A stretch of 64,000 nt of DNA. Origin: Paraspadella gotoi (taxonomy: Eukaryota > Animalia > Chaetognatha). The notes beneath the pieces are model-generated. The model was not told the DNA's origin and did no database searches. It saw nothing but the letters and a program-made list of their open reading frames with translations. Shown piece after piece: positions 1 through 64,000 of this stretch (within the stretch, counting starts at the first letter, position 1; each line of letters starts with the position of its first letter). Made by a program: the position numbers and the translations under genes. The DNA lies in the NCBI GenBank assembly GCA_051294375.1, contig CM119270.1, forward strand, positions 10,560,766 through 10,624,765, given 5' to 3'.

Positions 1-294
1 CTATCTGAATCTAGGTTTAAAATTTAAAAATTCTCCAAAATATTTTGGCCTTTCCTATCTATAAATAAATATTAAAAAAATAATTATTTTGTCCATTGAA
101 AGTATACGTAAAACTATAAATTTTTGTTTTAGCATGTACTCATTCAAAATGTTTGACTCACCCCTACCACAATGCCTTTATTTGTTCGGCGGTTCGTAGT
201 AAAATGAGTATAAAACGAGAAAAAGTAACTAAAACTAAAAATGAGTTATGTGACGATGTATAAGAAATTTCTCCTTTCAAACTTTCTCCTTTTT

Positions 295-815
295 CCCATC
301 CCCATTCCCATCCCCGTCCCCTAATCTCTTCCCCATTCGATCCCCGTCCCCTAATCCCTTTCCCAACTCCATCCCCCTTTCCCCTAATCCCTTCCCCATT
401 CCCCGTTCCCCGCCCCTAATCCCTTCCCACTTCCATCCCGTCCCCTATCCCTTCCCATTCCCATCCCTGTTCCCCTAATCTTTCCCCATTCCCATCCCCA
501 TTCCCCTAATCCCTTACCCATTCCCGATCCCCATCCCGTCCCTAATCCCTTCCCCATTCCCTATCCCCGTCCCCTAATCCCTTACCCATTCCCATCCCCG
601 TCCCCTAATCCCTTCGCCATTCCCATTCCCCCTCGTCCCCTCGAATCCCTTTCCCACATCCCCATCCCATCCCCGTCCCCTATATCCCTCCCCATTCCCC
701 ATCCCCTCCCCTAATCTCCTAATTCCCCTTTTCCCCGTTCTCCCATCCCCGTCCCTTAATCCCTTCCCCATTCCCATCCCCCGTCCCCTAATCCCTTATC
801 CCATCCCCGTCCCCT
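295..815 (+). repeat. ~31-bp C-rich minisatellite (cccattcccatccccgtcccctaatcccttc)
   Basis: Directly visible tandem units, each containing CCCTAA. Confidence 0.95.
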
Positions 816-1636
816 TAATTCCTTCCCCAGTTCCACCGAACCGGAACCGAAAGCCACGCCCCCTCCTCAGTCCAAGTCCCGGGTCCGCCGCTGGACGGAG
901 TGGGTCTCGAAGAAGCTCGAATTTCGCGAGGATTCCGTGGACGAACCTCCGCAGAAGAAGAAGGATCCCGACCCGCCCAAGTTTATTGCTTACGAACAGA
1001 ACGGTTCGATTGAGAAAGGGGGGAAAATAAGGGGGCAGTAACGAGATAGAAGTGTCGTCGGGCATTGCGACAAGTTTTACCTGCCAATAACCTTGAATTT
1101 GTGACCAGTTGGTTCAGGGGTAAAAACAAGTGTCAAAAGTCAAAAGGGAGAACTTGTAGCAATGCCTGCCTACGTACAGAGGCTTCGTGACGAATAGAGA
1201 CGGACGTATTGACGGAGAGCTCTTTCTTTTCTCAAAAAACTAGTTTTAAAATGTTTGACATTAATTTTTAAAAGTATTCCCGTAGGAGATTGAAAAATGT
1301 GATGCTATTTTGATGAATGAACAAAAATTCTAAATTTAACTTTTATTAAATTGTAAAATTGTACTCAAAAAATTATTTTTTAAAAAAATATAAGAAATTT
1401 TGCAATTTACCAGTAGGCTATATTTTAAATAGTTTTAACCTTATAAAGTTAAAATTTTAAAATAGTTTTAAATTTTTAAATTTTTAAATTTTAACCTACT
1501 AATGAAATTATTTTTCAAAATGATTTATATTTTCTTTTATCACTTTTGACAAGTAATTCAATATGCTATCAAAATTAAGAAAGCTTATTTTGAAATTTTA
1601 GGTATTTTATAAGGATTGTGTAAAGGTATATAAATA

Positions 1637-1917
1637 TGTAGTCGGGCATTGCCTAGGTTCACCCCGCCTATAAGCATGACACCTTCAGTCCTGACCCGGT
1701 GGCTCATTGAGTAAGCCATCAGCTCATGACCACTAGGTACCGGGTTCATCCCCAACCTGGTACCTACCCTGGCGAGAAGCGTGAGGACGGCCGTAAGCCG
1801 CCTTGGGGGCGTGGCAACCCCTCAAGCCTGGTCCAAGCCCAGGACCGTTCCTGGCTACTAAAGGGGTTATAGAAGTTACGTATAGTTATCTTCAGCCCAC
1901 TTAGCGCCTTATCCACA
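1637..1917 (+). mobile_element. Family A element copy within the duplicated block
   Basis: Same sequence and same AATA duplication as 7977-8261, with small indels. It is the same insertion event, not an independent one. Confidence 0.8.
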
Positions 1918-2100
1918 AATATAGCCTATTGCATAATTGTTTATAAAATAATTTTTTTTACAAATTAGTATTCACTGGTGGAATGTCATTATAATTGAAT
2001 TTAGAATTTTATACATTATGTATATACTCTCTTTTCGTTCTTTTTGAAGTATTAGGAGAAAACAGTTTTGGTTTGACAACGATTTTTTTTGGACATAATT

Positions 2101-2147
2101 AGCCAGACATGTTTCGGCTTCATTCAGTTAGAGCCTTCATCAGTGCT
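2101..2147 (-). ncRNA. Minimal hammerhead, copy at the palindrome centre
   Basis: Same motif as 8449-8494 with one extra base in stem II. Confidence 0.7.
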
Positions 2148-2363
2148 TTGACATGAGCCGAAACATGTCTGGCTAATTATGTCAAAAAAAATCGTTGTCA
2201 AACCAGAAACTGTTTTTCTCCTAAATACTAAAAAGAACGAAAAGAGAGTAATATCATAATGTATAAAAATTTAAAATGTCAATTATAAATGAGCATTCCA
2301 CCAGTGAATACTAATTTGTAAAAAAAATATTTTATAAACAATTATCGCAATAAAGGCTATATT

Positions 2364-2640
2364 TGTGGAAGGCGCTAGTGGCTGAAGATAACTATACGTA
2401 ACTTCTAATAACCCCTTTAGTAGCCATGGAACGGGTCCTGGGCTTGGATACGCAGGCCTTGAGGGTTGCCATCGCCCCAAGGCGGCTACGGCCGTCCTCA
2501 CGCTTCTCGCAGGGTAGGTACCAGGTTGGGATTGAACCCGGTACCTAGTGGTCATGAGCTGATGGCTTACTCAATGAGCACCGGGTCAGGACTGAAGTGT
2601 CATGCTTATAGGCGGGGTGAACCTAGGCAAGCCCGACACA
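2364..2640 (-). mobile_element. Family A element, inverted copy in the fold-back arm
   Basis: Reverse complement of 1637-1917. Confidence 0.8.
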
Positions 2641-3434
2641 ATTTATATACTCTTTACACATCCTTATAAATACTGAAATTTCAAAATAAGCTTTTTTTAA
2701 TTTTGATAGCATATTTGAAATTACTTCAAAGTTGATAAAAGAATATAAATCTTTTGAAAAATATTTCATTAAGTAGGTTAAAATTTAAAAAATTAAAATT
2801 TTAAAACTATTTTAAAATTTTAACCTTTATAAGGTTAAACCTATTTATAAATATAGCCTACTGCGTAAATTGCAAAATTTCTTAATTTTTTTAAAAAGAT
2901 AATTTTTTTTTGAAGTACAATTTTAAATTTTAATAAAAGTAAATTTAGAATTGTTCATGTTCAAAATAGCATCACATTTTCAATCTCCTAGCGGGAATAC
3001 TGTTTAAAAATTCAATGTCAATTTAACTATTTTTTGAGAAAAGAAAGAGTCTCTCCGTCAATACGTCCGTCTCTATTCGTCACGAGCCTCTTACGTAGGC
3101 AGGACATTGCCTACACAGTTCTCCCTTTGACTTTTGACAACATTGTTTACTCAATGAACCAACTGGTCACAATTTCAAGGTTATTGGCGGTAAAAACTTG
3201 TCGGAATGCCGACGTTCACTTCTTCTCGTTACTGCCCCCTTATTTTCCCCCCTTTCTCAATCGAACCGTTCTGTCGTAAGCAATGAACTTGGGCGGGTCG
3301 GATCCTTCTTCTTCTGCGGAGGTTGTCCCACGAATCCTCGCGAAATTCGAGCTTCTTGAGACCCACTCCGTCGCAGCGGCGGACCCGGGACTTGGACTGA
3401 GGAGGGGGCGGTGGCTTTCGGGTTCCGGTTCGGG

Positions 3435-3935
3435 TGGGAATGGGAAGGAATTAAGGGGACGGGGATGGGAAAGGGATTGGGGAACGGGGATGGGAATGGG
3501 GAAGGGATTTAGGGGACGGGGAATGGGAATGGGGAAGGGAATAGGGGACGGGATGGAATGGGGAAGGGATTAGGGACGGGATGGAATGGGGTAAGGGATT
3601 AGGGGACGGGGTGGGAAATGGGATCTAGGGGACCGGGATGGGAATGGGAAGGGAATTAGGGGACGGGAAGGGAATGGGGAAGGAATTAGGGAACGGGGAT
3701 TGGGATGGGAATGGGGTAAGGGATAGGGAATGGGATGGGAATGGGAGAAATGATTAGGGGACAGGGATGGGAATGGGGAAGGGATTAGGGGACGGGGATG
3801 GGAAATGGGAAGGGATTAGGGGACGGGGATGGGAATGGGGAAGGGATTAGGGGAACGGGGATGGAGTGGGGAAGGGATTAGGGACGGGGTGCGAATGGAA
3901 GAGATTAGGGACGGGGATGGGAATGGGGATGGGAA
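3435..3935 (-). repeat. Inverted copy of the ~31-bp minisatellite
   Basis: gggaagggattaggggacggggatgggaatgg units. Confidence 0.95.
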
Positions 3936-4617
3936 AAAGGAGAAAGTTTGAAAGGAGAAAATTTTTATCATCGCACATAACTCATCTTTTATTTGTAGTT
4001 AACTTTTTTCTCGTTTTATACTCATTTTTTACTACGAAACGCGCCGAACAAATAAAGGCATTGTGGTAGGGGTGAGTCAAACCATTTTGAATGAGTACGA
4101 TGCTAAAACAAAACAATTTATGATTTTTTACGTATACTTTCAATGGACAAATAATTTATTTTTTTTAATATTTATTTATAGATAGGAAAGGCCAAAATAT
4201 TTTTGGAGATTTTTTAAATTTTAAAACGCTAGATTCAGATAGCTAATAAAAAATTGTCTCAACAAAGTATATTTCTTTTTAAATAGTTTTTTTATGTAAA
4301 TCAAAAATAAGAAAAACTACAGTTTTGATGATTTTATCATTTTTTTAATATTTTCACTTAGAAAAGGTAGGAATTAAAAAAGCTGTTATTATATTTTTGG
4401 TTTGACTTTTTAATGCTCTAGTCAGAAACCCATCAAAAAAGATTAAAATAAAATTATAATGCGAAAAAAGATAACTAAACAATTGTGGACGCACAAAGTT
4501 TTTCAGCGTAAGAATGGATTTATTCCACAACGTATAATACAATAACAGTTCAAAATGCTTCAGATGCTAAGTCTATACAAAGTCAAACCGTTTGACCATA
4601 AAGATCAACCGTTTGAC

Positions 4618-5820
4618 TAGTGTTTCGTTAACCGTTAACTGTTAAGTTATTACGGTTAAAAATAATTTTAACTTACGTTAATATATTCATTTTAACGGTT
4701 AAATTCGGTTAATTTTCAAATGTGATTTTTTTTTCATTTTTTGTATGAAATCTTTAAATTAAAAAAAAAAACTATTTTTTTTTCTGTTCTCTCTATTCTT
4801 CCTGCTCCCCTCTACCAATATTTTTTACCCTCTCTCCTTTCCAATTTTTTCCCTGCCTTATTTTCCTTGTTTTTTCTCCTTTTTTTTCTATCCTCATCTC
4901 TCCTTATTCTTTCTTCCCCTTTATTTTCTCCTCCTGTCTTCTTTCTTTCTTCACTTTCCCCTTTTTCTTTCCCCCCCTTTCTTTTTCCTCCTTTTTTTAG
5001 CCCTTTGCTTTACCCTTTTCTTTTTTTTGCCTTTCATGCAATATATATATTCATTGTAGCTAAAAAATAAATAATCCCTCTATTTTACTTTTTCTTCTTT
5101 TTTCTTTTGCCTCTTTAAAAATTAACCAAAGAAGCAAATGAAACTAAAACCGAATGAAATGAAAAATATGAATAAAACCAAATAAAAAATCTTTAAAAAA
5201 TTTACAAATTTATAATAGAAGGAACGAATCTTAAAAAGACATATAAAAAATAATAATGATGATAGTACTTTTAATTAAATGAAATATATTTATTATCAAT
5301 AAATAATTTTTGATCAGTCGATAAATCAACACAGTTCAATAAATTAAAAATTCATATTTATATTTATGGTCAATGACCATCTGCATGGTCATAGTTTATG
5401 AAGACTAACACGAAACAAGCGGTTTAAGAAACTACAAAATAATTGGGGAATAGAAGAAGTAGAGAAAGAAAAAGAGAAGCAAAGAGAGAAAGAGAAAACA
5501 AAATATAGAATTAGAATTTGATGGTATCCTTCGTTTTCGTTGTGTTATGAGACTTAGCAAAATATTTGTTTTGTTACAACAACAATTTTATTTGACATAA
5601 AATAGAACATGTTTCGACTCTGTTTCAAGTCTTTATCAGCGCATTCAAGAGCCAGAGTTAAAGAGAAATACCATAATCCTTATTTTGTTTTAAATCTTAA
5701 TATTTTAAATTTAAAAGTTGAATAAATTAAAATTAACGGCGATCTTACGGTTAACCGTTAAAAATGTTAGTTTTAACGGTTAAGCGAAATTTCCTAAAAA
5801 ATTAACGTTATCGGACTCTA
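4618..5820. mobile_element. Non-autonomous hAT-like DNA transposon
   Basis: TAG...CTA ends. Imperfect TIR tagtgtttcgttaaccgttaa versus reverse complement tagagtccgataacgttaa. Subterminal ttaacggttaa motifs at both ends. Approximate 8-bp duplication cgtttgac / gttttgac (6 of 8 match). Confidence 0.55.
5603..5643 (-). ncRNA. Degenerate minimal hammerhead
   Basis: gcg-CTGATAA-a-gact(tgaaacag)agtc-GAAA-catgtt. Core G8 changed to A and stem I broken. Confidence 0.55.
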
Positions 5821-6204
5821 GTTTTGACCATAAATAAGTTGGGGGAATTGAGCGAGGTAAGGTTGTTAAGGTCATGTGGTTTGACCACCAGGTTGCGTGT
5901 TCTAGATGTTGTCGTCCACAACATTTAATATAATAATCAAGACATATAATGTAATTTTTTTTAGAAAATAAAATAAATATTAAAAAAATAATTATTTTGT
6001 CCATTGAAAGTATACGTAAAAATATAATTTTTTTTTGTTTTAGCATGTACTCATTCAAAATGTTTGACTCACCCCTACCACAATGCCTTTATTTGTTCGG
6101 CGGTTCGTAGTAAAAATGAGTATAAAACGAGAAAAAAGTAACTAAAACTAAAAATGAGTAATGTGACGATGTATAAAAATTTCTCCTTTCAAACTTTCTC
6201 CTTT

Positions 6205-7145
6205 TTCCCATCCCCATTCCCATCCCCGTCCCTAATCCTTCCCCATTCCCATCCTGTCCCCTAATCTCTTCCCCATTCCCATCCCGTCCCCTAATCCCTT
6301 CCCCATTCCCCATCCTCCGTCCCCTAATCCTTTCCCCATTCCCATCCCATCCCTAATCCTTCCCATTCCCATCCCCGTCCCCTAATCCCTTCCCATTCCC
6401 ATCCCCGTCCCCTAATCCCTTCCCCCATTCCACCCCTGTCCCCTAATCCCTTCCCCATTTCCATCCCCGATCCCTAATCCTTTCCCCATTCCCATCCCTG
6501 TCCCCTAATCCTTTCCCCATTCCCATCCCCTAATCCCTTCCCCATTCCCATCCCCGTCCCCTAATCCCTTACCCATTCCATCCCCGTCCCTAATCCCTTA
6601 CCCATTCCCATCCCCGTCCCTAATCCCTTCCCATTCCCATCCCCGTCCCCTAATCCCTTCCCATTCCCATCCCCGTCCCTAATCCCTTCCATTCCATCCC
6701 CGTCCCTAATCCCTTCCCATTCCCATCCCCGTCCCCTAATCCCTTCCCATTCCCATCCCCGTCCCCTAATCCCTTCCCATTCCCATCCCCGTCCCCTAAT
6801 CCCTTCCCCATTCCCATCCCTTCCCCTAATCCTCCCATTCATCCCTCCCTATCCCTATCCCCATTCCCATCCCTATCCCTTCCCATCCTACCCTCCCCTA
6901 ATCCCTTCCCCATTCCATCCGATCCCCTAATCCCTTCCCCATTCCCACCCGTCCCCTAATCCCTTCCCATTCCCATCCCGTCCCCTAATCCCTTCCCATT
7001 TCCCACACCCTGTCCCTAATCCCTTCCCCATTCCCATCCCCGTCCCCTAATCCCTTCCCCATTCCCATCCCCTAATCCTTCCCCATTCCCATCCCCTAAT
7101 CCTTTCATTCATCCCATCCATCCCTTTCCCATCCCCGTCCCCTTA
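6205..7145 (+). repeat. ~31-bp C-rich minisatellite, ~0.94 kb array
   Basis: Directly visible tandem units. The array lies just upstream of the splice acceptor at 7157. Confidence 0.95.
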
Positions 7146-7157
7146 ATTCCTTCCCAG

Positions 7158-7369
7158 TTCCACCCGAACCGGAACCGAAAGCCACGCCCCCTCCGCAGTC
7201 CAAGTCCCGGGTCCGCCGCTGGACGGAGTGGGTCTCGAAGAAGCTCGAATTTCGCGAGGATTCGTGGGACGAACCTCCGCAGAAGAAGAAGGATCCCGAC
7301 CCGCCCAAGTTCATTGCTTACGAACAGAACGGTTCGATTGAGAAAGGGGGGAAAATAAGGGGGCAGTAA
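7158..7369 (+). CDS. Orphan terminal coding exon of an unknown protein (PPEPEPKATPPPQSKSRVRRWTEWVSKKLEFREDSWDEPPQKKKDPDPPKFIAYEQNGSIEKGGKIRGQ*)
   Basis: Preceded by ttaat plus pyrimidine tract plus CAG. Phase-1 open frame with GC-rich codons to TAA at 7367-7369. Frameshifted copies at ~831-1040 (+) and ~3230-3440 (-). Confidence 0.55.
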
Positions 7370-7976
7370 CGAGATAGAAGTGTCGTCGGGCATTGCGACA
7401 AGTTTTACCCGCCAATAACCTTGAAATTTGTGACCAGTTGGTTCATTGAGTAAAACAAGTTGTCAAAAGTCAAAAGGGAGAACTTGTAGCAATGCCTGCC
7501 TACGTACAGAGGCTTCGTGACGAATAGAGACGGACGTATTGACGGAGAGACTCTTTCTTTTCTCAAAAAATAGTTTTAAAATGTTTGACATTAATTTTTA
7601 AAAGTATTCCCGTAGGAGATTGAAAAATGTGATGCTATTTTGAACATGAACAAAAATTCTAAATTTAACTTTTATTAAAATTGTAAAATTGTACTCAAAA
7701 AAATTATTTTTTAAAAAAATATAAGAAATTTTGCAATTTACGCAGTAGGCTATATTTATAAATAGTTTTAACCTTATAAAGGTTAAAATTTTAAAATAGT
7801 TTTAAAATTTTTAAATTTTTAAATTTTTAACCTACTTAATGAAATTATTTTTCAAAATGATTTATATTTTCTTTTATCAACTTTTGACAAGTAATTCAAA
7901 TATGCTATCAAAATTAAGAAAAGCTTATTTTGAAATTTTAGTATTTTATAAGGATTGTGTAAAGAGTATATAAATA

Positions 7977-8261
7977 TGTAGTCGGGCATTGCCTAGGTTC
8001 ACCCCGCCTATAAGCATGACACCTTCAGTCCTGACCCGGTGGCTCATTGAGTAAAGCCATCAGCTCATGACCACTAGGTACCGGGTTCAATCCCAACCTG
8101 GTACCTACCCTGCGGGAAGCGTGAGGACGGCCGTAAGCCGCCTTGGGGGCGTGGCAACCCCTCAAGCCTGGTTCCAAGCCCAGGACCCGTTCCATGGCTA
8201 CTAAAGGGGGTTATAGAAGTTACGTATAGTTATCTTCAGCCCACTTAGCGCCTTATCCACA
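7977..8261 (+). mobile_element. Family A mini-element (solo-LTR-like): tRNA-like Pol III head plus P5 twister ribozyme
   Basis: Ends TGTAGT...TCCACA with AATA duplicated at 7973-7976 and 8262-8265. A box TGGCTCATTGAG at 8040, B box GGTTCAATCCC at 8084. Twister at 8113-8189. Confidence 0.85.
8113..8189 (+). ncRNA. Twister ribozyme, type P5 permutation
   Basis: P5 cggg; P2b gcgt; GAGGA; P1 cggccg; TAA (predicted cleavage 8134/8135); P2a gcc; GC; P3 cttggggg/ccctcaag; P4 cctgg/ccagg around L4 TTCCAAGC; P5 cccg. Pseudoknots TCC:GGA and GC:GC both pair. Confidence 0.85.
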
Positions 8262-8448
8262 AATATAGCCTATTGCGATAATTGTTTATAAAATAATTTT
8301 TTTTACAAATTAGTATTCACTGGTGGAATGTCATTTATAATTGACATTTAGAATTTTTATACATTATGTATATACTCTCTTTTCGTTCTTTTTGAAGTAT
8401 TAGGAGAAAAACAGTTTTGGTTTGACAACGATTTTTTTTGACATAATT

Positions 8449-8494
8449 AGCCAGACATGTTTCGGCTCATTCAGTTAGAGCCTTCATCAGTGCT
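8449..8494 (-). ncRNA. Minimal type I hammerhead ribozyme (Penelope-like element type)
   Basis: Minus strand agca-CTGATGA-a-ggctc(taactgaat)gagcc-GAAA-cat-GTC-tggct. Palindromic ACATGT stem III; weak stem I. Confidence 0.8.
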
Positions 8495-8659
8495 TTGACA
8501 TGAGCCGAAACATGTCTGGCTAATTATGTCAAAAAAAATCGTTGTCAAACCAGAACTGTTTTTCTCCTAATTTTTATACATAACTTTCGCTTCGCTCCAA
8601 CGAACAATTAGTTTAAAAGAACCGAGTAAGCGTTAACTCTCATGTTATTAAAACCCCAG

Positions 8660-9889
8660 GCACTTTCATCATGTCCCGATGCTCTTCCTCCAAGGGAGCT
8701 TTGACTCTGGTCATCGCCTGCCCACAACCCAGAGGCAGCAAATTTCATCGCGTAGTATTTCTCAGAAAAGCTTATTACGGCTGGTCACAGGTATTTGTAA
8801 AATAAAAGAACGAAAAATTCAAGTGTTCTGAATGTATCAGGCAGAAAAAAAGGAAACTGTGATGAAAGGAAAAAACAAGAGTATACTATATAGAATAGAA
8901 GTAGGAAGAAGAAAGTAATTCTGTAAATAAGGGAAAATCCTCTTAAAATACTCTTTTAAATTCATAAACCGTATTTCGCAGCACGACGCGGAGATTTGTC
9001 AATATGTGGAAGGCGATTGCACGATTCGTTACGAATTCGCCCACAAGCAGATCATGAGACCGACCACACCCCAGACCACACTGGAGTGGAAGAGTTTGGG
9101 TCCGCAATACTTTTGTAATTCCTGGGACGGAAACGGGAGACAAGAGTGGGTGAGTAATCAATTTATTAATCAAATTTAAAACAAAAAAATTAATCGATTG
9201 ATATTAATTAATTTAATTTGACCTAAATTCCTTTAAAATGACTCTTTATGTCTTGAAGGAAATGCCCCAGAAGCGTTGGTGCGCCGTTGGCCTGAAACGC
9301 TCTTCTCAAACTCCCAACTGTGAAGACGATGCAGCCAACGCTTGGGGGAATAAGTACCTCTACACCTGGGGCAGCTGCGGCGGCGCTTACGATTGGTTCG
9401 ACTATTTGCACATTGAGTATCAGGTAAAAACGAAATGGGATTTTTCTTTGGCGAAAATTGAGTAATGATTATGCACAAGTTAATTAAAAGTGCCAAAAAT
9501 CAGTCAATCAATCCATCAATCAAGCAATAAAAATTATATTAATCAATATGTAAATCAAAATATTAATCAATAAATGAATGAATGAGTGCGACGACGTGGA
9601 CGAGCCCATCGACCCCGAGGCAACTCGTCCCTATCACTACCGACCGAAGCCAGACTGCGGCAAGAAGGACACATCGTCGACGGTCGGCCCCACGTCCACC
9701 GGGATGCCCAACGCCAGTGAGCACCAAGTTGTTCTTTTCGTCGTTGTTCATCCATCTTATATGTCTCTCTCTTACAATGTTCCGACTAGAGCGTAAATCG
9801 CCAATGATAATTGCGTGTTTAACTCATTTTCCTTTTCAGCCGAAACATCTAATTCTACGATCGCAGAAGCTTCTTCTTCCGAAGATTGA
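8660..9889 (+). CDS. SUEL/galactose-rhamnose-binding-lectin-like domain protein, 3' exons (5' end not identified)
   Basis: Exons 8660-8790, 8982-9149, 9259-9423, 9587-9716 and 9840-9889 splice in compatible phases. Product has IACP...VVFLRKAYYG...CQYVEGDCT...YLHIEYQC, a SUEL-like pattern, followed by an S/T-rich tail. The acceptor at 9586 is weak. Confidence 0.6.
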
Positions 9890-10230
9890 AACCGTTTTAA
9901 ATTACTGCGAGTATTTTCCGTATATTTTCTTTATTAAAATGATTATCATAGATTTTCACTGCATGCGTAGCCGCAGTAGTATTTAAATTATTTTTTTTTA
10001 ACATGTACTGGTTCATAGAGAGATACTGGCAAAAATAAGAATTTTAGCTTGGATATAAATAAATTTTGTAAACATCTAGTATTTAAAAAACTAATTCTGA
10101 AAATTTTTAGACATTGTATTATTTCTTTCAATTCGTTGCGTTTGATTTATAAACATAAACATTTATAAACCACTTTATTGGTTAACAACATCGACAATGT
10201 TTTTACATGAAAACGAATAAAATTCGATTC

Positions 10231-10269
10231 GCGCTGATGAAGACTAGCAATTAGTCGAAACATGTCCGT
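10231..10269 (+). ncRNA. Intact minimal type I hammerhead ribozyme
   Basis: gcg-CTGATGA-a-gacta(gcaat)tagtc-GAAA-cat-GTC-cgt. All core bases present, stems I and II pair, palindromic stem III. Confidence 0.85.
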
Positions 10270-12145
10270 TTTCATATAAAACGATAAAAAAACATTGCAC
10301 GATAGGGCAGAGAGGATGTGAAAGAAACAAAAAAGTGCCATCTCTGAAACCAATACCCATAAGACTCTTAATGTGGAAGGTCAGCAAAATCCGATCAAGG
10401 CAGCATTTTTTAAGTTTTTTTTATAAAAATAATATAGTAGTTTTAGTGAATATGCTTACAATTCGAATATCTATATTTATCTATCATTATCTACAAAGCA
10501 TAAGCTTTAATTTGAGACCTCTCCCAACTGTCTACGATTTTTCGTTATTGAATTATTAATAAAAATGATATTTTTTTTATTAAAAGAAGATTAATAAAGG
10601 ATTGTAAACTCGGTTGAGCTTTCTTCTACTGGAGAAGCAGGCAGTGACAAAGAGCTTACAACCGACGTAGTCTTTGTTTCTGTTGTAAGCAGTAAGATGA
10701 GATAGGATAAGATAAGATTATTTTCATTTTCTTCTGCTGCGGGATCAGGAGCTGTGGTCGGCGGCGGTGCATTGTCGGATACAACTGAGGCCGTCACCAT
10801 CAAGAAGCGGAGTCAATCTCATCAGAGATTCTTCAATTTTTTGGAGACGAGGCTCAAGTTTTTTTAGGATTTCGTCAGCGACAAATTTCGTCGCCGCCGA
10901 AAGATTCAATTTTTTTTTATTTTGAGTTGATAATAATGATTTGTTAAATTCTTTTGTGAACGCACGTCCCGTCCAGCGGTTTTACGTTTTCACTGCAGAA
11001 AATGTTTTTGTATTTTCTATGCCACAGGGAGACGAACGTTTAACTGAGGTTTCACCCGTTTGGAAATGTCTTAATGTGAGCTAATGTAAGAGATGTTAAG
11101 TGCAAAGTTGCAAACAATGTAGGATCTTCCCACGATCATTAGCGGTAATTATTTAATTAATTAATTCAAGTTAATTAAATAATTAGGCAATTAATTAATT
11201 AATTTGATCCGAAATGTTTGTTTTTAGGTCTTTTCATCACTGACCACCACATCAGTGACCACGACAAAAGTAACTAATTAATAAATCAATTGTTTGATTG
11301 AATAATTAGAACTTGAAGGAAATCCTATCATTAAGTGATGAATTTACTATCATTATAAAAACCCCAAAATTTACTTTTTTTCGCGATTATTAATTAATTT
11401 TCAATGAGTCATATCGCCACAATTCCCTGTGATAAATTCTCTGTCTTTTGTTTTTCTCATTAGTGCCTGTATTTTTACTCCCTCTGATCGTTGAGAAATG
11501 AAAACTTATTTGTTTCTAAACGAAACAAAAGACAACAACCAAAATTTTAAAGGTGACAGGTTTAATTCAGTACGATTTGGTTTGGATGAGAAACATAAAC
11601 AAGATTAGTTATAAGATTCTCTCATTTATTTAGCAATGCACACAAAATCACAGTAATTAATAGACAAGGACAATTCTTAATCCGGATATAATAATCATTA
11701 ATCAATTCTTTCAAGGTGTCTTTGTCAGTCCCCGTCCGAATCGCTTCCTGAAGCCAAAACGTAATTCTGAAAAAGAATATTTGTTTTTTCTTGATAAATT
11801 AGTTAATTAATAATAGATAATTTTTATTTAAAAATCTTTTACGACATTGATTTAGTTTCTAAATGTCCTATTTTTCTGGCATCTGGGTGCAGAGGGTGCT
11901 GATCGAAAAAATGCATTTTTAATTGTCATTGATGACTAAAAGTAAATTGAGGTTTTGGCGAAGGTTATTCAGGTAATAATGGTCAACACATTTTTTTTCT
12001 TTTCCATTGAAAGAAATTATACAAGAGCGAATAGTAAACTAAAATAAGTAAATATGATGTTTTGCTTCGAAGCCGGAGGACCGGGATTAAGAAGAAGAAA
12101 GAAAGATGGAGAGAGAACGAGGAAAGAAAGAAAGAAAGAAGGAAG

Positions 12146-12270
<125 letters not shown>

Positions 12271-13282
12271 CGGAATCGGTCTTTTGTCAAAAACGAGAGA
12301 GAATGTGAATAACAAAATGGTGGAACGTGAATAACAAACAAGAACTAAGGGGAAAAAAGGAAACAGACGACGACGATGACGACGACGACGAGCATCAAAT
12401 GAACAACGACGACGACAACATGATCTGCAGAAAACCAAATTATGACATATTGATAGCTGACTAACAAACTAATCAAAATGGACAACATGCTTGAAAATTC
12501 ACACGTTTTATAATTATTTTTATCTTTTATTTATTCATCGACACATTCTGAAAAATTGTACGTCGATCAGAGCAACGTTACCGAAGACAACGACGACGAC
12601 GTCGACGACAATAGCGACGACGACAACGACGAAGACGATGCCTCCGACGAAAACACGCGTTTCTATGGAATCCGAGCGTGAAGGGAGAAAAAAACGATAT
12701 CACGTGATTTGGCGAAAACGACGTCGAATTTTCTCGAGACAGATAATCATTTCTTTATGCAAATTAGGCAAAATATTGGGGCGGAAGTGAAAGCCACCAA
12801 AAAGAAAAAAAACTTTCCTTTTTTTTCTCTCAAAGAAAAACAAGTTTTGAAGAATTCGAAAAAAGGATCAAAAAGACAAGTCCCTTTTTTTGTGGTAGAA
12901 TTGAAAGGGAGTGAGCGGAATGGCAAAGCGATGTTCTCATTGAGAAATACAATGCGTTGCTTCCTCCTCTGTATGTCATTTTATAATTAGTTTGCTTTCA
13001 CAAAGACATTAAACCGGTAAATAATTTTCAAAGATCGCCTTTTATATAATGCCCCGTTCGCGGAATATATCCTTTCATAACGTAATTAAATCTTCGAGAA
13101 AAAAAATATGATAGGCCGTAAAATCTGGATGGATGTTCTTCCTTTTATTTTTTTTTTACGAAATTATGCAGAAAATATTATCCAGTTTGTCGATAAAAAG
13201 AATTTAATCGCGCAAAAAAAAGTTGCGGAGTCATAATCAAGTCTGTTCGTGCAAAACCCTCGTAAAGAGGAAGAGAGAGAAA

Positions 13283-13369
<87 letters not shown>

Positions 13370-13427
13370 TGGAGGAAAAACGGTAGGTGGGGTATCGAGG
13401 GAAGGGGGAAAAGAAGGGAAGACAGAT

Positions 13428-13535
13428 GGAAAGGAAAGGAAAGGAAAGGAAAGGAAAGGAAAGGAAAGGAAAGGAAAGGAAAAGGAAAGGAAAGGAAAGG
13501 AAAGGAAAGGAAAGGAAAGGAAAAGAAAGGAAGGA
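13428..13535. repeat. (GGAAA)n pentanucleotide repeat
   Basis: Directly visible. Confidence 0.95.
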
Positions 13536-15814
13536 AAGATAGAAAAAAAGAAAAGATAAGAATAAGTTAATAAAGAAGAGGACCGAGAGATATGTATGAT
13601 AAAAAAATAAATAAAAGGAGAAGCAATAAATAATATAGGGTGAGGGAAAGTTAAGTGAGAAAAAAAAGGAGGAAAGAGAAAACTCTAACGATTAAAGGAA
13701 AAAATGGGAATCAAACTTCAAGAAAAACGTTGGCGGAGGAAATCCAGGGAGGAAAGGCCAGAGATTCGAGCGAAAAGCGACGGGGGGAGAAAAGGAGGAA
13801 AGGAAATGGAGGAAGAAAAACGGAAAACCGAAAAGCTTAAATCAAAAGAAATAAACAAGTCGGCGCCTAAACCGTTAAATCGGCCGAGGACAGCGGTGAG
13901 GGGTGTAGGTGGTAGAAGTGGTGAAGGGGTTGAGAGCGTGGAGATGGTGGAGGTCGCGGACCAAGGTGGTCGGATAATGAATAAGAACTCGTTCCTTGCT
14001 TCATTTGTTCCTCCATTGCTCGTATTCACAGTGTTTCTACCGATACAACGCCTTCTGGTAAATTCTCCACATACGTACTAGCAAAATTCTGGCATTGCCA
14101 TTGCCATTGCTAAAAAATCCTATCGCCACCAACGCCACCAACGTGGCAACCGACTCCGCCGCAGCCGAAGCCGCAGCCGCCGCCGCCGCCCCTGCCGCCG
14201 CTTCAATCCGGGGAGCCCGACTGATATAAAATCTTTCGCCTTCATTTCACTCGAAAAACATTAAAACATTAGAAATTTGTAAGAAATCTTCTGATCGCGA
14301 TTTCCTTGGCGTCTCGGCGTCGTCGTCGTCGTCGTCGTTTTCGTCGTTGTCATCGCCGGCTGTGCGATCGTCGTTATACTGACACAGAGTCGGAGAGTTG
14401 AGCGAGTGTCCTCAAAAGCGCCTGCATTGTAATAGTATTCGTTGTATTAGTTACTTACATAGATATCTGTAATTTTAATCTGTAATTTTAACAAATCCCA
14501 TCTGTTGAATTTCTATTAAAAATTTATTGAATAAAAACATCAATGGAGAAAAAGAGATAGAAAAGACAATAGCTAAAAAAATTGGGAAAAGAAGGCAAAG
14601 AGAGAGAAGGATGGATGGATAGAAAGACAACGCATAGAAGGAGACAAAAAGGAGGAAGAGAGACGTGAAAAAGATGAGGAAAACGCGCGGAATTTTTTGC
14701 GTCGAAAAAACGGAAAAGTTTCTTACAATAAAAATTCTTTCCTCTTCCCTTTCACGATCGCCATGGTCGTCGTCGTCGTAGTCGTCGTCGTTGTCGTCGT
14801 CGTCGTCGGCGTTGTTAGGATATTCGTCGTCGATGTTACTCTAGTTGTCGGCATCGTTTGGATATTTGTTATCTACGTTGCTCTCAACGTTGTCATTGGC
14901 ATCGTTAGGATATTCGTCGTCTACGTTACTCTTGTCGTCGTCGTCGTTGTCGTCTGCTTGGGACGGTTGTCTTTGTCCCTTTTATTACAATTATTGTTTA
15001 TCTGACAGAAATAAAAGAATACAAATAATCATAGCCTACTGACACGTATCCATCACATAAGACCCACGTTTTCATCAACCATATCCACATTCTTCTCTAT
15101 ATCTCTCTCTCCATCATCCTCTACATATTTTTCCACATCTTTCTCTCCACATCTTTTCCTCCAATATTTTCACCTCGAAACTTTCCAAGATTTTCGAAAA
15201 GTGAATTCGTTCAAACTGCGTCCCGGAACAATCGACACAAAATACACCCTAAAAAAAAAAAAAATAATAATAATAAGTAGAATTTCAGTTGGAAAAGAGG
15301 AAAGAGGATGGAGTGTATCATCTCCTCTTCGTCCACGATGGAAGAAGACTTTCTCTCTTTTGAATATTTCATCAAAACCGCGCGACGACGACGACGACGA
15401 AATGACGATGACGAGGTGACGACGACGTCAACGACGACGATGACGACGACGATTGCATTCATGATAAAAAAAAATTTCAATACAAAAATGTAAGGATTAA
15501 AAAATTAAAAAAAGAGCAACCGAAACTTACTAACGAACACATTTTGGGAAGAAAGACGATGAACGAGCTTACCCATTACACAAAAATCCGAGGGCAACGA
15601 CGACAATGACGACGACGATGACGACGACGTCGACAGCGAGGGGAAAAAAAGAAAGAAAAAGAAAAGTTATGGGACCGAAATTCTCGGATTATTCGAACAG
15701 TAATTAAAACCGAAAAATATTCATAATGGCTTAAACGCCGGAGTCATTAAGACGAAGAAGGAAATTCGATGCAGCTAATACAACTCTCTCTCAACATCAT
15801 CCTCCAAAAAAAGG

Positions 15815-15871
<57 letters not shown>

Positions 15872-16429
15872 ACTCCCCTATTCCCCAGATAACAAAGATT
15901 CCGCCGCATTTCCCGAAACAAGAGAATCGGTTCTTTTCTCCTCTTTCTCTCTTAACGAGGCGACGGTTCGTGAAAAGGCGGCGAAAATATGGGGAAGCGG
16001 CGGCCAAATAGCTGTGAAGGTGGCAAAAAAGCAGTGAAATGAGTGCAAAGAGGGAGCAAAAACGAATGTATAAAGTTGCTTAAGAGTGAATAAAGGGCAA
16101 GAAAAAAACAGAGAAAAAAGTAAAAGAAAAAACAGAGCAGAAATGAAATGAGGGGCGCAGGAAATCGCTAAAGCGACGTACAAAAAGTTAGCAGTAAGAT
16201 AAGATAATGAAGATATGGAGAGTTTTATTTCAAAAGATCCATATTTTTCTCACCCTCATTGTTTTATTCACCCCGAAAAGCATCTGCCGCTGTTAACACC
16301 ACCCCTTGCACTCTCCCTCACCTCAGACTCATCACTCCAGCCTCACTTTCACCCCAACCGCGCGGTTTCAATGCTTCATTTTTATCCGATTCTTTATGAA
16401 CACAAATGAGCGACGAAGACTAAATGACT

Positions 16430-16499
<70 letters not shown>

Positions 16500-16988
16500 C
16501 TCCACCGGCCGGTACCGGAATGAAACAGAATGAATATCCAATGAACCCGACGATTGAAAAGAATTAAAACTAGAAAAGACGAAGAAAATGTGATGACGAG
16601 CTAGAGAGGGAGGGGGAGGGTGGACGGGGGTGTAGAGAGGGAAGAAAGAGAGTGCGGATGGGAGACAGCTGGGAGAGAGAATGGATAGAATTTCTTTCTT
16701 TTCTCTTCATTGTCTTTTTTTTTTTGTCTTTTTTCGGTTTATTAAGTAGATGATCGCTGGGAGTCTGGAGGAAAGGAAGGGAAGATGAGGGAGAAAGAGA
16801 AAGAGAGGGGACAAGAAACTATGAAATAGAAAGACAGACCAACTGACTACGTGATAATTGGAGCAGCTAAAATGAACTATTGTGGACGCAAACTTGTTGC
16901 GTCCTCACTATGTCATATACTTCGCTGAGGAAAAGAAGAAATAATCTACGCGCGACGCGCGCTCATAACAAAACAAACAGAGAGAGGG

Positions 16989-17064
<76 letters not shown>

Positions 17065-17160
17065 TTTAACAAAAAACAGAGAGTCTGAGACATTAAATCT
17101 AGTTTCCATTACGCAGTTGATTTTCTTTTCTAAGAAAAGATCCAAACCTCGATGTCCTCT

Positions 17161-17192
<32 letters not shown>

Positions 17193-17583
17193 CGCCTCGT
17201 CTTGGTCTAAGTGCTCCTCACGCTTTAAACGACGTCGCATTTGTTTATTGTTTATGTTTTGTTTTTTTTAAATTTGGGATCAGAGATTTTTTAAATAATG
17301 ACTTGCCCCGTATTTAAATGAATAGATCCCATTTTATGAATTTAGTATTTTTCAGACAATAATTTACTCTAATTTTATCATTTTTGTTTACCATTTAACA
17401 CAGTATTTTTGGAATTCCATTTGAGAACTTACTTTTCATTAAACATAACAGTTTAAATCCAGCTAAATGTTTAATTTTGTCAAGATCAATTTCCTTTTAA
17501 ACCTATAACCTCACACCTTCTCTCATCTCCTCCTAGTTTCATTCTCTAGCCCAGCCTTTAAGAACTTCCTCTCTGTTCACCAA

Positions 17584-20500
17584 TCAACAACTTCCCACCT
17601 CATGCCCCAACCACGACCGCTGCCCCACCTGCTCCTGCTCCAGCCGCTCCTCCAGCCGCTGCTTGAAGACCTCTTCCGCTTCCTCCTTCTCTTCGTCCAC
17701 GAATTCGTCTTTGTCGAGGCGCTCGAGATTACGCAGCGACACCAGCACCTCCATGCGGTACTCCTCCATCTCCGATACAGGGTTTTCTAGAAAAATAAGG
17801 TGCAAAATTTGAATAATTTAATTGCAAAAAATTGTATAACTTTTTAATCTGGTTTCCAGATTAAAAAAGAATTGGTGACTTTGAAAAAAAAATTGTTTTT
17901 CCCTTTGAAACAGAAAAAAAATGTGATTAAGATATATTTTCATTTCGTTGAGAAAAGAAAATTATTGTTTCGTTTATAAAAAAAAATCAAATCGTGAGAA
18001 TGAATTGTGAGAAAAAGTAAATATTTTTTTTTAATTTAAATTCCATTTTTTGATGTATCTTTAATTATTCCCATCGGTTTTTTGTGTGTTTTGACATCAA
18101 CAACGCTTAAAAATATAGAGAATCAAAGTGCAATAATTTAAAATTTTAATAATATTTACCAAAGAGTATCAAAGTCCGAAGAGCTGGAAGCGTAACCAGT
18201 TCTGCAACAAAAAGAGGACAAACAAATTGAAGAGTCTTTATTTTGGTAAAAATTTGACTTTCTCTTTCAAGTTACAATTATAACCGATTCAAAAAAATAA
18301 ATACTACTATATTTATAAAATTTAATCTAAATAACAATTAAAAAAATCACTCAATAAAGAATGAATAAATGAATCAATGAACCGACTTTCAATCTCGCGG
18401 AAATCGTCGACTTTGTTGCCTCTGAGGCTGAGGTACTGGAGGGAAGAGAGCGTCGGGGGAAATCCGTCCAGAGTGTGGAAGTTGTTCTCTCGGAGGTGAA
18501 GCACCTGGCGGGGATGAGGGAGAGGAAAGTTAGTCGGGTAATTATGTATTATGTATTATGTATTAATGTGAGGTAAGTTACTATCGAAATTACTTATATT
18601 TATTTGTAAAACTTCTTATTTTTTAGTGGAGGAGCAGAGATAGCATTGGGGATGAATTAAAGAACAAGTTTGAGCAAACAATGCCGGATCTGCCCACGAT
18701 CATTAGCGGTAAGCAGCGAAACTTGATTTCCAATTCAATCACACACACACACCCACAGACAACATTTCATTCCAATCCATCAATCAAATCACGAGTAATT
18801 GGTGTTTTTTGCTAAGGTGGGACGGACGGACGGACGGACGGACGGACAGACAGACAGACGGACAGTCAAACGGACAGACAGACGGACGGACAGACGGACC
18901 TCATTTTTTTGCATAATTTATCGTAATTCGATGTTCTAACATGATATAAGTGAATGCCCGACAAGATATGGGGGGAGAACCGACGGACCGACAAGTTGAA
19001 TTATAGAGCCGGGTTCTGAAATGATTGATTTTTTTCAACTGCGAAAAACAACAACAACAACAGCAACAAGAACAACAACAATAACCTAGCCACTGAACCG
19101 CCCCCTCCTTTCCAACCTCCAATTTGACAAGGCTCTCCAACTCCTCCACTTTGTCCAGATTGTTCCCCGCCAGATAGAGGCGCTGGAGTTGGACCAAGGC
19201 GCCCAGACCGGAAGTGGAGGTGAGTTTGTTTCCGCGAAGCTCAAGGGTGTGGAGGCGGCGGAGGATGGTAGGCTCGAGGTGGGTCACTCTGGTTACGCGG
19301 TTGTCTGAAGTGAGTCGGCGGGTTGGGGGAGGGTGTTGGGAAAATTAGGAAAGTAACAGAGTTAGGTTTTATGAAAGAATGTTTATTATGGTCAATAGGC
19401 TTAATTTCAGAATAATATTTACAAAATTGTTACTCACCCCGTGTCCGTTCGCGAGTGACACCAAAAAATATTTAATATACTTTAAATATTAAATAAATAT
19501 AATTCATAAGTATATCATTAGTTGGAGAACTACTTGACGTTTTTTATGTATAAGTTTCATTTTGTGTTTAATTCATTTACTATACTATGCTTAATCAAAC
19601 ACTTCCCTACCCACATGCAAAATTTCAAGTCAATTGCCCCATCCACTCATGAGTAATTAGCGTTCAAATAGTGAAATATATTTTTTGTTTTTTCCATTTA
19701 AACTCATTTCCACTCGCAAAGTGAATTATAGTGTCGGGATCTGCTGATAAGCAGATCCGACAAAAAATACGACTAAAAATGAGTCAAACTCTAAGAGAAA
19801 AAGTTCTCGTCAAAGAAAACTTAAAAAAAAAACTGAAATAGATTTATTTTTATCACAGAAACTTTTGCACAAAAAAAAAAAAAAAAAACTGCATCCTCGG
19901 TCTCTTTTTTTGTCTTTGATTAAAATTTCGCGTGAAAACAGATTTTTTTTTTCTTTTCGTTCACTCGCTCTGCTCTGCCTCGTTTACCCTAAAAAAGATA
20001 GAAAAAAAAATCCATAAAGATTAAAAGGGGAAAGAATATTTATTTTCTTTTTTTTCCTCAAATTTTTTTAATCTCGGTTCTTCGGTCGTCATAACGACGA
20101 ACGTGGGGCGATTTAGATGAAAGAGACGAAGCTGACGATCATGATGACGATGACGTCGACGACGACGACGACTATGGTGATGATCATGACAAACTCGATG
20201 TTTCCAACGATGACAAATAGGACAACGACATCGAAGATAATGATAATTCATGTGACAGTGTTACAGTTTTATGCTGGTCACAACCGACCATAACTTCGCT
20301 GATGTGAATAAAAAAACGAGGGACCGACCGACAGACCGACGGACCGACAGACCGACGGACCGACAGACCGACGGACCGACAGCCGGATCCCGGATATGAT
20401 GTCTTTAATCGCCTCTTTATTGCGAGAAATCTCTCGTAAAAGGAACATTTCTCATTAAATTGACACTTTCTTCATTACGGGCGGCGGAGCTTAATGAAGG

Positions 20501-23500
20501 AACCGGAGCCTCGACGCGTTTAGGGATGACATCGACGTTATTTTTTGAAAAACTAAAATTAATTTAGGGATGAAATGAATGAGAATATTATTAATCATAT
20601 AAAAATGGAAAAATATCTTTATCTATAAAAAACATTTTTGTTCAAAAAACGTATAAAATAAGGGTCAAACAGTAAATAGTTTAACATAAATTAATCATAA
20701 TTTTCATAAGGTCCTTAAAAATTTGTTTGTCGTAGAAGTGCATTTAGAAAAATAAAAATTGAAAACATAATCATCGCATTTTACAAAACCTAAAACTGTA
20801 AAAAATGAAAAAAATATAAAATCCCAAAAATAAAAAAATAAAAATTTCCTTCCCTGAAAATGGATGAAAAACTAAAAGTCACCAATGACCTCAGGCTTCT
20901 CTTTTTTCGGCGAATTCGTCTGAATCTGTTTTATTCTTTTGAAATAAAAAATAAAAAGAAATAAAAAAAAAATTTCGTTTTCTCGTTTATTCTTCGTTTG
21001 ACTTCGTCTCTAATTGCGAGGTTACGGGTTTATATGGGAAATGAAAATGCCCCATTGAGGTTCCCATTGACGGCCGTAAAAGCGGATCGCGGGTTGAAAC
21101 TAAAGATTTAGCCGAGGTTTTCGCCCCCACCCCCCTCTTTGCCCGCCTCCACCCCGACTCGGTCTGCCTTTCCCCTCCTTTTCCCTTCCTCATCCCATCA
21201 TCTTTCCGTCTTCATTTTTTCGCCTAGATTCTAGCTCCCCTTATTTCTTTCTCTAACCTCCTACCTATCGTAACAACTATCTATAATTCCGCCAAATTTA
21301 ATCACGCCCATGTTACAGATCTGCTCAAAAAAAAGTTTAATAGTTATGATAAAAGCATTTTATTTCGTTATTTGAAGGAAAATAATGCTTTTTAGGACTC
21401 AGTTAGTTATTAGGTTGTCAGACTACCATTTTTTTACATCATCACCTCCCTGCAACAAGGGAGAGAGTTGTAGAGGCTGCACAAATATGAAGGGTTCAGC
21501 TCCCCAAATACATTTTGAAATTTTCTTGATTGTATTGACTGTCATGGCGTTATATTGCAAAATATCCCTTTTCATCCTTGACCAAACATTTTCGATGATG
21601 TTGCACCTCAATCCCATTTTCCTCATGACATTTTTGGATGGCTTTAACTTTGTATCCAGGAGCTGTATCCTCCATGAAAAGCCAACCATTCACTGTTGAA
21701 CAACTTCTTCTTCTCTCCATTTTTTTCTTAACTGGCTTGCAGAAGCCTTACGGTCTTGAATTGCGAGACTTTCCACGTCATCGTTCTCACTCTCCGTGGA
21801 CATGCAGGGCCGCCTGCATGTCAGCTGGTCCAAGGTGTCCATTTGCTTCAAATTTGTTAACAACCTTGCAGATGGCTGTAGAAGAGAAATGAAACTGTTT
21901 GGCGATCCTATATCTTGACAAACCTGCCTTCCAAAGCTTAACAATTGCAGTGTAGCAGCTCAAGTGACGATGACAACAACAACAACAAACGACCACAACA
22001 ACGACGATCAAGTTCACTGCCCATTATTCGACCACCTGACCTTGGGTCAGGTTTCACCTCACTCACTTGAACATTGACCATTGAATTGTTATTGTTTTTT
22101 CTCTTTTTGGTTTTTACTATTGTTATTGACTTTTCGTTATGGTTTACTTTTATTTTTTGGATTATAACCTTTTTTGTTTCCTTAAAGAAAAATTGCCTCA
22201 ATATTTTTTTGCTCAAAAATATTCGTCACTTGAGTCAACTACAGCAGCTTTCTTTTGGGGGATCAGCTGTTTTGAAGTTTCCATGGTAAAAAAAATACAA
22301 AAAAAAATAAAAACAAAGATTGTGGAAGACGATGCCGCGAGCAGTTTTACCGTCTGTTGCACACAAGGTCCCGAACTTCGGATCGGGCTGTAGTCCGACA
22401 CTACAGGTGGGTTAGACGCCCCGTCCCGCTTTTACTTGTGTGAATCAGCAGGGCGCGAACCCGAGTCCTTTGGGTTGGGAGGAGCTCGTGCTACCTCCGG
22501 CGCCATAGGTGCTGCTGATTCTCGGACGAGTAGTGGGGTATGAAATACTACCACTACAAGATGAATAAAAAGTTTTTTCACAAAAAAAAAAAAGAAATTG
22601 TAAGACAAAATATTTATCCTTTTTTTTATTTTAGCACTGTTTCTATAATATCTAGCCTAAAAACCTTGTAATGGGCTCGAATGAAAGATATTTGTCTTGG
22701 CTTTCAAATGAACCCAAATTTCAATTAATAGGATGACAGACAAGCGAGATAGTAGGGGGTTCAAAGTTTAAACTTTTTTTTGAGCAGATCTGTATATTTG
22801 GATACCGATATTGCGTATCACCATTATAATTGTTGCTTGACATAGTGTTCAGATTTGTGGAATCACCCGATGTTGAGATGAGAAAAGATCATTATTATTT
22901 AACAGTATTTAATTAAGAGTTCATAGCTTTATCTTTGCAGAAATATCTGCTATGTCTATTGCCAGGTCAAAGAGACAACAGTAAACAACATCTAAAGATT
23001 TAAAGACGATAAAAATTTAAAAATAACCATTTTTAAGAAAAAAAAGTTTTTTTGGTTCAGATTTTTAACGCGCACAATTCGGTGAAAAACAGAATGGAAA
23101 GAAATCAGTGGAAAAATACAAATAAGACGCTTTCACGAGAGGGAGGAATAAAGGAAAGTGTGGGGGAGAAGGGGGAGAAGGATGGAGAGAGGAAAGAGAA
23201 GGAGAGAAGGGAGGAATAGGGGAAAGTGTGGGGGAGAAGAGGAAGAAGGATGGAGAGAGGGAGAGAGGGAGGAATAGGGGAAAATGTGGGGGAGAAGGGG
23301 GAGAAGGATGGAGAGAGGGAGAGAAGGAGAGTGGAGGAAATAGGAAGAAGTGTGGGGAGAAAAGGGGGAGAAGGATGGAGAGAGGGAGAGAAGGAGAAGA
23401 GGGAAGAATAGGGGAAAATGTGGGGGAGAAGGGGGAGAAGGATGGAGAGAGGGAAGAGAAGGAGAGAGGGAGGAATAGGGGAAAGTGTGGGGGAGAAGAG

Positions 23501-25495
23501 GAAGAAGGTTGGAGAGAGGGAGAGAAGGAGAGAGGGAGGAATAGGGGACAATGTGGGGGAGAAGAGGAAGAAGGATGGAGAGAGGGAGAGGAGAAGAGGG
23601 AGGAATAGGGGAAAATGTGGGGAGAAGGGGGAGAAGGATGGAGAGAGGAGAGAGAAGGAGAGAGGGAGGAATAGGGGAAAATGTGGGGGAAAAGGGGGAG
23701 AAGGATGGAGAAAGGGACAGAGGGAGGAAGAGATGATGCGAGCGAGGGAAAGGAGTATAACGTTGAGAAAAGCGAGAGAAGAGTTTCAGAAAGAAAATGA
23801 AAGAAGGGAGGAGTGAAAAGGGGGACAGAGGGATAAAAGATAGAGAGAGAAAGAAAGACAGAAAATGGGAGCGACGGGGTAAGGGACGGAGACCAGAGGG
23901 TAAGTCTATGCGGAGGCGTTGAAAAAAAGAAAAAAAAGATGATTACCACATTTTCGCAGTTTATGTACAATCGCGTGAAAGGCTTAATGGTCGACGATGG
24001 AGGAAAGAAACTTGGGTTCAAATAATAATTGGGCAAAAGAGATTCATAATTCATTTGCCACAAACGACGACGACTACGACGACGACGACGACGACGACGA
24101 CCAAGACGCCGGAGGCCATCCATGGAATGAATGGCGGTTTTCTTTTTTTCAATATTTTTGAAAGAATTTTTCCCAGTAAATGTTGCAGAGGACGAATTTA
24201 GCTTTTGCCTAAATTACAGAAAAAGCAAGTTTGAGCGAACAATATCGTATCTGCCCACGATCATTAGCGGCTTTTAATTAAATAATTAATTAATTCAAGT
24301 TAATTGATTAATTAGGCAATTAAATAATTAATTAATTTGATCCGATATGTTTGTTTTTAGGTCTTTTCGTCACTGACCACGACGATGTTGGCGACGACGA
24401 CACTAATGCCGATAACGATTGACTTAATTGATTGATTGATTGATTGAATGAATAATTAATTAATTGATAGATAAATTGATTGATTGAAAAATTAATTAAT
24501 AGTTAAACAAATTGATTGATTGAATAATTAATTGACTAATTATTGACTTATTAATTAATTATTAATTAATTTTATTAATTATTAATTAATAATATTAATT
24601 AATTAATTAATAATATTAATTAATTAATTAACTAATTGATTAACTGATTAATTACCTGATTAATTAATAAATCTTGCATTTACATTTAATAAAAAAAGAA
24701 AAAGAATCTTAATCAATCGCCCCATCCACTCATGAGTAATTGGTGTTCAAATAGTGAAATTTATTTTTTGTTTTTTCCATTTAAACTCATTTTCACTCGG
24801 ACGATTCCATCGAAAGTTCATATACAGCTCAATCACACACTTCCCTACCCACATACACACACACACGGACAGACAAACGGACGGACGGATGGACGCATGA
24901 CGGACGGACGGACGGACGGACATACAGACAGACAGACGGACGGACATAGTTTTTTTTTTTTTTTGCATAATTTATCATAATTCGAGGTTCTGACATGATA
25001 TAAGTGAGTTCCCGACAATATTGAGTTGGCGGACCGACGGACCGACAAAGTGAATTATAGAGTCGGGTTCTGCTAAAAATAAAACTAAAAAATGAAAAAA
25101 GATTTTATTAAAGAGAAAATTGTTTGTTCTAAAAAATATCTTACTAGTATTTTTCTAAAAAGTATTAACATACTTGAAAGTATATATGTTTCTCGAGATT
25201 TTCTTTGTTTTCAATGTTTATATCCTTTATCATGCTTTCGATTCGCCCAACCAACCCCAACCCATGTTTAAAACCCGTGTTGCCTCTTCGATTTTCCCCA
25301 TAAGCTCAACGTCCACCCACCCACCTCGCCTTCCCACACTCGACCCTCTCCTCCCCCATCTTAAACTCCCTCTCCATTTTCTCTCCGTTTGTCGACAAAA
25401 AAATTTAAACAAATTCAGGATTTTCGTCATAAACTTGTTTTCGCCGAATCAGAAATTCGTCGCCGACGAGAAAGAGACGCGAAAGAGAAGAAAAA

Positions 25496-25533
<38 letters not shown>

Positions 25534-25918
25534 CAAAAATGTTACAAAGATGATGCTAATCATTGTCGCTCGATTTTGCCACGGTTTCAGAGATTTCAAA
25601 TGAATAAGATTTTAAAAAAAATATAAGAATAAGAATAAATCATGATTATTGATTAATGATATGACAATGACTACTTCGACGACGATTACGATGATAATTC
25701 ATGATATTGTTGATAATAACGATTACGATGAAGATTATAAGGACGACGGCGTCAGTGACAGTGTTGAAGAAGTTTTTTTTCTTTCGTCACGCGAAAAAAA
25801 AAGCAAAAAAACTTGAAAGACGAAAAAAGAAAAAAAGAGAGGACAAAAAAAAAAGAAAAGGAAAGAGGTTTTTTAACTGCCGCGTTAATTACCAAACCGA
25901 CGAACCGCTTCGTTTAGA

Positions 25919-25976
<58 letters not shown>

Positions 25977-26899
25977 TGTTTCGTTGGAATCGTAATGTTT
26001 TCTCCTCTCTACAAATTTGTAAAACACAGCGAGAAGAGACCATCGCGACTCGCGGACGGAACAATTCTTTTTTAACGACGCAATTACCGGCGGCGTCGGT
26101 TTTTGCGTCTTGACGCTTATTTTGTCGTCGCCATGACGACGATTGGGTATCGAAGAAGAAGACAAAAGGGGGAGTGAGTGGAGATGTTGCGGTGTAGTTA
26201 CGGTTGCGGAGGTTTGGAAAGAATTATCCGTATTTAATCATACCATAATTTGTAAACTTTTTATAATAGTGATATTGATCTCTATATATTGTTTTTAGCT
26301 GAAATATTGATTTTTGAATTGTCTTCGGAATAGTCACCCGATGATAAGGGTGATGCAATGTGGACAAGGGGGACAAAGAGAAGTAACACATTTTAGTTCA
26401 TTGTTTTTTTTAGCGACTTTGTAATTGTTGTTGTTTTAAGAATCAATGTCGGAGCTGCCTACGATTATTAAGCGGTAATAAGTTAATCCGATGATAAATC
26501 ACGGTAATATTTTCTGACTTTCAATTTGTGATCTTAACCGATCATAACAAGTCGTAACATAACAAATCATAACAGACTTCTTAAAAAAAAAATGACAAAA
26601 TCTACAAATCAATTGATCTATCAATCATTACCAGTAGCGGCGCCAATACCATCTTGTATAATTTAGTCAACTTGCATAATTTGGTCAACTGGCATTATTT
26701 TCTCAACTGGCATAATTTACTCAACTGGCATAATTTTCTCAATTGGCATAATTTTCTAAACCGGCATAATTTGGTCAACTGGCATAATTTGGTCAACTGG
26801 CATAATTTTATCAACGGGCATGATTTGAACAACTTGCAAAATTTGGTCAACTTGCAGAATTAGGTCACTTGAATAATTTGATCAATTGGCATAATTTGG

Positions 26900-26944
<45 letters not shown>

Positions 26945-27293
26945 GTTCTGACATGATTTGAGTAAGTGCCCGACAAGATTTAGGGGGGGGACCGACCGAC
27001 CGACAAAGTGGATTATAGAGTCGAAATCTGCTGATAAGCAGATCAGACTAAAAGTTTAAAGAAGAGCAGAAATAAAAGTCAAAAGACAATCATGCGTAAT
27101 TCATTTTGAAAATTCGGTTGGAGACAAACGTTCAACTTGAATTTTACGACATTTTGGTATGAAGTTTTGCCGAATTCATATTCAAATTTAAATTCCTTTT
27201 CTTTAAGATGAGAAACGATGCAACGACGCTCATTTCTCTCTCTTCATCTCACTCACTCTCTCTCTCTCAACTCTCTCTCTCTCTCCTCTCTCT

Positions 27294-27353
<60 letters not shown>

Positions 27354-27434
27354 CATTCATTATTCATCCAAAAGTGATTAATGTATTTACTCCTGTTTTG
27401 CCTATAATTAAATAGAAATGAAGCCTCAGAAAAA

Positions 27435-27510
<76 letters not shown>

Positions 27511-28562
27511 GGGCCCCCCGAAAACGGAGTCGCCCAAAAAGAGTTTTTTTGCCGAAGCAAAGAATCATTTAGTAAAAATTCTTTTGATGGGGAATGACTT
27601 TTCAACTTTAATGATGCTTTGGTGGTGAATGGGAAATCTCGAAGCCTGCCGGTGCGGGAGGCATTGTGCTTTTGTCGGCGGGCGAGGTTGCCGCCGCCGC
27701 CGCCGCCGCCCCCGCCGACGCCGCTGACGCCGACGCCGCCGCCGACACCGAAAAAAATGAAAGCCGGTTGTCGAAAAAAACGCCGGCGGTATTCCTTTTC
27801 CTTAATTCCGAAATTCGCTATACTGTGTAATGGAATATGCTAATAAGTTTTTAATAATTTATTCTGAGCGGTTCTACGGCCGTAAACGATTCGAATTTCT
27901 TTTACCCGGTGTTCTTGGATATGTTTCACGATTTCCAAAGAGACTAAAGAATAAAGATGTAATAATAAGTAAGAAACTTGGATGAATTGGACAACGGCGG
28001 CGACAACTACGTCGCCGTGAACATTGAACAATCCTTTCTTTAGTTTTACTATTAATTTTAACCTCAACTCTCTCACATAGCGACTCAAAAAAAAGATAAA
28101 CAAAATTCAGTGATAGTCACAATTGACAAGATCCAATCGAATGTGAAATAGAATCGAAACGAGGAATGAATTCACTACAACTGACGAAGAGAAATAAAAA
28201 AAAAAAAAAAAACCAACGCCATTCCTAAGCAGCGTCACTTTTTCCGCCGCCACTTACTTCCGGACGCCATTTTGAGACGCGTCCCGCGACCACTAGCGGC
28301 AACTTAAATATAATTTACAACAAAAAAACATTAACGGATGTAAATTGAGAGACGCGTGTGTGGAGATGTGAGTAAGTAGAGAGAGAAAAAGAGAAGAGAG
28401 AGAGAGAAGGAGAGAGAGAGAGAGAGAGAGAGAGAGACGAGAGAGAGAGAGAGAGAGAGAAGAGAGTCTTTTGTGAGAGCGAGCACTGCCGAAATCATCA
28501 TCTTTTAACGAAGTTTCTCAAATCTTCCTGAGAGAGAGAGAGAGAGAGAGAAGAGAGAGAGA

Positions 28563-28614
<52 letters not shown>

Positions 28615-29285
28615 GGCGTGAGGGGAGGGAATAGCGGTGTGTGTCTTTCTCAGCGGTTGGGCGATTATGATGTTTGACAAAAAACTTCTGGAGAACAAAG
28701 ACTTTTCTTTCTCGTTGAATCTAGAATTTTAAACTGAGAATCAAATCTCATGAGGGTGAACTTAAAACGGAAAGATTTTTTTAATGTTTACAAGCAACGA
28801 TTTTATTTTTAAGAAGAGGACATGTTTCGCTTTGACACAAGCCTTTTTCAGCGCAAAACGAAACTCAAACGCAACGAAATGAAACAAAAAACACAAGTTT
28901 AGCCAATAGCCATAGCCGATGAATTTTAAATGCTAATGTATACAGAGTTAAAATAATCTATCATTGGGCATTATAGTATTAAAATATTTTTTGTCAAAAA
29001 TGCTTTCTTCTGAGGGTACTAGCCTAGTTAAAATATATGTCGCAATAGTAATTAGTTTCAAAACTATTCTAAAACATTATTTCAAAAAATAAGAAAAACA
29101 GAAAGAACGTGACAGGATTGACATGTATGGCCGTTACTCCTCAAAAAAATTGTTTAAAATACAGTACTAGTTTATAGATAAATATATATTATATTGTTTG
29201 TATTTGACTACGGAAATAGTTTATTATGCTATATATTTTTCTGTTAAAATTGCAACATTCACACACACACTCTCTCTCTCTCTCT

Positions 29286-29326
<41 letters not shown>

Positions 29327-30113
29327 TCTCTCTCTCTTTCTCTCTCTTGCCTAATGGTTGTGTAATGTTTTCTTCTTGTTTTGCTCTTCTCAATTTGAAG
29401 CTGATCTCAGATTCAGAGCTTATGCTCTTCCCACAAATTCGACGCTTCCTCATTTTTTATCTCTCTCCCATTTCGGCGGCACCGGAGGCGGCGGAGGCGG
29501 CGGAAGCGGCGGAGGCAGCGGAAGCGGCGGAGGCAGCGGAAGCGGCGGAGGCGGCGGAAGCGGAGGAGGCGGCGTAGGCAGCGGAAGCGGAGGAGGCGGC
29601 GTAGGCAGCGGAAGCGGCGGAGGCAGCGGAAGCGGCGGAGGTAGCGGAAGCGGCGGAGGCGGCGGAGGCGGCGGAAGCGGAGGAGGCGGAGGAGGTAAGG
29701 ACTGGGACGCAGGTGGTTTTCATCGGTGATCGTCCCCAGTGGAAGCTGTGAACTTAGTCGCAACATTTTCAGTCGTTTCTGGATAATTTGGCTTGGATTC
29801 TCGGTTTCACGAAAAGAAAGAGTATCTAATTTGAAAAGATCATGAAAAATACGTAAATGTGAGAAAGGAACTTAAGATTTAATTTGCAGATAATAGAGAT
29901 TTTATGAGCAGAGAATGTAATTTCCTTTGAAATAAAAAGATTGATTTATTACCCGAGCAGATGGTTGCGTTGGAAGATTGGTGCCAATTTCACAAGATCA
30001 ACATCATTGGAAATGAGGTGTAATTCAACAATATCTTATACTCTAGTTTATATAATTTGATATATTGCATCGAAGTATGCCTTTGAATTTTGTGTAAGTG
30101 ACATATTCTTATT

Positions 30114-30207
<94 letters not shown>

Positions 30208-32954
30208 GCTCCCCTCTTGCTCTCCCTCCCTCTTTTCTTTTATGATTCTGCGCCTCTTTTTTTTTCGTTATCGGTAAACACAGATTTCTAATGATGTTCC
30301 CGCGGATTCGATGTCGTCGTTGTTGTCATCGTCGTTGTCGTCGTCGTCGTCGTCGAGAGGGGATGCCGTTGAGATTTCCTCGTCCGGGTTGGGTGAGGAA
30401 GAGAGTTGGGTGAGAATGATGAGGGAGGTGAGATATCAAGAGTGACGAGGGAACATTTACGAAAAAAAAGTTAAAGAATAAAAAATTATTAAAATATAAG
30501 AACACAAAAACATTAAAATTAGGCATTAGAATCTATACTTGGAGAAAAATCTCTTTCTCGTTCCCCCCGTCACTCCCCAAAACCATTGTGGGTCCCACGG
30601 TGTGGCCCACAGTGTCATTTTCATTTTCTTCGTCCCGTGAGTCGTCACGCTACATTAGTTTGGAGACACGCCCGCCGTCGCCCGCGGCATAACTCGTTCA
30701 CGCATTCGCGCTGCATCTCCGGTGAAAGGAGCTTCATTTCACAAACATAAAACACCAAAATGCGCCTGACGAGAAAATTACAAATCAAACCCAGTTAGAT
30801 ATCGAAACGACGTTAAAAATACCAACAACAACGACAACAATGAAGGATTCGAGGAAAAAGGAAATTCCAGAATCTTTGAAATGCGTGTTTTGGAATTGTC
30901 ATTCAGACGAGTCGTCGAAGAAAAAACGAAGGAGCGCCGGTTTATAAAAAAAGCGCCGCGATTTTAAATCCGGCAGAAATCTACAATGAACATTTTCAAA
31001 ATAGTGTACGACAAAATAATTACAATTCCAAGCCTATTTTTATTACATTGGGTAAAATGTACTTCAAGTTGCCTAATCAAACTAAAATAAACTAATAAGC
31101 ACTTTATTAGCAAGCAGAAATTTACTGATATATATTTATATATATATATATTTACTGAAATCCACAAACGGCACCAAAATCCAAAAACCACTCCGCCAAT
31201 CCAAAACGGGCGCTTAAATCCTATCCCGTCTCCCAAATCCCAAACTGGCGCTCATCCTTTCAACCGGATTCAATTTCAAATTCTCTTCCCCCCCCCCCAC
31301 CGCTTTTCTCAGGCGGTGGGGCCGGCGACGGGTGCGGCTCCGCATCGGCGGCGCCGGCGGCGGTGCCAGCCTCTAATGGGGCGGCGGTGAATTGACCCAT
31401 GCATTTTCCCATTTCCCGCGTTTTTCACAGACGACGCGAAATTTTATTATCATTTTTCTTTTTTCTTTTTTTTTTCTTTTTTTCTCTTTTTTATTTTTAT
31501 TTTCGCTGAGGTTGCAGCGTCTGAGGCGTTTGGTTCCTTGGATGGTTTTTTGGGAGGAAAGAAGAGACGGCGACGAGGAAGTCCATTCAGTTGGACGACA
31601 AGTTTGTTTTTTGTGTGTGCACCTTGTTTGGGTGTGATCACGTCACATCAGTGAATCGTTTTCTTTTTCAGGTTTGCACGATTTATGAATACAAATTGTA
31701 TTTATGTATTTTTAATAAATTAGCAGACTACGAGCTAAAGACGGTTTTCTACGTATTGGATCGCCAATACCATATAAACAATTATGTTCAATCGGCTTAA
31801 AATGAGGTTTGAATTTTTTGATTCTCCTCTTACTTACAATTTAGGTTAAGGGTTTCCAACATCGGATGATTGAGGCCTTCAGTTGTCTCGATGCGATTGT
31901 TTGCAAAATTGGCTTCCTAAAATATATACATATATGTATTTATAAAAAAAATGTACGCATTTCATAACAATACTCTTTTTAGTGATATCTTATTTCCTTT
32001 GTCAATGACACATTCCTTTTTTCTCTCGCCCACCTGCAAGTAGGGCCTCTCCGTGAGAGCGGCGCTTTTTAACTTGTTGTACTCGCACTTCACTGAGAGA
32101 AGATGATCCAAAGCGTTGAGAGAATCCAGGGATCTCAGGTTGTTCTTTGACAACTCCAAATATCTCAAGTGTTTGTACTGTTGCAGGACGGAAATGTCCG
32201 TAATGTCCCTTGGGAAAAGTTAAATATGAATGTATTGCAAATTCCCCCAAAATAGTATGGTGTAAAATTTAGGTACATGTCTGTCTTATAACTATTTATA
32301 AAAAGTTATTTTAAACTAACTTCGTTGATTTTGACAAATATGTCCCTCACTTCAAATATTGAAGAATATTGAGAAACATTCTAAATACAATGTACCAATC
32401 GGCCTTCTATGTATTAGCTCACCTTTCAGAAATGTCCAGTCTGACGTAGGCGTGGCTCAAACCTTCTCCAGTCTTGCAAAGAAGAGAGAGACACTCGACC
32501 ATGTGATCCATCGACAACGAGACGTTCTCTTCTTCGTCGTCCTCTTCGTCGTCCTCATCGTCGTCGTAGGCGTCGTCGTCGTCTTCACGAAGTTAAATGA
32601 ATAAGAAACGATTGAATCACTGGCAAGAAAATCTGATTGTGACAGATTTCAAAAGGAGCTGCTAATTTTTTTTTAAATATGTCGATTTTCAATTATTTTA
32701 ATCAACATGAATAATAAAATAATTAAAAATAATTCTTAACGAACGCCTTTTTGTTAAAAATTGTCATTAGTTTTTTTTTTTTTTAATTAAGGCAAGCAAA
32801 CCAGAAATTGAATCAAGCAGTAGGTTGTAAAAAGAAAATGGACGTCTTTAAAAAGCTTACCCTTTTCATCGGATGCGTGGCTTCTTTCCATTTCGTCGTC
32901 GTCGTCCACTTCGACTTTGTTATCGTTTTCGTCAACATTCGTCCAGGTTTTCAT
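17584..32954 (-). CDS. LRRC23: Leucine-rich repeat-containing protein 23 (motile cilia radial spoke associated), 8 exons, 352 aa
   Basis: Exons 32954-32861, 32582-32423, 32208-32034, 31916-31838, 19304-19117, 18504-18387, 18201-18160 and 17786-17584. All GT-AG with matching phases, 1059 nt in total. Acidic N-terminus, LSLLCKTGEGLSHAYVRLD, LHTLELRGNKL, LHLRENN and NPVSEMEEYRMEVLVSLRNLERLDKDEF match LRRC23 as I recall it. The last exon could instead splice at ~17629. Confidence 0.93.
18662..19020 (+). mobile_element. DINE-1/HINE-like (Helentron-associated) non-autonomous element
   Basis: Head aacaagtttgagcaaacaatgccggatctgcccacgatcattagcgg, (GACG/GACA)n core, tail ttatagagccgggttctg. The same modules recur elsewhere in the window. 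Confidence 0.65.
21951..22243. mobile_element. 293-bp TIR element with TGT...ACA ends (Ginger-like MITE) inserted in the Tc1 transposase
   Basis: ~21-bp TIR tgtagcagctcaagtgacga / tcgtcacttgagtcaactaca. GCAG is duplicated. The empty site acaattgcagctttctt is present in the sister Tc1 copy at ~54200 (reverse complement). Confidence 0.8.
22321..22558 (-). mobile_element. Family B mini-element (solo-LTR-like): tRNA-like Pol III head plus P5 twister ribozyme
   Basis: Minus-strand ends TGTAGT...TCCACA. AGAT duplicated at 22317-22320 and 22559-22562. Absent from the sister Tc1 copy. A box TGGCGCCGGAGG and B box GGTTCGCGCCC lie inside the stem gaatcagcag/ctgctgattc. Confidence 0.88.
22361..22441 (-). 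ncRNA. Twister ribozyme, type P5 permutation
   Basis: P5 acacaag; P2b gcgg; GACGG; P1 ggcgtc; TAA (predicted cleavage 22414/22413); P2a ccc; AC; P3 ctgtagt/actacag; P4 cccga/tcggg around L4 TCCGAAGT; P5 cttgtgt. Pseudoknots CCG:CGG and AC:GT both pair. Confidence 0.9.
23140..23712. repeat. Purine-rich ~60-bp minisatellite
   Basis: Tandem gggaggaataggggaaaatgtgggggagaagggggagaaggatggagaga... units. Confidence 0.9.
24225..25075 (+). mobile_element. DINE-1/HINE-like element
   Basis: Same head (caagtttgagcgaacaatatcgtatctgcccacgatcattagcgg), (ATTA/ATTG)n and (GACG)n arrays, tail gaattatagagtcgggttctgct. Confidence 0.65.
26442..27053 (+). mobile_element. DINE-1/HINE-like element containing an 18-bp tandem array
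   Basis: Head caatgtcggagctgcctacgattattaagcgg. Array aactggcataatttggtc at ~26655-26900. 3' hairpin atctgctgataagcagat followed by an A-run. Confidence 0.65.
28816..28854 (-). ncRNA. Degenerate minimal hammerhead
   Basis: gcg-CTGAAAA-ag-gctt(gtgtca)aagc-GAAA-cat-GTC. Core G8 is lost. The flank resembles those at 5570-5610 and 8420-8455. Confidence 0.5.
29483..29697. repeat. GC-rich 9-bp tandem repeat (gcggaggca/gcggaagcg)
   Basis: Directly visible; intronic. Confidence 0.9.
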
Positions 32955-33131
32955 GTTCAAATTTTTATTTTCAAAAAAAAAAGAAAGAAAGGGGAAAAAA
33001 GAAAAAAGAAAAAAAGAATAAAGATTGAAAAAGAAGAAAAGAAAACCGCGAGAGGTTTTTTGTCGCCTCTCGAGATTTTTCTTTTATTTTGTTTTCGACT
33101 CTCGTGCCAGAAAATCCACTGGTTGTACCTG

Positions 33132-33145
33132 ATTTCCATGACAAC
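33132..33145 (-). promoter_or_regulatory. Candidate RFX X-box upstream of LRRC23
   Basis: GTTGTCATGGAAAT on the minus strand, ~180 bp upstream of the ATG. Close to the GTTNCCATGGNAAC consensus typical of ciliary gene promoters. Confidence 0.45.
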
Positions 33146-36125
33146 GAGAGTGTTTTTTTTTTTCGAGTTCTGGTCAGGAGAACAGCGTAAATCTTAAAGG
33201 CCACGAATCGGATGAAGCGAATGCTTGATCCGGTCCTTGTCCGATGTTCTGACCCGCCGGGGTCCGGAAACTTCGATTTCGAAAGGTTCGTCATTCGCTT
33301 TAATAGATTTGGGTAATTTAAATCTTCGTGACAAGCCGAGTGAATATAGTTTTTAAAAACAGGTATTCGTGTTAAAATAGGAGTTAGTGAAAAAGAAGAT
33401 TTACTGAATGAAGGAAAAGTAAGATAAAGTTAAGATAATCAAGAAAAATTTTTCGAAAAAATAGTATATGATTATATTAATATATTAAAATAATATTATT
33501 TTAATGATCGAGGATACTAATTATTAATCATCAGTTTTGCATTGCCCGGGAAAAAGTGAAGAGGAACTGAGAGAAATCTGAAATGAAATATTTGTGAGGG
33601 GCGGATTCCTTGTCAAAGTTGAGGCCAATCCCTCGGAAATGGGCTGGTCACAGATGCAGATGGACACCTGGTCTCTTTGCTCAAAACGATCCTAAAAAAC
33701 AAACAAACAATAAAAACATTAATTTCTTGTCGTCAACAATTATTATACAATTATTCATATATACAATACAAAATATAACAGTTCGTTCATGAATTCTTTC
33801 ACTCGTAGTTCGAGTCGGTGAAATTGCTCCTGGAGGAAGATGAAGAGGAGGAAGACGAAGAGGAGGAAGACGACGAGGAGGAAGACGAAGAGGAGGAAGA
33901 CGAAGAGAAGTATCGAGATGAGGAGCTGGAGATAAAGAAGAAGAGAAACCAACGTTTTTTGAGGCTAAAGTGCATAAAGAGTTAGAAAGAAAATGAGAGA
34001 TGTTCAGAAAATAAATGAGAGAGAGAGAGGAAGGAGAGAGAGAGAGAGGAGAGAGAGAGAAGAGAGAGAGAGGAGGAGAGAGAGAGAGAGAGAGAGGAGA
34101 GTGGAGAAAGAAGAGAGAGAGAGAGAGAGTTTATATTTTTTTGTTTCCCCCTTATTTTTGTTTTGTTTAAAAATCATAAAATAATGCTTATTCCTTTTTA
34201 CATTTTCGCTTTTGTTTGTTTTTTTTTTCTCCTTCTCTTCCTCCTATCAATTTTCTTCTCCTTCTCCTCTCCTCATATCCTCGCTCCTCGGATGTCCATC
34301 CCATCCTCCGTCTTACTCAGATTGCTTACGCAGATTCCTCTTCAAATCGCGGCCAGAAAATCGCAATCCTGGGATTTTCCTCTTTTTCCGCAAAAAACCG
34401 ACGACGACGATGGCGACGACGACATTGCGCCCCGTCCCATTGCCGACTCTGTTTCACTGTCACTCTATGTCTCGTTCTTTCTCTCTTTTTTTTCGCGCTT
34501 CGTTTTAAATCTCTTTCTATCTTTCTCTCGCTCGCTCTCTGACGCATCGTTAAAAACGTTTTATCTTCGTTTTAAACTTCATAAATCCCGTTTACGTTGA
34601 TTTTTACGTCTCTCGATTCTTACCAATTTTTTCCGCGGAAAAAACTTTTAACTTCTCCCGAATGCGTCGAAGCGTCTGTGTAAAAAATACTTGTTGGTAG
34701 GTTTTTTCAATAACTATAGTTAAGTTAAAGATATAACACTTTAAGCAATGGTAAAACAATTTACGAATGTATTTAACATAATCCGTACGAAACAATCATA
34801 ATAAATCTGGGAAATATCATAGGCTCCCTTTGAATAATATTTTTTTGTCATAAGTGATTAAATTAATTAAATAATTAATTAAATAATCCAGAGATAAATT
34901 ATCCCAGTAAATTTTAACCTAGAAGATGTTTGTTAATTTGACCGACATGATCCGTCAATGTTAAAACTAAGTAAATCTGTGCTTTGTTGTTTTTTTTTAA
35001 ATTTTTTGGAAAATTTGTTTAATCTTTATTAAAATGGTTGTTTGTTTGTTACTTTATTAGCGTTAACGTGACTTCCACCTTACTATATTCTGCGCTGCGA
35101 TCTTTCTCACTCTTTTCGGGAATATTGAATAATGCTACTTTTTGCCGGAAAGCGAAAAATATCTTACTAGGTATTCTTTACCAAATAAAAAAGTCTGTAC
35201 TTCTATTTTTGACCTTTAACTCATCTATTAAAACATGAAAAACCAGAAACACAGATATTAAAAAAGCCGAATTAATCATGTATATTTTTGAGACTTTACG
35301 ACAAAAAATCGATTGAAAACGAGTTTTAGGAACCGTAAAAATTTTATTTTATGACCTTTATATTTCTTGGTTTTCTCCTGAACTGGATTCGTGAATTTGA
35401 TTTTATTTCAAAAGTTTCAGACGGGCCGACAGTTCAGTCCTTTCTACCCAAAGAGTCACGAAATTGGCACTTTTTCCCGTCCTACGATTGAAGTGGTCAT
35501 TATTAGGTTTTAAAAGCCAAAATGAGGAGAAAATCCATTTTTTTTATTTTTCAGTTTTAATATTTACTATGGTTTGTCATGCGAGGTGGCTATCAAATGA
35601 AAAGAAAAAGGGAGAAAAAAATATCTTTTTCCCGATAAAATCACCTGTGTAACACCGTCTGGAAAAAAGCGTAATAAAAAAAAGGAAAATTCCCGAACCA
35701 AATTAGTTTTGAGCACAAAATCCAGTAATTCTTTTTCCCGCCGTAAGTCGTAATTATTTGACGACACGAATGAGCGAAAGGTTTCGGTCTCTTTTACGAT
35801 GGTTCGGATATTTAGAACCATCTTTCTTTTATTAACAGTAGAAAAGAAAACCACACACCTCGATATTATATAATTAATATCGATTGTTACTAACAACAAA
35901 TATGTTTGCAGCTGCCGGTTAGTGCACCAAGATTGCTGAATAGCTTTCTTGAGGCTAGATATTAAATGTAAAAATTGGTTAAAATGGAAGCAATTGAACT
36001 TCATTAGAAACAGATCTTAATATTTATTGGAACATTTAAAAAAACCCAAAGTATGATTGAAAAATAAATGGGTACAGAGTTTCAAATATTTGAGAATACC
36101 AAATATATATGTATCTGTGAAAAAA

Positions 36126-36243
<118 letters not shown>

Positions 36244-36506
36244 TTATTTTCCGCATATTTTTCGCATCTTCTTAAAGTCTTAAGGGAATTTTTCTCTGAC
36301 TTTTTCCCTCAAATTGTTTTTCTTCGTTATTTTTGTTTCAATTAATTGTTTTTTCTCAAGATGCGGCCAAATATTACTTCAAAGTTTATTTTGGAGAAAA
36401 TTATCTCCACAATTTTAAAAACGTTTAAATTATTTTGGACGAACCAGAACAAAAGTTTTTACTTTTTCTTCTTTCATTTTTGATTTTATATTTTCTTTAT
36501 TTTTTT

Positions 36507-36670
<164 letters not shown>

Positions 36671-38289
36671 TTTTTTTCTCAGTCTTTTGAGTTTTGAGTC
36701 ATTCCTATTTTCTTTTCTGGCTGGGAAATCATATAGAATCTGTTTCTTCGTCTCCAAAAATCATTTTTTCCAAATACCTTTGTTTAATCGTCAGATTCCA
36801 AAACAAAATCGCGGAATTTGATTCCCAATTTTCCGTTTCTTTCTTCTTTTATAATTTTTAATATATATTATTGTAATTTTTTTTCTTCCATTTCTCCTTT
36901 CTGACGAATAATGTATTTCCAATTTTCTTACATCTTTACTTTATTACTATTTTTTTCTATTTTTAAACCATTTTCACTCTTTCCTTACTTGCTTTTTTCC
37001 TTTTTTAATTTTTATTTTATCTGTTTTAGATTTATCTTTACTCATTGGCCAATGTTTTGAGAAAATTTTCAGATTTTTTAACAAACAAAGAAACAAATAA
37101 AAAACAACAAAAGGCAATTTTATTCAACATGATTGTCGTTCTTATGAAAGTTGCAAAATTACTTGTTTCACTATCTTTATTTTTTATTTTTTTATTTTTT
37201 AGATTTAAAATAACTATTATTTATAATTTTATTTATATGATAAAATATTTTGGGGTTAAATATTTAAATATAATATTATTTATTTGTTTGGGATGGGGAC
37301 GTTAGTGTTGTCTTCTGGAAATAGAGGGTGCATCTACACAACACAAGGTTAGATTACTTTCTGTTCCAGTTTCCTCATAGATGTCGTACATCATTCCTGT
37401 TGGAAAATCATTAATGATAATTTCTACAAGGCCGAACAAAAATGGGGGAAGGGATAATTTTTGGGGATTAAGGTTATATTGTATGATTATTTATCATAAG
37501 GATAAGACTACATAGTAGAATTGTACGTTCTGATAGGGTTACATACTGGGGAAAGTTTTATACGAGCACCTTTATATTTCGAATGTAATATTAAAATGTT
37601 TTTTTAAAATTTATTTATATATATTTCTATCTTGTTTTTTAAGTAAAATAGAAAGGTCATCAATTGGGAACCTGTACCCTTCATGGATTTCGGCTCTTTA
37701 ATCCCAATATCCGATATACCATATCCAATATATATTAGATTTTCTATTTGATTGGTGCATCAAAAAAAATAATAATAATAATTTGATGAATTCGTCAAAT
37801 GACGGTGATGTTTGCCGACTTCGACTTCGACTACTATACTACAGGGACGACAGCGTAAAGTTAAATAACATCTCAATTTCTTTGCCTACATGTTTTGCTA
37901 ATTTGCTTAATTTGTATCATTTGTATCAAGGAAATAACATAATATCATTTTTTAAAAATATATTTGAATTTTCCTTTGATCCAAAGATATCCGTTTTTTA
38001 AAGAGTGATTAAGACTAAAATGATGCTAACATTTTATCCTTATTTTAATTTATAACGCGGTTCCGAAGTAATAAAAGCTTTTTTGGCCCGGTTATTTATT
38101 TTCATTTAAAGTATCATAACTCATGACTTGAATAGTTTTTTTCGTCGTCGTCGTCTTTTTCTGATTTTTCATCTTTTTCGTCGTCGTCGTTGTCATAGTC
38201 TTTTTACAATTTACATTCTTCGTCTTGTCTCTGTAATCAAATTCGTGGAAACGAGTAACACCGGATGGAGTTTCCGATTATTTTAGACT

Positions 38290-38367
<78 letters not shown>

Positions 38368-38544
38368 TTCAACACCTCTATTCATTCTTCCTTCTATTTT
38401 TCCCCTCCTTTCCGCTTATAAAATTCCTTTCTTTTTTCATTTCCTTTACTTTTCTTATTCAATTTTACCTTTTTCCCCTCTACCGCCTCTATATGTTTAT
38501 ATTGTCTATAACTCTTCATATTTCTTATTTTTCCTTCATTTTTT

Positions 38545-39443
38545 AGTCGGGTCTGCTTATCCGCAGATCCCGATTCTATAATCTACTTTGTCGGTCCGTC
38601 GGTCCGGTCCATCTGTTCGTCCGTCCATCCATCCGTCCGTCCGTCCGTCCGTCCATCCGTGTGTGGGTAGGGAAGTGAGTGATTGAGCTGGATATGAATT
38701 TTCGATGGAATCGTCTATTTCACTATTTGAAAGCCAATTACTCATGAGTGGATGGGGCAATTGACTTGAATTTTTTGTATGTTCACGATTAAGCTGGAAA
38801 TTAAATTTCAATGGAATCGTTTTAGTGGAAATGAGATTAAATGGAAAAACAAAAAACCTGTTTCACTGATTGATCATGCTTCTTTTTCTTTTTATATTAA
38901 ATGTAATTAATTAATAAAATAATTAACCAGTTAATTAATCAATTAATTAATCAATTGTGGCGGTATATTCACACCGCCTCACGTCCACCATCCTTAAGGG
39001 GAACACACCATCCCAGGCGTAGTGTTCCATCCACGGTCCTAACAACTTCCCTCTGCGTTGGCAAAGCGAGAACGTCCTAGGGTAACCGTGCCAGTGACTC
39101 GATGCGTCACTGAGGGTCGGAACCCCCCAAAGCCAACAGTGAGATGCCCCATCCCAATGGGCATCACAGGCAACTCGGCTGTTGCCATACAATGATAAAT
39201 AGATAAATAAATAAATTTATTTATCTATTAATTAATTATTTACTCAATCGATTTATTTAATTAATTAATATGTAATCAATCAAGTAAGTCAATCTTTATC
39301 GACATTTATGTCGTCGTCAGTGACTAAAAGACCTAAAAACAAACATTTCGAAAAAATTAATTAATTAATTGCCTAATTAATTGATAAATTAATTACCGCT
39401 AATCATCGTGAGCAGATCCGACATTGTTTGCTCAAACTTGTTC
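38545..39443 (-). mobile_element. DINE-1/HINE-like element (reverse orientation) interrupted by a family C element
   Basis: Hairpin gtctgcttatccgcagat at the left end, (GTCC)n array, and gcagatccgacattgtttgctcaaacttgtt (reverse complement of the head) at the right end. Confidence 0.7.
38956..39189 (+). mobile_element. Family C mini-element, decayed copy
   Basis: Ends TGTGGC...GCCATA with CAAT duplicated at 38952-38955 and 39190-39193. The A-box segment is deleted. The twister at 39057-39137 has pseudoknot-breaking changes (GAACG, TCGGAACC). Confidence 0.85.
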
Positions 39444-39614
39444 TTACTCCAACTTACTCCCTTTTTTCATATTCTGACTTTCAACTCATTTTTGAATGTC
39501 ATCATGAAATCATTTTTGACCCGGAAAAAGGAGAAACCCCAAAATTTTTTATTCGTTCAGGTCAAAACCGGAAAAGACCCGGCGTAACTCTCGAGAAAAA
39601 ATCATGAAAGGGAT

Positions 39615-39678
<64 letters not shown>

Positions 39679-40019
39679 TATCGTACGTATATTTTAGGTA
39701 GTTCTGACGAAATTAAAAATACAGAAAAAAACATACTTTTATTTTGAAACAAAAATCAATGTCAACAAATCAACTAAAATAGTCTTAAAAACTGTTTTTC
39801 TGGAAAGATAAAAAATCCCACAATAAAATTTTGTTTTGAAATAAAAGGGACAAGCAAAAAAAAACTGAAAAATGGGTCAGTCGCTTGAACTGTAAATTTA
39901 AATTTTTTTCATTTCAAATAACAGTACGGAATCAACGCTCTATATTTTTGTCATGGAGAAAAAAAACTAGATTAGGTTTACGAGAATGATCTCCTTTCTC
40001 TCTCTCTCTTCTCTCTTCT

Positions 40020-40081
<62 letters not shown>

Positions 40082-40754
40082 TCTCCCAAATTTCTAATTT
40101 CCTCTCCGCTCATGAAAATTTAATCCTCAAAACCGGAGAAAAAGGGGGAGAAAACTTTTTTTTGTACGACATCGTGATTTCTTTCTTTTCTGGTTTTATT
40201 CCACATTTTTTCCTTCTTTTTTCCCTTTTTCTCCTTTCTCCTTTCCCTTTTTTTCTTTCCCCTTTCTCTCTTTTCCCATCGTTTTTCCCTTTTTTTTTTT
40301 TTTTTTGAGTCAATCTTCAATTATCCACGATTTGGCCCAAATTTTCCGTCGGAACACAATTTGTCGTCAGCCGAGAAATTCTTTTCAATCGCGCGATTCC
40401 TTCATTTCTCTATGAGTCGAGAATTTTCCATTGAGCGCTCTTTCCAAGTTTTTCCTTTTTTTAAAAGTCCAATTCGTCGGAGCGCGTCGCCGTTTCGTTT
40501 GAGTGCGGATTACTAATTAATTTTGTTGCTGAAAAGAAGATAGTGGCACAGATCACAGATCAAGTTGAATACAAACTTTTCAAATGATATTAAAACGAAC
40601 CTCATCTATCGACGCGTCTAATAACTATTTAAAAGAATAAATTAAAATATAATAAAGTATGAGTTTTCTCTTGACCCTGCTGACTTGAATTACTGTCAAC
40701 TTATATACATAACATCGTAAAACTCTCACCAAACAAAAAATATTTACTGACCTC

Positions 40755-40895
40755 GACTCAAGTTCAGCTTCCATCCTCTTGCATTGTCAGTATTTATACA
40801 GAGCCATCGGATCATCGACATGGGTTCTTTTCCCGATGGCATGAAGCCCCTCTTCTCATTGGTTGATTCCGGAGGTGATTCATCCAATCAGTGAG
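40755..40895 (-). promoter_or_regulatory. Candidate Pol II promoter: two CCAAT boxes, a TATA box and a nearby splice donor
   Basis: CCAAT motifs in opposite orientations at ~40858 and ~40885, minus-strand TATAAATA at ~40797-40790, then GAG|gtcagt at ~40753. Confidence 0.35.
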
Positions 40896-41418
40896 TCCTT
40901 GGTTGATTTCATCCGAGTCTCTGATCCGGTTTGATTCCGATAAGAATCCGAATCGATTCCTTGGTTTAGATTCCACCTTTGATGGTAGTAAATGTTTAGT
41001 ATTTTCTAAGCCGAACGGAGACGAACGTTTTGAAATGTTTTAACGTGAGTTCATGTAAGAGATGTTGAAGAAAAAGTATCGAGTTTTTATTACTTTATTT
41101 CTTGTAAAATATTATATAAAATATTATTACTTTATTTCTTGTAAAAAATCCCTCACACGAAAATCGAAACGGGAAAACAATGAACGCGAATTTTGGCCGT
41201 ACGTAAAATTGGCCAAGGGAAAAATTGGCTAAACGGTAAAAGAGAGTCGAAACATCTTTCACATGCATAAAGTAAGACATATTTCAATAACGTGTCTTAT
41301 GATGCAGCCGAGAAAAGAGTGAAAAAAATATTTCAGAAACCAGATCAATGTAATGACAAAGAAAAAAAAAGATTTTTAAAGTTTTAGAAAAAAAAAACCA
41401 CTCAAAAACGCAATTCAG

Positions 41419-41504
<86 letters not shown>

Positions 41505-41725
41505 CTGACAGACGGAATCCATTCCAATGGTTCAGAATAACTCTGAAATAACAACTACGGGTCTCGAAAAATATTTTACTCCATTTCTCCAGATTTTCTC
41601 TCTTTTTTTTCACGACCCTCATTGTGTTTGTTATGTGTCTTTCCGTTTTTTTTCAGTTATTTTCTCGAATCTCGATTCCTTGTCTTTTTTTTTCTCTTTG
41701 TTCAAACTTCTTCTCGTTTGTTCCA

Positions 41726-41818
<93 letters not shown>

Positions 41819-42012
41819 TTCTCCTTTTAAAATTCTTTTTAATAAAATTCACGAGAAAATCTCGGTTGAATTTGTCCGAAATCTCGTTGTCCACTTTGAA
41901 CGTAAATCATGGAGACTTCTAAGTTTGGGAAATTTAAACGACAGTATTTTTTCGAAGGAGAAAAAATAAAACTTTTTTCCCTTCTCCGTCTCTCTTCTCT
42001 CTCCTCTCTCTT

Positions 42013-42066
<54 letters not shown>

Positions 42067-42298
42067 AAACGAGATATTCATATCAGTCATCAGGTTTTTT
42101 TTCCCCTCCGAGATTTGATTCTCCGCGGCAATTTCGTTTATTTCCATTTTTTCCCTTTTATTTGAGTTTTTTTACTCTTTTCAGTTTTAATTGTTCATTT
42201 TTTGTGTGTTTATGTTGTCGGCGGCGCGATGTTAATTATGGCTTTCCGTTGCGCTTGTTTGATTTCATCTAAACAAGTTGGGATAGGAGTGAGAAGAG

Positions 42299-42342
<44 letters not shown>

Positions 42343-43205
42343 CAATAGAACAATTGCCATCGTTCTTTGGTCCATGCGGTCCTCAAAAAATGAGGAGGAA
42401 AAATCCAGTCAAAATGAAAATAAAAATTATTAAATAAAGAAACCAGGAACGTTTTTACCAAGGTGTTTCCCCGCATTACTTTTCTTTTTACTTATCATGT
42501 CATTTATATAGTTATAAGATTTCTTTAAAAACAAAAGGCGGCGCCAGAAGTCACTTAGATTTGATTTTTAACAAATGAGCAACAAACTATAGGCAAGTTA
42601 TAAGCGTTTTTAACGTAAGTGGGACAGACCGACGGACAGACATAATGACGGACCGACCGACCGACCGACCGAAAAGTGACTTATAGAGTTGCTCCGCGAG
42701 TACTCGCGGCGCAACTAAAGAGAAGATTGAAATCATCAGTGACGTATTACATATAAAATGTATAAAGTCATACACCGGAAAAAATATTTAAAAAATGCAA
42801 TTATACATATGAAATAAAGTTGAGAATAAAATAATTATGATAAAACAGTTAAGAATTTTAGAGAAAACACAGATACTGGTTTTAATTTTTACAGTTTGAA
42901 AGGTGACTATTTTTTGTTTATTATTTACACAGATTTCGAAAGGAAAACTCGTAAAAATTGACCTGAAATATTGACAAAATAATTTTTCCTTTCCTAAAAT
43001 GATATATGAATTAAAGGGAATAAAACAGTCTAAAGATGAAACTTCGTCGTCACCAAAATTGAGTAAACTGTATAGCTAATTTTTATTTTATTTTTATTCT
43101 TTTTAATGACATCTCTGAACAGAAGGATTTGTTGTCACGGATATTTAAATTTTGTTCTATTTATTTTCATGGTTTTTGCTCTTGAGAAATTTTCTAGTAA
43201 ATATA

Positions 43206-44150
43206 CATGGTGACAATTTTACAAGCGCCGGTAAAAATACGCTGTCATTTGCAAACCAGTGGTTATTTCATTGATTTTAAAAATTAGTTGAGTAGAACAT
43301 ATTAAGGTCATTTATGTGTTCAAATTTTATATTGATCAGTTAAGATATGCCTTGGCAATGAGTGGAGAAAGTTGGTTTGTAAAATCGGGTTTCATTTTCC
43401 AACTCACTGTTTTTAAATTCTTTTTTTTCAACTTTTGGCTCTTATTTTAAACAAAGTATTTATTAAGATATTAACAATATTAATATCCTCAGAAAGCCCT
43501 TAAAAAAATGAAGAGAATGAGATACTAACGAAAGCTTTAACATAAAAATTTATTTATTAATTTAAGAGAGTAAAAAGTTAATTATCTAAAATTTCAAATT
43601 TTTTAAAAAAATATATGACCTGTTTAAATTATTATAACATAAAATATTATTATTTATATAAGTATCATGAAAGAGCCTGAAAAAAGGAGATTTAAGATAG
43701 CCAATCACAAATTGATAAAAATCTTAAATTTACCGTCCAGCTATTGATTTTTAAAAAAAGTCTTGTTTTTGAGTATCCTAATTAAATTAAAACTGGGCCA
43801 GTTAAATTTTATACTATAGTATTTGCAAGTATGTCATTCTCTTTAGATTTGAAAGGGCTTTCAGAAGATAATAATATTAATATTATTTTATTTTAAATTT
43901 TTTCAGAAAACTTAATGAAAGTAAGAAAAAAAAATTGAATATAAAAAATTGAGTTAGAAAATGAAACCCGATTTTACAAGCCAACTTTCTCCACTCATTG
44001 CCAAGGCATATCTTAACTGATCAATATAAAATTTGAACACATACATGACTTTAATATGTTCTACTCAACTAATTTTTAAAATCAATGAAATAACCACTGG
44101 TTTGCAAATGACAGCGTATTTCTACCGGCGCTTGTAAAATTGTCACCATG
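43206..44150. mobile_element. 945-bp MITE with ~200-bp TIRs (Tc1/mariner type)
   Basis: catggtgacaattttacaagcgccgg... is mirrored almost perfectly at ~43950-44150. TA on both flanks; AT-rich non-coding interior. Confidence 0.92.
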
Positions 44151-44499
44151 TAGTATTCTGTCAGTGTCGATTACAATCCCGACGGCGTCGACGACGACGT
44201 CGACGACGACGAAAACGACGACTCTTTTCACGTTCCTTTCCCTCATTATTACATTAATTCGCTGGGAAATCGGATAATTTTCTGCCGATTTATTTCTCCT
44301 TTCAAGTCCACCGCGAATTCTTAATCGACTGAGAAAAAAAAAGGAAGATACATTCTTTTCATTCTGTTTTTTTTTTATTTCTGCTTCTTTTTCTTAGTTT
44401 TCCCTCTTATTTTTGTGTTTGTGTGTGTCTCTCTGTCTCCTTCTTTCTCTTCCTTGTTTTAATTCTCAGAAAGATAATCTTCTTTCGAATGCCTTTTTG

Positions 44500-44590
<91 letters not shown>

Positions 44591-44890
44591 TTCCGCGTTA
44601 TTTCTCTTCTTTTTTTTTATTAATGCCTTCTCATTCTTATTTTTTTTTTTATATAATCCAAATGATCTCTCTTATCTTTTTTCGTTCTTCTTCCTCTTCC
44701 TCTTCAACCTTCTTTATCCGGCCACCCAAGGCGAAGCCAGTCTCCCTGTCACCCAGCTCTTTACCTTTTTTCTCCCTTTTTTTCCCCTTCATATCCTTCT
44801 TCTCCCCTTTTCCCCGTTGAGTTCCTTCTCTTCCTTTTCTTCCGGTTCCTCTTTCCCTCCTCCTTTCCCTTCTTCTTCCCCTTTCCTCCT

Positions 44891-48964
<4,074 letters not shown>

Positions 48965-51777
48965 ATCGTTCTGACTTCCCTGGCTGGCCCTCGGGTCGCT
49001 TGGTCCGAGGTCTTTTTTCGTCTGCCCGCTTTTAATCAGACCGGCCTTGGCCCGTCCGCTCCTCTTGTCCGCTCGTTTTAAGCCCGTCCCCTTTACTTAC
49101 TTTTTCGATTTCTTCTTTTCAAATTAATTCCCCTCAACCACATTCTCCGACAAACTTAGCTATTATTTTAAAATTTTGTTTCTTCACTTTATTGACTATA
49201 TTTTTTTCGGTTTCCTTCTGTTCCAAACCCCAGTTTCCTATCCTTGCGAATGTTTCCTAAACCAATACATAAGTCCGATTCTGAGTATCGAAATTACTTC
49301 GATTCGCTATTTCGCCGATCTTATAAGTCGAACTTCGTTTAATTTTTTCCCCGTTTTTTTAATTATTTAAAACTATATTTTAGTATGCTTAGTAATCTAA
49401 AAAAAGCGGCGGATTTTTACTCGTTGCGTTGGCATTTTCTCCACAATTAATTCTCTCCCAATAAAACCCATTAATAATGAGTTTAATATGACCATTGCTA
49501 TTTTCTAAGTTCTTTCTTCTTTCTTGTCGAACGAGTTTTAATTTCGCAAAATAAGAAAAAAATCACGTCTTTCAAGACATCAACGACGATTAGTCATTTG
49601 TTGGGAAACAAGTTGCGTTATCGAATCGATCGGAGTTGGCGATGACGTCATTTGCCATGACGCAATCGTTGATGAGATTTAAAAAGTAGATTTTGGTTAA
49701 GAATCCCGAGATTTGTCTCAAGTTTCTTACTTAGGTTCTATTCGTCTTTAATGACTATTGATAAAAATGACAAACAAATGCTTCTCTAGGGTTACGTCAT
49801 ATTAAAATTCTTCCGGTGAGCTCGTCTTAATACCAGCAATGTCATAATCGAAATGATAGTCTTTTCAGCAGCTGGAATCTGCAGATGTCAACTGATTATT
49901 CGACATCTGGACCACTCAATTTAACCCGTTAGTTTCATACTAACCTAAAAATTTTAATATTCTACTTGCATACTTTGCTTTAGCTATACGACTGACCGGT
50001 TTTTGTTTACCTTGTTCGATCTACTGGATCATAATATTATTTTGGCCTAAGTGACACAATTTTATCAAACGTTTCGCGGTCACAATTTTTCATAAAACTT
50101 CCATCAGCTCGGACCCGTGATTTTCTCCTTCCGAGGGAAATTTTTCCTGACCCCAAATCTGCGTTCACATTCCCGTCATTCCCCCAGTCTGGTCAGTGGC
50201 CACAATCCCTATCCCGATGCCCGTATAACGTTATTTCACCAAAAGCTGTCTCGTCACGTGACCCGCCATCGAGCCTTCCATTTTTCCCCTTTGTTTTTTC
50301 CAAATTCGCCTTTTGTTCTTTTCCTGTTTTTTTTTTGTCTGCATCTCATTAAGATTCTGCCACCGATTTACCTTTTCGCCTTTTTATGTCTCGCGATCGA
50401 CAGCGATCGACACTCGTGTTTTATTCATAACCATTGTTTTTTCTTTTTTTTTTATCTCTTTCTTTGTTTTCTTGCGCGCAATTTTATTCTTTTTTTATTT
50501 AGTTCCTCTTTCGTGTCGACGTCTCTTGCTCGAGGTCAAGTCATAGTCAAGTCGGGGTCAACGCCCGGGACACCGGATGTCGACGCGACAATGGAGGGAA
50601 TGGTTCCATGGGAAGAGAAAAGGGGGGAGGGGGCGAAGGGGGGAGTGAAAGCCTCGTGAGTCGCGCGGGAAATAAGAAAGAACAAAAAAAAATGACCAAC
50701 CCTTAAGCCAAAGCTGTGAAAATGGAAAAAAGCCATAATCGGGCGAGACGGTCTCTCTCGCTCTCTCTCTCTCTCTCTCTGTCACTCACGCGTTTAAGGC
50801 GAGACTGGCAATTCACGATTCCGATCGATCACTTGACCTCCTAATCGATTCCGCGGTCAACTTGGGTCAACGATCGGCTCTATCACGGATTTAGATTTAA
50901 AATTTTGAGGGAGATTTTTGGAAACTGTGTCTCTATGTAGGTATCTATCTATCTATCGAATTATATTTCTATTTATTTGTTTATATATTTATCAATCCAA
51001 CTATATATCCATACATATTAAGGCGGGCCAAAATTGAACACTTTTTATAACTTCTAATTCTCTCAAAAAAATTTCTTTTTTCCTTCTATTACTAAATCGA
51101 TTTTCAATGCAACTTTTTGAATTAGTTCATTGGGTTGTTGCACTGAAGCTTTTAAATATTTATTAATACATAACAAATTACAAAAATTTTTTAAAAAAAT
51201 TATTTTTTAAGAATGGATTCTTATAGAGCTTGAAAAATTAAATGAAAGTTAGTACTACATTTTTTTAAAAATTTTGACATGAAATTGGTTAAAAACAAAA
51301 AAACGTTAAAAAATCATCATCATCATCATCATCATCATTGGCTGAATTTTATGGTTTTTTTAAATTTTTATCAATAAAACAAACAAATTTTAAAAATTTA
51401 TATTAATAACTTTTAAAGCTTTATCAGAATCTATCAAAAAAAATGGAAAAATTCAAAAAATTTTTTTAACTTTATATAGTAATAAAATAATCTTTAAAGA
51501 CTTCCGTGCGCTTATTAATGAAATAATTTTTTTAAATTATTTTTATTTTCATATTCTCTAACAGTCACTTTACCATTATTTATTTGAGAGAACTTCTAGT
51601 TTTCAACCTGTTCCGGCCTAATATATATCTATATATCCAATTGGTCTTTATTCATGTATGTGTTTATATAGCTTATATAGCTTTTCCGGAATTCCATGAA
51701 ATTAAGAAGAAAATGTTTTCTTCCACCAATTTCTCCTTTTTTTTTCAATTTTTTACCTCTTTAACTTTCTCCTTTCT

Positions 51778-51821
<44 letters not shown>

Positions 51822-52418
51822 GAATGGGTTCGAACCCCAAGTCGCATTTAAATGTTTTTCTTTTTTCCAAATTCCTTGATTTTCGTCTCATGTGAGGTCT
51901 CTGTTCTCCTTTGGATATTCCTGAGACGCTCAAGTTCGCGGTACAGTGGTCATCGCTTCAACCGAGAGTTAAAATTGAAAATAGGCATCAGTTTCTGAGC
52001 TCTGGGGTTATTTTATTGTTTATTCATCATAAATTTAGTTATTTTTTATTTTTTAGCTTTTCTAATCTTACAAAATCATCTACAGGGACTTCCCTCTGGA
52101 CTGATGCAAAAAACTTGTAATATAATCGAAACGAAGAGCGATCAGGTTATAAAATTATTTTGTACTAATATAAAAATACTTTATTTTTGTTTTCCACCAA
52201 TTAGCAAAATTTTAGCTCGGATAGTTTCTATGTTATAAGTTTTTTTCATGCTTCATTTTTTTTATTAAAAAGATACTGTAGTTAATGTATCACGAACCAG
52301 AATACAACAAAATATCTCTAATATGAATAATATTTGATTATAATCATCATGTTTTCTCTTTAAAATATATTAAAAATAAAAATTTCAACTAGAAAAACAT
52401 ATTAAAAATAATTACTTC

Positions 52419-52670
52419 ATTGATAAATAATAGTTACTATAATAGTTACTATAAGTTAGGTTTTAAATAAAAAATTTTTATAATAATAAGTCAACAAACT
52501 TACTTTTTATCACCATTTTTTAAATTTTTATATTTTATATTTTATATTTATATATCTTTATATGATTACTTTATTGATAAATAATAGTTTCTATAATAGT
52601 TACTATAAGTTAGGACATAAAAAAATTTATAATAATAAATCAACAAACTTACTTTTTATCACCAATTTTT
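52419..52670. repeat. Local direct duplication (~100-bp core, ~155-bp period)
   Basis: attgataaataatagtt...caacaaacttactttttatcacca occurs twice. Confidence 0.85.
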
Positions 52671-53931
52671 TTATTTTTATATCAGATAACTGTACAATCA
52701 GCATTCAAAATTAACTGTTTAAATGTGGAGGTTCAGCTCTAATGGGGCTAACTTCAAGTGCTTACAGCATAAAAACGGATTAAGATAAAGAGGAAAAGGG
52801 ACTATATTTAGAAACTAGGCTAAATTTTCTTTTAATCGATATCCAAAACGTCTGAAAAATTCAACAGCAAATACTGTAATTAAAGCTTTTTATATTAATG
52901 TCCAAATTCTTTGCGCCGCTTCCTTACAAAATTTGGGGAAATTTTGCTAAAAATTAAGATAAAGGATAACAACTATTGACTTTTGGCCGCGCAGTTTTTC
53001 TGACTCTCATCCCCCTAATTTATTAAAATGTAGGATTGAGATTAAAAATGTCTCCCAGTGACAGAAATGACAGCATTCCCAATGGGCGTGGTCAGAAAAG
53101 CATATGCCGCCTTCTCTAAACCTTTGAAGAAGGACATGGTTGCCGATGGTAAATCTTTTTAATTAATTATATTTTTATTACAATTTTTTACAATTTTACT
53201 AATTTTTATTCATTTATTTTTTTATTTACACGTCCAAACAATTTTTTAAAGCTAGTCCCAAAAGAGCTGGACCTCCCTCTATACTGTTTTTAGGTCAAAA
53301 TAAACATCAAATAGTTTTCTAACTAATAAATGTTTTAAAAATAATATATACTGACGAGTTTAATCAAGTCTTTTCATATCACTTTAGTTGAAGTCATTGT
53401 ATTCTAAGCATATTGAAAAACTCGATTTTATTTATTCTTGAGAATTTTTTTTTTCGGTATATTGATATTAAATGAGCAACGTAAAACTTCTTTAAAGGTT
53501 AACACCAAAAATATTAAGAGAATAAAAACAATAAAATTATCTTCTTTTCTTTTGTCTCAGTCATCACTGTAGGCTTCGTCTGGTTTCCTTCACTTCGTTT
53601 ACATTCTTTAATTTCGCATTTGCGGTGGATTTGAATCGATAATCCCCTTAACCTCGATTCGTCTCCCATCGTCGAATTAATCCGAGTAAAACATTTTCTT
53701 TCTCTCGATTAAATAGCAAAAAACTTTTTCCTTTTTGCTGCAATTTTCTTTATAATCAAGTTTCCTTTAGTTTGTCCTAACTATTTTCTCTCTTGGTTAG
53801 CGTCTTACTTTTATAATCTTTATGGAAAATGAAACAGTTTGATCAAAAGTATGAGTCTTATTCTTTTTGCACGTATTATTTCTTTTTTCTGTTAATGTAA
53901 CAGAAATTGTTGTTACAAAATTTGGCGACTA

Positions 53932-54829
53932 CAAATCTGGTAAAAAAAGTTTAAACTTTAAACCCCCTACTTGCCTGATGTCCTATTATTTATTCAAAAG
54001 CCAAGAAAAATATCTTTCATACGAACCCTTGACCAGGTTTTTAGGCTAAATATTATAAAAGCTGTAATAAAATAAAAAAAAGGATTAAAATTATGTCTTA
54101 CAATTTCCTTTTTTTTCTAAAAAGAATTTGTATCCATATTTTTTGTGTGTTTTTTTGTGTTTTTTTACCATTGAAACTTCAAAACAGCTGAACACCAAAA
54201 AGAAAGCTGCAATTGTTGAGCTTTGGAAGGCGGGTTTATCAAGATATAAGATCGCCAAACAGTTTCATTTCTCTCCTACAGAGTTGTCAACAAATTTGAA
54301 GCAACTGGAGACCTTGAACGAGCTGTTGGAAGCAGGTGGCCTTGCATGTCCAAGGAGAGCAAGGACGATGACGTGGAAAGTCTTGCAATTTAAGACCGTA
54401 AGGCTTCTGCAAGCCAGTTGAGAAAAAAAAGGAGAGATGAGAAAGTGTTGCCAGTCGTTCAACAGTGAATGGGCGGCTTTTCCTTCCTGGATACAATGCC
54501 AAAAGGCCACCAAAAAAGTTATGAGGAAAATGGGATCCAGGCTGACTTGAAGGTGGCCCGGAAACTCCCCTGACTGCAACATCATCGAAAATGTCTAGTC
54601 AAGGATAAAAAGGGATATACGTAACAGTCCACAAAATCAAGAAAATTTTAAAATGCATTTATGCATTCATATATGCGCAGCCTCTACAACTCTTTCCCTA
54701 ATTGCAGAGAGGTGGTGCTGAAGCATATTAACGTATTAATTAACTGAGTCCTTAAAAGTATTATTTTCCTTCAAATAACGAAATAAAATGCTTTTATCAT
54801 AACTATTCCACTTTTTTTGACCATATCCC
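53932..54829 (+). mobile_element. Second, more degenerate deleted Tc1-family copy
   Basis: Homologous to 21316-22792 without the inserts. Contains KKKAAIVELWKAGLSRYKIAKQFHFS and WPGNSPDCNIIENV*SRIKRDI. Decayed TIRs with TA flanks. Confidence 0.85.
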
Positions 54830-55584
54830 TAATTCCAATAAATCACGATATTTTTTTTTCTTTCTTTGGCAGATTAAAGATAGAGACCACACAGTCATTA
54901 ACTTTGGCTGATATTTTTTTCTAATTTAAATAAGATGATGCCAGAAAATATAATTTAAAAAAAAGTCATGCTCTCTTTTGCCTCATCTAATCCGCTTTTA
55001 ATCTCAGCGACTCCAAAAATGAGATCAAAAATGTATGCATCCTCATTTTTTTATTTTTCAGTTTTTAAAAGTTTTGTATCCTTTAATTTTTTTTTCAAAT
55101 CCGATTAAATACAAATTCCGAATATTTTTTACCAGTCCAATCGCCTCTATTATTGATACTGGGCCAGAAACAAAAAAAAATTTCCGGAGAGCATCCAACA
55201 ATTTTTTTTAATTCATTTCGAAATAAACCAGTTAAAACAACACGATTATTGATTTATATAATAGTGAGTGTATAAAATTTTAAAATTATAACGCGAAAAA
55301 AAAGAAAGACGATAATTTAATCGGTTTCGGAAACTAAAAGTATTAAAGAATCTACTTTGAACTTCTTTTAATTTTAAAACAGAAAAAAATTATCGGTAAT
55401 CGACTTTTCGCAATAAAAACTTCTCAACATCGAAATCTCCGTTTAGACGAAGCATCAAGAAAAAGCGCTTTTACTTTCGCACCGCATTTTTCTATTATTT
55501 CCAATCACCCATTCTCTCTCATCTCTCTCTCGTCTAGTCTTCATCATGCCTCCCGTCTCTCCCCGTCTCGTCTCTCTCTCGTCG

Positions 55585-55643
<59 letters not shown>

Positions 55644-56369
55644 GCCGATTTGATTCCAAATTGTCCAATTTGTCGACTAAAATCGCATTTCCCCCTTTTA
55701 CGATTCAGACTCGATACTTTCTCGTCGTCCCCCCCCCGCCTCCATCCATCCTCTCTTCCCCACCCCATCTCCTACTTCAACCCGCTCCCACTCGCCACTA
55801 TCCTCTTGCTCGGGGCGGCCGTTTTCTCCTCGCGCGGTTTTCCGTCTTTTCCCGCTATTAGCGAACTTAACGTTCGAAAACGTTGAACGGCCCATTCCCT
55901 CGTTTCGACTTAAAATTAACACCTTTTTTTCCCCTTTTTTTATGTATTTTCTTTTACATTTCCCTCCCTTCTTTTTTCCTTTTGTTGTTGTTGGTTATTC
56001 CGCCTTCGGTTCTTTTCCGTTTTCTTCTTTTTTCTCCTCTTCTTCTATTTTGTTGTTCCTTTTTTTTGTTCTTTAAGACGTCAACGCGTTTGTGGCATTT
56101 GTTCCTTTTACGACGTCGATTAAGAGAGAGAACGGGGAAAGCGAGGGGACGGGGAGAGAGAGGTTTCTGTGGAGGAGGAAGAGGGAGGAAGGTGGCAGAG
56201 AAGATAGGAAACAGGAAATGGGAAAAGGGAGAAGCGATGGAAACAAAATAAGGATGGGAGGATGTAGAAAGAACAAGGATAATAGTAAAATAAATTTAAA
56301 AAGCAAAGACAAAAGAAAAGAGGAGAAAAGATATTCAAAAAGAGCATGAAAGTTATTCATTACACATTC

Positions 56370-56965
56370 TCTTCCCTCTCTCACTTCCTCACTCCTCGTC
56401 CTCTCCCTCTCTCACTTCTTCCCTCATCGTTCTCTCCTTCCCCTCTCTTCCTCTCTCCTAGTTCCTTCACTTTCACTTCCTCACTACTTGTTCTCTCCTC
56501 TCTCATTTCCTCCCTCCTCGTTTTTCTCCCTCTCTCACTTCCTACTCCTCGTTCTCTCCCTCTCTCATTTCCTCCCTCCTCTTTCTCTCCCTCTCTCACT
56601 TCCTCCCTCATCGTTTTCTCCTCTCTCACTTCCCCTCCTCGTTATTTCCCTCTCTCACTTCCTCCCTCCTTGTTCTCTCCCTCTCTCACTTCCTCCCTCC
56701 TCGACTCTCCCTCTTTCCCTCCTCACTTCCTCCCCCTCTTCCTCTCTCACTTCCTCCCTCCTCGTTCTCTCCTTCTCTCACTTCCTCACTCCTCGTTCTT
56801 GCCCTCTCTCACTTCCTCCCTCCTTGTTCTTTCGCTCTTTCACTTCCTCCTCCTCGTTCTCTCCTCTCTCTCAACTTCCTCACATCGCTCGGTTCTCGCC
56901 CTCTCTCACTTCCTCCCTCCTCGTTCTCCCCCTCTTTCACTTCCTCCCTCATCGTTCTCTCCATC
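56370..56965. repeat. Pyrimidine-rich ~29-31-bp minisatellite
   Basis: Tandem ctctctcacttcctccctcctcgttctctcc units. Confidence 0.9.
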
Positions 56966-57936
56966 TCTTCCTCCCACGAAAACGTTATTTTTTCTCCTCT
57001 GCTCCGCATTCAATGAAAATCAAAACTTATTTTCCAACTTTTGGAAATTTTGTTTTCTTTTCGATTAAAAAAAAACGGGGTTGGGCGTTTCTCTTTCCGT
57101 TTCCCTTTTTTTCGCCTTCGTTTTCTGATTGATATATCGTCGCAAACAAATCCACAATCAATTTTTTTCATCAATGACAACAACAACAGCAAGAAAAAAG
57201 AAAGTTCGTTCATGAGCGTCGCGGCGTTTGACTTTCCTTCCTTCACTTACCTTCATCCTTTCCTGATAAAATAACAAGAAGTCTATATACCTCTCGCAAT
57301 ACCTTTATATCGCAATCTCCATACCATATTCAAAAATCGCCGAATCCTAGTATCTGTCAACAAAAGAATTATGACTTTCAAAAATTTTATCCGGTTTTAT
57401 TTTGAGGGAAAAAATAGGCATTGAATAAAAATCATCGGAAAGGCGGGAGGAAGAGGGGGAGAAGAGAGAGGAGAATGAGGAAGAAGGGAGGAAGAGGGGA
57501 GAAGAAAGAGGAGAATGAGGAGGAGTGGAGGAAGAGGAAGTAGTAGAGGGGGAGGAGGTAGAAGAGATAAAGAAATATTAATAGAAAGAGAAGGAAATAT
57601 AGGGAGCATAGAGAAATAAATAAAAGAGGTGAACAAGAATTTAAAGGAATTGAGAAAGAAAATAGGAGATTGTGAGAAGAAAAAAAAGAAAAGTGAAAAT
57701 GAACGATGGGCGGGAAGAGGAAGGGGAGAATGAAGATGAAAGGGAGGAGGAGGATGAGGAGGAGGAGGTTAGGAAAAGCAATAGAGACGAGAAAAGCGAA
57801 TTTAAAAGGAAGAGGAGGAGCTTCCTGGAAAATGTCAAGCAGAAAAGGATGAGGAAGAGGAAAGGAGTAAAAAAGACTCGATTTGAGGAAATGAGGGAAA
57901 CAAGAGACAAAAAAAGTTTTCCCGTCACCGTCATGG

Positions 57937-58037
<101 letters not shown>

Positions 58038-58597
58038 ATTGATTTTTTTTGTCCGCCCCTCTCCCCCCCAAATGAAAAAGCCCGGCGTAAAATGACGTCG
58101 ATTCCGAATTTAGTCTCGTCTTCGTCGATCCACCAAAAATGACTGAGACATAAAAAAAAAGGAAAATCTCTCATCGCTAAAATTTCATTCGTTTTTCTTT
58201 TCTACCGATTTTTGACAAAAACTGGATTTTATTTTGGGCCGGATTTTTTTTATTTTCTCGTCTGCGAATTACGTCGTTAAAGTTCCGCTTTTTTCCCCAA
58301 AATTATCTTTTTTTTTCTGCAGACGCCACCTGAATTCATTCGAACGAAGAAAGAATCAAAAGTTAAAATAAAAAAGAATTCTTTTTGTCCCAATTTGATC
58401 TCAACTTTTGATTCAGACTGAGACCCCGGTTTACTTTAATGAGTTTTTTAAAAATCATGATAAATTTCTCGGAGCTTATTTTAATTGTTTTTGAACTCTT
58501 AATGTTATGAATATGTAAATTTAAAAGACATTTTTATCCACTTTTGAGTAAATTCAGCTGGATTAATTTGTCATCATTTCCTAATTTTTCCTACAAT

Positions 58598-58638
<41 letters not shown>

Positions 58639-59536
58639 CGTATAATGTCACGAGGCTCCATTTAAAAATTAAACTTTTCAATAACGTACCAATATATCGA
58701 GAGGTCCCTAATTATTGTTTGTTGTAAAAATACGGGAAATTGTGAGCTCTCATTGTTAAGTGTTGACTTCAACTCTGGAAAGATCGAATCGAATTTAATG
58801 TTTGGAAAGTTTATAAAAAAAATTGTTAAATCTGATTTTTGCGACTTGGAGAGTCGTTTTCTCCAACTTTGTCGTCGCCAATTTCTTAATCGACATTTCT
58901 TTCTTGAAATTAAAATAATCGAAAACAACCGCGAAAAAAAACTGAATCTGATCCAAAAAAATCGACAACTTAATTTTTTTCTTGCCTTTAAGCTAAAAAA
59001 AATTTCCGTTTCTTGAATTTCTGGTCCAAATTTTAACGATTTTGTTTATTAAAAAAAAAGACTTCGATTGTCGCCAAGAATTTTTTCTTCCTATTTCTTA
59101 TTTCGTGTTTTCGTTTTTCAAATTTTTCGTTACATTTTCTTGAGCAAAAAAAATAATAATAATTACAAAATTCGTGCGACTGGGTTTCTTTTCTATTTTT
59201 CAATTTATTTTTTTTCATTTTTGAAGTTTTTTTTGTTTTGTTTTCTACACAAAAATGAAGAATGTTCTTTCAGCAAACATTCTAGAGAAAAACGTGGAAA
59301 CGATTCTTCGAAGTTAATTCTCTTTATTAACGCACGATCTCCTTCACAGACGTGATATCTCTTCACCAACTCCATTTTTCTCGGACGCGTGGTTCTCATC
59401 TTAAAATCGACTTTTCAAACTTTTCGATCTTATATTCTCTCGAAAGACTACGACATAACAACAGCAACAATCGAGCAAACTCACTAAAAGTAATGAGGTC
59501 ACAACATCTCGAATATTAAAAAAGAGACGATCTCTC

Positions 59537-61062
59537 ATGAAAAAAATGGCGTCCAAACTTGACGAAATCCTGGGCCGATTGAAGCGCCATCAGACGCCCG
59601 TCCTCCTCGGCGCCGCCTCGGCTCATCGAGATCACGAAGACGATGACGACGCCTACGAAGACGACGACGCCGGTTCACCGCGCCGCTTGCATCTTGGCGC
59701 CGGCGCCGACGCCAGACTCACCCGCCTCTCTCCCACGGGATCGTCGTCCGGGGCGGCGTCTGGTGAAGAAGGGAGAGAAGAGGAAGAAGAAGAGGACGAG
59801 GAGGTGAGGGAGGAAGAATCGGACAACAACAACGACACGAAGGAGATCGGATGCGGATCAGATTGTGAAATCAGAGGAGGAGGAGGAGAAGAAGAAGGAG
59901 GAGAAGGAGAAGGAGGAGGAGGAGGAGAAGGAGGAGGAGAAGGAGGAGGGGAGCCGGAAGATCTTAAAAAGCGACAACTTTACTTGCTTAACTCTGAAAA
60001 GCCACAACATCATCTCCATGAACTTCAGCATCGACGGCAGAATGGCCTCGTCGACGAAGTGAATCGGCCTCCGAGAAAAAAAATGAGGAAAACCGGAAAT
60101 CCGATGAAAAACGCTGACGTCACGACGACGACGACGACGACTGTGTCGGACTCGGAAAATGACGAAGCGCCAGCGCCTTCCTCAGCTTTTTTCGCCAACG
60201 GTGATGGCGCGAAAAAGACGTGTTCTTCTCAAGATGATATCGGCTTGGATCTCAGACTGAAGCCTGACGACTCTAGGTTCGGCTCGGCGGCGGTGGCGGC
60301 TGCGTCGGCTGCGTCGGCTACGTCGGTTGCGTCGCTGGCGTTATCCTCAGCAGCCTCGTTCTCACGAAGACCTTCAGTCGTCTCCGAACCTGAACGTTTT
60401 GAGGAAGAAAACGGCGCCATGGATTTGACGATGGGTCAGAGTCGAAGAGAGCGCCGTAAGGAATCGGCGCCACAATCGGCCACGCCCACTTTCGATCCCC
60501 CGCCGAAGTCGGCCACGCCCACTTCCGATTCGCTTCGTCTTTACGCCGAGACAACGATGAGGGATTTCTTAGGAATGTACGGACTCGCAACTGATGGAGG
60601 CCGACCTTCGGACGAGCGGGACGTGGAAGGGGACGAAACGGACATTGACGGACAGACGGTCGAGTGGGAGAGAAACGGGCGGACAGACTCTCCGTTACGA
60701 GAACGGCGTCGGGACAGACAGTTCGCCGGAGCAAAAGCGGACGATCCATTTGACGGGAGAGATCCCTCGGCTTTCCTGCAGAATCTCATTGCAAGAAAGT
60801 TGGTGGAGCAGAGGAGCTGGAGCGCAGAAGGGAACGTAGACATAGAGGTCAGAGGAGCTCTGGGACAAAATTTTCCTATTTTAAAATAATAAGTAAATAG
60901 AACTACGATTGCCATAAGAAATTATGTCAAGTAATGTTTTTTGAATTAACATTGACTTTAATCTATTTTTTTTCCTTTAGCGGAATTCGCCCCCTTTGAA
61001 CCTGACCAGTTTGAAAGACAAAGATGAAAAAGCGAAAAGGGAAGATCCTCTTAGACCTCAAA
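59537..61062 (+). CDS. CASZ1: Castor zinc finger 1-like transcription factor, 5' coding exons (gene continues beyond the window)
   Basis: Exon 59537-60847 (donor gtcaga) and exon 60981-61062 (donor gtaagt) are in phase. LRLYAETTMRDFLGMYG resembles the CASZ1 LRDYAASTMTEFLGMFG motif as I recall it, and KLDEILGRL resembles its N-terminal KLNAICAKL. CtBP-type motifs GLDLR, AMDLT and PLNLT. No zinc fingers fall inside the window. Confidence 0.72.
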
Positions 61063-61488
61063 GTAAGTAACAAAAAAAAAAACAATGTACATATTATATT
61101 AACTATACAAATTTAATTACGAAACGACGATACTTGACTTATGGAAACCAGAATTCAAAAGTTCCTTTCGCATCGTCACTATAGAGACAAAGATATTTGG
61201 GTCAGAGGCGATCAACTCATCCGTCAATCGGCAATCGGCCATTTCAGAATATTTATCCCTAAAAATATTTTGAAAAAGAAATCTGTTTTTGTCTTTGCTT
61301 TTTCTCTTAAATCTCTTCGCCTTTTATAATCGCATCTTCCCCTTTATTGTTCCCCTCCCCTTAAACGAGAAACTGAGACCTCTCGCGACGGGGATCCCAG
61401 AAACGCGGACACGGGAGATGCGCCTCATTGGCTGACATCTGCTCGCTTTCTTGAGCGATTTTCTTTGTAAATCTTTCGTTTTTATCTT

Positions 61489-61525
<37 letters not shown>

Positions 61526-61528
61526 TTT

Positions 61529-61576
<48 letters not shown>

Positions 61577-62610
61577 ACCTTTCCTCCACAAAATGATTGA
61601 TTAGAATATGTTAATTTTCGCTTAACTCCCCCACCCCCAATTGCTTCACCGTGAAAATAGAGAGGAGAGTTGGGGGTCGCTTCATATTTGTGATTAGAGC
61701 AAAATCGGCGGGAGGGAGCGAGAGAGAGAGAAACAGTAGGGAAGATGAGTCGTAAGAAATAATCTTTAAAACAAACGATGAATCAAACGGATTACGGTTT
61801 CTTTTCCGTTTATTGACGTTTTGAGTCGTCGTTTGTCGTCGTCGTCGTCGTCGTCGTCGTCCTCTTCGGCGGAATCGTGAACATTTTCGCTAAATTAGAT
61901 GTGATATTTATTTTTTTTTATTTTAAAGTAGTAAAATAGTTTTCTATCTTCGCTTCCACCACAGTACTCCGTCTCCCAAACTTTATTCTTAGATTCACTC
62001 GATCACCTCATCTTTTTGTTTCCCTCGAAATTTTATTTTTATTCTTTTTTTTTTCTTTCCCCCATTTTTTTTCTCCGAACTTTTTCATTTCGTTTTTTTT
62101 CTTTCATTCAGACAAAAACGATAACAGATGTGAAAATTTTTTAGCGGAAAAAAGTTTTTAGGGAAAGAAAATGAAAAAAAGTAGAATCGACCATCGAAAA
62201 AAAAAAAGAAAAAAGTTAAACTTAAAGAGGGAAAAATGAGTTTTTTTTCTGCGACAGACGAACGGAGGAGAAAAAGGGAGAAAAAGAGAAATGAGCATCA
62301 GGCAAACATGATGATTGGAGTCGGCAAGTGGCAAGCGTTAAAGACTTGGGGCGGATGTGAACAAGGAGGCATATTTGATTTCGTTTTAAGTTCAAAGCGA
62401 CTAAAAAGGCTTTAAATTTGTTAAAATTTCGATCTACAAAATAAAACAATATAATGTGCTAGTTATAAGATTTTTGGCAACGATTAACTCACGTCTCCCC
62501 ATCTCATGTCACCTCACCGCATCTCTATCGTATTTGTGAGATTTTATTCGAGTTCGTTGTAATTCCCTATTTCCGGCGAAAAATTGTTTAAAATTATTTA
62601 GAAGTTATTT

Positions 62611-62752
<142 letters not shown>

Positions 62753-62981
62753 CCTTCATCTCTATTTTTTACAGGGTTTAGAGAGGAAAACACTTTTTTT
62801 CCGTCATCCTCCAGGTTCTCTAAGTCGAGGATCCGTGTCAAATTCGTAATCCGTTGAGTAAAAATAGAGACAGAGTGCGAGATTCGCGGCCCCTGCAGCA
62901 TGCGCAGTGGAATTCTCTGCTGCATTTTGCAGCATTCGTCGTGGTCCCTATCTTTTTTCTCACCTTTGCGATAAAAAATGA

Positions 62982-63021
<40 letters not shown>

Positions 63022-63217
63022 ATTTTCTTCCATTTCTTCTAAGAAGCAAACGTCTTCTTTTTGTGTCATTTTCTCTCTTTCCACTTTTTTTTCTTTTCTT
63101 ATTTTCTTTTTATTTTCTTTCACTAATCCTTTGTTTCCCTGAGTTTGAATCTCGGCTTTCCGACACGGTGGTCTTCGATCGTATTTCTTTTTCACCTATT
63201 CCTTCTTTCTTTAATCT

Positions 63218-63313
<96 letters not shown>

Positions 63314-64000
63314 TCTCTCTCCCTCTCTCCCGCTCTTTTTAACTTTGTCACCAAGGAATTCAAAACGGAGTCTGGTTGCTAAGGAAGTCAGAGGTCGTTG
63401 CTATGGAATTCACGAAGGTGGAATTTGAGATGCAGATTAGAAAAAAAAAAGTCCTCAATGAAAAGATGATTTTGTCTTTTGGTTTCATCCTTCGGATTCC
63501 AACAGACGGTGACGATGAGACGACGACGACGACGACGACGATGACGACGACGACGAAAGAAATGACGATGTTTTCCGTTTTTTTAAAACTCAATAGGGAT
63601 TTGATCTACGTTAAAAAATGATCACATCTGCGTTTAATTATTATTAATTTATAAACATTTTATTTATAAATCATACAAGGCGAGTCAATGTTGTTACAAA
63701 TTGTTATCTTCGCCGTCGTTCCTTTTGTTCGTCATCGTCGTTTTCGTCGTCGTCGTAATCTTTGTCGTCGCTGCCTTTTTTTTGTGAGCAATCGTGGTGT
63801 TTATAAGGAAGGCTGAGATTAAAGGAGGAGGAGGTGAATGAAAGAAGTTATCAGTCTTTTCATGGGAAAAGGTCGTCGTCGTCGTCGTCGTCGTCGTCGT
63901 ATTGAGATCTTTTAATTTGTGGTGAATCTTCTTTATACATGCGTTAAAAAAAGAAAAAAGAAAAAAAAAAACAAAAAAAACCATCGGGCCACAAAATTTG

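Follow-up and report, generated by a model that had tools for sequence, protein, structure and literature searches.

A decayed Tc1-like transposon in a 64-kb window of Paraspadella gotoi DNA (the window being the whole stretch analysed here) holds an inserted unit in which a tRNA-like body is followed by a twister-like fold, and the question this locus raises is what kind of element would carry both. To our knowledge, most genomic twister ribozymes of eukaryotes have no assigned job. The original prediction, that of a twister-fold element with a tRNA-like body inside a Tc1-like transposon, is backed here by covariation with a second and divergent family from the same window and by a pile-up of read contigs. 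In what follows, the predicted element is called family B and the divergent one family A, with the coordinates of both being given in Table 1. On balance, we lean towards family B as a likely solo LTR of a small, non-autonomous Helenus-like TRIM, in which a predicted Pol III promoter precedes a twister fold that would cut its own RNA. Taken on its own, the LTR reading is highly probable, and catalytic activity in some form is likely.

Table 1. Positions of the two families, their parts and the host transposon in the window
Feature	Positions	Strand	Remarks
Family B, whole element	22321–22558	-	238 bp, TG...CA ends, likely solo LTR; from alignment and read contigs
Target-site duplication, upstream copy	22559–22562	-	ATCT on the minus strand
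Target-site duplication, downstream copy	22317–22320	-	ATCT on the minus strand
5' hairpin	22530–22557	-	7-bp outer stem
tRNA-like body	22442–22521	-	Closed by 10-bp stem (22521–22512 / 22451–22442)
A-box-like motif	22494–22505	-	Predicted internal Pol III promoter
B-box-like motif	22451–22461	-	GGTTC core, predicted promoter
Type-P5 twister fold	22360–22442	-	P5 = 22442–22435 / 22367–22360
P2 3' strand, catalytic residues, pseudoknot 3' side	22421–22429	-	P2 3' strand 22429–26; predicted catalytic G 22425 and A 22424; 3-bp pseudoknot 3' side 22423–21; same register as family A when aligned to Rfam Twister-P5
6-nt linker replacing P1	22415–22420	-	Single pair around four bases; self-complementary, with G-U at two of its pairs
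UAA	22412–22414	-	Predicted cleavage between 22414 and 22413, from the twister consensus
Short P2 5' strand, pseudoknot 5' side, P3	22388–22411	-	P2 5' strand 22411–09; 2-bp pseudoknot 5' side 22408–07; P3 hairpin 22406–22388
P4 and loop L4	22370–22387	-	P4 of 5 bp; L4 bears both pseudoknot partners
3' tail	22321–22359	-	Predicted 7-bp hairpin (22355–22349 / 22333–22327); ends CCACA; no run of four T
Host, decayed Tc1/mariner-like DNA transposon	21314–22794	-	Perfect 27-bp terminal inverted repeats starting TA
Sister host copy	about 53930–54827	+	Without either insert; 74–84% identity in blastn pieces
Family A, divergent	7977–8261	+	Laid out like family B: TGTAG...CCACA, AATA duplication, A/B boxes, core of the twister 8119–8184
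Family A, same insertion in duplicated arm	1637–1917	+	L4 has lost one base
Family A, same insertion in inverted arm	2364–2641	-	Many indels

Boundaries and genomic setting of the element

The coordinates first proposed for the 238-bp unit (22321–22558) proved exact, as on the minus strand family B reads TGTAGTGG...TTCCACA and fills exactly the gap between two ATCT copies (22562–22559 and 22320–22317). Moreover, alignment of the host with a sister Tc1 copy that is without the unit bore out the view that it is an insertion. Here, the sister junction falls within T-rich, low-complexity DNA, and so the exact ends of 22321–22558 come from the duplication and the read data and not from the sister copy alone. 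Together, the TG...CA ends and the 4-bp duplication point to a solo LTR. Using blastn, no second copy of family B was found within the window, whose repeats (microsatellites and DNA transposon remnants) are of eukaryotic character and, taken with the 4-bp duplication, suggest an animal. Of two coding pieces searched, one with LRRs matched one relative and generic LRR structures, and a second ORF gave no match.

The Tc1/mariner-like host has terminal inverted repeats that are 100% identical over 27 nt and an HTH remnant (HTH_23 at E 7e-05 and 0.0045, under the Pfam cut-off) in two of its six stop-free pieces, while none of the six matched a DDE domain. A second insert in this host, at 21951–22243, has TG...CA ends with a 4-bp duplication and is also absent from the sister copy. 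The insertion of family B into a dead Tc1-like element has no link to Tc1 transposition. Along the minus strand, the layout of family B runs from a 5' hairpin through the tRNA-like A and B boxes and the type-P5 twister fold to a 39-base tail. In the 5' hairpin, two variants that are common in the family (22533 and 22534, from read contigs) convert pairs into G-U wobbles. The sense strand of the element is free of any run of four T, the first one being found 8 bases inside the flank.

Family B among read contigs

To view the element beyond the window, contigs of four of nine sequencing runs (nine runs from three studies) were aligned to positions 22200–22700. This revealed that family B is a dispersed multi-copy family with sharp ends and varied flanks. 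Among the 24 rows listed of 507, loose contig ends cluster at 22558/22559 in three of the four runs (15+16, 20+18, and 4+4 contigs, with an agreement of 0.47–0.55) and at 22321 in two of the four (14 contigs with an agreement of 0.42, and 1 contig). Across 22556/22557, the summed contig depth, which is not taken as copy number, drops from 158,800 to 12,784 in run X1, from 87,559 to 6,400 in X2, and from 648 to 46 in X9, a run that is RNA by guess only and whose depth is not read as expression. In run X6, there is no depth fall at 22557 (91 to 2,017), with an A-rich flank adjoining, and the left edge of family B is blurred in all four runs by the A-rich flank.

Within the twister core, the window copy has the majority base at every place listed. 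The commonest core variant lies in the P3 loop (22398), and core variants are rare among the family contigs, with the catalytic G altered in about 0.2% of X1 depth. Two loose-end strings point to a subfamily with an in-register replacement of the two P5 strands, three pairs being changed on both sides (by eye, in unphased strings), and the compensatory P4 change predicted for this subfamily (22385, 22387) is absent among the 40 variant rows listed of 43 at a 3% threshold. Among the 15 contig joints listed of 37, none connects one end of the element back with the opposite end, and no purine-tract consensus emerges from the loose ends where a PPT would lie. The sole hint of a PBS is a low-agreement string past the 3' end (X2, 14 contigs, with an agreement of 0.42), which has TTGGTG on its sense strand and resembles the start of many of the Helenus internal regions in PMC10886601; the single X6 contig at this place differs.

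tRNA-like body and twister fold

The 10-bp stem said to close the tRNA-like body and to abut P5 pairs at all ten positions, its last base (22442) being common to the first P5 pair. Inside it, the T arm pairs at four of five positions and the anticodon arm at none of five; with ARAGORN reporting none, a functional tRNA gene was rejected. The tRNA-like head begins 37 bases inside the family B element.

For the twister fold, the two non-consensus pseudoknots named at the outset both pair, these being the 2-bp AC:GT (22408–07 / 22376–75) and the 3-bp CCG:CGG (22381–79 / 22423–21). The accompanying claim that every twister helix pairs stands for P3 (7/7), P4 (5/5), and P5 (8/8), but not for P2, which is one pair short, nor for P1, which amounts to a single pair. 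In fact, P2 in family B has a 3-nt 5' strand with two contiguous pairs, and a third forms only across a bulge, whereas a review gives the twister P2 four base pairs and notes that an altered length may disturb the active site (PMC5408937). Similarly, the top pair of P4 is A-U in family B, where the same review describes a G-C pair that is essentially invariant. As for P1, twisters lacking it are reported there to retain near wild-type activity, making this helix dispensable. By alignment, the cut predicted between 22414 and 22413 and the putative catalytic G22425 match the twister U|A site and catalytic G.

We found no Rfam twister match for family B, either at the gathering score in the window or at E up to 10 around the element, where there are five weak matches, all of them unrelated. 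A twister descriptor, which was based on the twister consensus and composed after the element was seen, matched none of 3000 dinucleotide shuffles of the family B element. A second match to this descriptor, at 32781, is a T/A-rich artefact and was discarded. When folded without pseudoknots, the isolated core favours P3–P5 and the whole element favours only P4, and in the whole-element ensemble the pairing probabilities are about 0.37 for P5, about 0.43 for P3, and 0.01 for P2. The ensemble of the isolated core includes a rival hairpin that buries the catalytic G (probability 0.12–0.15). A GACG/CGTC hairpin over 22425–22415 (4/4 pairs) was rejected as P1 because it would bury the catalytic G.

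Comparison of families A and B

Family A was found by a scan for TG...CA units with 4-bp duplications, in which no ribozyme feature was used. This gave eight candidates, a number attained or exceeded by 2 of 60 shuffles (shuffle mean 3.3) and not significant alone. Two of the candidates (1637–1917 and 7977–8261), along with a third copy at 2641–2364, represent one insertion repeated in duplicated arms; we rejected the three as independent insertions, as they have the same flanks and the arms differ mostly by indels. The Rfam Twister-P5 match of family A is weak (16.8 bits, E 0.46, cut-off 37.6) and in the same register as family B. Moreover, the alignment of the two families scores 117.5, above all 300 shuffles (mean 79.8, maximum 100).

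Over P4 and both pseudoknots, 5 of the 10 pairs are changed on both sides between the families, 5 are identical, and none is broken; the covariation as a whole comes from two independent insertions together with unphased contig ends. In the two pseudoknots, all five pairs form in both families and three of the five are changed on both sides; their strands were not found by demanding pairing, while those of P4 were. Family A also forms P3 and a 5-bp P5, each differing in sequence from family B, and has G-C as the top pair of P4 in place of A-U. The UAA and the catalytic GA are kept in both families. In addition, both have a short P2 with a 3-nt 5' strand, a self-complementary 6-nt linker at the P1 position, and a sense strand free of any T4 run. 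Here, the middle two bases of the linker are swapped between the families; these bases cannot pair inside a hairpin, and the self-complementarity is left in place. Since the short P2 and the linker are common to both families, they appear from sequence to be conserved traits of a subtype and not the decay of a single copy.

As a null, the shared 5' half-motif was scanned in viral (14 loci) and prokaryotic (at least 120 loci) contigs. None of the 134 chance half-motif matches listed completed both pseudoknots, and the self-complementary linker is found in 2 of the 14 viral and 6 of the 120 prokaryotic chance matches listed. A metagenome scan with a 16-base core motif returned 117 loci, none of which aligns over at least 30 bases to family B.

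It is against this comparison that a further possibility has to be held, namely that the LTR is Helenus-like and its twister a dead or very slow relic, brought in by a SINE or other ribozyme-bearing element that inserted into an ancestral LTR. TRIMs have indeed been proposed to arise by SINE insertion into an LTR (Kojima, PMC10886601), and a relic could well display a short P2, a one-pair P1, an A-U pair atop P4, competing folds in its ensemble, and no Rfam match. Yet two divergent families keep the UAA, the catalytic GA, and every tested pair by way of two-sided changes, the short P2 is common to both and so is not one copy's decay, and the core variants, including that of the catalytic G, are rare among the contigs. 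We therefore regard a relic as unlikely.

Proposed cycle of a likely Helenus-like TRIM with a predicted twister

In the reading that we favour, that of a solo LTR from a Helenus-like TRIM with a working twister, Pol III would begin transcription in the 5' LTR, at its tRNA-like body, and, in passing no terminator, would run through the internal part and the 3' LTR. The resulting RNA would likely be trimmed by the twister in each of the two LTRs, much as hammerheads serve in plant retrozymes, and a host RtcB-type ligase may then close the cut RNA into a circle. Both the processing of retrozymes and their circularisation by RtcB have been described (PMC4918200, PMC7229834). By analogy with these, a helper of the Gypsy type may supply the reverse transcriptase and integrase that copy and insert the element, thus leaving the 4-bp duplications, and solo LTRs could arise via LTR-LTR recombination or from short cDNAs. 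For animal Helenus, A and B boxes of a tRNA-like kind within the LTR, duplications of 4 bp, and solo LTRs are all on record (Kojima 2024, PMC10886601). Under such a scheme, the twister would explain the defined ends of a Pol III transcript that must pass through one LTR. Moreover, a tRNA-type promoter and a twister in the same LTR would unite Helenus TRIMs and retrozymes, which have so far been described separately.

A bolder version of this cycle, possible though rather doubtful, would make these elements Pol III retrozymes with a new short-P2 twister subtype that cuts their RNA into a circle, and in which the two LTR ribozymes pair through the 6-nt linker to form P1, such that two-LTR transcripts cleave well and solo LTRs stay quiet. 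The proposed linker dimer would be the twister counterpart of the double hammerhead, and amphibian hammerheads with a one-pair stem and a palindromic tetraloop are reported to cleave better as dimers (PMC7229834, PMC6765202). However, because P1 is dispensable, the monomer may cleave anyway. Family B would also be a twister variant from nature that escapes Rfam, in which P2 is shortened and a dimer switch may exist.

A different fate for the RNA is conceivable as well, in which the twister in the LTR is active and the transcript remains linear, the cut setting its ends or terminating it, or in which the LTR comes from a Gypsy element that is longer or autonomous and uses Pol II. This would be in keeping with the presence nearby of further TG...CA inserts in 4-bp duplications (21951–22243), and with the contigs, which gave no sign of a circular RNA, an internal region, or a transcript start and by their nature could give none. 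Even so, cuts in both LTRs would remove the terminal repeat needed for the usual strand transfer, and it is because a double LTR cut leaves no terminal repeat that retrozymes are modelled as circles (PMC4918200). As the A and B boxes are also kept in both families, we hold a linear or Pol II-driven element to be improbable.

Less probable still is a SINE of tRNA origin that contains a twister and is mobilised by a LINE via target-primed reverse transcription, for which the TG...CA ends would be a coincidence. Both families share the TGTAG...CCACA ends together with duplications of exactly 4 bp, the tRNA-like head lies 37 bases in and not at the very start, and three of the four runs give the element a sharp 5' boundary. 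Moreover, an A-rich or tandem tail is present in neither copy, both families ending in CCACA, even if three X9 contigs do pass, at 22346, from the element to a short tail of tandem repeats. Otherwise, what speaks for a SINE is the tRNA-like part itself, that the loose contig ends listed gave no PPT consensus and a single low-agreement PBS-like string, and that twisters are known at non-LTR elements (Perere-3, PMC8501958; RTE, PMC7761336). A MITE or a chance GC-rich insertion with an accidental likeness to a ribozyme would account for a short, non-coding, multi-copy unit whose two strands fold about equally (z -2.81 and -2.88), but this is largely refuted and very improbable, given that family B has no terminal inverted repeat of at least 10 bases, on which ground a MITE was rejected, that the descriptor matched no shuffle and no chance half-motif listed completed the fold, and that there is covariation with family A.

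Comparison with known systems

The Helenus-like TRIM reading of family B can be set beside the systems known from the literature. Like Helenus TRIMs and TRIMp3 (PMC10886601), family B has a short TG...CA LTR, A and B boxes without a working tRNA, the 4-bp duplication seen in animal Helenus, and solo LTRs. Unlike Helenus, families A and B have a twister fold after the B box and no run of four T in the LTR, and they are known here from the LTR-like unit alone. By eye, many of the Helenus LTRs in Data S1 of the same paper show a stretch of T shortly past the B box. With plant LTR retrozymes (Cervera 2016, PMC4918200), family B shares a ribozyme in the LTR, a non-coding nature, the 4-bp duplication, solo LTRs, and a presumed Gypsy helper. 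In contrast, those retrozymes are described with a type III hammerhead in an LTR of 300–400 bp, while the families here have a predicted twister and a tRNA-type promoter in 238–285 bp. No hammerhead was found by Rfam in family B, whose fold is twister-like. Metazoan non-LTR retrozymes (Cervera and de la Pena 2020, PMC7229834) are, as reported, tandem repeats with type I hammerheads and without LTRs, PBS, or PPT, whereas family B is dispersed and has LTR-type ends.

Among twisters, family B resembles the type-P5 class (RF02684) in its segment order, UAA site, catalytic GA, both pseudoknots, and P4 loop, and departs from it in a P2 that is one pair short, a 6-nt linker for P1, the presence of P3, non-consensus pseudoknot pairs, and a score below the Rfam cut-off. 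The Schistosoma Perere-3 twister variants (Liu 2021, PMC8501958) are likewise linked to a retroelement and have a weak P1. These are, however, type-P1 twisters with which an autonomous non-LTR element begins at its 5' end, whereas that of family B is internal to an LTR-like unit and lies behind a tRNA-type promoter. By analogy, family B would thus work like a plant LTR retrozyme and be built like an animal Helenus TRIM; it is assigned to neither, as it is known from an LTR-like unit and its ribozyme is not a hammerhead.

Published twisters at retroelements concern non-LTR elements (PMC8501958; RTE, PMC7761336), and the LTR retrozymes in the literature that we found are plant elements with hammerheads. 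Among the titles and opening lines of abstracts that were found, mostly open-access, none describes an LTR with a twister or a Helenus element with a ribozyme, and in the passages of a 2026 paper (PMC13570524) where both words occur, the two are kept apart. The supplement of the original twister survey may list such sequences without context. The main text of Kojima 2024 (PMC10886601), as far as available, leaves twister unmentioned and names ribozymes only for retrozymes. By eye, no twister was seen among the non-fungal Helenus consensus sequences covered in the supplement to that paper.

In this same supplement, we noticed by eye that the LTRs of two wasp elements, Helenus-2_SyJa-LTR and Helenus-2_SyUm-LTR, show, on the 3' side of the B box, what looks like the layout of a type III hammerhead. 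If these wasp hammerheads and the twister retrozymes both hold true, LTRs with a tRNA-type promoter would have recruited self-cleaving ribozymes more than once. The candidate hammerhead of the two wasp LTRs consists of a GUC triplet, a 7-bp stem I, CTGATGA, a 4-bp stem II, and GAAAC, with loops that are complementary over 12 bases.

Further inserts and neighboring features

Along with family B, the tRNA-like and twister-bearing element, the decayed Tc1-like transposon that holds it contains a second, AT-rich insert, whose terminal inverted repeat is imperfect and spans about 22 bases, and in which a B box is absent. This insert, which the sister copy of the host lacks, is likely a solo LTR from a different family; it is listed below together with other local features. 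A further TG...CA unit (27826-28179) is possibly a solo LTR as well, though it could have arisen by chance.

Coordinates of additional features in the window
Feature	Position	Strand	Size	Remarks
Large duplicates, inverted and direct	1-4242 and 5971-8570			85-91% identity
Decayed 5' fragment	7381-7453; duplicates near 1053 and 3217			Matches the beginning of family A at 71%; A-box-like motif present
Leucine-rich-repeat exon, SDS22/LRRC23-like	19099-19344	minus		PDB and Pfam matches
Insert in the Tc1-like host of family B	21951-22243		293 bp	AT-rich; TG...CA ends; 4-bp duplication
GA-rich minisatellite	23162-23729		67-bp unit, ~8 copies	A short way to the right of the Tc1-like host
TG...CA unit	27826-28179		354 bp	Flanked by 4-bp duplication ACTG

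Between the large duplicates, most differences are indels (6 mismatches versus 31 gap columns, and 11 versus 92), a pattern that looks more like the product of long-read error or of a fold-back chimera than like genuine divergence. The decayed fragment possibly represents a third, older family.

Further sequences in run contigs and published LTRs

At 22448-22502, contigs from sequencing runs X6 and X9 carry a distinct high-depth sequence that has the tRNA-like core alone in common with family B, diverges at both ends, and enters a T tract downstream of the B box. It may be the small-RNA gene that served as the source, the head of a SINE, or a relative lacking the ribozyme. Three X9 contigs exit the family B 3' tail at 22346 into a short tandem-repeat run, in place of the CCACA end, and may represent a SINE-like form.

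Among the published Helenus elements, inspection by eye of Helenus-2_SyJa-LTR and Helenus-2_SyUm-LTR (Data S1 of Kojima, 2024; PMC10886601) suggested that the tRNA-like part is followed on its 3' side by the layout of a type III hammerhead, on which the main text of that paper does not remark. In this layout, the loop-loop complementarity, likewise judged by eye, covers 12 bases.
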